Shown here: in pieces, positions 1 to 64,000 of the stretch
How positions within the stretch are numbered: the stretch's first letter is position 1
How the letters are laid out: each line of letters begins with the position of its first letter
IMG/VR virus record: IMGVR_UViG_3300043823_000198
Location: 101,634-165,633 of that record
DNA from: a virus
Length of the DNA stretch: 64,000 bases
Direction: 5' to 3' (one strand)
Made by a program: the position numbers and the translations under genes
The notes under the pieces: model-generated
The model's input: the letters and a program-made list of their open reading frames with translations, nothing else
Told to the model about the DNA's origin: nothing
The model's database searches: none

Positions 1-1017
1 CGTGTTACTGTTCTTCCTGAAGGTAAAAACCATGGTATGATGTTTTTATTAGATTGGTCTGGTTCAATGGATAATGTTATACACGATACATTAAAACAGG
101 TTATTAATCTTGCAATGTTTTGTACAAGAATTAATATTCCATATCGTGTGTTTGCTTTTACTACACAGTATGACGGACATAATAGAAATTTTGATCCGCA
201 AAAATATGACAAATTCTTAAAAAGAAAAGAGGCTTTACAACAGGGTAAAAATATTTTAGGGAACGCCACTACATCATTTAATCTCTTAGAATTATTTTCC
301 AATAAAATGTCAACAAGTGAATTTCACTCAATGGCAAAACGTGTTATTCAAAGAGATTTTCAATGGAATCCTGGATATTCAATGGGAGGAACACCTTTAA
401 ATGAAGCGCTTGCATGGGTTTATTTGAACATTGGTGAGTATATTAAATCAAATTCCATTGAGAAAATGACTTTCATTACTCTTACTGATGGTGAAGGTAG
501 TTCTTTGTATTCTACTGGTAGTCTTGAAGAGCATTCTTATGCTTACGATGAATATCGCCGATACAAAACTGTAAAAAGAAAACATTTTATTCGTGATGCT
601 GTTACACAGAAAACTTATGGATTTTCTAGATATAATAGTGCTCAAACTGAAACACTGTTGCGCATGATCAAAGATCGTCATAATATTAATGTTCTTGGTT
701 TTTATATCTGCCGAAACACACGAAATGAATTGATTTCTGCAATCCGTTCAAATCTTGCTAATTTTTCTGGAAACGAAAATACTCAGGTAGATCTTTGGAG
801 GAAAGATTTTAAACAACAGGGGTTTGCTTCTATTAAAAATACTGGTCGCGATGAGTTGTTTTTGATACCAAAAGAATCAACTAAAATTGAAGAAGGCGAT
901 TTGAATGTATCATCAGATACCAGCGCAAAATCAATTGCATCAAAATTTGGTAAATTCCTCAATACAAAGAAGACTTCCCGAGTCCTCTTGAACCGATTTA
1001 TCGGTTATGTTGCGTAA
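1..1017 (+). CDS. vWA-domain (CobT-like) partner of MoxR AAA ATPase, 5'-truncated by window
   Basis: Frame open from base 1 (RVTVLPEGKNHGMM...); MIDAS motif LDWSGSM, GGTPL, LTDGEG; directly upstream of CobS-like ATPase. Confidence 0.75.
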   Translation, partial: RVTVLPEGKNHGMMFLLDWSGSMDNVIHDTLKQVINLAMFCTRINIPYRVFAFTTQYDGHNRNFDPQKYDKFLKRKEALQQGKNILGNATTSFNLLELFSNKMSTSEFHSMAKRVIQRDFQWNPGYSMGGTPLNEALAWVYLNIGEYIKSNSIEKMTFITLTDGEGSSLYSTGSLEEHSYAYDEYRRYKTVKRKHFIRDAVTQKTYGFSRYNSAQTETLLRMIKDRHNINVLGFYICRNTRNELISAIRSNLANFSGNENTQVDLWRKDFKQQGFASIKNTGRDELFLIPKESTKIEEGDLNVSSDTSAKSIASKFGKFLNTKKTSRVLLNRFIGYVA

Positions 1018-1040
1018 GTTATTGATTTTTAAGGGTAAAA

Positions 1041-1105
1041 ATAACCCTATTTCTTGTAGGGTTATTCTACAAAGTGCTTGACATTTACTCCAGTAGGAGT
1101 ATAAT
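1041..1105 (+). promoter_or_regulatory. sigma70-type promoter with upstream CCCTA-N7-TAGGG palindrome
   Basis: ATAACCCTA..TAGGGTTAT 1041-1065; TTGACA 1078-1083; TATAAT 1100-1105. Confidence 0.8.
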
Positions 1106-1151
1106 TATTGTATAAATTGATTGAAAGTTGTATTATATTATGGAGAATTCT

Positions 1152-2300
1152 ATGGCCAAATTTGATGTTGCGTTCCAGTCCCAGTTTGAAAATACTCTAA
1201 ATGAGATGTATCCTGATGTTCAAACAAAAGGTTCAGTTACACGTTCCCAACTGATTGAAGTGATGGAAAAGATCGGTACCAAAACTTATCCAACATGGTT
1301 GATGGAAAATAAAATCGGTCGTGGCTTATATGCGATTGGTGGTAAACCTGCTGTCGTTGGTAACACAGCTTTAAAAGAGAAAGAATCATTTGTTGTGGAC
1401 TATACAGATACAGAATCTTTGATCCCATCCAAGGATCCAAACTTTGTTCCTTTCGGTAACTATACTGACCTTGACTCAATCATCAAGGCAAAATTATTCT
1501 ACCCTGCATACATCAGTGGTCCAACTGGTAATGGTAAATCTACCATGATCGAGCAGATCTGCGCGAAACACAAGCGTCCTCTGATTCGTGTTAACTTAAA
1601 CATGATGACAGATGAAGAACAACTCATCGGTACCAAAACCCTTGAAGACGGTAACGTAAAAATTGTTGAAGGTCCAGTTCTTATCGCAATGCGTACTGGT
1701 TGTACCCTGTTGCTTGATGAAATTGACGCTGGTTCAGCAAACACTTTGCTTTGCTTACAACCTATTCTTGAGGGTAAACCTTATTACTTCAAACTTAAGA
1801 ACGAGATGATCGTTCCTGCTCCTGGTTTCAATGTGTTCGCAACTGCCAACACAAAGGGTAAAGGTTCAGACGATGGTCGTTACATCGGTACAAACGTATT
1901 GAACGAAGCATTCTTGGAACGTTTCGCAGTTACCTTTGAACAAGACTATCCAAACTCAAAGGTGGAATTGAAGATTATTGAGAATCTGATGATCTCTTTT
2001 GGTTGCGAAGATAAAGAGTTCGCAGAAACATTGGTAAAGTGGGCAGATGCAATTCGTCGCACTTTTGCCGATGGTGGTGTCGATGAGACAATTACAACTC
2101 GTCGTATGATTCACATTGTTCGTGCTTATGCAATCTTCAAGAAACGTGAGAAGGCTGTTGAGCTTTGCTGTAATCGTTTTGACTCTGCAACAAAAGCAGC
2201 GTTCATTGACCTTTACGATAAAGTTGCAACTCCTACTCCAGATCCTGTAGTTGTACCCGAACCCATTCCTGCAACACCTTCAGATGAAGTGCCATTTTAA
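1152..2300 (+). CDS. cobS: MoxR/CobS-like AAA+ ATPase
   Basis: Walker A GPTGNGKS, Walker B LLLDEID, ATANTKGKG, NEAFLERF; GGAG SD before ATG 1152. Confidence 0.85.
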   Translation: MAKFDVAFQSQFENTLNEMYPDVQTKGSVTRSQLIEVMEKIGTKTYPTWLMENKIGRGLYAIGGKPAVVGNTALKEKESFVVDYTDTESLIPSKDPNFVPFGNYTDLDSIIKAKLFYPAYISGPTGNGKSTMIEQICAKHKRPLIRVNLNMMTDEEQLIGTKTLEDGNVKIVEGPVLIAMRTGCTLLLDEIDAGSANTLLCLQPILEGKPYYFKLKNEMIVPAPGFNVFATANTKGKGSDDGRYIGTNVLNEAFLERFAVTFEQDYPNSKVELKIIENLMISFGCEDKEFAETLVKWADAIRRTFADGGVDETITTRRMIHIVRAYAIFKKREKAVELCCNRFDSATKAAFIDLYDKVATPTPDPVVVPEPIPATPSDEVPF

Positions 2301-2301
2301 T

Positions 2302-2330
2302 TTGACATTTACTATTTTTTGTAGTATAAT
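2302..2330 (+). promoter_or_regulatory. sigma70-type promoter
   Basis: TTGACA-17-TATAAT. Confidence 0.8.
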
Positions 2331-2361
2331 TGTGTTTGAAACTTGATAAAGGAAATTAATT

Positions 2362-2823
2362 ATGTTAAAATTCAAAGATCTTTCGAAGTCACAAAAAGAC
2401 TTCATCGTCCGTACTCTTGAGAAATTCCCTGAGTATCGCACTGAGAAAACCTTGGGAGCGAAGCAAATCCATGCTTCATATTATGCTCTGAAGGATGATC
2501 GAGGTTCAAGTGGTGAGAAGTTGGGTTATCCTAACTGGCTCCAGAAGGAGAACCGTGTAGGTCGTGGAACTTATGAGATGCCATGGCCAACTGAGTCAGA
2601 ACTTTCTGACTATGCGAAACCTGTTGTTGCAAAGGCAAAGGTTAAAGTAGCAACTGCAAAAGTTGTTAAGAATAAAACAGTAGCAAAGGTTACTAAAGCG
2701 AAACCTGCTGCTGATCTTTCCGAGACTACTCGTCTTGAGAAGATCATTGATGACTCTGTTGAAGTTGATGAAGATGTCGAAGACTTCAATCAGATTCTAC
2801 GCGAAAACGGCATCGAAGTCTAA
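2362..2823 (+). CDS. hypothetical protein, possible DNA-binding; Lys/Ala-rich linker and acidic C-terminus
   Basis: AAGGA SD; YPNWL..NRVGRGTY segment resembles the N-terminal domain of the upstream ATPase (YPTWLMENKIGRGLY). Confidence 0.6.
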   Translation: MLKFKDLSKSQKDFIVRTLEKFPEYRTEKTLGAKQIHASYYALKDDRGSSGEKLGYPNWLQKENRVGRGTYEMPWPTESELSDYAKPVVAKAKVKVATAKVVKNKTVAKVTKAKPAADLSETTRLEKIIDDSVEVDEDVEDFNQILRENGIEV

Positions 2824-2835
2824 TCGCGTTCTTAT

Positions 2836-2875
2836 ACCAGAGAGGTTACTGCCATCTCCTCTCTGGTTTTTTTTT
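2836..2875 (+). terminator. intrinsic terminator
   Basis: ACCAGAGAGG/CCTCTCTGGT stem followed by T-run. Confidence 0.8.
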
Positions 2876-2903
2876 CATATGATGGTTTATTATGGAGATA
2901 CTA

Positions 2904-3167
2904 ATGTCAAAGCAAGATACGTTGTTAAGTAATCTAAAAGCAGGTCGTGAATTTACTGCGAAACAAATTAAGGGTTCATTTGGTATTGCACATCCAGCTT
3001 CTGCGATTCGTAACTTACGTGAGAAGGGTTATTGTGTATATTCAAATACAGCTACATTGTCCGATGGAACAAAGACTACCAAATATCGTTTGGGTGCACC
3101 AAGCAAACGTATGGTTCGTCTAGCGAATTTCATCTTGGGCGCATCTGCATTTAGAGCACAGAAGTAA
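2904..3167 (+). CDS. small winged-helix/HTH-like protein
   Basis: FTAKQIKGSFGIAHPASAIRNLREKGY pattern; GGAGA SD. Confidence 0.6.
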   Translation: MSKQDTLLSNLKAGREFTAKQIKGSFGIAHPASAIRNLREKGYCVYSNTATLSDGTKTTKYRLGAPSKRMVRLANFILGASAFRAQK

Positions 3168-3203
3168 TTATGTGGGTCTGCGGTCCAGACCCTGGAGAAT
3201 TTA

Positions 3204-3308
3204 ATGGCTGATCTTTTACCCTTCGTTATTGTTATTGGTGTTGTTGCTTATCTGGTATACAAACTGATCAGCCATTGTAAAAATACAGATCTATCATCGG
3301 AGGATTAA
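3204..3308 (+). CDS. 34-aa membrane micro-protein (not in ORF track)
   Basis: GGAG SD; MADLLPFVIVIGVVAYLVYKLISH...; stop overlaps next ATG. Confidence 0.55.
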   Translation: MADLLPFVIVIGVVAYLVYKLISHCKNTDLSSED

Positions 3309-3661
3309 TGGCACGAGACACAATCGTTACTGTTAAAGATAAAGTAAAAGCAAGTCAGACTGCCACTACTGGGGGCAGAAAATTTGATGGAGGTAAACCA
3401 CAATATGGTTTACTTCCTCCCTTGGCGCTAGAAGAAACTGCGAAAGTGTTAACATTCGGAGCTCAGAAATATGAACCTGATAATTGGAAATATGTACCTG
3501 ATTCTAAACGTCGCTATTTTGATGCCTTACAACGCCACCTATGGCAGTGGAAGCAAGGAGAACAGAACGATGCAGAGACTGGATTGTCGCATTTGGGACA
3601 CGCGATGTGTTGCCTAATGTTTTTGTATGAGCATGATGTGAAGTATTCTTTGGAGAAATGA
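3308..3661 (+). CDS. DUF5664-like dATP/dGTP diphosphohydrolase-family protein
   Basis: GRKFDGGKP..LLP, FGAQKY..DNW, ALQRHL, ETGLSHLGHAMCCL. Confidence 0.75.
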   Translation: MARDTIVTVKDKVKASQTATTGGRKFDGGKPQYGLLPPLALEETAKVLTFGAQKYEPDNWKYVPDSKRRYFDALQRHLWQWKQGEQNDAETGLSHLGHAMCCLMFLYEHDVKYSLEK

Positions 3662-3686
3662 TTGTGAATATTTGGAATAAGAAATA

Positions 3687-4040
3687 ATGACAACTGAACA
3701 GATTGTTTACGGATCGCTGGTTTGGTTTATTGTAACGATTATTACCTATACACATTGTTCTTGGGAAAACATCAAGGAATGTTATGGGATGTTGCTGACC
3801 AAAGAGTATTGGACAAGTTATAATATTGTTGATGCTTCCGCATGGTTGGCAAAGGCAATGATTATTATTCCAGGACTTATCTGGGGTGTTCAGGTTTGGC
3901 AACTATACTGGATTGCATTGGGAACTTCCGTTGCTTTAATCTGGTCAAGTTATAAGAGAGCAAGCCCAAACGTATTGGCGTTCAATACAATTTGGTGTTG
4001 GATCAGTTGCATGGTTCTGGCGCAACATTTAGTAAAATAA
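3687..4040 (+). CDS. hypothetical membrane protein
   Basis: several hydrophobic Trp-rich segments. Confidence 0.6.
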   Translation: MTTEQIVYGSLVWFIVTIITYTHCSWENIKECYGMLLTKEYWTSYNIVDASAWLAKAMIIIPGLIWGVQVWQLYWIALGTSVALIWSSYKRASPNVLAFNTIWCWISCMVLAQHLVK

Positions 4041-4042
4041 AT

Positions 4043-4071
4043 TTGACAAACCGAGCGAAAATTAGTATAAT
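4043..4071 (+). promoter_or_regulatory. sigma70-type promoter for clamp operon
   Basis: TTGACA-17-TATAAT. Confidence 0.75.
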
Positions 4072-4110
4072 CTTTTATACATATTATATAATCAACAAGA
4101 AGGAAACATA

Positions 4111-4767
4111 ATGAAATTAAGTAAAGAAACCGTAGGATTGATCAAGAACTTTGCTGGTATTAACAGCAACCTGTTGTTGAAGTCTGGTAATAAACTTGCC
4201 ACAATCTCGGCTCAGAAAAATGTGATGGCTGACGCAACTGTCAAAGAAACATTCCCTGATTTTGGTATCTATGATCTCAATGAGTTCCTGGGTGCTATGT
4301 CTATCTTTGAAGATCCTGAGTTGGTTTTCAGTGAGAAATATGTTACTATTAAGCAAGGTAACATGAGCATTAAATATTTTGCTGCAGAAGCGAGTGTATT
4401 AACTGCACCTCAGAAATCAATTACCTTTCCACAAGCAGAAATTGAATTTAAACTTACTGCAGGTGTTTTAGATATGATTCGAAGAACTGCTGGTGTACTC
4501 CGAGCATCTGATTTAACTATTTCTGGTGACGGTAAAAACATTACTGCGATTGTTGGTGATAAAAAGAACGCAACAGGTAATACCTTTCAAGAACCAGTTG
4601 GAGAAACTGATAAGAAATTTACGGTTAATCTGAAAGTTGAAAATCTAAAAATGCTTCCAGGTGATTATAATGTAAGTGTATCTTCAAAGAAAATCTCTCG
4701 TTTTTCTGGCGCAGGCGATTTGGTATATTACGTTGCTGTTGAAGCTGACTCTTCTTTCGATTTCTAA
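4111..4767 (+). CDS. gp45: sliding clamp (T4 gp45)
   Basis: MKLSKETVGLIKNFAGINS, FGIYDLNEFL, YYVAVEADS. Confidence 0.92.
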   Translation: MKLSKETVGLIKNFAGINSNLLLKSGNKLATISAQKNVMADATVKETFPDFGIYDLNEFLGAMSIFEDPELVFSEKYVTIKQGNMSIKYFAAEASVLTAPQKSITFPQAEIEFKLTAGVLDMIRRTAGVLRASDLTISGDGKNITAIVGDKKNATGNTFQEPVGETDKKFTVNLKVENLKMLPGDYNVSVSSKKISRFSGAGDLVYYVAVEADSSFDF

Positions 4768-4768
4768 G

Positions 4769-6253
4769 ATGAAGAAAACAATTATTCTTGGTGGTGGAAC
4801 TGCTGGTCTTGTATCAGCACTTATCCTTAAGAAGGCATTCCCTCTCGACACAATCACAATCATCGAATCTGATGAGATTGGAATTGTTGGAGTGGGAGAA
4901 GGTTCAACAGAACACTGGAGAAACTTCCTAGAATTTTGTGAGATTGATACCGCAACACTTGTCAGAGATACAGATGCTACTCTGAAGAAGGGTATTAAAT
5001 TTGAAAACTGGAATGGTGATGGTAAGAGTTATTTTCATGCTCTTGCTGAACCATTCTATACCGAATATTCTAGGGCGTATCCTTCTGGTAATACGTTCAT
5101 TCGAACATTAATTGCTCATGATATAAAAACTCAAGAGTTGTTAACAGACACAAATTTAATTTACTACAATGGTGGTATTCGTTCAACGAACCAATATCAA
5201 TTTAACACATTCAAACTGAATGCATTCCTACATAAAGTTGCTGCTGAACGTGGTGTTGAAATTGTAAAAGACACTATCTCCGATGTTCAATTGAACTCAG
5301 TTGGGGATGTTGAATCTCTACTTGGTTCGGAAGGTGTTGTTTATCGTGCTGATCTTTTCATTGATAGTAGCGGATTCAAGCGTGTGATCTCTTCTAAACT
5401 TGGAGCCAAATGGGTTTCATATAAGAAGTATCTACCAATGAATCATGCGTTGGCATTCCCAACTGAAGATGTATCAGATCTAAAGGCATATACGTTGTCG
5501 AGAGCTCTGTCTTCTGGATGGAACTGGAGAATTCCAACTCAAAGTCGATACGGTAATGGGTATGTTTTCTGTGATGAGTTTCAAACATCAGAACAGGCAC
5601 TCGCAGAAGTCCAATCTTTTTACTCCGAAGAAGTAAAGGTTGTGAAAGATATTAAGTTTGAGGCAGGACGTGTTGATCAATTCTGGATCAACAATTGTGT
5701 TTCAGTAGGGTTATCTGCTTCATTCGTTGAGCCATTGGAAGCTACAAGTATTGGTAATTCTATTCTTCAGGCATTTGGTCTTGTTGAGATGTTACAGACA
5801 TGGTATTATGACAGAGGTGTCGCCAACATCTACAATAAAAAGTTCATCGGATGTTTCGATAACATTGTTGACTTTGTACAGTTACATTATGTTACTAAAC
5901 GAGAAGACACTGAGTTTTGGAGAACTATAAAGAACACGATGGTAATGACAGATTTTAATGCTGCGAACTTAGAAACATTTAAGAAAGCCATCCCTTGTCA
6001 GCAATACTTTGGTGGATATCATCAGTTTAACATGTTCAATGCTCCGAATTACATACAAGTAATGCATGGGCTAGAAATGTTTGACCTTGATGCTATTCGA
6101 GAGTATAATAAAACCTATATGTCTCAGGAAACTGTTAACAAAGAACTAGAAACATACAATAAACATCTGGAGAATCTTAAGAAAGAATCTTTGATTGAAC
6201 ATAAAGTTTTGCTTGAACAGAACAGATATGTTCTACAATTTGAACCACAATAA
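4769..6253 (+). CDS. tryptophan-halogenase-like flavin-dependent enzyme (copy 1)
   Basis: GGGTAG, IVGVGEGS, ATLKKGIKFENW (catalytic Lys region), GWNWRIP, FVEPLEATS. Confidence 0.88.
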   Translation: MKKTIILGGGTAGLVSALILKKAFPLDTITIIESDEIGIVGVGEGSTEHWRNFLEFCEIDTATLVRDTDATLKKGIKFENWNGDGKSYFHALAEPFYTEYSRAYPSGNTFIRTLIAHDIKTQELLTDTNLIYYNGGIRSTNQYQFNTFKLNAFLHKVAAERGVEIVKDTISDVQLNSVGDVESLLGSEGVVYRADLFIDSSGFKRVISSKLGAKWVSYKKYLPMNHALAFPTEDVSDLKAYTLSRALSSGWNWRIPTQSRYGNGYVFCDEFQTSEQALAEVQSFYSEEVKVVKDIKFEAGRVDQFWINNCVSVGLSASFVEPLEATSIGNSILQAFGLVEMLQTWYYDRGVANIYNKKFIGCFDNIVDFVQLHYVTKREDTEFWRTIKNTMVMTDFNAANLETFKKAIPCQQYFGGYHQFNMFNAPNYIQVMHGLEMFDLDAIREYNKTYMSQETVNKELETYNKHLENLKKESLIEHKVLLEQNRYVLQFEPQ

Positions 6254-6288
6254 TAGCTACACTTGCAAAATTTATTTGAGGATTTGTA

Positions 6289-7239
6289 ATGATTGAATTT
6301 CGTGATGACCAATTTCTTTGGGTTGAGAAGTATCGCCCACAGAAGATTGATGACTGTGTTCTCCCTGATAGTTTGAAAGAAACATTTAAGCAATACGTTG
6401 CTCAGGGCGAACTCCCGCACTTCCTGTTGTCTGGAACTGCTGGTATTGGAAAGACAACTATTGCCAAAGCTCTATGTAATGAGATTGGCGCTGAGTATAT
6501 TATGATCAACGGCTCAGAGGAATCTGGTATCGACACTCTTCGAATTAAGATTAAAGGGTTCGCCTCAACTGTATCTCTCACTGATTCGCCGAAGGTTATT
6601 ATTATCGATGAGGCAGATTATCTGCAAGCGAACTCTACTCAACCTGCTCTTCGTAGCTTCATTGAAGAGTTCTCTTCAAATTGTCGTTTCATCTTTACGT
6701 GTAACTTTAAGAACCGAATTCTTGAAGCGATTCATTCGCGTTGCGCCTGTATTGACTTTAAGATTGATCCAAAAGACAAACAGGTTCTACTTGGAACTTT
6801 CTTCAAGAGAGCATCTATCATCCTAAAGCAGGAAGGTGTTGAGTTTGATCCAAAGGTTGTGGCTGAATTGATCACCAAACACTTTCCTGATTATCGTCGT
6901 GTTTTAAATGAACTCCAACGATACAGCGTGTCTGGTAAAATTGATTCTGGTATCCTTGTTAACATGAGCGAAGAATCTTTCAAAGACCTTATTAAGTTGA
7001 TGAAAGAAAAAGACTTTACCAGTGTACGTAAGTGGGTCGGCAAACATTCTGATGCTGATACTGTTGCCTTGTTCCGAGAGTTCTATGATACGGCAGCAAA
7101 CTTTATGGTTGCTGGAAGTATCCCTCAGATGGTTCTTATTCTTGCAGACTATCAGTACAAGGCAGCTTTCGTTGCTGACCATGAGTTAAATATCATGGCT
7201 GCGATGACTGAGATAATGGCTGACTGTAAATTTAAGTGA
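6289..7239 (+). CDS. gp44: clamp loader large subunit (T4 gp44)
   Basis: LWVEKYRP, GTAGIGKT, IIDEAD, SRC. Confidence 0.95.
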   Translation: MIEFRDDQFLWVEKYRPQKIDDCVLPDSLKETFKQYVAQGELPHFLLSGTAGIGKTTIAKALCNEIGAEYIMINGSEESGIDTLRIKIKGFASTVSLTDSPKVIIIDEADYLQANSTQPALRSFIEEFSSNCRFIFTCNFKNRILEAIHSRCACIDFKIDPKDKQVLLGTFFKRASIILKQEGVEFDPKVVAELITKHFPDYRRVLNELQRYSVSGKIDSGILVNMSEESFKDLIKLMKEKDFTSVRKWVGKHSDADTVALFREFYDTAANFMVAGSIPQMVLILADYQYKAAFVADHELNIMAAMTEIMADCKFK

Positions 7240-7246
7240 GATTGCC

Positions 7247-7567
7247 ATGGATTATTTGTTATATATAGTGGTATGGACAATGGGTGCAGTTTTTGGTTGG
7301 TATGCTAGGGAACGTCATGCGAGAAGACTTATTGATCGCTTGATTATAAATCATCATCAAGAATTAAAATCAACCAAACCATTAGAAGATACTGTCATTC
7401 ATGTTGTAATTGAAAAGCATAATGGCTTTTTTTATGTTTGGGGTAAAAATAAGCATGATTTTATGGCTCAGGGTTCGACTAGAAAAGAACTCGAAGAAAA
7501 TCTTGCAAAGAGATACCCCGATAAATTATTCGCAGCAACTACAGAAAATCTAAAGGTGTTCGAATGA
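7247..7567 (+). CDS. hypothetical protein with N-terminal TM helix
   Basis: ORF track; hydrophobic N-terminus. Confidence 0.6.
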   Translation: MDYLLYIVVWTMGAVFGWYARERHARRLIDRLIINHHQELKSTKPLEDTVIHVVIEKHNGFFYVWGKNKHDFMAQGSTRKELEENLAKRYPDKLFAATTENLKVFE

Positions 7568-7947
7568 GCCCATTTGATTTTTTAAACGCAATAAATCTAA
7601 CTAAGGAGGACTTGTTTAAAGATAATCCACAAGCAAGGAAAGATTATAGCGCATTTCTTATAAATAGAGGGTTATCATATTTTCCTGATACTATCTTTTA
7701 TGCAAACGAGATGAATCAACGTCATAGTTTGGATGAAGATATGCAGTTTTCTTTTTGCCTAAATATTATTTCAAAGAAGAAGAGATTCAGTAAATGGTCT
7801 AAAAAAGATCCAGCTACCGAAAACCTTCAACTGGTTAAAGAGTATTATGGATATTCAAGTGAAAAAGCGACAGAAGCGTTAAAGATTTTGTCAGATGAAG
7901 ACTTGATTATGATAAAAGAAAAACTAAATAAAGGTGGAAAATCATGA
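7564..7947 (+). CDS. gp62: clamp loader small subunit (T4 gp62)
   Basis: MSPFDFLNAIN, INRGLSYFPDT, KKRFSKW, YYGYS. Confidence 0.9.
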   Translation: MSPFDFLNAINLTKEDLFKDNPQARKDYSAFLINRGLSYFPDTIFYANEMNQRHSLDEDMQFSFCLNIISKKKRFSKWSKKDPATENLQLVKEYYGYSSEKATEALKILSDEDLIMIKEKLNKGGKS

Positions 7948-8363
7948 CAGTTGAAATGATTTATTACGACTGGACGCCAGAGTCTATGCTTGAAGTGGTC
8001 TTGCCAGAACCAGATGCGTTTCTGAAGGTTCGCGAAACTCTTACTCGCATTGGAATCGCATCCAGAAAAGAAAACAAACTTTATCAATCTTGCCATATTT
8101 TACATAAGCAAGGTAGATATTTTATCGTTCACTTCAAAGAATTATTTGCTTTGGACGGTAAAGAATCAAATATCACTGCTGGTGATATTGAGCGTAGAAA
8201 TGCCATTGCCAGTCTGTTGGCTGATTGGGAACTTTTAAAGATACTAAATAGTTCGCAGGCTGAGCAAAAAGCATCTCTGTCGCAAATCAAGGTTGTCTCT
8301 TTTAAAGAGAAGGACCAATGGGAATTAGTACCGAAATACAACATAGGAAAGAAAACAAAATGA
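7944..8363 (+). CDS. regA: translational repressor RegA
   Basis: FLKVRETLTRIGIAS, LYQSCHILHKQGRYFIVHFKELF. Confidence 0.95.
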   Translation: MTVEMIYYDWTPESMLEVVLPEPDAFLKVRETLTRIGIASRKENKLYQSCHILHKQGRYFIVHFKELFALDGKESNITAGDIERRNAIASLLADWELLKILNSSQAEQKASLSQIKVVSFKEKDQWELVPKYNIGKKTK

Positions 8364-8575
8364 TCAAACTTGAACTTGAAATTAATGAAGTAAATATGAT
8401 TCTTGCAGTTTTGGGTAAACATCCATTCGAGGAAGTTGTTGCTCTAGTAAGCAAAATCAAAACTCAGGGCGACCCACAAGCGCAAGCCATCGCTGATGCT
8501 GCAGCTGCTGCTCAGGCACCACAAGCACCTGCTGATCAAGCTGCTCAGGCACCACAAGCACCTGCTGCTCAATAA
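8360..8575 (+). CDS. hypothetical protein with Ala/Gln/Pro tail
   Basis: ATGA overlap with regA; 28-bp direct repeat 8507-8534/8540-8567. Confidence 0.6.
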   Translation: MIKLELEINEVNMILAVLGKHPFEEVVALVSKIKTQGDPQAQAIADAAAAAQAPQAPADQAAQAPQAPAAQ

Positions 8576-8586
8576 AGGAAACTAGA

Positions 8587-8781
8587 ATGACAGATTCAGT
8601 AGTAATACTTCCAGTAACAGAACCTAAAACAGTAGAACAACCCGACGTTGATTCTATAAAAAAACAACTAGAAGCTAACGCTGCGACAGAACTCTCTACG
8701 CACCAAGCTAAAGTAGAAACTGATCGTATTGCTGCTCTTGCTGACTCTGCTACTAAGTTTCCTGAGTATCATAAACAGTAA
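8587..8781 (+). CDS. hypothetical protein
   Basis: AAGGA SD, ORF track. Confidence 0.55.
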   Translation: MTDSVVILPVTEPKTVEQPDVDSIKKQLEANAATELSTHQAKVETDRIAALADSATKFPEYHKQ

Positions 8782-8785
8782 AAAG

Positions 8786-8892
8786 AATTCATCTTAGGAC
8801 CGCTAAGTACGAATCGTTGGTAAAGCGGATGTGACGTACGACATCGCTGGAACTCGTAACCAGTATTAACTGTCTCGCCTTCGGGGAGATAA
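8786..8892 (+). ncRNA. candidate structured leader RNA upstream of hsp20
   Basis: four hairpins (CTTAG/CTAAG, GATGT/ACATC, CTGG/CCAG, TCTC-CC-TTCG-GG-GAGA) in a GC-richer intergenic region. Confidence 0.5.
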
Positions 8893-8926
8893 TTTATATT
8901 AAACTCGCTTAATAGGAGAAAACAAA

Positions 8927-9415
8927 ATGACAAAATCATTCATTCCAACATTTTTTAGTCAAGATTTATTCAAAGACTTCGATAAAGTATTCGTAGGATT
9001 TGATGACAATTTCAAACGCATGCAGCAATTGCATGATGATCTGACTAAAGACATCCCAAACTATCCACCATTTAATGTTCGTAAGAACGGAAACACATAC
9101 ACGATCGAGATCGCTGTAGCTGGTTTCGCTCAAAACGAAATTGATATTACAATTGATGGTGGTAAATTAATTGTTAAGGGTAACTCTTCTTCGACAGAAC
9201 CAGAAGACAACTTTTTATTCAAGGGTATTGCTAATCGTGCGTTTACTCGCGCATGGGCTATCGGTGATACTTATGAAGTTAAAGACGCAGAAATTTTCAA
9301 TGGTATTTTAAAAATTGCTCTTGATAAATTGGTTCCTGAAACACCAAAAGCAAAAAAAGTGCCAGTCAAAAATGGTAACGAAAAACAATATTTGACTGAG
9401 GAAAATTCTTTATGA
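8927..9415 (+). CDS. hsp20: small heat-shock protein Hsp20 (IbpA-like)
   Basis: NYPPFNV, IEIAVAGF, KGIANRAFTR, NGILKI. Confidence 0.92.
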   Translation: MTKSFIPTFFSQDLFKDFDKVFVGFDDNFKRMQQLHDDLTKDIPNYPPFNVRKNGNTYTIEIAVAGFAQNEIDITIDGGKLIVKGNSSSTEPEDNFLFKGIANRAFTRAWAIGDTYEVKDAEIFNGILKIALDKLVPETPKAKKVPVKNGNEKQYLTEENSL

Positions 9416-9519
9416 AAGCACTAAATGCATTAAAGAGATTTTTAATTACTATGGGCGAAGCTGTTATTGAAGCCAGAAAGGCTCGAGCATCAGCTATCGT
9501 TAAAGGTATCGGAAGATGA
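9412..9519 (+). CDS. 35-aa micro-protein (not in ORF track)
   Basis: ATGA overlap with hsp20 stop. Confidence 0.5.
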   Translation: MKALNALKRFLITMGEAVIEARKARASAIVKGIGR

Positions 9520-9671
9520 TCTTATTTAATTTAATAACAAGATTATTTACTTTACCTTCTGAACAAACGACCCTTGAAAATTTTATTACCAGTAAACGCC
9601 CAACAAATGGCGCAGAAGTTGATCATTGGATACGTTATTACTACGATAATAAGTCGAGGATTTTATTATGA
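9516..9671 (+). CDS. 51-aa micro-protein (not in ORF track)
   Basis: ATGA overlap; LENFITSKRPTNGAEVDHWIRYY. Confidence 0.5.
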   Translation: MILFNLITRLFTLPSEQTTLENFITSKRPTNGAEVDHWIRYYYDNKSRILL

Positions 9672-9754
9672 ACCAATGGATACCTATGACTGATGATGAT
9701 TGGGATTGGGTTAATGGTAAAGTGCCAGCTAACCCAAATAACAAAACAAAGTGA
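9668..9754 (+). CDS. 28-aa micro-protein (not in ORF track)
   Basis: GAGG SD and ATGA overlap; MNQWIPMTDDDWDWVNGK... Confidence 0.5.
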   Translation: MNQWIPMTDDDWDWVNGKVPANPNNKTK

Positions 9755-9761
9755 GAACAAT

Positions 9762-10211
9762 ATGTCTGTAACATTAAAAAATCTTGAGAGTGCATTGGCT
9801 GGCGAATCAATGGCTCATATCAAATATCGATATTTCGCTAAACTTGCACGTGCTGAAGGATATGAAGAAGTTGCTCAACACTTTGAACACACAGCTGATC
9901 AAGAAATATTACATGCTTGGGGTCATCTAGAATTGCTAATCGGTAAGCCATCTACTAAAGAATGTCTAGAGAAAGCAATTGAAGGTGAAACATATGAGTA
10001 TACTCATATGTATCCACAAATGGAAGCTGAAGCAAGAGGTGAAGGACTGTTAGAAGCTGCTTCTGAGGCTGCAGAACAAATCGCAGAATCTAAAGAGCAT
10101 GCTGAGCAATTTAAAGAAATTCTTGCTAAAGCACAAAAGCGTTTCAATGCTCTTAAGAAAGTTGAACAACGTCATGCTGATGCATATAAACAAGTAAAGG
10201 ATACATTATGA
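9762..10211 (+). CDS. rbr: rubrerythrin (ferritin-like di-iron domain)
   Basis: NLESALAGESMAHIKYRYFA, QEILHA, GETYEYTHMYP, ESKEHA. Confidence 0.9.
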   Translation: MSVTLKNLESALAGESMAHIKYRYFAKLARAEGYEEVAQHFEHTADQEILHAWGHLELLIGKPSTKECLEKAIEGETYEYTHMYPQMEAEARGEGLLEAASEAAEQIAESKEHAEQFKEILAKAQKRFNALKKVEQRHADAYKQVKDTL

Positions 10212-10339
10212 TCGAACATATATGTGTAGTATGTGGACATGTCCACGATGAAGAACTTGAAGGTAAATGGGAAGAACTTCCAGAAACATTTACTTGTCCA
10301 GAGTGTGGTGTGGGTAAAGAGGACTACGAAGTAATCTAA
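10208..10339 (+). CDS. rubredoxin (43 aa, not in ORF track)
   Basis: MIEHICVVCGHVHDEELEGKWEELPETFTCPECGVGKEDYEVI; two CxxCG motifs; ATGA overlap with rubrerythrin. Confidence 0.88.
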   Translation: MIEHICVVCGHVHDEELEGKWEELPETFTCPECGVGKEDYEVI

Positions 10340-10373
10340 CAGATATTGGGGAGTAAAATCCCTAAATATCTGT

Positions 10374-10577
10374 ATGAAAGCACGATTATCACCACATCTT
10401 ATCTCTTTCTTTCTCGTTCGCAGAGGAAATTGGTATCTAAAAGTATCTGTCTATAAAAATAGGCAGATACTTGTTTTGCTTCAGCATGCATATGATATGG
10501 ATAACATTGTTATACAATACTTCCATGACCAAAACAAAGCAGCAGAATTTATTGAACACATTATAGAGGAAGTATAA
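10374..10577 (+). CDS. hypothetical protein
   Basis: ORF track. Confidence 0.55.
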   Translation: MKARLSPHLISFFLVRRGNWYLKVSVYKNRQILVLLQHAYDMDNIVIQYFHDQNKAAEFIEHIIEEV

Positions 10578-10578
10578 A

Positions 10579-10863
10579 ATGATTAAAGTATTTAAACTCG
10601 TGAATGGTGAAGAACTCATTTCCAATGCAACTGGCAATGGTGGAAACGCATACGTTCTAAAAGATCCAGCGGCAATCGTAATCCAGCAAACCCAAAAGGG
10701 TGTTGGCGTTGCGTTGGCTCCATATATGCCATATGCCAACAGTGAGATTACTTTGTACCTTACAGCCATTGTTTCTGAGTCAACCCCCAATGTGGACATG
10801 GAAAACGAATACAACCGAATTTTTGGCTCTGGCATAGAGATTGTTTCATCTATACAGCGATGA
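10579..10863 (+). CDS. conserved T4-like small beta-barrel (Sm-like) protein
   Basis: IKVFKLVNGEELI..KDPAAI..LAPYMPY..YNRIFGSGI. Confidence 0.6.
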   Translation: MIKVFKLVNGEELISNATGNGGNAYVLKDPAAIVIQQTQKGVGVALAPYMPYANSEITLYLTAIVSESTPNVDMENEYNRIFGSGIEIVSSIQR

Positions 10864-10931
10864 GGCTCCAAAGTCCTCCAAAAGGCTTACAAAGGTAATA
10901 AAAAAGGTTTACTTTTCAATGACTTACGAAT

Positions 10932-10994
10932 AACCCTACTTTTTAGTAGGGTTTTCATCATTTTACTTGACATTTACCTTCATAAGAGTATAAT
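10932..10994 (+). promoter_or_regulatory. sigma70-type promoter with upstream palindrome
   Basis: AACCCTACT-TTTT-AGTAGGGTT 10932-10953; TTGACA 10967; TATAAT 10989. Confidence 0.8.
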
Positions 10995-11019
10995 TACTCT
11001 ATTGATTGAAAGGATACAA

Positions 11020-11217
11020 ATGTTATATAAGTCTAAAGCTGAACTTCGTGCTGAAACTGAAAAACAAATTGCTTTGTTTTTGAAGAAAGGTGGTTCCATT
11101 GAAATTGTAAAACCTCGCAAAGCTCCACGTTCTAAGATGGTTGCTAGATCAACAAGAGTTGCATCCACTGGCACCTCTGGTTTCGCTGTTGGTTTCCCTA
11201 GAAAATCATTTGTTTAA
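11020..11217 (+). CDS. hypothetical basic protein
   Basis: AAGGA SD downstream of promoter. Confidence 0.6.
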   Translation: MLYKSKAELRAETEKQIALFLKKGGSIEIVKPRKAPRSKMVARSTRVASTGTSGFAVGFPRKSFV

Positions 11218-11229
11218 TAGGAGTTAATT

Positions 11230-11694
11230 ATGGGTTTGGATATGTACCTGTCGGGTAAACGTCATATGAGCAAGTATTTTGATAAAGAAGACTCTGTTCG
11301 TATCAAGAAAGTCAATGAAGCATTTGGTATCGATGGTATCGAAGATGAGGATTATGCAGCTCAAGAGGTCACTTTCCGACTTGGTTACTGGCGTAAGGCA
11401 AACCAGATTCACAAGTGGTTCGTTGACAAGTGCCAAAATGGAGTCGATGAATGTCAGGAAACATTTATTACTCGCGACCAATTGCTTGACCTACAGAATA
11501 CCTGCAAGCAAGTTCTTGCGGATATTAGTAAGGCTGATGAATTGTTACCAACTGGAAGTGGTTTCTTCTTTGGCTCAACGGATTATGATGAATGGTACAT
11601 GCAAGATCTTGAGTATACCGTTGAGCGAATCCAAAAGATTCTCGATGATGAGGCTCTTAAACGATGTGATTTTTACTATCAAGCGAGTTGGTAA
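11230..11694 (+). CDS. conserved phage hypothetical protein
   Basis: MGLDMYL, YWRKANQIHKWF, LLPTGSGFFFGSTDYDEWY, YYQASW. Confidence 0.7.
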   Translation: MGLDMYLSGKRHMSKYFDKEDSVRIKKVNEAFGIDGIEDEDYAAQEVTFRLGYWRKANQIHKWFVDKCQNGVDECQETFITRDQLLDLQNTCKQVLADISKADELLPTGSGFFFGSTDYDEWYMQDLEYTVERIQKILDDEALKRCDFYYQASW

Positions 11695-11882
11695 TGAGAG
11701 CTTTTCAAGAGACAACTAAGGACTGGGTTGGTGATGTTGCTAACCATATATACTACCTTACGGACAATAAGGAGTATATGGTTGCGTTCTATAACGTCAA
11801 CACAAAAGAGATAAAGAAGTTTATCAAACCAATCCGATTTGACATGAGACACAGAACATTTAAGGAACTGAAACACAAATGA
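11694..11882 (+). CDS. hypothetical protein
   Basis: coupled ORF. Confidence 0.55.
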   Translation: MRAFQETTKDWVGDVANHIYYLTDNKEYMVAFYNVNTKEIKKFIKPIRFDMRHRTFKELKHK

Positions 11883-13186
11883 ATATCGATGCTTTTTTGA
11901 CCTCTCTTGCTTCGAATGCCTCACGTAACTTTAAGAAAGAACAGTTACAGGACAACGCTGACAATGAAATTCTGCGTAACGTAGTTCGGTTGGCTCTTGA
12001 TCCATTTACTCAATTTTATATTCGTAAGATTCCAACCTATACACCTAATAAGGGTAAAGGTATTGATCTTTCGTTTGCTTTGGACTCTTTATATGACCTT
12101 TCTTCTCGTCAGGTAACTGGTAATGCTGGTATTGCACATTTAAAAGGTATGTTAGAAGCATTGAATGAATCAGACGCAAAGGTAATTGAGAGAATCATTC
12201 AGAAAGATCTTAAGTGTGGTGTTCAGGCATCAACTGCCAATGACGTTTGGATGGGATTGATTCATGAGTACCCATGTATGCTATGTTCTCCTTTTGAACA
12301 GAAGCTGGTTGATAAGATTCCTTACCCAGCCTACGCACAAATGAAGATGGATGGTATGCGATTCAACGCAATTGTTCGTGATGGTCAGGTTGAATTTCGC
12401 AGTCGTAACGGTAAAGAGATTAACCTACTTGGACATCTTGAGAAAGAGTTTGCCGCATTGGCTGGTGACACTGATTGTGTATTTGACGGAGAGTTGTTGG
12501 TAATGTTTGAAGACGACCATCAATTTGCTGATCGTCAGACTGGTAACGGAATTCTAAACAAAGCCAACAAGGGAACTATCAGCGAAGCAGAAGCCAAGTT
12601 GGTTCATGCATCAGTATGGGACATGATTCCCTACATGTACTTTGTTGACGGATATTGTCCAACTCCATACTCTCAGCGTTTCTCAAAACTTGAGAAGTTG
12701 GTAACTGGTCAGAAGGCAAAAGACAAACGTATCTGGGCTGTTACGTCAACCATTGTTCAATCCTTCGACGAGGCGCAAGCAATCTTTGAAGAATACTTGA
12801 GTCTTGGTTACGAAGGCATCATCCTCAAGGATGGTTCTGGTTGCTGGGAAGACAAACGTGCCAAACACCAGATTAAATTCAAGGGCGAACTTGAATGTGA
12901 CCTGAAAATTGTTGATGTTGAAGAGGGTAACGGTAAGGCTGCAGGATCTCTTGGTGCAATTATTTGTGAATCTTCAGATGGTGTTGTAAAGGTTCGAGTT
13001 GGGTCAGGGTTCAGTGATTCTCAACGCAAAGCATACTGGTCTGAAAATATAGTTGACAAAATTGTGGCAGTTAAGTATAATAGTCGAATCAAGAATAAAC
13101 TTGGTGAGAACAGCCTGTTCCTTCCTGTGTTTATTGAACTTCGAGAAGATAAAGAAGTAGCAGATGCTTCTAAGATTATTAAATAA
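11879..13186 (+). CDS. gp30: ATP-dependent DNA ligase (T4 gp30)
   Basis: KMDGMR, VFDGEL, YEGIILK, KFK, VGSGF, SLFLPVF. Confidence 0.95.
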   Translation: MNIDAFLTSLASNASRNFKKEQLQDNADNEILRNVVRLALDPFTQFYIRKIPTYTPNKGKGIDLSFALDSLYDLSSRQVTGNAGIAHLKGMLEALNESDAKVIERIIQKDLKCGVQASTANDVWMGLIHEYPCMLCSPFEQKLVDKIPYPAYAQMKMDGMRFNAIVRDGQVEFRSRNGKEINLLGHLEKEFAALAGDTDCVFDGELLVMFEDDHQFADRQTGNGILNKANKGTISEAEAKLVHASVWDMIPYMYFVDGYCPTPYSQRFSKLEKLVTGQKAKDKRIWAVTSTIVQSFDEAQAIFEEYLSLGYEGIILKDGSGCWEDKRAKHQIKFKGELECDLKIVDVEEGNGKAAGSLGAIICESSDGVVKVRVGSGFSDSQRKAYWSENIVDKIVAVKYNSRIKNKLGENSLFLPVFIELREDKEVADASKIIK

Positions 13187-13195
13187 GGATTTATT

Positions 13196-13867
13196 ATGCC
13201 GAATTATTGTGATAACAATTTAAGACTGAAACATTCAGATCAATCAAAAATTGATTCATTAGAGAAGATGCTTTCTTCTGACAATCAAGAGTTATTTAAT
13301 TATCTAAGACCAAATCCCAATGGAGATTGGAATTATGACTGGTCAATTAATAATTGGGGTTCAAAGTGGGATGCTTCTATAATTGATTGGGATAGAAATG
13401 ATAATGAAATTTGGATTTCGTTTGAATCTGCATGGTCTCCACCAACAAAGTTATACGACTTTCTAACTGAGAATGGTTGGGAAGTTGATGCAATTTATTA
13501 TGAACCTGGAATGGGATATGGTGGAATTTATTTAAATGGTAATGATGATTATTATGAATTTGATATGACCAATCGTGAAGACATTGAAAGTTTACCATTA
13601 GATTTGATTGAATATGGTGATCTTTTAAATAAGTTTGATGAATATGAGATTGATCGTCTCGAGGAAGAATGGGTAGATGCCGAACGAACAGAATGGTACC
13701 CGATGAATATTTCTCCTGTTCGTGATGGGTATTATGAACTTAATGTAAAGGGATATGAGGATAAACTCTTTGTTCACTTTGCCAAGTTTGTTAATGGTGA
13801 ATGGGACTGGTGGAATCTAGACAGTGTTATTGAATGGCGTGGATTAACGAAAGATTATACGATATGA
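13196..13867 (+). CDS. hypothetical protein (YubB/Api92-like ferredoxin-fold family)
   Basis: MPNYCDNNL, WSINNWGSKWD, FESAWSPP, YYEPGMGY. Confidence 0.6.
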   Translation: MPNYCDNNLRLKHSDQSKIDSLEKMLSSDNQELFNYLRPNPNGDWNYDWSINNWGSKWDASIIDWDRNDNEIWISFESAWSPPTKLYDFLTENGWEVDAIYYEPGMGYGGIYLNGNDDYYEFDMTNREDIESLPLDLIEYGDLLNKFDEYEIDRLEEEWVDAERTEWYPMNISPVRDGYYELNVKGYEDKLFVHFAKFVNGEWDWWNLDSVIEWRGLTKDYTI

Positions 13868-14088
13868 TACTAGAAAGCATACTAATTAAGAAACGATTCT
13901 TTGATGCGAAGTCAGAAGCTGACGTCAATGAGTTTAAGAAATTTGTTGAATCACATTCATGGGGTGGTAAGCCATGCCCATTTTTCTTGGAGTTTCCATA
14001 TCTGACAATTCCAGATATGATTAAAGACAAGATTATACATAATGCGCTCGGTTTAGAATTTGACAAATTCCATCACATTGGAGTGTAA
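13864..14088 (+). CDS. hypothetical protein
   Basis: coupled ORF. Confidence 0.55.
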   Translation: MILESILIKKRFFDAKSEADVNEFKKFVESHSWGGKPCPFFLEFPYLTIPDMIKDKIIHNALGLEFDKFHHIGV

Positions 14089-14520
14089 ATGAAAATAGTT
14101 ATTAATAATTGTTTCGGTGGTTTTTCTCTATCATCAGAAGGTATAAAGAGATACTGCGAACTTAAGGGTATACCACATTGGATTGAAATTGATACACAAT
14201 TCAAGTCAATGGAATTATATACTGTTTTTACAGTTCCAAAAGAAGAGCGTATTCCTGAGAAAAGAGGTGAAGATTTTTACAGCATGAATACTCAAGATCG
14301 TATTGAATATAACAAAGCATATTCTAAACAGATATTGGATCATCATGATATTCCTAGAGACGATGCAGCGTTGGTTCAATTAGTTGAAGAAGATTCTGTA
14401 AAATACTCTGGTATGCATGCTGAACTTAAAGTTGTAGAAATACCTGATGGTATTAAATGGATTATTGAAGAATATGATGGCAACGAACATGTTGCTGAAG
14501 AACATAGGGTTTGGTACTAA
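14089..14520 (+). CDS. conserved phage hypothetical protein
   Basis: KIVINNCFGGFSLS..RDDAALVQLVE..LKVVEIPDG..IEEYDGNE. Confidence 0.65.
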   Translation: MKIVINNCFGGFSLSSEGIKRYCELKGIPHWIEIDTQFKSMELYTVFTVPKEERIPEKRGEDFYSMNTQDRIEYNKAYSKQILDHHDIPRDDAALVQLVEEDSVKYSGMHAELKVVEIPDGIKWIIEEYDGNEHVAEEHRVWY

Positions 14521-14575
14521 TTTCAATTGCACAGAATGTGTAACTTACACTATACAAACAAATGATTGGTGCATT

Positions 14576-15112
14576 ATGAACGAAGACAACTATGAAGTTT
14601 TCTCAAAACACATGAAGGAAAAGTATCCTCGCTATTGTGGTGAGGGTAAACACTTCGGTGGGTTTGCGGTTGGATCAGGATGGTATCCTATCCTAGAAGC
14701 TCTGATTGGGCAAATTGATTCCTATACTAAATGGCGTCGCCGCATGCGTGCCGAAGATCTACGTAACCAACGTCTGGCTCGTAAGGGTCGAGATGCGGTT
14801 GTTGACAAAATCACTAATGGTCGTGGAGTATCATACTCATGGGAAGAAGAACGTATCAATAAGATTATGGTCGGTGCAGATATTACACCACGTGTAGATT
14901 ATATTCACATTGAACAAATCAAAGAGAAGTTCGGTGGTCTACGATTCTATTATTCTGGTGGCGATGACACGATTGGTGGTATGGTAACTATGGCTGAGGT
15001 ATGGGCTTCACAATCATGCGAAACCTGCGGTAACAGAGGTAAGAGTCGTAATGGTGGATGGATTCGTACTCTTTGCGATCAACATGAAGAAGAAAGAAGG
15101 GTAAATCAATGA
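14576..15112 (+). CDS. conserved phage hypothetical protein
   Basis: GWYPIL, QIKEKFGGLRFY, CETCG..GWIRTLC. Confidence 0.65.
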   Translation: MNEDNYEVFSKHMKEKYPRYCGEGKHFGGFAVGSGWYPILEALIGQIDSYTKWRRRMRAEDLRNQRLARKGRDAVVDKITNGRGVSYSWEEERINKIMVGADITPRVDYIHIEQIKEKFGGLRFYYSGGDDTIGGMVTMAEVWASQSCETCGNRGKSRNGGWIRTLCDQHEEERRVNQ

Positions 15113-15420
15113 AAAAGTATGTTATGGTTGAGGCGATTTCACAATTTCGCCAACGATATGTAATTGAAGTGCCTGATGACCATGATAAAGGAGACTTCCC
15201 ATGTTCTTCTATTGAGTGGGCTGAAGATACTGTTACGATGGAACAGATGACAGAGTTTTCTCAGAAATGGCTCGGTGAAACTATTATTGGATCTCGTGAA
15301 GTTACAAAGGAAGAAATCCTGCGTATATGTGATGAAGATAATGAATATTGTAAATCTTGGACAGATGATCATAAATTTGATACGTTCGTTACTCCAATTG
15401 GATATGAAAGAGAACTATAA
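15109..15420 (+). CDS. hypothetical protein
   Basis: coupled ORF. Confidence 0.6.
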   Translation: MKKYVMVEAISQFRQRYVIEVPDDHDKGDFPCSSIEWAEDTVTMEQMTEFSQKWLGETIIGSREVTKEEILRICDEDNEYCKSWTDDHKFDTFVTPIGYEREL

Positions 15421-15989
15421 TGTTTATCTTTGATGTAGAAACTCTTGGTGTTGAATCTACTTCAGTTGTTCTATCAGCTGCATTGATTCACTTTGACCCA
15501 GAGAAACAACCAACATATCAAGATCTACTTGATTCTGCTTTGTTTGTTAAGTTTGATTCCAAGGATCAAATCCAAAGACTCAAGCGTATTATTGATAAGG
15601 ACACTCTAGAGTGGTGGTCTAAGCAGCATGAGTATACTCGTAAAGTTTCTTTCGATGTAGACGAACACGACGTAAGTGCTGAAGCTGGTATTAAACTATT
15701 GCATGAATACATGAAAAAGTTTCCAAAGGCTCATGGTCAAACTATGTGGGCACGTGGTTCTCTTGACCAGTTGGTGATCGATTCGCTGTGTAAAAAAGTT
15801 GACATGGAACCAATTACGAACTATAATATGTGGAGGGACGTTAGAACTGCCGTTGATATTTTGTGCGGAACTACTAACGGATATTGTGAAGTCGATCACC
15901 CAAACTTCGACAGAGCTGCAGTTATTAAACACCACCCTGTTCATGACTGTGCCCTTGATGCGATGATGTTAATGTACGGAAAAACTTAA
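15420..15989 (+). CDS. dexA: DEDDh 3'-5' exonuclease (DexA-like)
   Basis: FDVETLG, WARGSLD, WRDVRT, HHPVHDCALD. Confidence 0.8.
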   Translation: MFIFDVETLGVESTSVVLSAALIHFDPEKQPTYQDLLDSALFVKFDSKDQIQRLKRIIDKDTLEWWSKQHEYTRKVSFDVDEHDVSAEAGIKLLHEYMKKFPKAHGQTMWARGSLDQLVIDSLCKKVDMEPITNYNMWRDVRTAVDILCGTTNGYCEVDHPNFDRAAVIKHHPVHDCALDAMMLMYGKT

Positions 15990-18475
15990 TGGAATTTTAT
16001 ACTTCAGTAAACCCCATGGGCGACAAGATCTTCGTCAGGGGTATTGAAAATGGTAAACGATACCAACGCAAAATAGACTTTAGTCCTACGCTGTATGTAA
16101 ACTCGAAGAAACCCTCCAAGTGGAAAACACTGGAGGGAACATTCGTTGATGAAGTACAGCCTGGAACTATCAAAGAAACTCGTGACTTCATTAAACGCTA
16201 CGATGGTGTTCAGGGTTTTGAAGTTTATGGTAATACAAACTACGCATACCAATACATCAGCGACACCTATGAAGGTGATGTTAATTGGGATATGGAACAG
16301 ATTAAAGTATTTACTATTGACATTGAAACCAGCACGGAGAATGGATTCCCAGACATCCGATCAGCGAACGAAGAAGTCCTTCTAATCACTATCAAAGATC
16401 TTCAAACAAAACGAATCATTACTTTCGGTAGCAAGTCCTACGTGAACCCACGTGAGGATGTTATCTATGTTACCTGTAAGAATGAACACGCACTTCTAAC
16501 TCAATTCCTTGAGTTTTGGATAAAGAGTTATCCCGATGTTATCACTGGATGGAATACAGACTTCTTTGACGTTCCATATCTTGTCCGTCGCATTGAACGT
16601 GAACTTGGTGATGGCGAGTCCAATAAAATTAGCCCATGGGGATATGTTAATGAACGCAAGACATTTATCAAGGGTAATGAAGAAATCCACTATGATATTG
16701 TAGGTATTGCTCAGCTGGATTATCTTGAACTCTATAAGAAGTATACTTATCAGAAACAAGAATCATATCGCCTAGACTACATCGCAGAGCAAGAACTCGG
16801 TGACAAGAAGAAAGAAAATCCAGGAGAGTCTTTCAAGGATTTTTATACAAATTACTGGCAATCGTTTGTTGACTATAACATTCATGACGTAGAGTTGGTT
16901 GATAAACTCGAAGACAAGATGCGTTTGATTGAACTGCATCTGACCATGGCATATAATGCGAAGATTAACTTTGAAGATGTTTACTCACAGGTTCGTATGT
17001 GGGATACCATCATCTATAATCACCTGCGCAAGAAGGGTATTGTTATTCCTGCCAAGAATCATTCTGGAAAGGATGCTCAGTTTGAAGGCGCTTTTGTTAA
17101 AGATCCTATCATTGGATTGCATAAATGGATGGCTTCTTTCGACTTGAACTCTCTATATCCTCACTTGATTATGCAGTATAACATCAGCCCAGAGACTCTG
17201 ACCTCAGAGAAGCTGAGTGTGACTGTTGATAAGCTACTCAATCAAGAAGTTGATACAAGCTACTTGAAGCAACGCGACCTTGCTCTTACTGCCAACGGAT
17301 GGACATATACCAAAGAATTCAAAGGGTTTATGCCAGAACTAATGGAAAAGATGTATAAAGATCGATCTAAATTCAAGAAGCAGATGCTCAGCGTTCAGCA
17401 ACAGTACGAAAAGGATAAGTCTCAAAAACATCTCCTAAAAGATATATCTCGTTTGAATAACCTTCAGATGGCCATGAAGATTGCGTTGAACTCAGCGTAT
17501 GGTGCCATGGGTAACCAGTACTTTCGTTACTTTGATATTCGTATGGCTGAAGGGATTACTACTTCTGGTCAGTTGTCTATTCGTTGGATGGCAAACAAAT
17601 TAAATGCCTTCATGAACAAAACTCTGAAGACCGAAGGTATAGATTATGTCGTTGCCATTGACACTGACTCAATCTACCTGACACTTGAACATTTAGTTGA
17701 GAAAACCTGCGAAGGTAAAACAACTGAACAGAAGATCAAGTTTATGGATAAGATCTGCGAAGATGTTTTCCAACCATTCATTGACTCTGGTTATCAAGAG
17801 TTGGCTGAATATATGAATGCATATTCTCAGAAGATGCAGATGAAGCGAGAAGTTCTTGCCGATAAAGGTATTTGGACTGCCAAGAAACGCTACGTTCTAA
17901 ATGTTCATAACTCTGAGGGTGTTCAGTTTGCCAAGCCAAAGGTAAAGGTGATGGGTCTTGAGATGGTTAAGTCGTCTACTCCAGCAATCATTCGCGATAA
18001 ATTAAAGGATTCCATTGATGTTATTCTTCAGGGAGATCAGAAACTACTACATAATTATGTTACTGAGTTTAGAAAAGAGTTTGATAAATTACCTGTTCAA
18101 GATATTGCGTTTCCACGTGGTGTGAATGGTATTAAACAGTATGCTGGTTCTCCAATCTACTCAAAGGGAACACCTATCCATGTTCGTGGGGCGCTATTGT
18201 TTAATCATTATGTAAAGAAGATGGGGCTTGATAAAAAATATCAACCGATTCGGGATGGCGACAAGATTAAATTCGTTTATGTTCGCAAACCAAATCCATT
18301 TCAAGAGGATGTGATTGCTTTCAGTCAGAAACTACCCGATGAGTTTGATTTGAAAACATACATAGATTATGATAAACAATTTGAGAAAGTTTTTCTTGAT
18401 GCGCTTCAGATTGTTATTGAACCACTAGGATGGAAAACACAGGAAGAAAATTCTTTGGAGAATTTCTTTGGATAA
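15989..18475 (+). CDS. gp43: family B DNA polymerase (T4 gp43), uninterrupted
   Basis: DIET, SFDLNSLYP, KIALNSAYG, IDTDS, KKRY. Confidence 0.97.
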   Translation: MEFYTSVNPMGDKIFVRGIENGKRYQRKIDFSPTLYVNSKKPSKWKTLEGTFVDEVQPGTIKETRDFIKRYDGVQGFEVYGNTNYAYQYISDTYEGDVNWDMEQIKVFTIDIETSTENGFPDIRSANEEVLLITIKDLQTKRIITFGSKSYVNPREDVIYVTCKNEHALLTQFLEFWIKSYPDVITGWNTDFFDVPYLVRRIERELGDGESNKISPWGYVNERKTFIKGNEEIHYDIVGIAQLDYLELYKKYTYQKQESYRLDYIAEQELGDKKKENPGESFKDFYTNYWQSFVDYNIHDVELVDKLEDKMRLIELHLTMAYNAKINFEDVYSQVRMWDTIIYNHLRKKGIVIPAKNHSGKDAQFEGAFVKDPIIGLHKWMASFDLNSLYPHLIMQYNISPETLTSEKLSVTVDKLLNQEVDTSYLKQRDLALTANGWTYTKEFKGFMPELMEKMYKDRSKFKKQMLSVQQQYEKDKSQKHLLKDISRLNNLQMAMKIALNSAYGAMGNQYFRYFDIRMAEGITTSGQLSIRWMANKLNAFMNKTLKTEGIDYVVAIDTDSIYLTLEHLVEKTCEGKTTEQKIKFMDKICEDVFQPFIDSGYQELAEYMNAYSQKMQMKREVLADKGIWTAKKRYVLNVHNSEGVQFAKPKVKVMGLEMVKSSTPAIIRDKLKDSIDVILQGDQKLLHNYVTEFRKEFDKLPVQDIAFPRGVNGIKQYAGSPIYSKGTPIHVRGALLFNHYVKKMGLDKKYQPIRDGDKIKFVYVRKPNPFQEDVIAFSQKLPDEFDLKTYIDYDKQFEKVFLDALQIVIEPLGWKTQEENSLENFFG

Positions 18476-19019
18476 TATCAGAATAATTAAGACTGGTTTA
18501 AATGTTTCTAAAATATTGAAACAATTAAAAGATCATCCAGAAGATTGGGGAGCCCAAAAGAATATTGAAGGCATCCATAATGTTCATGACGACCATGGGT
18601 TTCCTGAAATTAATGCAGGTGTTTTGCAATTAGTCATTGGTGGTATATCCAAGCAAGGAGAATATGTTGGTGACACTGAACTTTGCAAACCAACAGATGC
18701 ATTTTATAAACATACACACATAGTTTCTTTTTTGAAAAGACACTTTCACACATTTCGTAGATGTGGGTTTCTTTCTTTGCCAATTGGTGGTGAAGTAGGA
18801 ACTCACATTGACGTTGGTAGCTACTACCAAACAAAGGACAGGTATCATCTATCAATTCAGGGTAGATACATATACACAGTGGGAGATGAATCCGTAACTG
18901 TTGAACCTGGAACTTTGTTGTGGTTCAATAATAAACTACCTCATGGAACAAAGAACATTGGTGATTGTGTTCGTGTTACTTTTGTATTTGATGTTCCGCA
19001 TCACAAGAGTAATCCATAG
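18468..19019 (+). CDS. Asp/Asn beta-hydroxylase-like 2OG-Fe(II) oxygenase
   Basis: HID, RYHLSI, WFNNKLPH, RVTFVFD; TTG start overlapping gp43. Confidence 0.75.
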   Translation: MDNIRIIKTGLNVSKILKQLKDHPEDWGAQKNIEGIHNVHDDHGFPEINAGVLQLVIGGISKQGEYVGDTELCKPTDAFYKHTHIVSFLKRHFHTFRRCGFLSLPIGGEVGTHIDVGSYYQTKDRYHLSIQGRYIYTVGDESVTVEPGTLLWFNNKLPHGTKNIGDCVRVTFVFDVPHHKSNP

Positions 19020-19048
19020 TTGCTTTGCAATTAAATTCATAGTATAAT
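19020..19048 (+). promoter_or_regulatory. promoter, TTGCTT-17-TATAAT class
   Basis: TTGCTTTGCAA...TATAAT. Confidence 0.6.
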
Positions 19049-19066
19049 ATATTAAAGGAGAATGAT

Positions 19067-19477
19067 ATGAAGATTTTACGTTTCTATGCTGAATGGTGCG
19101 CACCCTGCGCTCAATTTAGTGAGATTTTAAAAGAAGTTAAAGAAAAACTTGGTGGCTCTTTCCCTGTTCAAATTGACTCAGTCAATATCGAAGAAAACAT
19201 TATGGAAAGTATTGCCTATGACATTAAAAATATTCCGACACTCGTTCTCATTGATGACAAACGCAACGAAATTAAACGTAGCGTTGGTGTTATGAGTGTT
19301 GATCAAACAATTGCATGGTTGAATGATACGTCACCAGTTTCTAAGTCAGAAGTCAAGAAACCAGCAGCAAAGAAAGCTCCAGCTAAAAAGGTTGCAGCTA
19401 AAAAGGTTGCAGCTAAAAAGGTTGCAGCTAAAAAGGTTGCAGCAAAGAAAGTAGCAAAACCAAAGGCAAAGAAATGA
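19067..19477 (+). CDS. thioredoxin fused to histone H1-like Lys/Ala tail
   Basis: WCAPC; C-terminal PAAKKAPAKKVAAKKVAAKKVAAKKVAAKKVAKPKAKK. Confidence 0.8.
   Translation: MKILRFYAEWCAPCAQFSEILKEVKEKLGGSFPVQIDSVNIEENIMESIAYDIKNIPTLVLIDDKRNEIKRSVGVMSVDQTIAWLNDTSPVSKSEVKKPAAKKAPAKKVAAKKVAAKKVAAKKVAAKKVAKPKAKK
19381..19440 (+). repeat. 15-bp tandem repeat x4 (AGCTAAAAAGGTTGC)
   Basis: four identical units encoding AKKVA. Confidence 0.95.
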
Positions 19478-19722
19478 AGGTGTTAAAATTCTATGCTGAC
19501 TGGTGTGGACCATGTAAAGCATTAAGTTCTACAATTGAGCAACATTATAAAGGTAATGTTCCAATTGAAAATATTAATATTGACACTGATCAAGAAACTG
19601 CTGTTACATATGGTATTCGTGGTGTTCCTACTTGTATTTTGATTGATGAACATGGCTCTGAAGTACGTCGTAAAAGTGGTGCTATGATGATAGATCAATT
19701 CGAAAAATTTATTAAAGGATAA
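19474..19722 (+). CDS. thioredoxin
   Basis: WCGPC, YGIRGVPT. Confidence 0.9.
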   Translation: MKVLKFYADWCGPCKALSSTIEQHYKGNVPIENINIDTDQETAVTYGIRGVPTCILIDEHGSEVRRKSGAMMIDQFEKFIKG

Positions 19723-19725
19723 AAC

Positions 19726-20793
19726 ATGAGTATTCTAGATAAACTTAAAAAGAATTCTACCATTAAAGATACAAGCATCCTTTCTGGTTCTAAATTCTTT
19801 ACTAAGAAAGATATGATTCCAACTACGATTCCTGTTATCAATGTTGCTCTTTCTGGTCGATTAGATGGTGGTTTAACTCCTGGTCTTACAATGTGGGCTG
19901 GTCCAAGTAAACATTTTAAAACCGCATTTTCTTTGTTAATGGCTAAAGCATATCTGGACAAATATCATGATGGTGTTGTTTTGTTTTATGATAGTGAGTT
20001 TGGTACTCCTCAGTCCTATTTTGATTCTTTCGGTATTGATACTGATCGAGTTATTCATACACCAATAACTGATATTGAACAGTTAAAGTTTGATATAATG
20101 AAACAGATTGAAGGTATTGAACGTGGCGATCATGTCATTGTTGTTATTGACTCAATTGGTAATTTGGCTTCAAAGAAAGAAGTTGAAGATGCTCTTGAAG
20201 GTAAATCTGCTGCAGACATGACTCGTGCCAAACAGTTGAAATCTTTGTTTCGTATGATCACACCCCATCTTACACTTAAAGATATTCCATGCGTAGTTGT
20301 TAATCATACGTATATGGAAATTGGAATGTTTCCTAAAGCCATTGTTGGTGGTGGTACTGGCGCATATTATTCTGCAGACAATATTTTTATCCTCGGTCGT
20401 CAGCAAGAGAAAGAAGGTACTGAAATCGTAGGATATAATTTTATTATCAATGTAGAAAAATCTCGTTATGTCAAAGAAAAATCTAAAATCCCTGTTAGCG
20501 TATCTTTTGATGGTGGTATCAGCCGTTGGTCTGGTTTACTTGATATCGCTCTCGAATCTGGACATGTAATCAAGCCATCAAACGGATGGTATTCTAAGGT
20601 CAACAAAGATACTGGTGAAGTAGAAGATAGGAAGTATCGTATTAAAGATACAGATAATAAAGAATTTTGGATGTCAATTCTTACAACTAAATCTTTTAAT
20701 GACTTTGTAAAGTCCAAATATTCAATTGGGCAGGGAGAAGCAATCATGCGCGATGATGTAGATGTTGCACTTGAGGCTCTCGAAGATGAGTGA
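19726..20793 (+). CDS. uvsX: RecA-like recombinase UvsX
   Basis: GPSKHFKT, YDSEFG, DSIGNLASKKE, VVNHTY. Confidence 0.95.
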   Translation: MSILDKLKKNSTIKDTSILSGSKFFTKKDMIPTTIPVINVALSGRLDGGLTPGLTMWAGPSKHFKTAFSLLMAKAYLDKYHDGVVLFYDSEFGTPQSYFDSFGIDTDRVIHTPITDIEQLKFDIMKQIEGIERGDHVIVVIDSIGNLASKKEVEDALEGKSAADMTRAKQLKSLFRMITPHLTLKDIPCVVVNHTYMEIGMFPKAIVGGGTGAYYSADNIFILGRQQEKEGTEIVGYNFIINVEKSRYVKEKSKIPVSVSFDGGISRWSGLLDIALESGHVIKPSNGWYSKVNKDTGEVEDRKYRIKDTDNKEFWMSILTTKSFNDFVKSKYSIGQGEAIMRDDVDVALEALEDE

Positions 20794-21115
20794 TCATTTA
20801 GCATCTCCTCCTTTTATTGCAGTTGAAAATCGCAAAACAGGTACAGTTGCTTTAAAGTTGATATCTGGACCATATGAGGGTATAATATTTTCATATGGTA
20901 AGGTTGACTTTAACGAACAAGATGATACCTGTAAAATGCATTTTGAATATGATGTTCATGAAAACCCAATGGTATATGATCAAAAAGAATTTGAAAATTA
21001 TCTTGGCGATTTATTAGTATTCATAATTGCTGACCAATTGCAGAAGAACGAAATTATTTACACTGGCGGAATTGATGAGAATAGAAACGAAGATTCTAAG
21101 CAATCTGATATATGA
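20786..21115 (+). CDS. gp40-like protein
   Basis: position between uvsX and gp41; GPYEGIIFSYGKV. Confidence 0.55.
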   Translation: MSDHLASPPFIAVENRKTGTVALKLISGPYEGIIFSYGKVDFNEQDDTCKMHFEYDVHENPMVYDQKEFENYLGDLLVFIIADQLQKNEIIYTGGIDENRNEDSKQSDI

Positions 21116-22469
21116 TGAGCAGTACTGTAGAAAAGTTATTCCATTTATCAAGAACGAATACTTTTCGGACAGGAAAGAAGCAATTCTTTCAAAGATAATT
21201 ACTGACTTTTTTACGAAGTATAATAAACCACTAACAAAAGAAATCCTTTCGATTGAAGTTGGTAATAGAACTGACATAAACAACAAAGAACTTACAGAAT
21301 TAAACACATACATTGACACACTGACCCATGAAGAAGTTAATGATTCATGGATGATTGAGCAAACTGAAAAGTTTTGTAAAGATAAGGCAGTATATAATGC
21401 AATTCTACACTCAATTAAAATCATCGATGGAGGAGATAAGATACACACCAAGGATTCAATTCCTTCTATCCTCTCTGACGCTCTTGCCGTTTCTTTTGAT
21501 AGCCATGTTGGCCATGATTACCTCGAAGACAGTAACTCTCGTTACGAATTTTACCATAGGGTTGAAGAAAAAATTGCTTTCGATTTGGACATGTTCAACA
21601 AGATTACTAAGGGTGGTCTTTCAAAGAAAACATTGAACATTGCTTTGGCTGGTACTGGAGTTGGTAAGTCTTTGTTTATGTGTCATGTTGGCGCATCTGT
21701 TCTGATTCAGGGAAAGAATGTTCTGTATATTACAATGGAAATGGCTGAGGAACGTATCGCTGAACGTATCGACGCAAACCTTTTGAATCTAACAATGGAT
21801 GAGTTGAAGGTTATCGACAAAGATATTTTCGACAGTCGTCTTCAAAAGATTTCCAAGAAAACGCAAGGTAAATTAATTGTCAAGGAGTATCCGACTGCTG
21901 GCGCTCATGCTGGACACTTCCGTGCTTTGCTTGAAGAACTTAAACTTAAGCGTGAATTTACTCCAGATATTATCTTTATCGACTATCTTAACATCTGTGC
22001 CAGCCATCGTATGAAACAGGGAGCCAATGTAAACTCTTATACATATATTAAGAGTATCGCTGAAGAGTTGCGTGGTTTGGCTGTTGAATATAATGTTCCA
22101 ATTGTTTCTGCCACACAAACAACCCGAAGCGGATACACTAATAGCGATCCAGGACTTGAAGATACTTCAGAGTCTTTTGGGTTACCAGCCACGGCTGACT
22201 TTATGTTTGCGTTAGTTTCAAATGAAGAACTCGAAGCGTTGAACCAGATTATTGTTAAACAGTTGAAGAATCGTTACAATGATCCAAGTTTTTATAAGCG
22301 TTTCGTTGTTGGGATTGATAGATCCAAAATGCGATTATATGATGTTGAAGCATCTGCTCAGGTAGGATTGGCTGATTCTGGTCAAGAAAAACCTGATGTT
22401 CCTATGTTTGATAAGAGCGAATTTGGTAAACGTCAAAGGTCAGAAGGCTTCGATGGGTTTAAGTTTTAG
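21075..22469 (+). CDS. gp41: replicative helicase (T4 gp41)
   Basis: GTGVGKS, TMEMAEERIAERIDAN, IDYLNIC, SATQTTR, KQLKNRY. Confidence 0.95.
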   Translation: MRIETKILSNLIYDEQYCRKVIPFIKNEYFSDRKEAILSKIITDFFTKYNKPLTKEILSIEVGNRTDINNKELTELNTYIDTLTHEEVNDSWMIEQTEKFCKDKAVYNAILHSIKIIDGGDKIHTKDSIPSILSDALAVSFDSHVGHDYLEDSNSRYEFYHRVEEKIAFDLDMFNKITKGGLSKKTLNIALAGTGVGKSLFMCHVGASVLIQGKNVLYITMEMAEERIAERIDANLLNLTMDELKVIDKDIFDSRLQKISKKTQGKLIVKEYPTAGAHAGHFRALLEELKLKREFTPDIIFIDYLNICASHRMKQGANVNSYTYIKSIAEELRGLAVEYNVPIVSATQTTRSGYTNSDPGLEDTSESFGLPATADFMFALVSNEELEALNQIIVKQLKNRYNDPSFYKRFVVGIDRSKMRLYDVEASAQVGLADSGQEKPDVPMFDKSEFGKRQRSEGFDGFKF

Positions 22470-22478
22470 GAGAAAGAT

Positions 22479-23849
22479 ATGGTAAAAGTAATTGTAGCTG
22501 AAAAGAAAATTGATTGTTCACATCTGTTGGGTAAATTCTTAGACGAAAGTCATTACGACATTTTGGTAGAGGAAGATGCTGACGTTTATATGCCAGCAAC
22601 TTGCGATATCGCAACTCAAGCTACTTGCGAGTTGAATAAAGATTGTGCATCATGCTCCAAGGGTACTGATGAATTGCGCATCGCTTTCAAATTCCGCAAG
22701 AACTACTTTAGTAAAGAGCAACAAGACGCAGCGTATCTTGGTCTAAGAGAAGCTGCAGGTAGAACTGAGAATCGTGGACTTGCCTCTGGTATTAAAGATG
22801 GTGTTCTTGCTACTTCCGAAGGACGTGAGTGGGTTACCAATTATCAAGACGAGATGATGCAGATGATTCTTAAAAACCGTGACGCTGCTATTACTGGTTT
22901 GGATGAAGACGTCATAGACACTATTCGTGGTAAATATCCTACAGAAACTGATAAGAAGATGGCTGGTGGCGACGGTAAAAACAACGTCTGGGTTATCTCT
23001 CGTTTCCGTGGTAAGTTTGACTTTGAACAATGGCTTGATTCTATCAAACCTTTGAGTCGCGAAGAACGAGCAAAGGCAACTGAAGAAGTTATGAAGATGG
23101 TTAGTACAACTACTTACGGTAACGCAGTTAACTCTGGTATCGCTGGATGGTTTGACCGCTACCCACGTATTCCTTATGGACGTGCGACTTCTTATACTCG
23201 AGATAACTTTGATAAGTTTAAGATGGCTTACCCGTTCCTTCAAACACTTGCCAAAGGTTTCAAGGATCTGTTACCATGGCGCTATAATAACCAAATGGAA
23301 GCTGCCAAGAAAGTTGATCCACGTTACTTGGTTCCAGAAACACCATTCACAACTATCACTGTAAATAAAACTTTCCGTACAGCGGCACACTTTGACGCAG
23401 GTGATTTACATACTGGTTTGTCTAACCTTCTAGTTCTATCTAACAATGGTAACTACAAAGGTGGGTATCTTATCGCACCTGAGTACCGTGTTGCAGTCAA
23501 CGTTCGTCCTGGCGATTTGCTATTGATTAACAACCACGAAGTTATGCACGGTAACACTCCAATTGAATTGTTGGACGAGGAAGCTGAGCGTGTGTCGTTG
23601 GTTTGTTATTTCCGTGAGAAGATGTTGGAACTTGGTTCTTATGAATATGAAGAATGTCGTTACAACTTTGTTGAGAAACGCAGACTGAACAAAGAACACC
23701 CAATGTGGAAACATTTATGGAATGGTGTTTCTGAAGGTATGTGGGAAACAAAAGAGTGGTATGATTATCTTGAAGAACAGCTTGGTCGCGATGTTCTTGT
23801 TAAGTATCATCCAAAGGCAAACGCAGGTTCTCTTGAAGGATTTTTCTGA
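22479..23849 (+). CDS. TET/JBP-family 2OG-Fe(II) dioxygenase
   Basis: PFTTITVNKTFRTAAHFDAGD (HxD), GGYLIAPEY, PGDLLL, MHGNT (H), RVSLVCYFREKM (R). Confidence 0.8.
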   Translation: MVKVIVAEKKIDCSHLLGKFLDESHYDILVEEDADVYMPATCDIATQATCELNKDCASCSKGTDELRIAFKFRKNYFSKEQQDAAYLGLREAAGRTENRGLASGIKDGVLATSEGREWVTNYQDEMMQMILKNRDAAITGLDEDVIDTIRGKYPTETDKKMAGGDGKNNVWVISRFRGKFDFEQWLDSIKPLSREERAKATEEVMKMVSTTTYGNAVNSGIAGWFDRYPRIPYGRATSYTRDNFDKFKMAYPFLQTLAKGFKDLLPWRYNNQMEAAKKVDPRYLVPETPFTTITVNKTFRTAAHFDAGDLHTGLSNLLVLSNNGNYKGGYLIAPEYRVAVNVRPGDLLLINNHEVMHGNTPIELLDEEAERVSLVCYFREKMLELGSYEYEECRYNFVEKRRLNKEHPMWKHLWNGVSEGMWETKEWYDYLEEQLGRDVLVKYHPKANAGSLEGFF

Positions 23850-24235
23850 TGACTCCTAATAATTCTGTTACCATTTCCTCCTCAACGTATGATATTACCA
23901 GCAACGGAACAGTATCAATAACAACACCATTGACTGTTAACAGTTTGATTGAAGACATTCTAGATCAATATGAACTAAACGAAATGCTTGTGGAGCATCG
24001 TGTTCAAGAGCAAGAAATGTTAAAATTGAAAGAACAAAATGTTGATTTTGCAGAGATAATCAAGGAAAATATTTCTAAGAATATGGCTAGACAAATTATT
24101 AAAAAGATATCTTTTACAAAGAAGTATGAGGTAGACTCTGATGTTCATTCTTACCGTGGACGCTGCTGGGTATTCAATAAAGAAGAACTTATTCAATTTA
24201 TAAAAGACAGTTGGAGTAAGGCTGGCCATGTTTGA
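23849..24235 (+). CDS. hypothetical protein
   Basis: coupled ORF. Confidence 0.55.
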   Translation: MTPNNSVTISSSTYDITSNGTVSITTPLTVNSLIEDILDQYELNEMLVEHRVQEQEMLKLKEQNVDFAEIIKENISKNMARQIIKKISFTKKYEVDSDVHSYRGRCWVFNKEELIQFIKDSWSKAGHV

Positions 24236-24572
24236 TAAATTCGGTGTTGTTGATAAGATGACCTTGGGAAAAACAACAAGAGAAGTCATTACACGTAAAA
24301 TTGTTTTCTCGGATTCTATTACGATTAATAATTATCTAGAAGGCAAACCACTGTTGTTTGCTTCTCCAAATCCAAGTATTGTAGGATACTACATAGAAGA
24401 CAAACACCTATACATTATCTTATCATATGCTTCATTGGAAGATCTTATGAATTGGATCTCAGGAAATAATGTAAATATTCTTTTGGTGCATGTTAAAGAA
24501 ATTGTTGACCGTTGTAAAGTCTTGGTTAACACAGAAGTTTTTGAAAATCCTAACTTAGAGGAAGTATTATGA
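24228..24572 (+). CDS. hypothetical protein
   Basis: coupled ORF. Confidence 0.55.
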   Translation: MFDKFGVVDKMTLGKTTREVITRKIVFSDSITINNYLEGKPLLFASPNPSIVGYYIEDKHLYIILSYASLEDLMNWISGNNVNILLVHVKEIVDRCKVLVNTEVFENPNLEEVL

Positions 24573-25918
24573 AAATTATGATGGTAATGCATACCTTCAA
24601 TAACTTTGGTGGTATTATTAATCACTGCGAGCATTTGATGGCTGGTTTGAAAGAACTTGGTCATGAAGTAACCTTCGCATATCTTAAACCAAATAAGCAG
24701 GTTAAAGCTGTAGAGATTCCAACAACTTTAGCAGAAGGCTATGAGATTGGCGTTGGTTCTGGATATCCTGTTCATCAGGGCGACGGATGGATTGCACCAT
24801 ATTACTCCTACAAAGTTAAAGAGTCTATTGATCAGTTTGTTAAAGATGCCAATGAACATGACCTAGTAATATGGCAGTCTATTTTTGGATTTAAAAACAA
24901 AGATACTGAGCAAGATCTTGGATGGCTCCCAATGATCGAGGACGTAACAACTACTCAGGTTCCAATTATTCATGACGCAAACCTAAAGAAGTTGTATCCT
25001 TGGATCAAGTTGTTTGAGCATAAGTTTGCTGGTCTTGCTTGTGTGCATCCAGCTGCATATGAATCAGCTGATTTTATGAATGTTCCACGTGCATTGATTT
25101 TGAATCCTCAAGACATTGCTGGCGTTCCTGATACTCCACCTTTTGCAAATCGTGAGAACAAACTTCTATCGATCCAAACCTTCAAGCGTTGGAAGCGTGT
25201 CGATGATTTAATTCGTGCCGTTCCGTACATGAAAGATGTTAAAACCCTTGTCGGTGGATATGGTATTGAGGCAGCTTATATGATGTCTAAAGACAAGTGT
25301 AAAGAAGAATATTTTGCAACTAAAGAATACGATCCTGACGTAACATCAGACAGAGAAGGTAAACGTATCTGGGAGAATGCCGAGAACTCAGGTAATTTTG
25401 AATATCTTGGCTTTATTTCAGGAGCAAAACGTGATGAGATTCTGGCCACTTCTAAATTTTTGGTTGATCCAAGCTGGTCTAATACTTTCGGGGAACACTT
25501 CAACAGAGTTGTTATTGATGCTATGCGTATTGGCACTGTTCCAATTGCTATCAATTTTGGTGTATCCAATAATGAAGAAGGTAATGGGGTTGTCCTAAAG
25601 GCAGGTGTAAACTATTGCATGATCAAGAAGGGATCCACTCCAAAGCAGTACGGAGAAGCGATTGCTAACTTTTGCAATATGCCAGAAGATGAGTACAGAC
25701 AGATTCAGCTAAATAACTATGAACTGATCAAACAGTTCGACAGGAAAGTTATTGCTCAGCACTATATTGAGTTGGCGCAACAAACTCCTACAGGTTATCT
25801 AAAAGAGCTGAAAACAAAATCTAACCACAATCCAAAATTACAGAAAATTGCAAGGGATATGTTCGATGATCACTTCCAAGTTAAAGAAGATTTTGATATG
25901 GAATCTTTATTTGGGTAA
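24569..25918 (+). CDS. GT-B fold glycosyltransferase (alpha-glucosyltransferase-like)
   Basis: FGGIINH..LKELGHEV, FKRWKRVDDLIRA, YLGFI, EHFNRVVIDAMRIGTVP. Confidence 0.8.
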   Translation: MKIMMVMHTFNNFGGIINHCEHLMAGLKELGHEVTFAYLKPNKQVKAVEIPTTLAEGYEIGVGSGYPVHQGDGWIAPYYSYKVKESIDQFVKDANEHDLVIWQSIFGFKNKDTEQDLGWLPMIEDVTTTQVPIIHDANLKKLYPWIKLFEHKFAGLACVHPAAYESADFMNVPRALILNPQDIAGVPDTPPFANRENKLLSIQTFKRWKRVDDLIRAVPYMKDVKTLVGGYGIEAAYMMSKDKCKEEYFATKEYDPDVTSDREGKRIWENAENSGNFEYLGFISGAKRDEILATSKFLVDPSWSNTFGEHFNRVVIDAMRIGTVPIAINFGVSNNEEGNGVVLKAGVNYCMIKKGSTPKQYGEAIANFCNMPEDEYRQIQLNNYELIKQFDRKVIAQHYIELAQQTPTGYLKELKTKSNHNPKLQKIARDMFDDHFQVKEDFDMESLFG

Positions 25919-25921
25919 TGT

Positions 25922-26617
25922 ATGAACTACATTCAAAGTTTAGATTTCGATTTTGTTGATATGCTAAACTTTGATGAACGTCCGTTCAGGGCAAAATTCG
26001 TTCCATCTAAAATTTGGAACGATCTGGATAAATATAAAAACGACGCCACTGGCTTGAGGAATTACTTCAAGAAGTGGCGTTTCAGCATTAGATTTTTAGT
26101 TGAAAAGAAACCAATTAAGAGTTTACTTATTGGTGGTGGATATTATACAGAAGAAGGTAGATCTGAGATAGACATCTGGAATAGCCCAGATACTTCTTAT
26201 GATACATATAAATTTACAGATAAATCTTGGGATAGATTTAAGTTTAGATGCATTCAGGTGGCTATGCATGAACTTATCCACTGTAAACAATATTATGGTA
26301 AACCAGAAGAATACAATGCTACAAAGGTGTATTACAAGAAAACTGGTAAGGCTCAGCTAGATAATACTAGAGATTATCATGCAGGCAGAGATGAAATAGA
26401 AGCATATGCTCACTGCATTTATCTGGACTTTAAAATGAAAAGACCAACCATTCCAGTGTCAACCCTGATTCGATATGCCAAAACATATAAGGTGTCGAAA
26501 AACCTCAATGGAATTCAAAGGGTCTTTAAGACTGACAAGTACAACGAAGTCATTCCACTTCTTCTTAGAAAAATTTTAGTCTGGGAACGTAGATACACAA
26601 ACCTAAATATAGTATAA
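25922..26617 (+). CDS. hypothetical protein with zincin-like HExxH motif
   Basis: AMHELIHCKQ followed by DEIEAYA. Confidence 0.55.
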   Translation: MNYIQSLDFDFVDMLNFDERPFRAKFVPSKIWNDLDKYKNDATGLRNYFKKWRFSIRFLVEKKPIKSLLIGGGYYTEEGRSEIDIWNSPDTSYDTYKFTDKSWDRFKFRCIQVAMHELIHCKQYYGKPEEYNATKVYYKKTGKAQLDNTRDYHAGRDEIEAYAHCIYLDFKMKRPTIPVSTLIRYAKTYKVSKNLNGIQRVFKTDKYNEVIPLLLRKILVWERRYTNLNIV

Positions 26618-26640
26618 TATATTAAAAGTTTGAGGGTTCT

Positions 26641-27717
26641 ATGGCTGGGCAGGTTAAAAATAAACAATTGATTCCAACTGCATTCGGTTTAGCCGACGGC
26701 AGTGAGATCACACTTGACGCACTTACTGATGCTGTTAAGAAAAAGGTAAAGTCGATTGGTCTTACACCTGCTGTTCAAGAAGTTTGCATGCATTTGTATA
26801 ACCATGCTTTAGATGGTAAGGATACATTCACTGCGAACCCTATGACTCTTAGTAAAGAGGATTATAACATCGTAATTAAAGACTTCGGTGAAATCACTGG
26901 AGCTGCATGGCTTTTGACTGCTCATGCTAAGAAGTATAAGTCTGTAAAATTTCCAATCGGTAACGAGAAACTGATTGACTATGTTCTAGTAACGAATCAG
27001 AAGTTAGAGGAAAAGTTTTCAGCCAAAGCTGGTCAGGGCGGTAAACCTTCCATCACTTCTCTGATGCCAGTTATTGAAGAACTCATTAGAACCAAAGGAT
27101 CTACGTTAGATATTAAGTTGGCCAAACCATCATGGGTAATTTATCACTTATCAACTGAAGAGAAGAATGGTCTTTACTGGGGTCCACTGAAAGCTGCCCA
27201 GTACTTGGATAGTCCAGGATGGAAGGCGCTGACTAAACTTCTAAAGAATAAAGAGCTCAAGACAGGGTATGTCTCTGGGCTTCCAACACAACAGCAGATG
27301 GAAACAGCAGTTGTTAACATGGGTACTTACGAGAAACTTCGCATATATGCAAAGGAGTTCTATGACGCCACTGGTTATAGCAACACCATCAACGTTGAAG
27401 TTTCGAAGCGTATTATGGGTAAGAATTATGACCGTGTAAGATATGGTCTGTTACACTATCCAATAACAGCCGAAATGGTTAAGTGGTTAAATACACCAGC
27501 AAACAATGCACAAACCCTTCTGAACATGACTGCTAATACCCTTAACATTCAACAGGTCTATATGGACTTAAAGGGTACTTCTATTGTTTATAGCGTAAAG
27601 GCATTCTCAGACGCTGAATTTAAGTTTGGATCGCCATCCAGCGCACCTTACCCAACCAACAACCGTATGGGATTTACAATGAATAAGTCCCCTATGCCGA
27701 TCTCTAAGATCAAATAA
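26641..27717 (+). CDS. hypothetical protein, possible PD-(D/E)xK nuclease fold
   Basis: DFGEI, LIDYVL..KFSAK; CTAAATA late-like motif upstream. Confidence 0.45.
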   Translation: MAGQVKNKQLIPTAFGLADGSEITLDALTDAVKKKVKSIGLTPAVQEVCMHLYNHALDGKDTFTANPMTLSKEDYNIVIKDFGEITGAAWLLTAHAKKYKSVKFPIGNEKLIDYVLVTNQKLEEKFSAKAGQGGKPSITSLMPVIEELIRTKGSTLDIKLAKPSWVIYHLSTEEKNGLYWGPLKAAQYLDSPGWKALTKLLKNKELKTGYVSGLPTQQQMETAVVNMGTYEKLRIYAKEFYDATGYSNTINVEVSKRIMGKNYDRVRYGLLHYPITAEMVKWLNTPANNAQTLLNMTANTLNIQQVYMDLKGTSIVYSVKAFSDAEFKFGSPSSAPYPTNNRMGFTMNKSPMPISKIK

Positions 27718-27718
27718 A

Positions 27719-27726
27719 TATAAATA
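27719..27726 (+). promoter_or_regulatory. T4-type late promoter
   Basis: TATAAATA. Confidence 0.7.
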
Positions 27727-27754
27727 ATACTATACTATTTGTAGATGGATAAAC

Positions 27755-29119
27755 ATGAAAGAATATAGACAACTATTAAGAGAACTACCAACCAAAACAA
27801 TCGTACTCGCCTGTGGAAAGTTTAATCCACCGTCAAGAGAGCATGAACTGTTGGTAAAATCTGTCAAAAAACTCGCCGAACAAAAAGGCGCAGATCACAT
27901 AATCTACGCATCAGCTGCATGCGATAAAAGAAATCCACTACTTCCTAGTAAAAAGTTCCATTACCTTAACTTAGTTTTTCCAAATACAAATTTTGTCGAG
28001 AATGCGGATACAACTCATAACCTCGTAAGAAAACTAAAAGAAAGTTACAAAAATATAATTCTTGTAACAAGCGAAGAAAAAAATAATACATTTAGACGCC
28101 TTGGTATTGAAGTAGTTTCTGCCTGTGATAAAGATCCAGATGCAGATGACAAACTCCGCAATTATGCCACCAAAGGATTGTATGAAGAATTTAAAAATAA
28201 TTTACCATCATCAATTCGTGATATAGATTCGCGTAGATTGATGAATGATATAAGGATTGGTTCTGGATTAGAGCCAATTAAAGAAGAACTTAACTTGGTA
28301 AAAGACGAAATGAGAGAAAAATATTTCCGTGGAGAAATCTTCAGTGTAGGCGAGATCGTAGAGTCTGATGGTAAGAAACTTGAAATTGTCAAACGTGGCT
28401 CTAATCATCTTCTTCTTAAAGAACACAGCGGTAAATTAATTACTAAGTGGATTCATAATGTTAAACCTATAAAAGAATCTATGAAAACAAAAATGACTGT
28501 CTCTGATAAAATTAAAAAACAATCAATTGTTGAGATTACTGAAGAACATGATGATCATTATAACAATGCTCAAATGCATAAAAATAATGCAGAAAAGGCA
28601 AAGGCAAGAAATAACATAGGTTCTTATCATTCTCATATGGTCAATCATCATGATGAATTGGGCAAATGGCATGCCGCTAAAGGACGTCATTCTTCTGCTG
28701 ATAGAGAATATGAAAAAGCTGAAAAACATCATGACGAATTCTTAAAGCATCCATACATTGCTGAAGAGATGGAGATGAATGGTAAGAGTGGAGTTGAACA
28801 TCACAAAGACCATAAGATTGTGCACCATGGCCATGATGTTCAAATTAAAATAGAAAAGAAACACCATGGTAAGATTAAGGCATTGAATCATGGAGAACGC
28901 CATACATTTAAAGATCAAAATGATAATCACTGGATGGCAGTTAAGAGCGGAGAACGCATTCACTTTGTTCCACATAGTGTAGATACTCAGACTATGTCTA
29001 ATATGTCGTTCCATATTCACCAGAACGAATTCTCTGGAGACAATGGACCAGAGTCTGCTCCACCTGCCGATGGTCATCAACCATACGATCCATTTTCTAG
29101 TGTAGGGAATTTACCATAA
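27755..29119 (+). CDS. degenerate cytidyltransferase-like domain plus His-rich modules
   Basis: CGKFNPPSREHELL, NPL..KKFHYL..FP, REKYFRGEIF; His-rich C-terminus. Confidence 0.65.
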   Translation: MKEYRQLLRELPTKTIVLACGKFNPPSREHELLVKSVKKLAEQKGADHIIYASAACDKRNPLLPSKKFHYLNLVFPNTNFVENADTTHNLVRKLKESYKNIILVTSEEKNNTFRRLGIEVVSACDKDPDADDKLRNYATKGLYEEFKNNLPSSIRDIDSRRLMNDIRIGSGLEPIKEELNLVKDEMREKYFRGEIFSVGEIVESDGKKLEIVKRGSNHLLLKEHSGKLITKWIHNVKPIKESMKTKMTVSDKIKKQSIVEITEEHDDHYNNAQMHKNNAEKAKARNNIGSYHSHMVNHHDELGKWHAAKGRHSSADREYEKAEKHHDEFLKHPYIAEEMEMNGKSGVEHHKDHKIVHHGHDVQIKIEKKHHGKIKALNHGERHTFKDQNDNHWMAVKSGERIHFVPHSVDTQTMSNMSFHIHQNEFSGDNGPESAPPADGHQPYDPFSSVGNLP

Positions 29120-29565
29120 TGGAAGAATTAACAACTGCAATTAAAGTGTTGCTTGCAAATGCAACAGTTATGTATTATAAGACTCATCAATTCCACTGGA
29201 ATGTTGAGGGTATTTTATTTACACAATATCATGCATTTTTTGAAGAAATGTATTTAGATGTTTATAACTCTATAGATCCAACTGCAGAATTTTTAAGAAA
29301 ATTTGATGAATATGCGCCTGTAAGTATCGACGAGCTGTACAAGTATAAAACAATTGAAGAAGAGTCTGAAAGAAAAATACTACTTTCAGACATTCTTGCA
29401 AGTTTAATTGCTGCAAATCAAGAAGTCCTTAACAGCCTAAATAAAGTATTCGATATAGCAAATAAACAAAAACAACAGGGCGTTTGTAACTTTGTTGCAG
29501 ATAGAATAGACACTCACCAGAAACATGGTTGGTGGTTAAAGTCATCAGCAAAGAAAATAGGATAA
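29119..29565 (+). CDS. dps: Dps / ferritin-like DNA-protecting protein
   Basis: KTHQFHWNVEG..FTQYHAFFEEMY..DPTAE, HQKHGWWLKS. Confidence 0.9.
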   Translation: MEELTTAIKVLLANATVMYYKTHQFHWNVEGILFTQYHAFFEEMYLDVYNSIDPTAEFLRKFDEYAPVSIDELYKYKTIEEESERKILLSDILASLIAANQEVLNSLNKVFDIANKQKQQGVCNFVADRIDTHQKHGWWLKSSAKKIG

Positions 29566-29568
29566 CCA

Positions 29569-29988
29569 ATGATAAATTTTAAGCAATACCTAGATATCGC
29601 AGAATCTCATGCAGAATTAGATAAACACATATCTGATTTTTCTAAACGAATCAATACAGAAAAAGGTTCACAGAGCTCTACTTATCAAACTGGACATTCC
29701 ACTTATAAAAATGGTGGTGGTAAAATTCATAACATGAAGTATGTGGCAACTGATGCTCCACACGAAAAAATTTTTAAACATCTTAAGAGTATGGGATATA
29801 AAAAGATGTCTGGACATGATCCTAAGCCCAATGAATTTGATGTTCATCACAATCATGAAACGATGACTTCAAGAACATCACCAGTTCATCATCCATCTGG
29901 AATTTCTGCGCATGTTGAAACAGAACATGGTAGTAGACCAAAAGTTCATTTTACACATAATAAAATTACAGAAAATCTCTGGCTCTAA
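29569..29988 (+). CDS. His-rich putative internal head protein
   Basis: N-terminus MINFKQYLDIAE resembles T4 internal-protein capsid-targeting sequence. Confidence 0.55.
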   Translation: MINFKQYLDIAESHAELDKHISDFSKRINTEKGSQSSTYQTGHSTYKNGGGKIHNMKYVATDAPHEKIFKHLKSMGYKKMSGHDPKPNEFDVHHNHETMTSRTSPVHHPSGISAHVETEHGSRPKVHFTHNKITENLWL

Positions 29989-30004
29989 GAAAGTGGAATT
30001 GCTA

Positions 30005-31231
30005 ATGAAATCATTTCAAACATACTTAAAAGAAGAAGCGGAAGCAGATAAACTTACGCATATTACTCATGCTGAGGATCGTCCATTATTTCATGGTCAT
30101 GAAGGTTTTGAACATGCGCATGGCGCATTAACTCAAGCTCATGAACATATGAAAGCTGGTGGAAACAACAGTAATCTTACAATGAAGTATGATGGTTCTC
30201 CTTCAGTTGTGTTTGGTCATCATCCAAAAAATAACAAGTTTTTTGTTGCAACTAAAGGCGCATTCAATAAAGAACCAAAAATAAATCATACTCATGAAGA
30301 CATTGAAAGAAACCATGGACATGCTCCAGGTCTTGCATCAAAACTTCATGCTGCTCTTGATCATCTGCCAAAAGTAACACCAAAGAAGGGTGTTTATCAG
30401 GGCGATCTACTCCACTCTCATGGTGATGTTGAGCATGATAAAAAGGCAGGAACTGCAAAGTTTACTCCAAACACTATAACTTATACTGCTAAAGGTGAAG
30501 AAGCTAAGAAAGCAGCTGGTTCTAAGATCGGTGTTGCTGTTCACCAGAAGTATGAGCATGGTGAGGGTGCTGATAAGAAGAGTCTTGAATCAATGCATGT
30601 TACTCCACACCCAGATACTCATAACTTCGGCGAGCATAAAGACGTTCACTTCAAGACTGCTAATCATGACACAAGCAAGATTGATTATCCAGAAAAGGAT
30701 CAAGCAGAGTTCCATAAGCATATGAACGCTGCCAAAGAAATCCATGATACTCATGGTTCTAAAATGTATTCAGCTATTCACCCAAAGCATTCTGGTGAAA
30801 CTGGCCATCTAGGAACATACATCAACAGCACTGTTAGAAATGACGAAGTGCCTAATGTTGAAGGTTTCAAGAAGCATGTTAAGTCTTTCTATGACAAGAA
30901 AGCAGCTGGGGTTAAAACAGAGAAAGCAAAAGCAGCACATACTAGTGAAGGTGAATCTCAGAATGCTCATGTTGAAGCGAACAAAGAACACTACAGTAAT
31001 TTGCTAACTATGCACCATCACTTGCAACAAGCAAAGAACACTCTAGTTAAAAACCTTAACAAGAATACCAATGGTCTTGAGCATCACATTGATGATAAGA
31101 AAACAGAACCAGAAGGCTTCGTCGTTAATCACACTCATAATGGAAAAGAACAGCCAACTAAGTTGGTAAATCGTTCTGAATTTGCGAAAGCCAATTTACT
31201 AAAAGTTAAAAAGTGGAACCAACCAAAATGA
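30005..31231 (+). CDS. DUF6267-like protein with RNA-ligase-type motifs, His-rich
   Basis: MKSFQTYLKEE N-terminus; KYDG, YQGDLL, EGFVV, KLVNR. Confidence 0.65.
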   Translation: MKSFQTYLKEEAEADKLTHITHAEDRPLFHGHEGFEHAHGALTQAHEHMKAGGNNSNLTMKYDGSPSVVFGHHPKNNKFFVATKGAFNKEPKINHTHEDIERNHGHAPGLASKLHAALDHLPKVTPKKGVYQGDLLHSHGDVEHDKKAGTAKFTPNTITYTAKGEEAKKAAGSKIGVAVHQKYEHGEGADKKSLESMHVTPHPDTHNFGEHKDVHFKTANHDTSKIDYPEKDQAEFHKHMNAAKEIHDTHGSKMYSAIHPKHSGETGHLGTYINSTVRNDEVPNVEGFKKHVKSFYDKKAAGVKTEKAKAAHTSEGESQNAHVEANKEHYSNLLTMHHHLQQAKNTLVKNLNKNTNGLEHHIDDKKTEPEGFVVNHTHNGKEQPTKLVNRSEFAKANLLKVKKWNQPK

Positions 31232-33828
31232 GTCAAGAAAAACACCATGTAATGGCATTCGCCAGAATGAATCCAATCACTTCTGGTCACGAGAAAGTAG
31301 TTAATAAAGTTCATGAAGTTGCAGCAGAACATAATGCTGGCCATAGCGTTATTCTATCACATTCTCATGACGCTAAAAAGAACCCTCTATCTCCAGAGCA
31401 GAAGGTTAAGCATGCGAAGAATGCATTTCCTGGAACTAATATTTCAGCTGGTTCTAAAGAGAAACCAAATCATTTAGCTCATGCTTCTGATTTACATAAG
31501 CAGGGTGTTACTCACCTTCACGTAGTTGCTGGTTCTGATCGTGTTGAAGCCACGCATAAATTATTGCATGATTATAACGGTAAGTCAGGTCCTCATGGCC
31601 ATTATAATTTTAAATCAATTACTGTTCACTCATCAGGAGAACGTGATCCTGATTCAGAAGGTTCTGAAGGTATTTCAGCAAGCAAAATGCGTGAACATGC
31701 TGCTTCTGGTAACAAGAAAGAATTCCATAAAGGAGCGCCAAAATCTATGAGCACTTCACATAAAGATGCAATGTATAAAGATGTTCGCAAGGGCATGGGT
31801 TTACATGAAGATGTTTCTTCTATCCCACCAAAAAATGTTCAAAAGAAAACATATAGAGATATGGTCAGAAATATGACCAAGCGTAATGGTCCAGAAAAGG
31901 ATCCAGAAGTTGCTCTAGATAAAAAAGAAAAGCAAGCAATGGAACAAAAAGTCCATGAAAATGCTCCAGTTGCTCCTGTTCTTGATAGAAAATATATCAA
32001 AGGTACTCCAGAATGGAAAGCTCACAAAGAAAAGAGTAAACCAATCAATGGACACCCAACTAAAACTAATGTTAAAGAAGAAACTGCCAAGAAAGAGAAG
32101 GAAGAAATTATTCCTACTCATAGAATCATGGTTGTTTGTTCAGAACCCGATCATAAGCATCAAAGTAAACGTGAACCAACAGAGCGCTTTATTAAAACAA
32201 CTGCAAAAACCAAAGCTCTTGCTGTTTTGAATGGTAAACGCTACTTTAAGAAAATGGGTTTCAAAGTGCATGATGCTAAACATTTGCATATAATTTCTGA
32301 AGACTTAGAAGAACATTTAGATCCAAAAAATGGAGCTGGTTCATACATTAATGATTTTATTAAATCAACGAATCCACGTTTCGTAAATAAGTCCAAAGAA
32401 GAGCGTCGTAGAATGGCCATCGGTGCTTATATGGCTGCAAAGAAAAAGTATAGTATGAATGAAGAATCTGGCGAGCATGAATTAGGAATCCACCACGACG
32501 AACCTATTTCTCGTCACCCACACATTAAAGAAGTATTAGAACGCCATGGCGCAAAGCACAATGGCCATAGCGATAAAGCCACTTACTTCAAATTCCCAAG
32601 CGCTGAGCATGCTCGTTCAGCGAAACAACAATTGCATATGGCTGGTGTTAGACCAGACCACTGGGTAAATGGTGAACATATTAATGAAGAGGCTGATAAG
32701 CAACCATCTAATGCGAGAAGATTCAAATTCTTCAAAGGACAAGAACATATTGTTGGTCCAAAAGATAAAGATGGTCAAAAGACAGTTAAAGAAGGTGTTG
32801 AACAAATAACTGGAGACGACTCAATCCCAACATATTCTGCTGGAGAAGATGGAGAATCTCAGCGTAAGAAAAAAGGTTTCAGAACTTCCTTAGTTAAAAT
32901 AAGTAAGAACTCAATTGGTAGAGAAACTGAAGAAGGTTGGGAAAAACCAAAAATTAAAGGCACAACAAAAATGAGAGAAGAAACTGAAGAACAAGCAGCT
33001 GATCACAATAAACGTTTAAAACGATTTAAAGATATGGCTAAACAAGGTGAGTTGTTGCCAAAGTCTATTAAAGAAGCCAATCATCGTGAATTCGCTTCTC
33101 AAGGTAAAATGCATCCAGATATGGCAAAGCATATGACTGTTGGTCAACATATGGACTACTATGAGCCAAAGACTGGTGATAAAGTACATGGTAAGGTTAT
33201 TCATAACAACGGTAAAGAAGTTCATGTTCGACAATCTCATGACTCATATGACTCTAAGAAAGTTGGAAATGTACATAAGTTTGAAGTTTCCAATAAGTTG
33301 GACGAAGAGCAGATTGATGAGTTGTCAAAGTCAACTCTAGGTTCATATGCCAAAAAAGCATCATATGATGCTACGATTAAACGTAAAATTGGTGGTGATT
33401 TTGAACATATGGCAGATAAGTCTAGAAAACCTGATTATAAAGATGCAGCAACAAGGCAAGCTGATAAATGGAAAGACATGGCTAGAAAACGCAAAGCTGG
33501 AGTTGAAAAAGCCATTGATCGCTTAACTAAAGAAGAAGTTGAGTTGGACGAGTCTGGTTACAAAGGTGATGGAAAAGTAGTAACTAATAAATATTCATGG
33601 GGCACAATGAAGCATGTTGAGCACGGCAACGATTTCAGCATTCCACTACATCCAGAACACCATAAAGCAATTGCCAAACTTGAAGATGGTCAAGAACATC
33701 ACTTCAAGGATGAAACTGGTAAACATTGGGGCGCATATCGCAGAGGCGATGATGTACATTTTAAGTCAGCTGATTTTCATGGTTCGATGAAGACTAAAGT
33801 ACCTCATCATACTATGCACGAGGAATAA
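31228..33828 (+). CDS. cytidyltransferase-like (HxGH) domain fused to long His/Lys-rich modular tail
   Basis: FARMNPITSGHEK, KNPL, VAGSDRV, SSGERDPD, ISASKMR; tail punctuated by hydrophobic-x-E(E) motifs. Confidence 0.75.
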   Translation: MSQEKHHVMAFARMNPITSGHEKVVNKVHEVAAEHNAGHSVILSHSHDAKKNPLSPEQKVKHAKNAFPGTNISAGSKEKPNHLAHASDLHKQGVTHLHVVAGSDRVEATHKLLHDYNGKSGPHGHYNFKSITVHSSGERDPDSEGSEGISASKMREHAASGNKKEFHKGAPKSMSTSHKDAMYKDVRKGMGLHEDVSSIPPKNVQKKTYRDMVRNMTKRNGPEKDPEVALDKKEKQAMEQKVHENAPVAPVLDRKYIKGTPEWKAHKEKSKPINGHPTKTNVKEETAKKEKEEIIPTHRIMVVCSEPDHKHQSKREPTERFIKTTAKTKALAVLNGKRYFKKMGFKVHDAKHLHIISEDLEEHLDPKNGAGSYINDFIKSTNPRFVNKSKEERRRMAIGAYMAAKKKYSMNEESGEHELGIHHDEPISRHPHIKEVLERHGAKHNGHSDKATYFKFPSAEHARSAKQQLHMAGVRPDHWVNGEHINEEADKQPSNARRFKFFKGQEHIVGPKDKDGQKTVKEGVEQITGDDSIPTYSAGEDGESQRKKKGFRTSLVKISKNSIGRETEEGWEKPKIKGTTKMREETEEQAADHNKRLKRFKDMAKQGELLPKSIKEANHREFASQGKMHPDMAKHMTVGQHMDYYEPKTGDKVHGKVIHNNGKEVHVRQSHDSYDSKKVGNVHKFEVSNKLDEEQIDELSKSTLGSYAKKASYDATIKRKIGGDFEHMADKSRKPDYKDAATRQADKWKDMARKRKAGVEKAIDRLTKEEVELDESGYKGDGKVVTNKYSWGTMKHVEHGNDFSIPLHPEHHKAIAKLEDGQEHHFKDETGKHWGAYRRGDDVHFKSADFHGSMKTKVPHHTMHEE

Positions 33829-33830
33829 AA

Positions 33831-34787
33831 ATGAATGAAGGACTTGCCGACGATCTTTTAAGTGTTGCTAAAAAGGTTAATTCTAATGCAAAACTAAGAT
33901 CTGGCTCACAACCAAAAAAAGAACCAGTAAAGGTCACTCCAAAGAAAACAGAGTCAACTGGTAAAACAGGTTTGGCTGTAAATCATGGTTATGGGCAGGG
34001 TCGCTATATGGGGGACTCAGTTGAACTTAGTGGTAATCAGATTGATGAATTGAAAAAATCTACTTTGGCATCTTATGTTAAAGGTGCAATGCAAGATCGC
34101 GAAGAACGTGCTACTGCTGCTTCATTTAAGTCTGGTGCTGCTGGTGACAAATACAACAAAGCAGATGAGACACCAAAAGAAATTAAACGTGGTAAAGGTA
34201 TACATACTGCGCTTTCTAAGTTAACACGAGAAGAAACTGAAGAGCAAGCAGCTGATCACAAAAAAAGACTAAAAGGGTTTAAAGATATGGCTAAAATTAA
34301 TGAAGGTACTGATAAAGATATGGTCATGATTGACCTACAAACAATTCTAAACCATGTTAATCGTTTAGAAAAACATATTGGTAAAGAGATGGACTTACCT
34401 GAATGGGTAGAAGCTAAAATTACATTGGCAGCAGACTATATTGGTTGTGTTGCAGATTATATTGAAGCTGATTTACAAGTTAATGAAGAAAAATCCAAAA
34501 GAAAACCAAAATGGTTGGAAAACGCAGAAAAACGTGCCGAAGCCAGAGAAGGTAAATATGTGAAAGAAAATTCTATATCTTTTAAAGATTTTACATCAAT
34601 ACTAAAAGAATATGAATCTGATAAAAATGGTGTATATCGCCATACTAAAAAGGCTTCTTATGGAACTTCTTACAATGATCCAGAGGGTGAATTTGAATCT
34701 AAAGATGACATGAAAAAATCAGAGAAAAAAACAGGTCGTCAGAGTGGTTCCAAGGTTGGTTCTTACAAACGTCGCCAACCAAAATAA
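33831..34787 (+). CDS. modular putative internal head protein
   Basis: shares QIDEL.KSTL.SY and REETEEQAADH modules with upstream ORF; LPEWVEAKITLAADYI. Confidence 0.6.
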   Translation: MNEGLADDLLSVAKKVNSNAKLRSGSQPKKEPVKVTPKKTESTGKTGLAVNHGYGQGRYMGDSVELSGNQIDELKKSTLASYVKGAMQDREERATAASFKSGAAGDKYNKADETPKEIKRGKGIHTALSKLTREETEEQAADHKKRLKGFKDMAKINEGTDKDMVMIDLQTILNHVNRLEKHIGKEMDLPEWVEAKITLAADYIGCVADYIEADLQVNEEKSKRKPKWLENAEKRAEAREGKYVKENSISFKDFTSILKEYESDKNGVYRHTKKASYGTSYNDPEGEFESKDDMKKSEKKTGRQSGSKVGSYKRRQPK

Positions 34788-34824
34788 GATAAATAACTAA
34801 AAGTCCAAATTCAAGGAGATAAAT

Positions 34825-35703
34825 ATGGCACTATGGGGAAATCAAGACGCTTTGGCATCAGCACCAAAGTGGATCGCTCGAATCGATACATTTGATGGTA
34901 GCAATTCATCAGTTGTAAACACTTCAGCAAACACAATCTATCTAGCAGGTTCAACTAACTTCGCTACTGGCGATGCGTTAGTTTACACTAATGGTGGTGG
35001 AACTTCTATTACTGGCTTAACAAGCGGAAATACATACTATTGCCGTCGTGTAGATTCTTTTAACATTGAGTTGTTCGATACTCAGGCTCATGCTATTGCA
35101 ACTGGTTCTAATACTGGTTTAATTACATTGAGCGCTGTTGGTGCAGGAACTACTCACACTCTACAACGTGATCCTTCTGTTGCTAACGCATTCGGTCGTT
35201 CTGGTAAAGTAACTTTCCTAGTATCAAAAGAAGAATCTCAATCATTCGAAAACCGTGCTCTTGGTATCGATGGTCCAGGATGGTGGTCATACCTGTCATA
35301 CACTGCTGCTGATGGATCTGTTCGTCACAAAGCAGAACGTGTTGTCGCGATGAACTCTGAAGTTACTGAAGCATCTGATAACATCAACGTATCTAATGAT
35401 CCATTGGTCTCAGGTGAAATCACTATCATCACTCAACCATCTAGCTTGTCTATTACTCACCCAGCTACTGCGACATTTACTGTTGCAGCGTCTATCACTG
35501 GTATTGGTACTCTTGGATATCAATGGTATCGTCAGGCTAACGGAACTGGTAGCTTCGCAGCTATCTCTGGTGCGACTTCAGCTTCTTACACTACTCCAGC
35601 AACAACTGTTGCCGCAAACAACGGCGACGTATACTACTGCGTAGTGTCAGCAACTGACTACACTGTTCAACAATCTTCTAGCGCAACTCTAACAGTAGCA
35701 TAA
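34825..35703 (+). CDS. virion structural protein with C-terminal Ig-like domain
   Basis: MALWG start, PGWWSY..DGSVRHKAE, ITQP..ATFTV..YQWY..ISGAT..YYCVV. Confidence 0.7.
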   Translation: MALWGNQDALASAPKWIARIDTFDGSNSSVVNTSANTIYLAGSTNFATGDALVYTNGGGTSITGLTSGNTYYCRRVDSFNIELFDTQAHAIATGSNTGLITLSAVGAGTTHTLQRDPSVANAFGRSGKVTFLVSKEESQSFENRALGIDGPGWWSYLSYTAADGSVRHKAERVVAMNSEVTEASDNINVSNDPLVSGEITIITQPSSLSITHPATATFTVAASITGIGTLGYQWYRQANGTGSFAAISGATSASYTTPATTVAANNGDVYYCVVSATDYTVQQSSSATLTVA

Positions 35704-35717
35704 TAAATAAATTATGA

Positions 35718-35747
35718 GAGGGAGGGTTTTCCTCCCTCATTTTGTTT
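35718..35747 (+). terminator. intrinsic terminator
   Basis: GAGGGAGG/CCTCCCTC stem then T-rich tail. Confidence 0.7.
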
Positions 35748-35760
35748 GAAGGTATAATGT

Positions 35761-36138
35761 GTGAATGAGAATTTAAATGAATCGAACTTTTTACTCTATG
35801 CCATGCATCATTATGATAACACACAGTGTTATAGTTTAGCTGAATTTGAGGAAGATCTTAAAAAGTTTTTATATCTAAAGAAACTAATTTCAAGATATAA
35901 AAATAATGGCGAATTAAAAGAACGATTAATATTAAATCATATTATTGTTTTGTATAACCTTTTTGGGGATGCAACAACAAAAATGTTGTTTTATAAAATT
36001 GATCAAAGCTGCTGGGATGTTCTTATAACATTTTTGGTTTATCTTAATAAGATGCCAGAAAAAGTTGTTGAATATAAAATAAATCTTTCTGATTATGTTT
36101 TAGATGAAACTATTATAGCAACGCTAAGGAAAATTTAA
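35761..36138 (+). CDS. conserved T4-like hypothetical protein
   Basis: NFLLYAMHHYDN, ELKERLILNHIIVLYNLFG. Confidence 0.7.
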   Translation: MNENLNESNFLLYAMHHYDNTQCYSLAEFEEDLKKFLYLKKLISRYKNNGELKERLILNHIIVLYNLFGDATTKMLFYKIDQSCWDVLITFLVYLNKMPEKVVEYKINLSDYVLDETIIATLRKI

Positions 36139-36734
36139 TGAGCCAATTAATTGACAATGCTCTTGCGCTACGAGTGATACATATGCTCGTTACCAACTTT
36201 ACTGACACTGATGCTTACAAGTTAGGTATTATTGATGCCAAGGGTAATAATCTTATTAAAACAAGCGCATTTAAAACACAGCAACAGCGTGATGCGTATG
36301 ATTATCTTACCCGTTTAGTCTTTAATCTTAAAAAACTGATCAATAAGTTCGGTGGAGAGAGCAGATTAAAAAGTATTGCTGCAGCTCTTTGGTTGATTCA
36401 GGAGAATCTAAAGAGTGGAACGAAATCAACTGTATACCTAGAAGAAAGATTTAAAGTTCTACTGGAAAAATTAGAAAACGGTGTTTGTTTAGTTGAAGAA
36501 GAAATTCTTGTTGGTAAATTTTTAAAAGAAGACGGTGGCGTCGGTATTGGAGCCATTGCTGGAGGTAATATGACTAGTCCAGGTGGACCTCCAACAAATA
36601 ATACTTCTGGTAATGTTGCAACACAAGAACCAAAGATTTATAAGAAAGACATAAAGAAATACCAAAAAGGTAAGTCCAAGGTAATTTTTGGTATGGGTCG
36701 TCGTAAACCAGTAGGTGTGACTGAGATAACTTAA
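36138..36734 (+). CDS. conserved T4-like hypothetical protein
   Basis: DAYKLGIIDAKG, RLVFNLKKLI. Confidence 0.65.
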   Translation: MSQLIDNALALRVIHMLVTNFTDTDAYKLGIIDAKGNNLIKTSAFKTQQQRDAYDYLTRLVFNLKKLINKFGGESRLKSIAAALWLIQENLKSGTKSTVYLEERFKVLLEKLENGVCLVEEEILVGKFLKEDGGVGIGAIAGGNMTSPGGPPTNNTSGNVATQEPKIYKKDIKKYQKGKSKVIFGMGRRKPVGVTEIT

Positions 36735-36735
36735 T

Positions 36736-37158
36736 ATGTGGATGTTGTCATTTATCCCTGATGCTTGGTTGTATTATGCGGTTCTAATTGTTTTTGGCGC
36801 AGGCGTAACATCATATGTTGTTAGTTTTATCCCATTACTTCCATATAGAGAATTGATTAGAATTGTTGGCACTTTACTGACAATTCTTGGTGTCTATTTT
36901 TACGGTAGTTATTCGACTGAGATTGACTGGCGCAGTAAAACTGAAGAGATGCAGAAACAGATTGATGTTGCCAAGGTTAAATCCCAGGACGCAAATAATC
37001 AAATTAAGACTCTTATTGCTCAAAAGACAAAAGTTATACACGATAAACAAGTTGTTATTCAAACTGTTATTAAGCAAAACGCAGAACAGATTGATAAACA
37101 ATGTACAGTTGATCCTGAAGTTATCACTATACTAAATAATGCAGCGAGTGGAAAATGA
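36736..37158 (+). CDS. putative i-spanin (Rz-like)
   Basis: N-terminal TM helices, periplasmic coiled coil, C-terminal Cys; overlaps lipoprotein gene. Confidence 0.6.
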   Translation: MWMLSFIPDAWLYYAVLIVFGAGVTSYVVSFIPLLPYRELIRIVGTLLTILGVYFYGSYSTEIDWRSKTEEMQKQIDVAKVKSQDANNQIKTLIAQKTKVIHDKQVVIQTVIKQNAEQIDKQCTVDPEVITILNNAASGK

Positions 37159-37415
37159 AGAAACTATTGATCGTAGTCTTATTGTTATCTGGATGTTCAA
37201 CTGTCGTTCCAGTTAAACAACAATTTCCTTCAGTTCCAGAAGAACTGAAATCACCATGTCAGGATTTAAAACTGACTGATCAAACAACAAAACTGAGTGA
37301 TGTTGTTTCGGTTGTTACTTATAATTACAGCTTATATCAAGAATGCCAGTTGAAGACTCAAGAGTGGATTGATTGGTACAATAAACAGAATTCTATATTT
37401 AAAAGTGTAAAGTAA
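37155..37415 (+). CDS. putative o-spanin lipoprotein (Rz1-like)
   Basis: lipobox LLSGC, Pro-rich PVKQQFPSVPEELKSPC. Confidence 0.65.
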   Translation: MKKLLIVVLLLSGCSTVVPVKQQFPSVPEELKSPCQDLKLTDQTTKLSDVVSVVTYNYSLYQECQLKTQEWIDWYNKQNSIFKSVK

Positions 37416-37416
37416 C

Positions 37417-37737
37417 ATGGATTTGGAAAGAATAGCAAAATTGGAAGCACAGGTAGAATCCCTTAAAGAAGACGTTGCTGATGTCAAAGTTGACATCAAA
37501 GAACTACACTCACGTATAACTACAGGAAACCGTGAAATCATGGACAAGTTAGATCAAAAAATTGATGAGCTTGCAAAATCAGACCGAGAACAACATGAAT
37601 CCCTAAAGAAGTCCATGGAAAATGTAAAAGACCGTGTTGATATTCTTGAGAAGTGGCGCTGGATGATTGTGGGTGGTGCAATTGTAATTGGTTATCTAAT
37701 GGGTCACTTGGACTTTTTTGCAAAATTTCTAAAATAA
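37417..37737 (+). CDS. coiled-coil protein with C-terminal TM helix
   Basis: heptad pattern; LEKWRWMIVGGAIVIG. Confidence 0.6.
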   Translation: MDLERIAKLEAQVESLKEDVADVKVDIKELHSRITTGNREIMDKLDQKIDELAKSDREQHESLKKSMENVKDRVDILEKWRWMIVGGAIVIGYLMGHLDFFAKFLK

Positions 37738-37740
37738 AAC

Positions 37741-37769
37741 TTGCTTTGTAATTCCTTATGATGTATAAT
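37741..37769 (+). promoter_or_regulatory. promoter, TTGCTT-17-TATAAT class
   Basis: TTGCTTTGTAA...TATAAT before primase. Confidence 0.6.
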
Positions 37770-37789
37770 ATCTCATATGCGGAGATATT

Positions 37790-38818
37790 ATGTTATACAT
37801 TGATACAAAGTACACCAATATCCTTGGCAGTCGTCTAAGGAATTTCAAACAGAAAAAAGAATACCTCTGGAATTTCTCTTGCCCAGTTTGCGGAGACAGC
37901 ACAAAGAATAAGCTGAAGGCTCGTGGTTATATTGTTCGCAATGAACAACAACTATTTTATAAGTGTCACAATTGTGGCCATGGTTGTAATCTCGGTAATC
38001 TAATCAAGTACGTTGATGCAAACCTATACAATGAATATGTTTTGGAACGCTATAAATCTGGCGCATCTAAACATCATGATCACAAAAACATACAACAAAC
38101 AACAGTTGTACTGGAAACTCCCAAAGAAGAACTATTAGAAGACGATATCTTGTCTAGTTTAACACGGCTAGACAAGATGCCATTGTCACATCCAGCAGTT
38201 CAGTATCTTGTCAATAGAAAGATTCCAAAAGAAAAATGGAATCTTTTATACTTTGCGCCTAAATTTAAAGCATTTACTAATTCTGTAACTGCAAAATTTC
38301 AAGAACCAATAAAAGATGAGCATCCCCGCATGATCATCCCATACTTTACCCCAGCTGGTAAATGTTTTGCTTTTCAGGCACGTGCCTACGGTAAAGAAGA
38401 ACCTAAGTATTATACAATTAAGGTTGATGAAACAGAGGAGAGAATTTATGGACTCGACAGAATTGACTATGGTAAACCAATCTACATTGTGGAAGGTCCA
38501 ATTGATTCTCTTTTCATCCCAAATTGTTTGGCTGTTTCAGGATCCAGCTTTGACATGCCTACTATTAGGTCTATACTTCCAAACGCAACACTTGTGATGG
38601 ATAATGAACCAAGGAGTAAGGAGATAACAAAACTTCTTGACAAAAATATAAAGGCAGGGTATAATGTATGTATGTTCCCAGAACATATCGAACAGAAGGA
38701 TATAAATGAAATGATTTTGGCAGGAATGACTTCTGAAGAAATTATTAATACGATAAATACAAATACTTTCAACGGTATTGAGGCGAAACTAAGATTTTCC
38801 ACTTGGAAAAAAATTTAA
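37790..38818 (+). CDS. gp61: DNA primase (T4 gp61)
   Basis: CPVCGDS..KARG..CHNC zinc finger; VEGPIDS, DNEPR, KDINEM. Confidence 0.95.
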   Translation: MLYIDTKYTNILGSRLRNFKQKKEYLWNFSCPVCGDSTKNKLKARGYIVRNEQQLFYKCHNCGHGCNLGNLIKYVDANLYNEYVLERYKSGASKHHDHKNIQQTTVVLETPKEELLEDDILSSLTRLDKMPLSHPAVQYLVNRKIPKEKWNLLYFAPKFKAFTNSVTAKFQEPIKDEHPRMIIPYFTPAGKCFAFQARAYGKEEPKYYTIKVDETEERIYGLDRIDYGKPIYIVEGPIDSLFIPNCLAVSGSSFDMPTIRSILPNATLVMDNEPRSKEITKLLDKNIKAGYNVCMFPEHIEQKDINEMILAGMTSEEIINTINTNTFNGIEAKLRFSTWKKI

Positions 38819-38828
38819 AGGATTAAAA

Positions 38829-39434
38829 ATGAATGTATATATTTTGCTAGACCGTAGTGGCTCTATGGCTACTTTGTGGAATGAGGCGATTGGTTCTATT
38901 AATGGTTATATTGAAAAGTTGAAAAAGACTGATAAGGTTCATTTAGCTGTTTTCGATAATGAGTATACCGTTATCCGTGACGTTAAAGTTAAAGATTGGG
39001 AAGATGTTACCTCCGAGGAAGTTCAACCTCGTGGCACTACAGCTTTGTATGATTCTTGCGGCAAGATTATGACACAAGCCGAAGAAGATGATGCCAACAA
39101 AACTGTATTGGTTGTCATGACTGATGGTTATGAAAATTGCTCAAAAGAATATACTCAGGCTGCCATTAAAGCACGTGTTAAGCAATTTGAAGATAAGAAG
39201 TGGGAAGTTGTGTTTCTTGGCGCAAACTTTGATGCCGTTGAATCTGTTTCAGGTTCTCTTGGTGTCATGGCTGGCAAGACAATGAACATTAACGCAGGTA
39301 TGTTACGTTCTTCTATGGACTCGTTGTCTGCCTACACTACAGCTTATGCTACAACTGGAGCGACAATTAACTTTACTGCCGAAGATAAGATGCGAGCAGT
39401 AAATGCAGGTGGTGTTGCTGGCACAGGAGTTTAA
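38829..39434 (+). CDS. stand-alone vWA domain protein
   Basis: LDRSGSM, PRGTTALYD, MTDGYEN, FLGAN. Confidence 0.85.
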   Translation: MNVYILLDRSGSMATLWNEAIGSINGYIEKLKKTDKVHLAVFDNEYTVIRDVKVKDWEDVTSEEVQPRGTTALYDSCGKIMTQAEEDDANKTVLVVMTDGYENCSKEYTQAAIKARVKQFEDKKWEVVFLGANFDAVESVSGSLGVMAGKTMNINAGMLRSSMDSLSAYTTAYATTGATINFTAEDKMRAVNAGGVAGTGV

Positions 39435-39436
39435 TA

Positions 39437-40117
39437 ATGCAGGTGAAGTTGATTAGTTATAGCAAACCTTCGGAAGAAATGTATCAAGAAGGTTTAGTAG
39501 ATGTTCAGGAGTTGATTGCTTTCTGTGCACGTGTAAGCAACCCAAGCAATCAGTTTAACACAGAAACATCAGAGAAGTTAATTAAGTATCTAATCAACAA
39601 TAAGCACTGGTCACCTCTAGAGATGGTCAGTGCTTGTATTGAAATTGAAACTACTCGTGATATCGCAAGACAAATTTTGCGTCATCGTTCTTTCTCGTTC
39701 CAAGAATTCTCTCAGCGATATGCTGATCCAACTAAAGACTTATCTTTCATTCTTAGAGAAGCCCGACTCCAAGACAAGAAAAATCGTCAAAATAGTATTG
39801 AGATGAATCTCCAAGACGACGATCAACGTAGAGTTGCATATCAATGGGAACAAATGCAACAAAGAGTTATCGATGCCGCAAAAAACGCATACACATGGGC
39901 GATTGACCATGGTATTGCCAAAGAACAAGCAAGGTCAGTTCTACCAGAAGGTTTAACTGTTTCTCGTTTGTATATGAACGGAACTCTTCGAAGCTGGATT
40001 CATTTCATTGAACTCCGTTCTGCCAATGGGACTCAAAAAGAACACCAAGAAGTAGCAAAAGCATGCGCAAAGGTAATTGCTGAGATCTTTCCTCTAGCAA
40101 AACAATTAACAAAATAA
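39437..40117 (+). CDS. thyX: flavin-dependent thymidylate synthase
   Basis: HWSPLE, RHRSFSFQEFSQRY, AKEQAR..LP. Confidence 0.95.
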   Translation: MQVKLISYSKPSEEMYQEGLVDVQELIAFCARVSNPSNQFNTETSEKLIKYLINNKHWSPLEMVSACIEIETTRDIARQILRHRSFSFQEFSQRYADPTKDLSFILREARLQDKKNRQNSIEMNLQDDDQRRVAYQWEQMQQRVIDAAKNAYTWAIDHGIAKEQARSVLPEGLTVSRLYMNGTLRSWIHFIELRSANGTQKEHQEVAKACAKVIAEIFPLAKQLTK

Positions 40118-40133
40118 TAATAAAAGGATAAAT

Positions 40134-41933
40134 ATGAACGACATTGTGCATGGTATAAAAGTTGATTATAGTCGTGACGGATTATTCGATGAGTTGGGTA
40201 AGTTAAGATTAAAAGAAAGTTATATGAAGGATGAAGAGACAAGTCCTCAAGAGCGATTTGCGTTTGTCTCAAAACAATTTGGAAGCAATCCTGAACATGC
40301 GCAAAGATTATATGAATATTCAAGTAAGCATTGGCTCTCTTATTCTACTCCCATTCTTTCTTTTGGTAGGAGTAAGCGTGGTATGCCTATATCATGTTTC
40401 CTTAATTATATTGAAGACACTGCGGAGGGTTTAGTTGATAATCTTTCAGAAACTAATTGGCTATCTATGCTTGGCGGTGGCGTGGGTATTGGCTTTGGTA
40501 TACGGTCTGCTGATGACAAGTCTACTGGCGTTATGCCTCACCTTAAAATGTATGATGCTAGCTCTTTGGCGTATCGTCAGGGGCGCACGAGACGTGGTAG
40601 TTATGCTGCTTATCTTGATATCTCTCATCCTGATATTATTAATTTCTTAGAGATGCGCAAGCCAACTGGCGATCAGAACATGCGTACTCTCAACATGCAT
40701 CATGGTATTAATATTCCCGATGCGTTTATGGAGATCATTGAGAGATCTATGATCGATGACCAATCTGATGATTCATGGCAACTTATTGATCCTGCATCAA
40801 AAGAAGTTCGTGAAACTGTATCAGCAAGAGAATTGTGGCAACGTATTTTAGAAATGCGTATGCAAACTGGTGAGCCATACCTACATTTTATTGACGAATC
40901 AAATCGTAAACTACCACAATGGTTGAAGGACAAAGGACTAAAGGTTCATCAGTCAAACCTTTGTTCAGAAATCATTCTACCAACTAACGAGAAGCGAACA
41001 GCTGTTTGTTGTTTGTCTTCACTAAATCTGGAATACTATGATGAATGGAAAGATGATGTTCTATTTCTCCGTGATGTTGCTGAAATGCTCGACAATGTAC
41101 TTGAGTATTTTATACTTCATGCGCCTTCCACCATTAAGCGTGCAAGGTATTCTGCCTCACGTGAGCGCAGCATTGGCATCGGTGCTCTGGGCTGGCATGC
41201 TTATCTACAACGAAATTCAATTCCATGGGAATCCCCAATGGCAGTCGGAAGAAACAAACAAATCTTCGCTCATATCAGAGGAAAATTAGACGATGCGAAT
41301 AAAGAACTTGGACTGGAGCGTGGTGAGGCTCCTGATGCGGTTGGTACTGGAAATCGGTTTAGTCATCTTATGGCTATCGCTCCCAATGCTTCTTCTTCCA
41401 TTCTTATGGGCAATACCTCTCCTTCTATTGAACCTTATCGTGCCAATGCGTATCGCCAAGACACTCTATCAGGCTCGCATTTAAATAAGAATCGCTATCT
41501 TGATAAGTTGATTAAGCAGGAGGCTGAGAATCATAAGGAAGGTTGGTATGAAGACACTTGGAGTTCAATTATTGCGAACGATGGTTCAGTTCAGCACTTG
41601 GATTGGATGGGAGACTGGGCAAAGGATTGCTTCAAAACATCTATGGAAATTGACCAGCGTTGGGTCGTCCAACATGCCGCAGACAGGCAGGTATATATAG
41701 ACCAAGCGCAGTCGCTTAATGTGTTCTTCCGACCAGATAGTCATATCAAGTATATTCATGCGGTTCACTTCCAAGCATGGAAACAAGGATTGAAGACAAT
41801 GTACTATTGCCGTTCAGATAAGATTGCCAAGGCAGATAAAGTTGCCAAACGTATTGAGCGTGAGGTTATTAAAGAAATTGATTTAACAGCATTAACAGGT
41901 GACGCTGATACTTGCCTTGCGTGCGAAGGATAA
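40134..41933 (+). CDS. nrdA: class I ribonucleotide reductase alpha subunit (short, no N-terminal ATP cone evident)
   Basis: ISCF, QSNLCSEI, AIAPNASSS, KTMYYCR, CLACEG. Confidence 0.95.
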   Translation: MNDIVHGIKVDYSRDGLFDELGKLRLKESYMKDEETSPQERFAFVSKQFGSNPEHAQRLYEYSSKHWLSYSTPILSFGRSKRGMPISCFLNYIEDTAEGLVDNLSETNWLSMLGGGVGIGFGIRSADDKSTGVMPHLKMYDASSLAYRQGRTRRGSYAAYLDISHPDIINFLEMRKPTGDQNMRTLNMHHGINIPDAFMEIIERSMIDDQSDDSWQLIDPASKEVRETVSARELWQRILEMRMQTGEPYLHFIDESNRKLPQWLKDKGLKVHQSNLCSEIILPTNEKRTAVCCLSSLNLEYYDEWKDDVLFLRDVAEMLDNVLEYFILHAPSTIKRARYSASRERSIGIGALGWHAYLQRNSIPWESPMAVGRNKQIFAHIRGKLDDANKELGLERGEAPDAVGTGNRFSHLMAIAPNASSSILMGNTSPSIEPYRANAYRQDTLSGSHLNKNRYLDKLIKQEAENHKEGWYEDTWSSIIANDGSVQHLDWMGDWAKDCFKTSMEIDQRWVVQHAADRQVYIDQAQSLNVFFRPDSHIKYIHAVHFQAWKQGLKTMYYCRSDKIAKADKVAKRIEREVIKEIDLTALTGDADTCLACEG

Positions 41934-41934
41934 T

Positions 41935-43449
41935 ATGAAAGTTGTTATTGTTGGTGGAGGGGTTGCTGGATGGTATATAGCGCATTCTTTACAGAACCAC
42001 ACCAACTGTGACATAACAATAATTGATACTGACAGGATTAAGAAACTTCCTGTTGGAGAGACTTTAGATTTAGATGCACCCAATAATTTTAGAAATCTAC
42101 TACGACTAGGAAACGAGTACGAGTGGATGAAAGAGATTGGCGCTATTTATAAATTTGGTTCATTATATAACAATATGTTTGAACAAGACCCATACTCTAT
42201 GGTACATTGGGACTCATGGAATACAAATGGTTCTGGTCAAACAGGCGAGTTTAGTTCAAATAACATGTTAAATGTTATGGTATATCTGATAAAAACAGGT
42301 AAACTTTCTCATGATCAGGTTATAAATTCTATGAACGCTGGTTCTTATTTTGTTAGAAGTAATGTTTCTCCTTTCGTCAACGGTAAGTTAGAAGGTCTTC
42401 GCCACTACAGTTACAATTTGGATTCAGATAAATTTGCAGAATTCCTTAAAAAACGACCAAGAACAAAAATATCCCACATAAACAAATTTATTAAAGATGT
42501 CACATTTACAGATGGAAATGTTGATAAAATTGTTTTTGAAGACGATACAATATTAACTTCTGATCTATTTATCGACGCAAGTGGATTTTCAAGGGTTATC
42601 GCTAAAAGACATCCTCTTTTCAAATTTAATACTCTTGAACATTCTTACAACAACACTGCTGTTGTTGTTCCGACAAAATATAAAGATCCAGAATTTGAGA
42701 TGAGGCCAAACGTAACCTTTAATGGTTATGAAAATGGATGGGGGTTTAAAATAAATCTTTACCATAGGATAGGTAATGGAATATTATTTAATGATTCAGT
42801 TGTTGATGTTGAAGATGCTAGAAAAGAATTTTTATCTAAGATAGATGAAACTACATTATTGGGAGATCCAAAGACAATAAAATGGGAATCTGGATTTTAT
42901 GAAACTCCGCTCATCAATAACCTTATGGTAATGGGACAGGCTGCTGGATTTATCGAACCATGGAATTCTAATTTGATTAGTAGACTTAGTGGTGAAATTT
43001 ATGGACTGTTTGGGTTTATAAAAGAAAACAAACGTGAAGAATATAATTCTTTATTTAGAGATAGAATTAAACAGATAACCGAAATAATGACCAGTGAATT
43101 TACAACAAATAAATTTTCTTCTAAGTATTGGAATTGGTTTAAGTCTGGCAAATCCTCTAAAATAATATATGAAAATTTGAATTTTCAAAAATATAGTAAT
43201 CTTAAATTTCTTCCCTTTGTAGCTCCATATTATAGGATGTTAATTAGTAGAAAATTATCTCTTGATTGTTTAGATTTACCTATACCAAACTCAGATCAGA
43301 TACAAAAAACTATTAACTATCTAGAGATGAATACTAAAATGTTTGATGTGTTAAAAGATAAACAAACGCAGCCATATTATCTTTGGTTAAAGGAAAATGT
43401 ATATAATGGTATTACTTCTGAAGATTACTTAATGCAAGAAAATGGTTAA
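41935..43449 (+). CDS. tryptophan-halogenase-like enzyme (copy 2, divergent)
   Basis: GGGVAG, PVGET, AIYKFG, IDASGF, GWGFKINL, FIEPWNS. Confidence 0.8.
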   Translation: MKVVIVGGGVAGWYIAHSLQNHTNCDITIIDTDRIKKLPVGETLDLDAPNNFRNLLRLGNEYEWMKEIGAIYKFGSLYNNMFEQDPYSMVHWDSWNTNGSGQTGEFSSNNMLNVMVYLIKTGKLSHDQVINSMNAGSYFVRSNVSPFVNGKLEGLRHYSYNLDSDKFAEFLKKRPRTKISHINKFIKDVTFTDGNVDKIVFEDDTILTSDLFIDASGFSRVIAKRHPLFKFNTLEHSYNNTAVVVPTKYKDPEFEMRPNVTFNGYENGWGFKINLYHRIGNGILFNDSVVDVEDARKEFLSKIDETTLLGDPKTIKWESGFYETPLINNLMVMGQAAGFIEPWNSNLISRLSGEIYGLFGFIKENKREEYNSLFRDRIKQITEIMTSEFTTNKFSSKYWNWFKSGKSSKIIYENLNFQKYSNLKFLPFVAPYYRMLISRKLSLDCLDLPIPNSDQIQKTINYLEMNTKMFDVLKDKQTQPYYLWLKENVYNGITSEDYLMQENG

Positions 43450-44047
43450 AACAACAGTAATTGATAATTTCTTTGACGATCCATACTCCATAAGGAACTA
43501 TGCTCTATCGTTAAAATACCCAAACAAAGGAATATATCCTGGAAAAAGAACTCTTCATTTAAAACAGGTAAACGAAAATTTCTACAATGAGATGGTGCGT
43601 AAAATTATGTCTTCTGTTTTTCAAGATTACTCTAAAATAGAATTTGATATGGATTTAAAATTCCAACTCGGTCAGGGTAGATACAAGGAAGGTTGGGCGC
43701 ATGCGGATGGTAAATACGCAGACATGTCTGGTATAGTTTATCTAAGTCCTGATGCTCCATTAAACTCTGGGACTATTATGTGCGATCCTGTTAATCCTGA
43801 AGACTGGAATAGGCAGGAGCATATTTTAAAAACTATACCAATAAGAAATAAACTTTATCTAGATGAGATAGATAATGCTGATGATAAGAGAATTGAACAT
43901 AACAGTCAATTTGTAACAAACATAGAAGTATCTAATATATTTAATAGAGCGTTCATATTTAATAGTCACAAATTTCACAGGGAGAATGTTGTTTTTGAAG
44001 ATAGATTAATAATGATATTCTCAACAAAATTATTTTTTAAGGTTTGA
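43442..44047 (+). CDS. DUF6445-like 2OG-Fe(II) oxygenase
   Basis: VIDNFFDDP, YPGKRT, HAD, GIVYLSPDAP..SGT, FNR..FH..R. Confidence 0.7.
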   Translation: MVKTTVIDNFFDDPYSIRNYALSLKYPNKGIYPGKRTLHLKQVNENFYNEMVRKIMSSVFQDYSKIEFDMDLKFQLGQGRYKEGWAHADGKYADMSGIVYLSPDAPLNSGTIMCDPVNPEDWNRQEHILKTIPIRNKLYLDEIDNADDKRIEHNSQFVTNIEVSNIFNRAFIFNSHKFHRENVVFEDRLIMIFSTKLFFKV

Positions 44048-44048
44048 A

Positions 44049-45041
44049 ATGATAACTAAATCTAAACATAAATTAACTGACGAACGAACTTATTTTAAGC
44101 CGTTCAATTACCCATGGGCATATGAAGCGTGGCTTAAACATGAACAGGCGCATTGGTTACACTCTGAAGTGCCGATGGCTGAAGATGTTAAAGATTGGAA
44201 AAAGAAATTAACTGCTGAAGAAAAGCAGTTTCTGACGAACATTTTTAGATTCTTCACGCAAGGCGATATTGATGTTGCTGGTGGATATGTTAAGAATTAT
44301 CTTCCATATTTCCCACAGCCTGAAATTCGTATGATGTTATCAGGATTTGCTGCTCGAGAAGCGCTACATATCGCAGCATATAGTCACTTAATCGAAACGC
44401 TTGGTATGCCTGAGACAACTTATAATGAGTTCTTGGAATATCAGGAAATGAAGGATAAACACGAATATGTTGTCGAACAAAGTTCGAAAAATGGTACTAT
44501 TGAATCAACTGCGCAACACATCGCCATCTTCTCTGCTTTTACAGAAGGTATGCAGTTGTTCAGTAGTTTTATTATGCTTCTTAATTTTCCTCGTCATGGT
44601 TTGATGAAGGGGATGGGTCAGATTGTCACTTGGTCAATTGTTGATGAAACAATGCATGCTGAGAATATGATCAAGTTGTTCAAAGAATTCATTAAAGAAA
44701 ATAACGAAATCTGGAACGATGAGTTGAAGAGTAAAATTTATACCATTGCCGAAAAGATGGTAGAGCTAGAAGATAAGTTCATTGACCTTTGTTATGAAAA
44801 TGGTGATATGAGAGAACTTTCTGCTTCTGATGTAAAGCAGTACATTCGCTATATCGCAGACCGTCGCCTAATCTCATTAGGCATGAAGGGTATTTTCAAA
44901 GTTAAAAAGAATCCACTACCATGGGTCGAGGAGATGATTAATGCGCCAGTACATGGCAACTTCTTTGAGAATCGTGTTACAGATTATGCTAAAGGTGCGT
45001 TAACTGGTTCGTGGAACGATGTATGGGGGAAAGCAGCGTAA
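44049..45041 (+). CDS. nrdB: ribonucleotide reductase beta subunit
   Basis: FFTQGDIDV, REALHIAAY, EGMQLFSSF, DETMH. Confidence 0.95.
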   Translation: MITKSKHKLTDERTYFKPFNYPWAYEAWLKHEQAHWLHSEVPMAEDVKDWKKKLTAEEKQFLTNIFRFFTQGDIDVAGGYVKNYLPYFPQPEIRMMLSGFAAREALHIAAYSHLIETLGMPETTYNEFLEYQEMKDKHEYVVEQSSKNGTIESTAQHIAIFSAFTEGMQLFSSFIMLLNFPRHGLMKGMGQIVTWSIVDETMHAENMIKLFKEFIKENNEIWNDELKSKIYTIAEKMVELEDKFIDLCYENGDMRELSASDVKQYIRYIADRRLISLGMKGIFKVKKNPLPWVEEMINAPVHGNFFENRVTDYAKGALTGSWNDVWGKAA

Positions 45042-45190
45042 TGACTACAAAACATTTTGAGTGCGAAGAATGTGGCGCTCATGGTAAAATTATTGTAAAA
45101 GGTGAAGATCACAAATTAGAAGATATAGTCTATTGTCCAATCTGTTCAGCAGACATTTATGAAGAGGAAGACTTTGATGAAGAACAGTGA
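45041..45190 (+). CDS. 49-aa zinc-ribbon protein (not in ORF track)
   Basis: CEECG...YCPICS, acidic tail; coupled to nrdB stop. Confidence 0.7.
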   Translation: MTTKHFECEECGAHGKIIVKGEDHKLEDIVYCPICSADIYEEEDFDEEQ

Positions 45191-45219
45191 AGGTTGGGAT
45201 GGTTAATAAATAGTCCACT

Positions 45220-45645
45220 ATGTGGATATTTAATAATCTGATCGTTGAAGAACTTCCCGAAGACTGTGTTGGCTTTGTTTATTTAATTACGAACAAAGCC
45301 ACCAGTCGTATGTATATTGGTAAGAAGTTGGCCAAGTTCAGCAAGACTACCTACAAGACTGTTAAACTTAAGAACGGAACTAAAAAGAAAAAGAAAATAC
45401 GTGGAAAAATTGATTCTGATTGGCGAGATTACTATGGTTCAAGCATAGAACTAAATAAAGATATAGAGTCTCTGGGTAAAGAAAACTTTACTCGTGAGAT
45501 TCTTTTTTATTGTAAATCAAAAGCTGAATGTTCATATATTGAAGCGAGAGAACAGTTTTCTAGAAAGGTGTTAGAATCAGATCAATACTATAACGGACAG
45601 ATATCTGTTAGAGTCCATGGTTCTCATATTAAAGGTAAATTATGA
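45220..45645 (+). CDS. GIY-YIG endonuclease (endonuclease II/DenA-like)
   Basis: GFVYLITN..YIGKK, YYGSS, YYNGQI; position after nrdB as for T4 denA. Confidence 0.75.
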   Translation: MWIFNNLIVEELPEDCVGFVYLITNKATSRMYIGKKLAKFSKTTYKTVKLKNGTKKKKKIRGKIDSDWRDYYGSSIELNKDIESLGKENFTREILFYCKSKAECSYIEAREQFSRKVLESDQYYNGQISVRVHGSHIKGKL

Positions 45646-46751
45646 CATATCTATTATTTGCTTCAGCATTAGGCTTATCTGCCTGTGCTGCATATTATTC
45701 TGTTATGGGATTGGTTGCCATATTCGCAGCATCCGTAGTTCCAATCTTTATCATGGGTACTTTACTTGAAGCATCCAAATTAGTAGTAGCATCCTGGATT
45801 TATCGTAACTGGAAAGACATTCCTCTTATGATGAAATCTTATTTCACAATCGCATTAGTGATTTTAATGATGTTGACTTCAATGGGTATTTTTGGCTATC
45901 TATCCAAGGCACACTTGGACCAAAATATTCCTAGTGGCGATGTAGCGGCAAAACTTGCATTAATTGATGAGAAAATTAAAACCGAAAAGGAAAACATCAA
46001 TGCCAGTCGTAAAGAAATTACTCAACTTGATCAACAAGTGGATCAAACCATCGGCAGAACCACAGACGATAAAGGAGCTGAGCGAGCCATCGCCATCCGA
46101 AAAGGGCAGCAAAAAGATCGTCAAAGAATCCTCAAAGAAATCTCCGATTCGCAAACTAAACTCGCAGGTTACAACGAAGAGCGTGCTCCAATCGCGAGCG
46201 AAGTCAGAAAAGTCGAAGCAGAAGTTGGACCGATCAAGTACATAGCAGCACTAATATATGGCGATAACCCAGAGAGCGATGTTTTAGAAAAAGCAGTTCG
46301 CTGGGTTATCATTATGATTGTTTCAGTATTTGACCCACTTGCCGTTCTATTATTGATTGCCGCAAACTGGCAACAAAAACGTGATAGTGAAGATGATTCT
46401 TTTAAGGACAAACCAAATATAATTGATGAGGGTATTCTTCCAGAAGTCGAAGAAACGCCAAAAATAATTAGTATGTCAGTTGGTGATGTGGTTATTGTTG
46501 GAGAAGAAACTGATATAAAAACATCTTATGAAGACAAACCAGTCGAAGAAACTGCAACAGAAGAAGATTTAGATATTAAAGTTGATGAATCCAAAGACTG
46601 GGAAGCATCTCTTTATGACAGAATTGATAATAGAACAGAAGAAATTTCTTCAAATAAAGCAAAAAGTTTCTTATCTAAAGCAAAAGATGTATTTACAACT
46701 GGTATAAAAACTATTGAAACTGAAGTCGAAGAAATCCAAAAGAATAAATAA
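45642..46751 (+). CDS. multi-TM coiled-coil membrane protein with acidic tail
   Basis: TSMGIFGYLSKAH, EVGPIKYIA, FDPLAVLLLIA. Confidence 0.7.
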   Translation: MTYLLFASALGLSACAAYYSVMGLVAIFAASVVPIFIMGTLLEASKLVVASWIYRNWKDIPLMMKSYFTIALVILMMLTSMGIFGYLSKAHLDQNIPSGDVAAKLALIDEKIKTEKENINASRKEITQLDQQVDQTIGRTTDDKGAERAIAIRKGQQKDRQRILKEISDSQTKLAGYNEERAPIASEVRKVEAEVGPIKYIAALIYGDNPESDVLEKAVRWVIIMIVSVFDPLAVLLLIAANWQQKRDSEDDSFKDKPNIIDEGILPEVEETPKIISMSVGDVVIVGEETDIKTSYEDKPVEETATEEDLDIKVDESKDWEASLYDRIDNRTEEISSNKAKSFLSKAKDVFTTGIKTIETEVEEIQKNK

Positions 46752-46768
46752 AATAAAAAGGATTCAAA

Positions 46769-47293
46769 ATGGCAGAAGTAAAACCTCTATCTCGTTCAGA
46801 GAGAGAAGCGAAAATCAAAGATAAAGCTGGCTGGGCAATTACTGTCCTTGCAGCTGCATTGGCAATCAATACATACTTCGGGAATGCCAATTCGAGTAAA
46901 ATTCTAAATAATACAATTGCAATAAACGACGTATGGTCATTTTATCAGGCCAAGTCAATAAAACAAAGTATTACTGAGATGGCTATCGATCAAACTAAAG
47001 ATCCAGAAAGAAAAAAACAGCTACAGGCTAAAGTTGAGCGATATGAAACCGATCCTATTAGTGGTGAAGGTAAAAAAGAATTATCAGCTAAAGCCAAAAA
47101 GTTAGATTCAGAAAGAATAGAAGCCAAGAAGAATTCTCCTTGGTATACATTCGCTGGTTCTACATTACAAATTTCAATCGTTTTATTATCAGCATCAATT
47201 TTGTCCGTAAGCATGGGTATGTTTTGGGCAAGCATTGGTGTTGGTGCTGTTGGAATTTTGTTAATGCTACAAGCAATGATGGCAATTATATAA
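46769..47293 (+). CDS. DUF4337-like membrane protein
   Basis: WSFYQAKSIKQ, LQISIVLLSASIL. Confidence 0.65.
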   Translation: MAEVKPLSRSEREAKIKDKAGWAITVLAAALAINTYFGNANSSKILNNTIAINDVWSFYQAKSIKQSITEMAIDQTKDPERKKQLQAKVERYETDPISGEGKKELSAKAKKLDSERIEAKKNSPWYTFAGSTLQISIVLLSASILSVSMGMFWASIGVGAVGILLMLQAMMAII

Positions 47294-47388
47294 TTCGAAA
47301 ACATCGAATTGAGCAGTTAGTTTTGTATTCTATATCATAATCCTATAACAATAATAACTGGAGGGGTGGTCAAAAGCTGCCTTAAGAA

Positions 47389-47916
47389 ATGATTAGATTA
47401 AATCAAATCGCTGCTGTGGCAGCATTAGCATTTGTGTGCGTAAATGTATCGGCACAAACAGACCCAATCGTAACTCAAAGCACTAGCACTAGTACAGCTA
47501 CGAATAATGGTTCGACAACAACCAAGGTAATCTCACCACCACCAACAGCAGTTGCACCAACCATCACAACTATCAATAATGATGTTTGTGCCACAGCTGC
47601 ATCAGGTGCAGTTCAAACACAAATTCTTGGTATCTCCATGGGTGGTACAACAAGAGATATGAATTGTGAGCGTATTAAACTTTCTAAGAACCTATACGAC
47701 ATGGGTATGAAAGTTGCTGCGGTTGCTACTCTATGCCAAGACGATAGAGTATTTAAAGCAATGCTCGATGCTGGAACACCATGCCCAATACAAGGTAAGA
47801 TTGGTGAACAAGCAAAAGAACTTTGGACTGCCAAAGGACGTATTAAAGAAGAAGATATCGTTCAGTTACCAGAAAAGAAAAAAGAAGAACCAGTTAGAGA
47901 GTCTGGCGAGAAGTAA
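47389..47916 (+). CDS. secreted Cys-containing conserved phage protein
   Basis: signal peptide; PPPTAVAP, DMNCERIK, LCQDDRV..AGTPCP. Confidence 0.7.
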   Translation: MIRLNQIAAVAALAFVCVNVSAQTDPIVTQSTSTSTATNNGSTTTKVISPPPTAVAPTITTINNDVCATAASGAVQTQILGISMGGTTRDMNCERIKLSKNLYDMGMKVAAVATLCQDDRVFKAMLDAGTPCPIQGKIGEQAKELWTAKGRIKEEDIVQLPEKKKEEPVRESGEK

Positions 47917-50111
47917 TGAAACTCTTAGCAGTTATCTTTTCTGCTATTTTAGTTGCTGGTTTAGGTAAATGCAGCAACGTACATGCGCAGACTGGAGTTT
48001 CTCCTAACCTAGTCGCTGTTCCTTATAGTTCTCCGACCAATGTTATCAACTATACTGGAACAGGTGGTGGGGTTTCAGGAGGAGCAACTCCTGGTCTGAA
48101 CACATCTAGTAATGTTCTCTATTTTGGCTATACCCAGCAGACAGTGGCATACGCATACGCTTTTAATCAAGCACTTCAAAACAGCGGTATGACTATTACT
48201 GGGTATAATTACTCATGGGATTATTTGAATCAAGGGTATAGCGCAGGTACTTTATCTGCCAATTTAAATTTCTCTGGAACAAATGGAACTTCTCTTTACA
48301 GTAAGAGTTGGTCCTTGGGAACTACTACTAATTGGACAACTGTAAGTGGAACTGATACATTACCAAATAATGGATTGCTGGCTTCAAGCATAGCAAATTT
48401 CTCTTTATCTTTTACTGGTAAAGATAATCGTTATTGGGCAGGTTATTATGGTCCACAAGTTAGAAACCCCTCTTTATCTTTGAACTACACATTTGATGTA
48501 TGTTCAACAAATCCATTATCAAGTCCAAATTGCCCAGGATATGCTGCTGCATATCTTACGCAACAGTGTAACGCAAATCCTTTATATAATTCTAGTTGTC
48601 CAGGATATGCTGCTGCTTTATATACTCAACAATGTAATGCGAACCCTCTTTCTGATCCTGGATGCCCAGGATATGCTGCTGCATATCTAACATATCAGTG
48701 TTCAGTTAACCCACTTTACTCAACTACTTGTTCAGGATATGCCACAGCCTACCACAATCAACAATGCGCAGCGAATCCATTATATGCTACTGATTGCTCA
48801 GGATATCAACAAGCGTATCTTGCACAACAATGCTCTGCTAATCAACTTTATTCAACAAGTTGTCCAGGTTATGCTGTTACCTACCACAATCAACAGTGTG
48901 CCGCCAATCAACTCTACGCAACAGACTGTCCAGGATACCAACAAGCGTATCTAGGGCAACAGTGTAGTTTGAATCAGTTGTATAGTACATCATGTCCAGG
49001 ATATCAAGCAGCATATACTCAACAACAATGTTCAACAAATCCTTTATACAGTACAACTTGTACGGGATATGCGCAGGCATATTTTAATCAACAATGCTCA
49101 GCAAACCCTTTATATAATTCTAGTTGTCCAGGATATGGTCAAGCATACTTTAATCAACAATGCTCCATCAATCCATTGTATAATGTTAACTGTACTGGGT
49201 ATACCCAAGCATATCACATGCAACAGTGTACAGCCAATCCACTATATGCAAGCGATTGTCCAGGATACCAACAAGCATACTTTAATCAACAATGTTCATT
49301 AAATGGATTGTATAGCACACAGTGTCCAAACTATGCCACTGCTTATGCCACACAACAAGCGTTACAACAATCAACAGCAACTACTAAAAGCAGTACCGCA
49401 ACTACTACAAACACAACTACAGCTGCTCCTGTTGTAGTTGCTGCGGCAACAACTACGGCAACTTCTACTGGTACCACATCATCGGTTCCTGTTGCTGTTG
49501 TTTCAAATCCAGTTGTTAACACCATTGTAACATCAACGTCAACTGCCACTAACTCAGCTACTGCTCCAGCTGCAGCAGTTTCATTAACACCATCGGCAGC
49601 AAGTACCACAACAACAGCCACTGTTCAATCAACAGCAACAACTGATAGTTCTTCAAGCTCAAGTAGTTCAACTACAAGTTCTTCTAGCAGTTCTTCTTCA
49701 AGCTCAAGTAGTTCTACGTCATCTAGTTCTTCTGCTTCTACGCCAATGCCGACAACTTCTGGGGTTCAAAGTGCGCCTCCAGCAAAATCAGCTCGTCAAG
49801 AAATTCAAGAGAAGCGTGAAGCAGCTGCAAAAGAAAAAGCAGTAGAAGAAGGTAAGAAAGCTGACGCAAGCAAAGCTGCAAACTTCGAACAGCAGTTGAA
49901 GGTTCAGAATGTTGTTATCCAGGCAATGGGTTTCACACCTGGATTCCAAACATATAATTTTATAATGCCAGACGGTATTGGTTATAGATCATACAGCGTC
50001 TATAACAATCAAACCAACGTTGATAATAAACGACTAGGATGGGGTCTGTACGGACCATCTGATAAATTACATAATGAACTAGTAGAATCACAATATAACA
50101 GAGGAAATTAA
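47916..50111 (+). CDS. large secreted protein with 13 Cys-rich 22-aa repeats and Ser/Thr-rich stalk
   Basis: signal peptide; CxxNPLYxxxCPGYxxAYxxQQ repeats. Confidence 0.75.
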   Translation: MKLLAVIFSAILVAGLGKCSNVHAQTGVSPNLVAVPYSSPTNVINYTGTGGGVSGGATPGLNTSSNVLYFGYTQQTVAYAYAFNQALQNSGMTITGYNYSWDYLNQGYSAGTLSANLNFSGTNGTSLYSKSWSLGTTTNWTTVSGTDTLPNNGLLASSIANFSLSFTGKDNRYWAGYYGPQVRNPSLSLNYTFDVCSTNPLSSPNCPGYAAAYLTQQCNANPLYNSSCPGYAAALYTQQCNANPLSDPGCPGYAAAYLTYQCSVNPLYSTTCSGYATAYHNQQCAANPLYATDCSGYQQAYLAQQCSANQLYSTSCPGYAVTYHNQQCAANQLYATDCPGYQQAYLGQQCSLNQLYSTSCPGYQAAYTQQQCSTNPLYSTTCTGYAQAYFNQQCSANPLYNSSCPGYGQAYFNQQCSINPLYNVNCTGYTQAYHMQQCTANPLYASDCPGYQQAYFNQQCSLNGLYSTQCPNYATAYATQQALQQSTATTKSSTATTTNTTTAAPVVVAAATTTATSTGTTSSVPVAVVSNPVVNTIVTSTSTATNSATAPAAAVSLTPSAASTTTTATVQSTATTDSSSSSSSSTTSSSSSSSSSSSSSTSSSSSASTPMPTTSGVQSAPPAKSARQEIQEKREAAAKEKAVEEGKKADASKAANFEQQLKVQNVVIQAMGFTPGFQTYNFIMPDGIGYRSYSVYNNQTNVDNKRLGWGLYGPSDKLHNELVESQYNRGN
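48501..49358 (+). repeat. 66-bp coding tandem repeat x13
   Basis: 22-aa period counted in translation. Confidence 0.9.
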
Positions 50112-50112
50112 A

Positions 50113-50631
50113 ATGACAGACTTAGACAAAAAAGTAGATGAATTAGAAGCAGCTAAAGAAAAGTACATGAGCGCAAATACTGTTATCAGTATCGGTGGTT
50201 ATGAATTCACACCAGCAAAATTAATGGTGGCATTCACTCTTATCTCTTCAACACTAGGTGGTCTATATGGTGCGTTTGAAGTGTATAAAGACTACCAAGA
50301 TATGAAAACTAAAATCGCCAAATATGTATCACCAGACTTATCTGAGTTCGATAAGCGTCTTGCTGTTTTAGAACAAAATAGTCAGAAGCAGGTTGATGCC
50401 ACTGACACAATTAAAAACGATTTAAAAAGTGATATCCGTCATCTAGGAGATACAGTTGATGCTGTTGAACGTTCTTCTAAACAAACACAACGTGATGTTT
50501 CACAAGACATCCAAGATGTACGTAAAGAACTGCGAACATCATCTAAGGAAACAGAAAGCAGACTTCAACAAATTAGTAAAGATGTTGATAATAAAATTCA
50601 GAAAGCATTAGATAATCCTTTGGCTCACTAA
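50113..50631 (+). CDS. TM plus coiled-coil protein
   Basis: STLGGLYGAFEVYKDY, IQKALDNPL. Confidence 0.65.
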   Translation: MTDLDKKVDELEAAKEKYMSANTVISIGGYEFTPAKLMVAFTLISSTLGGLYGAFEVYKDYQDMKTKIAKYVSPDLSEFDKRLAVLEQNSQKQVDATDTIKNDLKSDIRHLGDTVDAVERSSKQTQRDVSQDIQDVRKELRTSSKETESRLQQISKDVDNKIQKALDNPLAH

Positions 50632-50653
50632 ATAGAAAACAATTGGAGATATT

Positions 50654-50998
50654 ATGAAGAAAATACTTTTGTCTGTATTCGTATTGTTATCTGGCTGTTC
50701 TTTAATGCCAAGATCGCATGATGGCGCAATGTTTGATGATCTAGTGTCAGTAAAAATTGCAATTGAAAAATTAGATTGCTCAAATAGAGATTGGTATTGG
50801 AATGATGCCAAAGATAAAATTAGAAGACTAGAAATTTATACCCAATGGCGTGGAGATCCACAAGCAGGTTCAATCTCACAATTAGGTATTACTCTTGGTA
50901 AAGCTGAAGACACTAAAAATGAAGTTTTTTGCGAAGACCTGTTAAAGATAAATAAAACAAGAATTGAAGTTATCGCTGACGCATGGAAGGGAAGATAA
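50654..50998 (+). CDS. lipoprotein
   Basis: lipobox LLSGC. Confidence 0.7.
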   Translation: MKKILLSVFVLLSGCSLMPRSHDGAMFDDLVSVKIAIEKLDCSNRDWYWNDAKDKIRRLEIYTQWRGDPQAGSISQLGITLGKAEDTKNEVFCEDLLKINKTRIEVIADAWKGR

Positions 50999-51231
50999 TG
51001 TTAGAACAGTTAAGAGAACAAGCAGGATTGGGTGGACCAGCAGCACAATTAGCCAATCAATTATTGGTTATTCGTGAGCAGTATGAGACGCAAATTATTA
51101 CAACTGATGAATATCAATTTCTTTTGCAACAGATTGCTGAAGTTCAAGCAGCACAAGATCTTGCAAACGACGAAGTTGCGATGAGGTTTATAGTCAATTC
51201 AGCTGAATTTCTTGCGAGTCAGCTTTTATAA
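50998..51231 (+). CDS. hypothetical protein
   Basis: coupled ORF. Confidence 0.55.
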   Translation: MLEQLREQAGLGGPAAQLANQLLVIREQYETQIITTDEYQFLLQQIAEVQAAQDLANDEVAMRFIVNSAEFLASQLL

Positions 51232-51253
51232 GTCTAAAGTTTTACTTTAACAT

Positions 51254-51318
51254 AAAACCCTACTGACAGTAGGGTTTTTCATCATTTTGCTTGACATTTA
51301 TTGCAAATAGAGTATAAT
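51254..51318 (+). promoter_or_regulatory. sigma70-type promoter with upstream palindrome
   Basis: AAAACCCTACTG-A-CAGTAGGGTTTT 51254-51278; TTGACA 51291; TATAAT 51313. Confidence 0.8.
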
Positions 51319-51353
51319 TACTGTATAAATTGAAAAATGATGAAAGGTTTGTT

Positions 51354-51656
51354 ATGAAGAAATTTGCGATGAAAGATTTGTTAGTTGCCAAGAATGAAGA
51401 AATTCTGTTAATAACTCAAGAAGAATGTGCCGAGGTTACTCAAGCGATTAGCAAGGTTTTTCGATTTGGTATGGAAGATACATTCAATGGCATCTCTAAT
51501 AGAGAACACTTAGAAGAAGAAGTTGGTGATTTACTTTGTATGATTGACCTTCTTATTGATTCAGGAATGCTTGACGAAACATCTGTTATGGCAGCAAGAT
51601 CTGCTAAACTTAACAAACTGAAAAAATGGACTGGTATTTTTAAGGAAGTTGCATGA
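51354..51656 (+). CDS. MazG-like NTP pyrophosphohydrolase
   Basis: QEECAEVTQAISK..LEEEVGDL. Confidence 0.75.
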   Translation: MKKFAMKDLLVAKNEEILLITQEECAEVTQAISKVFRFGMEDTFNGISNREHLEEEVGDLLCMIDLLIDSGMLDETSVMAARSAKLNKLKKWTGIFKEVA

Positions 51657-52144
51657 CTCGTTGGATTGAAAATGTAAGTAGGGATGCTGTTCGAAATGGA
51701 CATCATTCTGATATGGGTGTTAACTCTATGCTGATTCAGATTGCTGATCCAGCTCAAGGGTTTCCTACACCTAAACATACATTTAAAGAAACCCATACGT
51801 TTGAATTTCTTGATGCAGACGATACTGATAGTTTTCCTGAAGAGTGTCTGATTAGTCAGAATCAAGCAGATGAATTGGTTCGTTTGTTGCAACATGCCCT
51901 TGACAATTCTATGAACGTATTGGTTCATTGTCATGCTGGTATTTGCCGTAGTGGTGCTGTTACTGAAGTTGGCACAATGATGGGTTTTACTGCAACCGAA
52001 AGGTTCCGTATGCCTAATCTGCGTGTGAAACACTTTATGATGAAAACCCTTGGATTGACATACGACTCTGCGGAGCCTACGTCATGGACCAATGGTTGGG
52101 TCACAGAATCTGGAATTGTTATGCCAAATGGAGATTTTGAATGA
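51653..52144 (+). CDS. protein-tyrosine/dual-specificity phosphatase-like protein
   Basis: CX5R motif VHCHAGICRS; PNLRV. Confidence 0.8.
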   Translation: MTRWIENVSRDAVRNGHHSDMGVNSMLIQIADPAQGFPTPKHTFKETHTFEFLDADDTDSFPEECLISQNQADELVRLLQHALDNSMNVLVHCHAGICRSGAVTEVGTMMGFTATERFRMPNLRVKHFMMKTLGLTYDSAEPTSWTNGWVTESGIVMPNGDFE

Positions 52145-52389
52145 AAGGTTTGATCACAAACGACTGGGACAGGGATAATCTGAACTTCTTGCTTAATGCA
52201 AGTCCAGAGACAATGGCTGATTGGGAAGCCACCGTTGATGAAGACGATAAGGTATATGCTCAAGAATTGCTTGATGCGTACGCAGAAGAATTGCGCATTC
52301 AAGCCCATGATCTTGTGATCGAAGGTAAGATGGCGTTGATGATGGAATATAGGGACGCTGATAGCGTGTTAAAGAAATTTGCTTTGTAA
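52141..52389 (+). CDS. hypothetical protein
   Basis: coupled ORF. Confidence 0.55.
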   Translation: MKGLITNDWDRDNLNFLLNASPETMADWEATVDEDDKVYAQELLDAYAEELRIQAHDLVIEGKMALMMEYRDADSVLKKFAL

Positions 52390-52395
52390 GAGAAA

Positions 52396-52542
52396 ATGAT
52401 GTATAATAAACCTTCGAAACCTAGAAATCTTGTAGCAAAAGATTTACGTACTCCAAAATACCGTATGCGTGTTGTGGAGTCGAAGGTTGCTTACACACGC
52501 AAAGTTAAACACAAAGGAAACGCAAATGCCCTACTCTCATAA
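52396..52542 (+). CDS. 48-aa basic protein, ArfA-like (not in ORF track)
   Basis: RNLVAKDLRTPKYRMRVVESKVAYTRKVKHK. Confidence 0.55.
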   Translation: MMYNKPSKPRNLVAKDLRTPKYRMRVVESKVAYTRKVKHKGNANALLS

Positions 52543-52726
52543 GTTGAGTGTTGAAAGTCTTCCAGTTCCAAAAGATTACATTCGGGTTGTGATTGAAACC
52601 GATGTTGGTACGCATATTACTTCTAAAGAGTTATATGCAACGCCAGAAGACTTTCTGGAATTTTGGAAGCCATTAGTTGATTATTATAAAGGATTGAAAA
52701 ATGCAAACAGTATTAAAAACGGATAA
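52526..52726 (+). CDS. hypothetical protein
   Basis: AAGGA SD, ORF track. Confidence 0.5.
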   Translation: MPYSHKLSVESLPVPKDYIRVVIETDVGTHITSKELYATPEDFLEFWKPLVDYYKGLKNANSIKNG

Positions 52727-52997
52727 AGAGTTCGAAGAATTTAAGACCTGGACACTAGGAGTTCTGCATGACAACAGCGTTAAAGATTTGTGCGTTACTT
52801 TCACCAAAGCTGATGGAAGCGAGCGAGAAATGTATTGTACCCTTGTTGAAGGAAGAATCCCCTCAGAGAAACTCCCGAAAACACAGCCAGCAACTGGCCA
52901 GACTACTGGATCCGCAGTACGTGTCTATGATACAGAAAAAGGTGAGTGGCGCAGTTTCCGCTGGGATTCTGTAATTAAAGTTGACTTTACACTGTAA
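52701..52997 (+). CDS. WYL/SH3-like small protein
   Basis: VTFTKADGSEREMYCTL..VYDTEKGEWRSFRWD. Confidence 0.7.
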   Translation: MQTVLKTDKEFEEFKTWTLGVLHDNSVKDLCVTFTKADGSEREMYCTLVEGRIPSEKLPKTQPATGQTTGSAVRVYDTEKGEWRSFRWDSVIKVDFTL

Positions 52998-53005
52998 GGT
53001 TTATT

Positions 53006-53188
53006 ATGAACTCTGATATTTCTGCTGTTCTGTTGTATTTGGCTATTATTGGTCTAATTGTGTATGGTTGGATTAACAATATTGTTATTCTGTTCCATTC
53101 TACATTCACCAATATCACTGGTGAACTTGTATTGAGAGCAATTGGTGTTGTGGTTGGACCACTTGGTGTTGTAATGGGTTATCTATAA
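53006..53188 (+). CDS. small membrane protein
   Basis: two hydrophobic helices. Confidence 0.6.
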   Translation: MNSDISAVLLYLAIIGLIVYGWINNIVILFHSTFTNITGELVLRAIGVVVGPLGVVMGYL

Positions 53189-53204
53189 TCTTAAGGAATA
53201 TATC

Positions 53205-54338
53205 ATGAGTAATTTGAAGCGTCGTCAGGTGATTGAAAAAGCAGAACGTATGTCTAAGGGTGGAGATGAGATTACGCTCAGCGAAGATACTTATCAACGC
53301 GATCTGTTGATTGCTTTGAATTACTACAATTCCAACCATGATGACAAAGACAAGAAGAAGTGGTTCATTACCCACTACGCAAAGATTGATAAAAAAACTG
53401 CCGCAGAGATGCTGAAAGTTGATGAACACCATTTCCGTCATGCAGGTATTCTTACTCGATTGATTGATCTCGGTTCTGAACTTCAAGAGAAGGAACAGAA
53501 CTTTCTAAACGAACGAATTGAATTTTTAAAATCTCAAGTAACTGTTCGTCAAAAATCCCAAGACAAAGCTGATAAGAAAGCTACTGACGCTGAGAAAGCT
53601 GCTGCGCCAGCCAATGTTATTTCAATCCAACAACGCATGGAAGATAAAGCCCATGAGATTGCTGGTGAGATTGAAGGTGCCATCGATGATTTCGTTCTCG
53701 GTGGATGTAAATCTGACTTCTCAACAAAGAACTATCTACTTGCCAATCAGGTAGCAGGTCCAATCGCTAAACGTATTGGAGAATTTTTTGTTTCTACTGC
53801 CAAAGAACTTCGTGAAGCATTAGAAGGTGACGATCCACAATTGGTGGAAGGTTACTCCCATCTAACCAAGCGTGAGCTGAAGCGATTCGCTGAGTTTGTT
53901 GAAGGTATTATTGCCGATTGTCAACAGATGGTTCAAACTGCCAAGGCAAATCGTGCGCCTCGTAAGACTAAACCTGTTTCTCCAACTAAACTCGCATCTA
54001 AGATGAAATATCTTAAAGAGTTTGCAGAGTTGAATCTAAAATCCATTGTTCCTTCAAATTGCGTTGGAGCATCAGAAGTTTGGTTCTATAACACTAAATA
54101 CCGTCGTGTAGGTGTTTATAAAGCAGAGAATGGTACGTTGTCTGTTAAAGGAACAACCATAATTGGGTTTGATATCAAAGAATCTAAAGCATTCACCCTA
54201 CGTAAACCAGAGGATTTCTTCAAGGGATTGTCTCTAGGTAAACGTGCATTGGGTAGTGCTATTAAAACTCTTAAGACCAAACCTTCTCAACCAAATGGAC
54301 GTATTAATGAGGAAACAATTATCCTCGGGGCATTTTAA
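53205..54338 (+). CDS. conserved T4-like hypothetical protein
   Basis: ALNYYN, QLVEGYS, YNTKYR, VKGTTIIGFD, TLRKP, NGRINEETIIL. Confidence 0.7.
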   Translation: MSNLKRRQVIEKAERMSKGGDEITLSEDTYQRDLLIALNYYNSNHDDKDKKKWFITHYAKIDKKTAAEMLKVDEHHFRHAGILTRLIDLGSELQEKEQNFLNERIEFLKSQVTVRQKSQDKADKKATDAEKAAAPANVISIQQRMEDKAHEIAGEIEGAIDDFVLGGCKSDFSTKNYLLANQVAGPIAKRIGEFFVSTAKELREALEGDDPQLVEGYSHLTKRELKRFAEFVEGIIADCQQMVQTAKANRAPRKTKPVSPTKLASKMKYLKEFAELNLKSIVPSNCVGASEVWFYNTKYRRVGVYKAENGTLSVKGTTIIGFDIKESKAFTLRKPEDFFKGLSLGKRALGSAIKTLKTKPSQPNGRINEETIILGAF

Positions 54339-54952
54339 TGGATCATAAAATCAACGTTACGTTTGTTCATGAAGGAATTGACGTGGCGGTGTTTGATAAT
54401 TTTTATTCGGAAGAGCAATTAGAGATAGCATTGAACGAATGCGTTTCTTTAATTCCTCTTCTTTTAACACCTGATAATACAGCATCAGCTGTCGGTAATA
54501 ACAAGCAATTGTTAAAACGTAATCATGGGGCATTTATCGAGGAAAAAAGTTCTTCGGTTGTAGAAATCGATTACAAAATAATAAAAGACAAATCAATACT
54601 CTCATCAATCATTCAATACAATTCTCTATATAGAATGCTGACATCGATGAATAAGACTAGTACTCTCTTGTCGTATTATACGGATGGAGATTACTATGAA
54701 ACCCATACTGATGCAGCAATGTTTACAATGATTGTTTGGATATACAAAGAACCAAAAATTTTCTCTGGTGGAGAACTTATTCTTTACGGTCCAGATAATA
54801 AAGAGATTAAGATAGAATGCTTAAACAATAGAGTTGTTTTATTCCCAAGTTGCACACCACATAGTGTTTCAAAGGTAACAATGCCAGATATTCATGACGC
54901 TGGTAGATTTTGTGTGACACATTTTTTTAATTTTATAGATGAGAAATTATGA
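54338..54952 (+). CDS. prolyl-4-hydroxylase-like 2OG-Fe(II) oxygenase
   Basis: YYETHTD, FSGGEL, NRVVLFPS..PHSV, GRF. Confidence 0.8.
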   Translation: MDHKINVTFVHEGIDVAVFDNFYSEEQLEIALNECVSLIPLLLTPDNTASAVGNNKQLLKRNHGAFIEEKSSSVVEIDYKIIKDKSILSSIIQYNSLYRMLTSMNKTSTLLSYYTDGDYYETHTDAAMFTMIVWIYKEPKIFSGGELILYGPDNKEIKIECLNNRVVLFPSCTPHSVSKVTMPDIHDAGRFCVTHFFNFIDEKL

Positions 54953-55842
54953 TTCTAATTGATTATTCACAAGTAGCATTAAGTGCTATTCTTACATTCC
55001 AACGAGAGTTGAAGGGAACTGATAGTGAGATAAAGAATCTTATCCGCCATGTTACATTGTCAACTATCAAAGCATACAAGAAAAGGTATGGTAAAGAATA
55101 TGGACAGGTTGTTATCTGTTGCGATAGTAGACATTACTGGCGTAAAGAATACTTCGCAAACTATAAAGGTATGCGTAAAGTTGCTCGGGAAAAATCAGAC
55201 CTTAATTGGACATTGATCTTTGACACACTCAGCGAGATGCGTCAGGATATTGCCGATAACTTTCCTTACAAAGTATTGCATGTTGATAGAGCAGAGGCAG
55301 ATGATGTTATCGCTGTACTTACAAAATATGCGCAAGAGAACGAACTCATTCAGGAAGGTTTGGTTGAGGAACCACAGAAGATTTTGATTCTTTCATCTGA
55401 TAAAGATTTTAAACAACTTCAACTATACCCAAATGTTAAACAATGGTCTCCAATGCAGAAAAAGTATGTAACTGCAACGAAAAAAGAAATTATTGATTAT
55501 AAAATTGAACATATTGTTAAGGGTGATGCTGGCGATGGTGTTCCAAATATTCTAAGTAAAGATGATGTGTTTATGGTTGGCGAACGTCAGAAACCTGTAA
55601 GTGGAAAACGTCTCGGCGATTTTATCGAGAATGGTTTTAATGCATGCAAAACTGATGAAGAACGTCGTAATTGGCAAAGAAATGCAACTCTAGTTGATTT
55701 TGATTTTATTCCAGAAGATGTTTCACAATCAATTATTAATTCATACATAAATATCAAACCAAGCGGAGACAAAATGCAGATTATGAATTATCTTATGAAG
55801 CATAAATGTCGATTATTATTAGACGACCTCGAGGACTTTTAA
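54949..55842 (+). CDS. rnh: T4 RNase H (5'-3' exonuclease)
   Basis: ILIDYSQ, YWRK..YK, AEADDVI, SSDKDFKQL, GDAGDGVPN. Confidence 0.93.
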   Translation: MILIDYSQVALSAILTFQRELKGTDSEIKNLIRHVTLSTIKAYKKRYGKEYGQVVICCDSRHYWRKEYFANYKGMRKVAREKSDLNWTLIFDTLSEMRQDIADNFPYKVLHVDRAEADDVIAVLTKYAQENELIQEGLVEEPQKILILSSDKDFKQLQLYPNVKQWSPMQKKYVTATKKEIIDYKIEHIVKGDAGDGVPNILSKDDVFMVGERQKPVSGKRLGDFIENGFNACKTDEERRNWQRNATLVDFDFIPEDVSQSIINSYINIKPSGDKMQIMNYLMKHKCRLLLDDLEDF

Positions 55843-56279
55843 TGCGTAAATATGTGACCCAAATGCTTGATGAGATTCAAGCAGATCCAAAAGTAATTGA
55901 AACATACAAGAACGATGCTGTTCTGAAGATTCTATTTGAGTATGCTTTCGATACATCTAAAAAAATGATTCTTCCAGAGGGAACACCTCCATTCAAACCA
56001 GCATCTGAACCTCTAGGTATGACACCAACAAATTTATTTGGTGAGATGCGCAGGTTATATGTTTTCTGTCGAGAAGACTTAAAACCACTGAAACGTGAGA
56101 GTTTATTCATCTCTTTACTGGAGGGTGTACATCCGTCAGAGGCTGATATTCTGATTGCTGTCAAAGACCAAACTCTTCATAAGAAATATCCAAAGATCAC
56201 TCGAAAACTTGTCACTGATGCTGGGTTCATTCCTCCTGTAGAAAAGAAGGTAAAAGCCAGTGAGACATCTAGAGGATAA
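55842..56279 (+). CDS. conserved T4-like hypothetical protein (DUF6433-like)
   Basis: LPEGTPPF, KRESLFISLLEGVHPSEA. Confidence 0.65.
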   Translation: MRKYVTQMLDEIQADPKVIETYKNDAVLKILFEYAFDTSKKMILPEGTPPFKPASEPLGMTPTNLFGEMRRLYVFCREDLKPLKRESLFISLLEGVHPSEADILIAVKDQTLHKKYPKITRKLVTDAGFIPPVEKKVKASETSRG

Positions 56280-56478
56280 TGATAGAGATTTCATTTTATT
56301 TCTTCTAAGTTTAGAAGAAGATGAATTCAAGATGATGCTTAACTCTATGACTGATGAAGAAGCTCTTGTTGTATTAAATAATATCCAACTCGCAAGAGAA
56401 GAACTTTTTGATGACGAGATGGATAAAAATGGAACTCCAGATGCGATTAAAATTATTGATAGGATAAAAAGAAAATGA
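56260..56478 (+). CDS. hypothetical protein
   Basis: ORF track. Confidence 0.5.
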   Translation: MRHLEDNDRDFILFLLSLEEDEFKMMLNSMTDEEALVVLNNIQLAREELFDDEMDKNGTPDAIKIIDRIKRK

Positions 56479-57284
56479 TGTTCTTTGTAAAAAATAAAAA
56501 AGTTGTTGTTGATTGTTTTACTTATGTTGATGTTGCTTATGATTTTTTTAAAATTAGAAAGGCATTAAGATATTATCCAGAAATAATTAAAAAAATGGAT
56601 CCATTTGTAATTGAAGGTGCCAGAAAAGATCCAAGAACAAATATTAGTATAACAACCCCAACAATTAAAATGTGTACTGGGTTGAATTTGTTATATAAAC
56701 ATGGTGCAATAATGCCATTTTGGACTGATGTTAAGATATGCCCAAAATCATATCTTTCCAATCAGTCTTCAATCGCAATGACAGAACCATGGTATCAAGA
56801 AAAAATACATGAACATCCAAAAGAGCAGTTTGCTGGGATGATGGAAGGATATACTCATATTAAATTTATTGGAGTTTGGAATATACAAGAAAAAAATGGA
56901 ATAAAATTTACTTGGAATCCAGCATTTTGGAATATGGACGTTCTCAATAAAAATCTTCTAATTCCTCCTGGTGTAACATTTTATGATAATCAATGTCAAA
57001 CTAACATAAATGCCTTTGTTAGAAATGATGCTGATGATTTTATACTTAAAGCAGGCACTCCATTAATTCACATAACTCCTTTGACTGAAAAAGAAGTTGA
57101 GTATAAATGTCATCTTGTATCTTATGAAGAATGGATTAAGAAAAATCAGATTACTCTAACGTATCCGAATTTCGTTCCTGGTCTTCGTTGGAACAGAGTT
57201 CTTAAAGACAGAGCTTCTTCAAAAGAGATGGATAGACTTGATGCTGCTGAGAATCGTAAATGTCCATTTGGATTTGGAAAATGA
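56475..57284 (+). CDS. hypothetical protein
   Basis: TIKMCTG, IPPG, KAGTPLIHITP, CPFGFGK end. Confidence 0.6.
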   Translation: MMFFVKNKKVVVDCFTYVDVAYDFFKIRKALRYYPEIIKKMDPFVIEGARKDPRTNISITTPTIKMCTGLNLLYKHGAIMPFWTDVKICPKSYLSNQSSIAMTEPWYQEKIHEHPKEQFAGMMEGYTHIKFIGVWNIQEKNGIKFTWNPAFWNMDVLNKNLLIPPGVTFYDNQCQTNINAFVRNDADDFILKAGTPLIHITPLTEKEVEYKCHLVSYEEWIKKNQITLTYPNFVPGLRWNRVLKDRASSKEMDRLDAAENRKCPFGFGK

Positions 57285-57712
57285 AAGAAAAATGGATTAA
57301 AGCATTCATGGACACAGCGGCAAGGTTCGCTGACTTGTCCAGCGCAGTTCGATTGAAGGTTGGTTCAGTTGTTGTAAAAGACAACCGTATCATCTCTATC
57401 GGATACAACGGCACACCTGCGGGTTGGGACAATGCGTGCGAGTATGTGGAATACGATGACAATGGTGATCCACTTGGAACAAAAACGAAGGACGAAGTTA
57501 TTCATGCAGAAGCCAATGCGATTGCTAAGCTCGCCCGTGATGGTGAGTCTGGTAGTGGCGCTACTTTATTTGCAACTCATGCTCCTTGCGTTCAGTGCGC
57601 CAAACTGATTTACGGTGCAGGAATTACTAAGGTTTACTACAAAAATTCCTACCGAAACACTGCTGGTTTGGATTTTCTAAACAAATGTGGAATTGAAACG
57701 GAACAAGTTTAA
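57281..57712 (+). CDS. cd: dCMP deaminase
   Basis: VGSVVV, GYNG, HAEANAI, PCVQC. Confidence 0.92.
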   Translation: MKEKWIKAFMDTAARFADLSSAVRLKVGSVVVKDNRIISIGYNGTPAGWDNACEYVEYDDNGDPLGTKTKDEVIHAEANAIAKLARDGESGSGATLFATHAPCVQCAKLIYGAGITKVYYKNSYRNTAGLDFLNKCGIETEQV

Positions 57713-59229
57713 TGAAAAATATTGTTATTCTTGGTGGTGGTGCTGCTGGTTGGTTAACATGTTTATTTTTAAAAAAACAATGGCCAACACTTGATATTAC
57801 TGTTGTTGAAGATCCATCTAAACCACCAATAATTGCTGGTGAATCTGGATCATATGCTCTTAATAATCTGTTTAACGATCTTGACATTGATATTTTTCAA
57901 TGGGTTATCAATACCAATGCGATGCCAAAAAATGGCGCCAAATTTCATGATTGGACTAAACTGAATCATACATTCACACATTCAATAATTGATCCTAAAA
58001 GAAGAGAGGAACAAAAACGTAAAACAACCCTTAGCGATATTACGTTTGATATGATCACACTATCAAAAGAAATTACTATCTCAGATTCTTACACCTGGGG
58101 AACTTTAATTCATGAAAACATGGTACCGTTTATTAAAACAGACGATCGTGGGTATGATGCCATGACACACCCAATGTTTCATTTTGATAGCAGAGCAAAT
58201 GCTGCTTACCTGAAAAAACTTGGAATTGAAAGAGGTGGTAAACTTCGTGAAGGAAAGTTTGTTGAGGCGAAACGTGATGTCGATAATGGAAACATTCTTT
58301 CTCTTTTGTTTGATGATGGAACAACTATTGATGGAGACTTTTTTTTTGATTGTTCTGGTTTCGCCAAACTATTGTTGAAGGGTGCGCTTGATGTTAAATT
58401 TGATGACTACTCTCAATATTTTCCAGCATCATCTGTTCTTGGATGGTGGGGATCTGAGATAGAGAATAAATCTTATACTGACATAACTGCTTTAAAAAAT
58501 GGATGGACCTTCAATATCAATATCAGAAACAGAAGCGGTAATGGTTACATTTATGATAATAGTGAAATATCAGTAGATCAGGCTATAGAGGAAATTGAAA
58601 CAAAATTTGGTAAAAAAATTGAACCAATTGCTTCTTTTACATATCAACCAGATCTTGCAACTGAATTTTGGAAAAATAATGTAATTGGTATTGGAATAAG
58701 TACTGGTTTCGTTGAACCGCTTGAATCAAATGGTCTAGGTACTGTTGTGCATAGTATCATTAATCTAAGTCCATACTGGGATCCAGAAAATAAAGATTTT
58801 CATGTTGAACGTAAATTATATAATGAAGAGATGATTAAAATGGCCAAAGGTGTTATTGATTTTTTAAATTTACACTATAGAGGTAAAAGAACAGACACAA
58901 ACTACTGGCGAAAACTTAAAGATCGCAAATTTTGGACTGATAGAGTTTGCGATTATGTTGATCTGTGGAGCAATGGTAATCTTGGTGAGTATACTTTATA
59001 TTCAGCTTATGGTTTCGGAAGTTTTTTTACTGTTGCTCAGGCTCTTGAGCTTATAAATGTTGAAAAAATTAAAGAAAAAGTTTCTAAAGTTGATACTAAT
59101 ATTGTAAAACAATACGATGATATTGTTATACCAATTCAGCAAGAGTACAAAAAGCGTATCTTAAACGAATGCTATAAGATAGATGATTGGAAAAATGCAT
59201 TTTATGCAGGATTGAATAAAAATCCTTGA
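57712..59229 (+). CDS. tryptophan-halogenase-like enzyme (copy 3)
   Basis: GGGAAG, IAGES, AMPKNGAKFHDW, FDCSGF, GWTFNINI, FVEPLES. Confidence 0.85.
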   Translation: MKNIVILGGGAAGWLTCLFLKKQWPTLDITVVEDPSKPPIIAGESGSYALNNLFNDLDIDIFQWVINTNAMPKNGAKFHDWTKLNHTFTHSIIDPKRREEQKRKTTLSDITFDMITLSKEITISDSYTWGTLIHENMVPFIKTDDRGYDAMTHPMFHFDSRANAAYLKKLGIERGGKLREGKFVEAKRDVDNGNILSLLFDDGTTIDGDFFFDCSGFAKLLLKGALDVKFDDYSQYFPASSVLGWWGSEIENKSYTDITALKNGWTFNINIRNRSGNGYIYDNSEISVDQAIEEIETKFGKKIEPIASFTYQPDLATEFWKNNVIGIGISTGFVEPLESNGLGTVVHSIINLSPYWDPENKDFHVERKLYNEEMIKMAKGVIDFLNLHYRGKRTDTNYWRKLKDRKFWTDRVCDYVDLWSNGNLGEYTLYSAYGFGSFFTVAQALELINVEKIKEKVSKVDTNIVKQYDDIVIPIQQEYKKRILNECYKIDDWKNAFYAGLNKNP

Positions 59230-59254
59230 CTTTTATAAATAAATAGAATATAAT
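59226..59254 (+). promoter_or_regulatory. sigma70-type promoter with nested TATAAATA
   Basis: TTGACT-17-TATAAT. Confidence 0.6.
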
Positions 59255-59277
59255 TTATCTAACAGTTGGAGAAATCT

Positions 59278-59583
59278 ATGAAAAAAATTGTATTTGCTTT
59301 ACTTTTCTTAGCTGCAACTGCATCTGATGCATGTTGCTATCGTGGTCCATATTTTCATGGTGGACCAGTTGGTTGCTGTGTCAGTGGATGGGTTGCTCCT
59401 GCTCTAGTTGGTGGAGTTATTGGTTATGAGTTAGCAAAACCAAATACTGTTGTTGTTCAACCACCTGTTGTTGTTCAACAACCAGTAGTTACTCAATTAC
59501 CTCCTGCTCCGTATGGCTATCACTATCAAATGATGGTGAATCCTCAAAATAATTTTCAACAATGGGTCTTAGTACCAAACTAA
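59278..59583 (+). CDS. secreted Pro/Val-rich protein
   Basis: signal peptide, GWVAPALVGGVIGYEL, VVQPP repeats. Confidence 0.65.
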   Translation: MKKIVFALLFLAATASDACCYRGPYFHGGPVGCCVSGWVAPALVGGVIGYELAKPNTVVVQPPVVVQQPVVTQLPPAPYGYHYQMMVNPQNNFQQWVLVPN

Positions 59584-59601
59584 GATGTATATATATTAAA
59601 T

Positions 59602-59656
59602 AACCCTACAAAAAGTAGGGGAATTGCTTGACATTTAACCAAAGGCGTAATATAAT
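59602..59656 (+). promoter_or_regulatory. sigma70-type promoter with upstream palindrome, driving leader/tRNA region
   Basis: CCCTAC-AAAAA-GTAGGG 59604-59620; TTGACA 59628; TATAAT 59651. Confidence 0.8.
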
Positions 59657-59663
59657 TTCTACT

Positions 59664-59792
59664 ATGAAATCGTTAAACATATCCAGATCGATGAGTAAGC
59701 ATCTACCGTTATCATGCGGTTGGACAGGCTCACGTTCACAGTTTAACAACACAACAGCGATTGAGTATGATACTGGGGGTTTTGGAAAGTAA
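59664..59792 (+). CDS. putative attenuator leader peptide (42 aa, leaderless; not in ORF track)
   Basis: MKSLNISRSMSKHLPLSCGWTGSRSQFNNTTAIEYDTGGFGK; ATG 7 nt after the -10 box; 3' end overlaps antiterminator arm. Confidence 0.65.
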   Translation: MKSLNISRSMSKHLPLSCGWTGSRSQFNNTTAIEYDTGGFGK

Positions 59793-59853
59793 AGTTTACC
59801 TTACTTTGTTTCCCAAAACCCCGATACTGAGAAGTTCGGGGTTTTTTGTTTTG
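59776..59853 (+). terminator. alternative antiterminator / intrinsic terminator
   Basis: 59776-59792 pairs with 59801-59822; alternatively AAAACCCCGA 59815-59824 pairs with TCGGGGTTTT 59836-59845 followed by T-rich tail. Confidence 0.8.
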
Positions 59854-59891
59854 TAGGTCTAATAAAACTTAAAAACTAAAAGTTTTTTATT

Positions 59892-59899
59892 TATAAATA
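59892..59899 (+). promoter_or_regulatory. T4-type late promoter for HNH gene
   Basis: TATAAATA then GAGGAGG SD. Confidence 0.65.
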
Positions 59900-59921
59900 T
59901 CTGTATAACCGAGGAGGAAAT

Positions 59922-60284
59922 ATGGATACTAAAGAAAAAAACAAAAAGTATTATGAAGCCAACAAAACAAAAATGATTGAGTACCAGAAGGAAAGATATA
60001 ACTCTCTACTTGAAGTTTATTCAAAATGGAAGAAAACTTTAAAGTGTGTTTGTTGCGGTGAATCTGATCATAACTGTTTAGATTTTCACCATGTTAATCC
60101 AGAAGAGAAAGAGATAAAAATCTCAACAGCCCTTGGCCGAGGTGCTAAGACTGTTGTGAAGGAATTAAAAAAATGTATTGTTGTGTGTGCCAATTGTCAT
60201 AGAAAGGTTCATGCTTACAATACTGTAGTTGAGGTTGATGAAGAACTTTCAAATTCTTTTGAAAAATCTTTAAAAATCCCTTGA
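59922..60284 (+). CDS. HNH endonuclease (probable homing endonuclease)
   Basis: CVCCGE..LDFHHVNP..KCIVVCANCHRKVH. Confidence 0.85.
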   Translation: MDTKEKNKKYYEANKTKMIEYQKERYNSLLEVYSKWKKTLKCVCCGESDHNCLDFHHVNPEEKEIKISTALGRGAKTVVKELKKCIVVCANCHRKVHAYNTVVEVDEELSNSFEKSLKIP

Positions 60285-60332
60285 CTTTGAATTAAACTTA
60301 GTGTATAATTCAATCTGTTCTTTAAAAATTTG
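60281..60332 (+). promoter_or_regulatory. sigma70-type promoter followed by boxA-like antitermination element
   Basis: TTGACT-17-TATAAT (60281-60309); TGTTCTTTAAAAATTTG 60316-60332. Confidence 0.7.
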
Positions 60333-60387
60333 CGTACCATATTTAAGAGTCACCAGTGATAGTTCGCTGGAGCTGGTGACTCACTGT

Positions 60388-60461
60388 TCCTCGATAGTGT
60401 AGCGGTAACACAGTTGACTTTGACTCAACTATCACAAGTTCGAATCTTGTTCGGGGTGCCA
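60388..60461 (+). tRNA. tRNA-Gln(UUG)
   Basis: cloverleaf, GTTGA-CTTTGAC-TCAAC, TTCGAAT, CCA. Confidence 0.9.
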
Positions 60462-60691
60462 TATAGAAACACATTATGTCAGTGAGGAGGCACCAAGTTG
60501 TGTGCAACGGTAGTGTGTTTTTATATGGTATAGCTTAATTCAAGAGCAGTGGGCACACAGGCGTCAACGACTACCCATCAATGCAGGTGCAACCCCTGCT
60601 ACCATATAAAAACACACTAACCAATCGGTTTAAAGGGTCGCCGAGATGCCAAGAGGTATGTATAGCCCTGTTAGTGTGTTTTTATATGGTA
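60459..60691. repeat. four alternating-orientation copies of a ~20-bp repeat (CCATATAAAAACACACTA and its reverse complement)
   Basis: copies at 60459-60477, 60510-60530, 60600-60621, 60670-60691. Confidence 0.9.
60524..60607 (+). ncRNA. tRNA-like element with 20-nt anticodon loop, no CCA
   Basis: TATGGTA/TACCATA acceptor, D arm, GTGGG/CCCAT stem, GCAGG-TGCAACC-CCTGC T arm. Confidence 0.6.
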
Positions 60692-60695
60692 TAAT

Positions 60696-60770
60696 GCAGG
60701 TATAACTCAATGGTAGAGTAATCGGCTTTTAACCGATAAGCTGTGAGTTCGAGTCTCACTGCCTGTACCA
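60696..60770 (+). tRNA. tRNA-Lys(UUU)
   Basis: ATCGG-CTTTTAA-CCGAT, CCA. Confidence 0.92.
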
Positions 60771-60789
60771 TCTAAAATAAAAAGACTAC

Positions 60790-60864
60790 GGTGACTATGG
60801 TGTAATGGTAGCACCCGACTCTGTGAAAGTCGTAGCACGAGATCGATACTCGTTAGTTACCCCA
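60790..60864 (+). tRNA. tRNA-His(GUG)
   Basis: CGACT-CTGTGAA-AGTCG, G-1/C73, CCA. Confidence 0.9.
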
Positions 60865-60866
60865 AT

Positions 60867-60942
60867 GCAACTTTAGCTGATGTGGTCATAGCGGTGGTCT
60901 GAAGAACCATTGAAAGAGGTTCGATTCCTCTAGGTTGCACCA
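60867..60942 (+). tRNA. tRNA-Phe(GAA)
   Basis: GTGGT-CTGAAGA-ACCAT, CCA. Confidence 0.9.
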
Positions 60943-61011
60943 AAGATGTCCTTTCGCCTAGAAAATAATTAGGCGATAAAGAGTGGAGATGGGATCCCAC
61001 CCAAATATTTT

Positions 61012-61085
61012 CCTCTTGTAGCTCAAAGGTAGAGCAATCGGCTGATAACCGATAGACACAGGATCGTTCCCTGTCGAGAGGACCA
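61012..61085 (+). tRNA. tRNA-Ile(GAU)
   Basis: ATCGG-CTGATAA-CCGAT, CCA. Confidence 0.88.
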
Positions 61086-61092
61086 AGTTTTC

Positions 61093-61166
61093 GCCCTACT
61101 AGTATAATGGTATTACGTCGGTTTTGTAATCCGAATACGGCAGTTCGATTCTGTCGTGGGGCACCA
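61093..61166 (+). tRNA. tRNA-Thr(UGU)
   Basis: TCGGT-TTTGTAA-TCCGA, CCA. Confidence 0.88.
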
Positions 61167-61174
61167 GTTTTTAT

Positions 61175-61251
<77 letters not shown>

Positions 61252-61256
61252 AGTTT

Positions 61257-61331
61257 GGGCTGTTAGTGATAATGGGAGCACGCTGGCTTTGCACGTCAGA
61301 GGTAAGAGTTCGATTCTCTTACGGTCCACCA
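61257..61331 (+). tRNA. tRNA-Ala(UGC)
   Basis: CTGGC-TTTGCAC-GTCAG, G3:U70, CCA. Confidence 0.92.
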
Positions 61332-61340
61332 AATTTTTAT

Positions 61341-61416
61341 GCGGGAGTATCTCAGTTGGTAGAGAGCTTGCTTGCCAAGCAAGATGTCGCGAGTTCGAAC
61401 CTCGTCTCCCGCTCCA
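61341..61416 (+). tRNA. tRNA-Gly(GCC)
   Basis: CTTGC-TTGCCAA-GCAAG, U73, CCA. Confidence 0.93.
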
Positions 61417-61422
61417 AATTAT

Positions 61423-61496
61423 GCCTCGTTAGTTGAATGGTAAAACACCCTCCTTACAAGTGGGATACGGCAGTTCGATTCTGTCACGAGGTACCA
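61423..61496 (+). tRNA. tRNA-Val(UAC)
   Basis: CCCTC-CTTACAA-GTGGG, CCA. Confidence 0.88.
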
Positions 61497-61502
61497 AGTT
61501 AT

Positions 61503-61578
61503 GCCCGATTGGTGAAATGGATAATCATACTGTGCTACGAACGCAGAGGTAGGGGTTCGATTCCCTTATTGGGTACCA
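61503..61578 (+). tRNA. tRNA-Arg(ACG)
   Basis: CTGTG-CTACGAA-CGCAG, CCA. Confidence 0.9.
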
Positions 61579-61661
61579 AATTTGTAGTTGAGACTCGAGA
61601 CAAATCCACTGTTAAATAAAGAGAGAACTGAGTGGTACTCTCCAACTACATTTTTTAATAC

Positions 61662-61752
61662 GGAGACGTGGTCGAGTTGGTTTATGGCTCTAGTCTTGAA
61701 AACTAGCGAATTAGAAATAGTTCCGTGGGTTCGAATCCCACCGTCTCCTCCA
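61662..61752 (+). tRNA. tRNA-Ser(UGA)
   Basis: CTAGT-CTTGAAA-ACTAG, long variable arm, CCA. Confidence 0.92.
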
Positions 61753-61773
61753 ATTTTTATGAAAGGAAAAGTT

Positions 61774-62340
61774 ATGCCAAGCGTATTCTTAGTAAGCGAC
61801 ACGCACTTTGGTCATGCTGGTGTGACTAAATTTTTGCGTGCTGATGGTAGTAAATTGCGACCATGGGATTCTGTTGAAGAAATGGATGAAGCAATGGTAA
61901 AAGCATGGAACGAAACAGTGAAACCAACTGATAAAGTTTATCATTTGGGTGATGTAGTTATCAATCGTAAAGCACTTTCGATTATGCATCGTTTGAATGG
62001 CGATAAAGTTTTGATTCGTGGTAACCATGATATCTTTAGAGATGATGAATACCGTCAACACTTTAGAGAATTGCGTGCGTACCATGTAATGAATGGCATG
62101 ATACTTTCACATATCCCTATTCATACTGAAAGTTTGGGTAGGTTTGGTGTGAACATTCATGGTCACTTACACAGTAATCGTGTTATGATTACTGATCAAT
62201 ACGATGTTACTAAAGTAGATCCAAGATACCACTGCGTCTGCGTTGAACAAACAGACTTCAGACCCATCTTGTTTGAGCAAGTGATCCAAAAAATCAAAGA
62301 CGAAGGTGGTGTTGTTGGATTTAAAAATGGTAATCATTAG
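61774..62340 (+). CDS. calcineurin-like metallophosphoesterase
   Basis: SDTHFGH, YHLGD, RGNHD, LSHIP, IHGHLH; AAGGA SD before 61774. Confidence 0.88.
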   Translation: MPSVFLVSDTHFGHAGVTKFLRADGSKLRPWDSVEEMDEAMVKAWNETVKPTDKVYHLGDVVINRKALSIMHRLNGDKVLIRGNHDIFRDDEYRQHFRELRAYHVMNGMILSHIPIHTESLGRFGVNIHGHLHSNRVMITDQYDVTKVDPRYHCVCVEQTDFRPILFEQVIQKIKDEGGVVGFKNGNH

Positions 62341-62429
62341 GAGAGTGGGCAGGATGGTAATGCAGCGGATTGCTAATCCGTACACTTATGAAAGTAGGTG
62401 AGTGGGTTCAATTCCCACACTCTCCACCA
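62340..62429 (+). tRNA. tRNA-Ser(GCU)
   Basis: GCGGA-TTGCTAA-TCCGT, long variable arm, CCA. Confidence 0.9.
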
Positions 62430-62433
62430 AATT

Positions 62434-62510
62434 GCGGATGTGATGGAATTGGTATACATATCAGACTTAAAATCTGAGTTCTGAGGGTTCGAGTCCCTCC
62501 ATCCGTACCA
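62434..62510 (+). tRNA. tRNA-Leu(UAA), short variable arm
   Basis: TCAGA-CTTAAAA-TCTGA, CCA. Confidence 0.88.
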
Positions 62511-62516
62511 GTTTAT

Positions 62517-62591
62517 CTCGCTTTAGTATAATGGATAATACAGTAGGCTTCTACCCTACGAATGTGGGTTCGATTCCTGCAGGCGAGACCA
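62517..62591 (+). tRNA. tRNA-Arg(UCU)
   Basis: GTAGG-CTTCTAC-CCTAC, CCA. Confidence 0.9.
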
Positions 62592-62597
62592 GTTGTT

Positions 62598-62672
62598 GGG
62601 CTTATAGCATAAAGGTAGTGCTGTCAACTCATAATTGATAAGGTAGTGGTTCGAATCCACTTGAGCCCACCA
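62598..62672 (+). tRNA. tRNA with CAU anticodon (Ile2 or elongator Met)
   Basis: GTCAA-CTCATAA-TTGAT, CCA; lacks initiator features. Confidence 0.85.
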
Positions 62673-62673
62673 T

Positions 62674-62751
62674 GCCCCTGTGGACAAATTGGCAAAGTCG
62701 CTTCTCTCAAAAGGAAGAGTTCTCTCAGTTCAAATCTGAGCAGGGGTACCA
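62674..62751 (+). tRNA. tRNA-Leu(CAA), short variable arm
   Basis: CTTCT-CTCAAAA-GGAAG, CCA. Confidence 0.85.
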
Positions 62752-62757
62752 AATTAT

Positions 62758-62833
62758 GTGGGTGTGTCCCGAAAGGCTAGGGGAGGGATTGCAAATCCTT
62801 TTTATGCAGGTTCGATTCCTGTCACCTACTCCA
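62758..62833 (+). tRNA. tRNA-Cys(GCA)
   Basis: AGGGA-TTGCAAA-TCCTT, U73, CCA. Confidence 0.88.
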
Positions 62834-62835
62834 AT

Positions 62836-62898
62836 AACCCTACTTGCAATAGGGTAATAAAAATATCGCTTGACATTTATATCAAGTTGATGTATAAT
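62836..62898 (+). promoter_or_regulatory. sigma70-type promoter with upstream palindrome inside tRNA array
   Basis: ACCCTA-CTTGCAA-TAGGGT 62837-62855; TTGACA 62870; TATAAT 62893. Confidence 0.8.
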
Positions 62899-63017
62899 TA
62901 AGTTTCTTTAGTTGATAATCAAAAATCCTCTCTAAGTCTTTACGTAAAGTCGGAAGCATGAGGTGATACTGCTGGTTTGGTGGATTTTACCAGTTAATAC
63001 CAAAAATCCACCACTCT

Positions 63018-63092
63018 GCACGGTTCGTCTATCGGTTAGGACACCAGCCTTTCACGTTGGTAAGACGGGTTCGATTCCCGTACCGTGTACCA
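63018..63092 (+). tRNA. tRNA-Glu(UUC)
   Basis: CCAGC-CTTTCAC-GTTGG, CCA. Confidence 0.92.
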
Positions 63093-63093
63093 G

Positions 63094-63312
63094 ATTTAAT
63101 TGTATTGGGTTGCCAATACCAGTAGGATACTTTCCACCAAGCTGCATTGACGGATGTGGGGTGAAGTGAAGTTATCATGAAACCTTGAGATAATATCAGG
63201 AGGACGCTGGATGAAGTTGGGATGTAATGTAGAAGTTGTCTTATCGGTAGACGATACCGTGAGAATCCCTAATGTACTTGGGTTGACGACTGATATCCCA
63301 GTGCAATTAAAT
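63094..63312 (+). ncRNA. candidate ~220-nt structured ncRNA
   Basis: 16-bp closing stem ATTTAATTGTATTGGG / CCCAGTGCAATTAAAT with two G-U pairs; no convincing ORF. Confidence 0.55.
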
Positions 63313-63367
63313 GTGGTAAAGCAGATTAGAAATCCGCTTTTAACTAAATATGGTTAAGGGGATTACT

Positions 63368-63811
63368 ATGAAGCAAGATAGAAATAAATTTACAGATCAA
63401 GAATTGATTGATGCGTATAATGAAGAGAAACATCTAGGTAAACTAGCTGCAAAATTCAAAGTTCCAATTATACAGATCTGGAGAAAATGTAAAGTTTTAG
63501 GTTTAGAGTTCGGAAGCGGTGGTGGTAAACAATCAAAAATATCTCTTAATGAGATTCTTGATGGCCTTCATCCTTATTATCAAACATTAAAGTTAAAGAA
63601 AAGACTGATTAGAGAAGGAGTTCTTGAGTATAAGTGCTCTAGTTGTAATATTAGTGACTGGCAAGGCAAGGAACTTTCTTTACAACTTGACCATATTAAT
63701 GGCGATAACTCTGATCATAGAAAACAAAATTTAAGACTCATGTGCCCAAATTGTCACTCACAAACAGACACATGGTGCGGTAAAGGTATTAATGGAGATC
63801 TAGTCCCGTAA
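63368..63811 (+). CDS. HNH endonuclease with N-terminal HTH-like segment
   Basis: KCSSC..LQLDHINGDNSDHRKQNLRLMCPNCHSQT; stop lies inside tRNA-Tyr. Confidence 0.88.
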   Translation: MKQDRNKFTDQELIDAYNEEKHLGKLAAKFKVPIIQIWRKCKVLGLEFGSGGGKQSKISLNEILDGLHPYYQTLKLKKRLIREGVLEYKCSSCNISDWQGKELSLQLDHINGDNSDHRKQNLRLMCPNCHSQTDTWCGKGINGDLVP

Positions 63812-63880
63812 TGGTATCGGGGGTTGACTGTAAATCAATTGTCTTTGACCTTCTCTGTTCGAATCGGAGGGTCTCCACCA
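63794..63880 (+). tRNA. tRNA-Tyr(GUA)
   Basis: GTTGA-CTGTAAA-TCAAT, variable arm, CCA. Confidence 0.88.
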
Positions 63881-64000
63881 AGTTCAACAATGAAGGATGT
63901 TTAAGACGGCTTGTAAACTTCATTGGATTCAGGTACAGATTGCCGTTAATTCCTGAGTCAATTTAATTTGTTATAATGAAGAATCCGAAAGCGAGGATGA

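Follow-up and report, generated by a model that had tools for sequence, protein, structure and literature searches.

A candidate ribosome-mediated attenuator at the head of a phage tRNA array, with a leader that samples nearly every amino acid

At the head of the tRNA array of an uncultured freshwater T4-like phage lies an element that we read as a ribosome-mediated transcription attenuator whose leader samples essentially every amino acid; we give this reading a probability of about 0.6, in the absence of any experimental or RNA-level evidence. The reading rests on the geometry of the element, the folding of its RNA, its conservation, the signs that its leader is translated, the all-amino-acid content of that leader, the weak constraint on its single positions and its linkage to the array. 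A preliminary description of this DNA had already proposed an attenuator that samples the whole amino-acid set, and the comparison of relatives now supports that proposal, with the function inferred and not shown. Phage tRNA arrays are now regarded as a means by which a phage copes with codon mismatch and with tRNA-destroying host defences, and to our knowledge the control of their expression is largely unknown. The window analysed here is a stretch of 64,000 nucleotides (positions 101,634 to 165,633 of IMG/VR record IMGVR_UViG_3300043823_000198), and the features of interest, in window coordinates, are the following:

59604-59620, strand not assigned: stem-loop 5′ of promoter P1; a similar hairpin lies 5′ of the promoter in most relatives
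59628-59656, plus strand: promoter P1, with TTGACA at 59628-59633, a 17-nt spacer and TATAAT at 59651-59656
59664-59792, plus strand: leader ORF, 42 codons and a TAA stop (59790-59792), with 19 of the 20 amino acids
59702-59724, plus strand: hairpin H1, within codons 13-21, as predicted by RNAalifold
59776-59795, plus strand: arm A of the antiterminator (GGG GGT TTT GGA AAG, the stop codon and 3 more bases)
59803-59822, plus strand: arm B, which can pair with A (antiterminator) or, through 59815-59824, with C (terminator)
59815-59853, plus strand: intrinsic terminator B:C, with a 10-bp lower stem, a bulge, a 3-bp upper stem, a GAGA loop and T6GT4
59922-60284, plus strand: HNH endonuclease ORF between terminator and array (PHROG 2255, E 1.9e-25)
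60281-60309, plus strand: promoter P2 (TTGACT, 17 nt, TATAAT; 11/12 match)
60316-60380, plus strand: boxA-like motif TGTTCTTTAAAAA (60316-60328) and an 8-bp hairpin (60349-60380), just 5′ of tRNA-Gln
60388-63092, plus strand: tRNA array, with 19 tRNA genes in the window as called by ARAGORN, the first being tRNA-Gln(UUG)

The promoter, the ORF, segments A, B and C and the terminator of the preliminary description were all found where it had placed them. P1 matches the sigma-70 consensus at 12/12 positions and is one of only two such promoters in 56000-64000; its counterparts in the relatives read TTGACW or TTTACT, 17 nt and TATAAT. For the stem-loop 5′ of P1 two roles are conceivable: it may terminate the gene before it, or it may belong to a promoter/stem-loop cassette. 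As a separate observation, the hairpin-plus-promoter layout of 59604-59656 is found again at 62837-62898. The ATG of the leader ORF lies just 7 nt 3′ of the -10 hexamer and no Shine-Dalgarno sequence precedes it, so that the leader mRNA is predicted to be, probably, leaderless. A similar spacing is found in the relatives, since in 24 of the 36 distinct upstream regions 6-7 nt separate the end of the -10 hexamer from the ATG, and an AAGGA Shine-Dalgarno sequence is present in exactly those five relatives that have no promoter abutting the ATG. A recount of the ORF gave 30 distinct codons and 19 amino acids over its 42 codons, with Val absent, as had been reported.

The 3′ part of the element can fold in two ways. 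Segment A as originally drawn (59776-59792) was confirmed, as was segment B (59801-59807 together with 59813-59822); segment C spans 59836-59845 and is followed by the T6GT4 tract. B:C is a terminator with a GC-rich stem and a GNRA loop, and the leader stop codon lies inside helix A:B. The two helices are mutually exclusive, as 7-8 nt of B, AAAACCC(C), are common to both. When the RNA of the element in the window was folded, a 19-bp A:B helix interrupted by one A x C mismatch came out as the minimum-energy structure and B:C as the centroid, the two states being nearly isoenergetic. In the relatives the mean hairpin energies were about -23.6 kcal/mol for A:B and about -17.0 kcal/mol for B:C. 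RNA folded only to the end of B adopted A:B in 12/12 sequences examined, and the full-length RNA was bistable over 38 relatives, B:C being the state of 30 and A:B that of 8. When the footprint of a ribosome at the stop codon was masked, the B:C fold was obtained in 38/38 relatives; this is the outcome of a folding model and not of an experiment. No convincing trp-like 1:2 pause or anti-antiterminator hairpin was found, and pairing with A is not seen for the conserved hairpin H1; some of the predicted folds, but not that of the window, contain a weak ACGCCC:GGGGGU pairing. Such a 1:2 hairpin is a feature of the trp type and is not obligatory for all attenuators. Without an anti-antiterminator of this kind, however, untranslated RNA would read through, unlike the trp leader.

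This geometry would operate as follows. Transcription from an early sigma-70-type promoter would yield an RNA that begins at or beside the AUG, and a ribosome would translate the leader of about 40 codons. Once arm B has been made, arm A could pair with it, so that the base of the terminator stem would be withheld, and with A:B formed RNA polymerase would pass on to the boxA-like motif and the tRNA genes. A ribosome that keeps in step and rests on the stop codon would cover A, B:C would form and transcription would end at the U tract. If a ribosome were held up at any codon 5′ of A, either by the lack of any charged tRNA or by a general impairment of translation, more read-through into the tRNA genes would follow. 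The position of the ribosome is thus inferred to set the choice of helix, with tRNA expression as the output, and slow translation probably lets transcription continue towards the tRNA genes.

The loci of the relatives were collected by means of a degenerate peptide pattern, and the element was found in about 47 IMG/VR contigs, with 39 distinct ORFs and identities down to 30%. These relatives share descent (15 clusters at 80% peptide identity, 9 at 70%), so that the shuffle statistics given here overstate independence. The leader frame is open in 39/39 distinct ORFs of 37-46 codons, many indels notwithstanding, and over the same ORFs the remaining two forward frames carry 127 and 145 stops. 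From such signs, and from nothing else, we infer that the leader ORF is translated. The preliminary description had asked whether the ORF keeps its frame relative to the stems, and it is in frame with them in 39/39. The stop falls 15 nt after the start of arm A in 34 sequences and 21 nt after it in 4, and in five relatives the stop comes two codons later, with peptides that end in GGFGKQM or GGFGKLM.

The covariation that had been proposed for both stems was borne out, as both are kept and both show compensatory changes. A:B is paired at 93.4%, compared with 37-66% when the partner is slid; one of its pairs is AU in 26 sequences and GC in 10, and where the stop is TAG instead of TAA, the opposite arm has C in place of U. 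Cells with changes on both sides of A:B numbered 21 as against 10.8 in shuffles, and none of 500 shuffles reached 21. The B:C stem is paired at 94.2% with compensatory changes at 5 pairs, and its covariation score was 0.258 as against 0.111 in shuffles, a value that was again reached in 0/500. In arm A, GGGGGTTTTGG is invariant in 38/38 sequences, synonymous sites included, although the gathering of loci by a degenerate peptide pattern has to be borne in mind here. Hairpin H1 has a core of 4 pairs that is 91% paired in the relatives, with AU/GU/GC and CG/UG/UA exchanges; its role is unknown, and it is possible that it is an RNA polymerase pause or a folding element. A 5′ helix, H2 (CAUAUCCAG with CUGGACAUG), is merely 75% paired and shows little covariation. 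The suggestion that the encoded peptide is variable held only in part: its pN/pS of 0.73 indicates weak constraint on single positions, but L-P, W, R and D-x-GGFGK show little or no variation. Part of this invariance is, as far as the alignment can tell, a reflection of RNA pairing.

The most distinctive property of the leader is its amino-acid content. All 39 distinct ORFs encode 19 or 20 different amino acids within 37-46 codons, and 27 of them encode all 20, which agrees with the earlier view that the leader samples nearly the whole set and has no single-residue run. The same holds for the 33-40 residues 5′ of arm A taken alone. Such a content would fit a signal of the kind 'any amino acid or tRNA', although as a form of codon enrichment in a leader it would be new. 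By chance, in the phage's own ORFs, at least 19 amino acids would be expected in 0.7-3% of cases and all 20 in 0.06-0.4%. When residues were shuffled within the columns of the alignment, the mean number of amino acids was 18.37 (sd 0.11), in comparison with 19.69 observed, which none of 5000 shuffles reached. Residues that are missing from their usual column reappear elsewhere in the same leader, as was seen for His (14/14), Glu (7/7), Tyr (24/24) and Cys (10/12). Val is missing from 9 leaders; this does not track a missing tRNA-Val, and the window does carry a tRNA-Val.

The proposed comparison of codon diversity with 42-codon windows gave a mixed outcome. Relative to such windows of the phage's long ORFs, the 30 codons of the window leader fall in the top 4.8% and its 19 amino acids in the top 4.3%, so that this leader alone is only mildly unusual, but the signal of the family is far beyond chance. 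The mean ln RSCU of the window leader lies at the 1.9th percentile of the same set. Among the leader codons described as uncommon, TCG, CCG and GGG (5% each of the codons for their amino acid), GCG (10%) and ATA (15%) are so, but AGA (32%, RSCU 1.9) and CTA (RSCU 0.94) are not. The match of certain leader codons to tRNAs of the array, which had been offered in support, turned out to be a weak argument: the array spans nearly the whole code, so that a match is trivial. For the conserved TCC and GGG codons of the leader, the cognate tRNA is lacking in this contig.

Linkage to the array is upheld by the relatives. In 43 of the 45 loci that could be assessed, the first tRNA gene 3′ of the element is tRNA-Gln, which heads the array, and the upstream neighbours of the element belong to at least eight unrelated families. 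The whole record carries 24 tRNAs, with the array running across the contig ends. The placement of the leader ahead of the array therefore stands insofar as the element occupies the array head, but in the window the HNH ORF, P2 and the boxA-like motif intervene. The HNH ORF is probably a mobile insertion, and it is missing at this place in relatives whose terminator lies 45-60 nt from tRNA-Gln. A P2-like promoter between the terminator and tRNA-Gln is found in about half of the relatives, and since P2 is present there and in the window, the array need not depend on read-through and the switch would be bypassed. In about half of the loci there is no sigma-70-type promoter from the terminator to the boxA or tRNA-Gln, for example at locus L052, where the gap is 45 nt. 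The motif TGTTCTTTAAAAA is taken by us to resemble the rrn boxA, and a loose boxA-like motif precedes tRNA-Gln in 33 of 48 loci scanned. A 23-nt motif before tRNA-Gln was also considered as a repeated phage promoter and rejected, as it occurs only once in the window.

Searches that did not depend on these relatives returned little. At E <= 1, Rfam yielded tRNAs and sub-threshold chance matches (rimP leader, Rev39 5′ UTR) and no leader family, and neither Pfam nor PHROGs contained a family that matched the leader peptide. Among the cultured phages of INPHARED, blastn with 59200-60400 gave just a short HNH match in Aeromonas phage ZPAH1, and tblastn with the leader peptide gave no match. A scan of genome contigs with a profile of the peptide revealed no bacterial or archaeal relative, and a search for homologous proteins gave 40 metagenomic matches, all of them unnamed or labelled 'hypothetical protein'. 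Attenuation of phage tRNA genes was not described in the papers found by a literature search, which did not cover all journals. Two further readings of the coding potential were rejected. A -1 frameshift at the slippery heptamer G GGU UUU followed by structure is not supported, as the inter-arm stretch is 28-35 nt long and does not vary in threes, and no extended frame is conserved. An antisense gene was also dismissed: one reverse frame is open in 34/39 ORFs, broken in 5, and overlaps the promoter. We regard it as a by-product; stops in that frame need Tyr, His or Gln codon contexts, of which there is about one per leader.

Other explanations of the same locus have to be weighed against the attenuator. 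The conserved residues could mean that the locus is an independent early micro-gene, whose peptide of about 40 residues acts in trans (for example on a host factor), with the terminator ending a short mRNA, A:B being a 3′ structure and the adjacency to the array being inherited gene order. L15, P16, W23, R27, D42 and GGFGK are indeed invariant or nearly so, and at L15, P16 and L17 the amino acid is kept over 3-5 synonymous codons. Gene callers applied to metagenomes label the leader ORF a 'hypothetical protein', and with a second promoter past the terminator, as is present in the window and about half of the relatives, the unit could pass for a self-contained one. A free peptide, however, gives no cause for the presence of all 20 amino acids at shifting positions, and a pN/pS of 0.73 is far higher than that of typical functional proteins. 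AlphaFold2, run on the peptide alignment, returned a pLDDT of 58 without secondary structure or fold, and the peptide belongs to no Pfam or PHROG family. Furthermore, the GGG GGT TTT codons of GGFGK show no synonymous change, a sign of RNA pairing; covariation links the synonymous changes at P16 to the opposite arm of H1; and the linkage to tRNA-Gln stays while the upstream neighbours differ. We therefore consider a micro-gene unlikely.

The conserved C-terminus could also belong to a nascent-peptide sensor like TnaC, SecM or SpeFL, in which D-x-GGFGK, perhaps with W and R-P, would arrest the ribosome on or close to the stop codon in response to a specific ligand or factor, so that this stall, and not tRNA supply, picks A:B or B:C. 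No gap falls within the last 11 residues; D42, G44, G45, F46, G47 and K48 are invariant and W23 and R27 nearly so, and the geometry makes the dwell time of the ribosome at the stop decisive. The absence of synonymous variation in the invariant C-terminal codons means, however, that RNA pairing can explain them; in addition, the spacing from W and R-P to the C-terminus varies by up to 8 residues, the GGFGKQM and GGFGKLM relatives stop two codons later, and the all-20 content is left unexplained. A sensor of this type appears improbable. Least credible, to the point that we give it hardly any weight, is a non-coding RNA element (a small RNA, a hairpin processed by RNase III or otherwise, or the 5′ leader of a pre-tRNA transcript) in which the ORF is incidental. 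It could draw on nucleotide-invariant codons (ATA 29/29, AGA 22/22, and also ACA, TGC, CCA, GCG, ATT and GAT) and on the conserved hairpins H1 and A:B, and a 19-bp helix could serve as an RNase III substrate. Against it are the leader frame, which is open in 39/39 while the other forward frames have 127 and 145 stops, the position of the ATG, which coincides with the predicted start of the transcript or follows a Shine-Dalgarno sequence if the promoter is more distant, and the lack of any Rfam family at threshold.

The attenuator reading has weaknesses of its own. Most amino acids occur only once or twice per leader, so that a mild shortage of a single one should be weakly sensed. Leaderless translation is inefficient in many Gram-negative hosts, which weakens the reading further. 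Arm C might, by branch migration, displace A so quickly that transcription terminates whatever the ribosome does, and the invariant L-P, W, R and D-x-GGFGK might have a peptide role of their own. A more specific version of the attenuator, which we put forward only tentatively and believe somewhat less than we doubt, is that the leader is a universal decoding-failure alarm: with every amino acid encoded 5′ of the antiterminator arm, the loss of any charged tRNA would stall the ribosome and turn on the full set of phage tRNAs, and the new tRNAs would then close the switch by negative feedback. Codon-usage mismatch, starvation or a host defence that cleaves tRNAs might cause such a loss, with both the trigger and the switching untested.

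If the attenuator reading is true, the reach of leader-peptide attenuation, which is textbook knowledge for amino-acid operons, would now include tRNA genes and viruses, and this would be the first leader known to be selected for all amino acids instead of for a single-residue run. The element would also be a compact sensor of overall decoding capacity, of about 190 nt, usable as a synthetic-biology part. Further genomes can be screened for the all-20 rule, which makes a sharp signature at the sequence level.

Among known RNA elements, the T-box (RF00230) had no match at E <= 1 in 59000-64000, and A:B has one 1x1 mismatch and lacks the bulge. The best overlapping Rfam match, the rimP leader (RF01770; 59788-59892), scored 28.2 bits with E 0.15, below its gathering score of 47. 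The likeness to the rrn boxA leaders consists in the boxA-like TGTTCTTTAAAAA before the first tRNA, so that the untranslated RNA made by read-through would carry the motif; this is, however, a separate element 3′ of the switch, and recruitment of Nus factors is only supposed. The antibiotic-responsive uORF attenuators of vmlR, lmo0919 and msrD (PMC10314930 for msrD) resemble the proposed phage switch in that general stalling flips a terminator/antiterminator pair and turns on a translation-rescue gene, but there a drug provokes the stall, and does so at specific peptide motifs, whereas the phage leader involves no drug and has the all-amino-acid hallmark. E. coli pheST, with its pheM leader, couples, as is proposed for the phage element, the decoding of a leader to the expression of a translation component, but it is owned by the host, senses Phe codons only and controls a synthetase, whereas the phage element precedes tRNA genes. 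There are also parallels in layout with the attenuators of amino-acid operons (trpL, hisL, leuL, thrL, pheL and the multivalent ilv leaders), which also place a promoter-proximal short ORF and an intrinsic terminator before the regulated genes. In the trpL/hisL type, as in the phage element, the antiterminator has one arm in common with the terminator, and in both, by inference for the phage, a ribosome at the stop masks the 5′ antiterminator arm, which is freed by an upstream stall. The phage element differs from the trpL type in having no clear 1:2 hairpin, in its mRNA, which is predicted to be mostly leaderless, and in being encoded by a phage. Finally, the attenuators of the trpL/hisL type control biosynthetic enzymes through leaders that repeat one to three cognate amino acids, whereas the phage element precedes tRNA genes and its leader has 19-20 different ones.

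On sequence grounds, the leader region ahead of the phage tRNA array has the anatomy of a ribosome-mediated attenuator. The preliminary description had listed a promoter, a short ORF and three arms, from which either an antiterminator helix (A:B) or an intrinsic terminator (B:C) can form, and each of these features was found in place on the forward strand:

59628-59656, promoter P1, TTGACA (59628-59633), 17-nt spacer, TATAAT (59651-59656)
59664-59792, leader ORF, ATG at 59664, 42 sense codons, TAA at 59790-59792
59776-59795, arm A
59803-59822, arm B
59836-59845, arm C
between B and C, GAGA-capped upper stem
directly 3′ of C, T6GT4 tail

In the minimum-energy fold A and B form a 19-bp helix with one A x C mismatch, in which the stop codon is paired with G-U-U of arm B, whereas the centroid structure is the terminator, so that the two states lie near each other in energy. 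The preliminary description had missed that the -10 hexamer is only 7 nt from the ATG and that a Shine-Dalgarno sequence is absent; hence, the transcript would start at or beside the AUG, i.e., as a leaderless mRNA. A cassette consisting of a stem-loop (AACCCTAC, loop, GTAGGG) and a 12/12 sigma-70 promoter occurs at 59604-59656 and again at 62837-62898, and resembles the promoter-early/stem-loop cassettes of T4-type phages. In the proposed mechanism, a ribosome that reaches the stop codon would mask A, so that the terminator forms; a ribosome delayed upstream, or the absence of translation, would leave A:B in place and lead to read-through. To this reading, an attenuator that senses when any charged tRNA runs short or when translation slows down generally, we assign a probability of roughly 0.6, with both switching and translation inferred.

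Relatives were collected by an exact 17-mer scan of IMG/VR, which returned 34 loci (29 of them align over ~250 nt, from promoter to U tract, at 70-83% identity), and by a degenerate peptide pattern scan, free of the 17-mer bias, which returned 47 loci with 39 distinct ORFs. Identity among the leader peptides has a median of 51% and falls to 30%; the peptides fall into 15 clusters with an 80% identity cut-off and into 9 with one of 70%. Nothing comparable to the leader element was found in 185,579 prokaryotic genomes, nucleotide and translated searches of the INPHARED cultured phages revealed none with the element, and in a 5.8-billion-protein collection the leader peptide matched unnamed metagenomic proteins only.

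The strongest result is the all-amino-acid content of these leaders. None of the 39 distinct leaders has fewer than 19 different amino acids; 27 of them have the full set of 20, and the remainder lack Val (nine leaders), Cys (two) or Trp (one). Since only stalls at codons upstream of arm A can free A, it is the content of that part that matters, and the 33-40 residues upstream of A (i.e., without GGFGK) gave identical numbers, with Gly, Phe and Lys always also present there; three leaders hold all 20 amino acids within 33 residues. By comparison, a window taken from the phage's ORFs has a probability of 0.7% (33 residues) or 3% (40) of containing 19 or more amino acids, and of 0.06% or 0.4%, respectively, of containing all 20. 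After within-column shuffling the leaders averaged 18.37 different amino acids (sd 0.11), with 5 complete sets of 20, and none of 5000 shuffles reached the observed mean of 19.69 and 27 all-20 leaders. Residues lost from one alignment column turn up at other leader positions: His gone from column 14 was found at column 11 or 12 (14/14), Glu gone from column 40 at column 29 (7/7), Tyr gone from column 41 at columns 37, 39, 30 or 32 (24/24), and Cys gone from column 25 elsewhere in 10 of 12 cases. Shared descent of the relatives inflates these statistics; even so, the Tyr and Cys relocations each appear to require at least four separate events. Whole-code sampling had first been inferred from the window alone, where the signal is weak (top 4-5%), so that the inference was a good guess that only the family could confirm. 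The accompanying argument from uncommon codons does not hold for AGA and CTA, neither of which the phage uses rarely, and the matching of leader codons to array tRNAs is uninformative, because the array spans nearly the whole code.

Constraint was also observed at the RNA level. The RNAalifold consensus structure is A:B, which is 93.4% paired (alignment A2) against 37-66% with the 3′ partner slid, and its doubly changed cells numbered 21 against 10.8 in shuffles, none of 500 reaching 21. The clearest compensatory case is TAA to TAG (or the equivalent site in longer variants), matched by U to C in the partner; the third base of the stop codon and its partner are AU in 26 and GC in 10. The codons GGG GGT TTT (G44, G45, F46) are invariant, synonymous sites included, in sequences gathered via amino acids. 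The terminator stem is 94.2% paired, with five compensatory pairs and a covariation score of 0.258 (0.111 in shuffles; 0/500 reach the observed value). Mean hairpin energies are -23.6 kcal/mol for A:B and -17.0 kcal/mol for B:C. A:B formed in each of the 12 sequences for which RNA ending at B was folded; with the stop codon covered by a ribosome footprint, the terminator resulted in 38/38, and folding of the full-length RNA of relatives indicated bistability. A:B overlaps the terminator stem only at its base (AAAACCC with GGGUUUU); in intrinsic terminators the stem base beside the U tract must form for termination. A small hairpin inside codons 13-21 is conserved as well (91% paired).

As a rival reading, a non-coding RNA, i.e., an untranslated element, is scarcely credible. 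The leader ORF is open in all 39 distinct ORFs, at 37-46 codons, with no stops in frame 0 and 127 and 145 in the other two forward frames. Of the 36 different upstream regions, 24 have a strong promoter whose end lies 6-7 nt from the ATG, four have the -10 hexamer 10 nt away, and three have a weaker promoter 6 nt away; the five with a promoter further upstream carry AAGGA at a Shine-Dalgarno-like distance. A ribosome-binding site thus seems to be gained exactly where the 5′-terminal AUG is lost, for which there would be no reason in an RNA gene. An open frame with signs of translation could also yield a free micropeptide, which seems unlikely, or an arrest peptide that senses a ligand or factor, which is a still weaker candidate. 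The product of the leader ORF is weakly constrained (uncorrected pN/pS 0.73 overall, 0.60-0.85 in the better conserved parts), AlphaFold2 predicted no structure for the peptide (pLDDT 58), and neither Pfam nor PHROG held a family for it. The minus-strand frame antisense to the leader (59664-59792) is open in 34/39 relatives; it was rejected as a gene, its openness being explained by scarce Tyr, His and Gln codon contexts.

Of the 45 loci with sufficient sequence, 43 have tRNA-Gln(UUG) as the first downstream tRNA gene, 106-596 nt past the stop; the exceptions, contigs L037 and L038, which share one ORF variant, show tRNA-Arg in this place together with a weakened U tract. On its 5′ side the unit is flanked by genes from at least eight unrelated families, so that it travels with the array and not with its upstream neighbour. 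In the window the array is not adjacent to the terminator, a point absent from the preliminary description; tRNA-Gln starts at 60388, preceded by:

59922-60284, HNH endonuclease ORF (PHROG 2255, E 1.9e-25), between terminator and P2
60281-60309, second promoter P2, 11/12 match
60316-60380, boxA-like motif TGTTCTTTAAAAA and 8-bp hairpin (60349-60380), immediately before tRNA-Gln

The boxA-like motif, in a loose form, lies just ahead of tRNA-Gln in most loci (33 of 48 scanned), and together with the hairpin suggests Nus-type antitermination of an untranslated tRNA operon; a repeated promoter was rejected, as the motif occurs only once in the window. In roughly half of the loci the stretch from the U tract to boxA/tRNA-Gln has no sigma-70-type promoter, and in one relative (contig L052) the gap is 45 nt and contains only a small hairpin and boxA. 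In promoter-less loci the array is reachable only via terminator read-through, barring an unrecognised phage promoter in those 45 nt. The other half, the window included, have a second promoter between U tract and array, so that the switch at most adds to array transcription; in the window the switch would act on the HNH gene as well. This ORF is probably a mobile insertion, because relatives in which the terminator directly adjoins boxA lack it at this place. Ahead of it are TATAAATA (59892-59899), which fits the consensus of T4 late promoters, and a ribosome-binding site, GAGGAGG; a second HNH ORF lies at 63350-63811. The small hairpin between leader terminator and boxA (L052, 1688-1699, and the equivalent site in other relatives) has a conserved CAUCGU loop and a co-varying stem (GGCC/GGGC/CCCUAC). 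Some relatives' arrays carry tRNAs with stop or odd anticodons (contigs L032, 12080-12153; L023, 984-1057; L031, 401-477); those with UUA (ochre suppressor-like) and AUA share a position just after tRNA-Gln, and CUA is amber suppressor-like. A UAA suppressor tRNA would decode the stop codon of the leader as well.

The IMG/VR virus record (165,633 bp, 37% G+C; the window is its final 64 kb) encodes a T4-type family-B DNA polymerase, a DnaB-like helicase, a ribonucleotide reductase and 24 tRNA genes, with the array spanning the contig ends; the DNA runs containing the stretch are labelled freshwater metagenome. A tryptophan-halogenase-family ORF (57712-59229; PF04820, E 1.4e-75) is followed by a 105-residue ORF (59266-59583) that is Cys/Pro/Val-rich, whose N-terminus is signal- or lipoprotein-like and which has an 11/12 promoter of its own. 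Inside the array, between two tRNA-Ser genes, lies a calcineurin-like metallophosphoesterase ORF (PF00149; 61588-62340), whose true start is probably downstream of 61752, since the listed 5′ extension overlaps tRNA-Ser(UGA).

Where complete, the arrays of these phages have tRNAs for 19-20 amino acids, so that leader and array mirror each other, and the all-20 content fits a sensor of any charged-tRNA shortage or of a general translation slowdown. Host codon mismatch, starvation and tRNA-cleaving defences are only candidates for the natural trigger, which remains open. Full-text literature searches, which did not cover all journals, turned up no publication that describes phage tRNA genes as being controlled by attenuation. 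In its inferred mode of action the element resembles the leader attenuators of trp, his, leu, thr and ilv as well as the pheST attenuator, from which it differs in that all amino acids would be sensed and tRNA genes targeted, and in that it has no 1:2 hairpin, a putatively leaderless mRNA and a viral location. In its proposed response to general stalling it resembles antibiotic-sensing uORF attenuators (e.g., upstream of msrD, PMC10314930).
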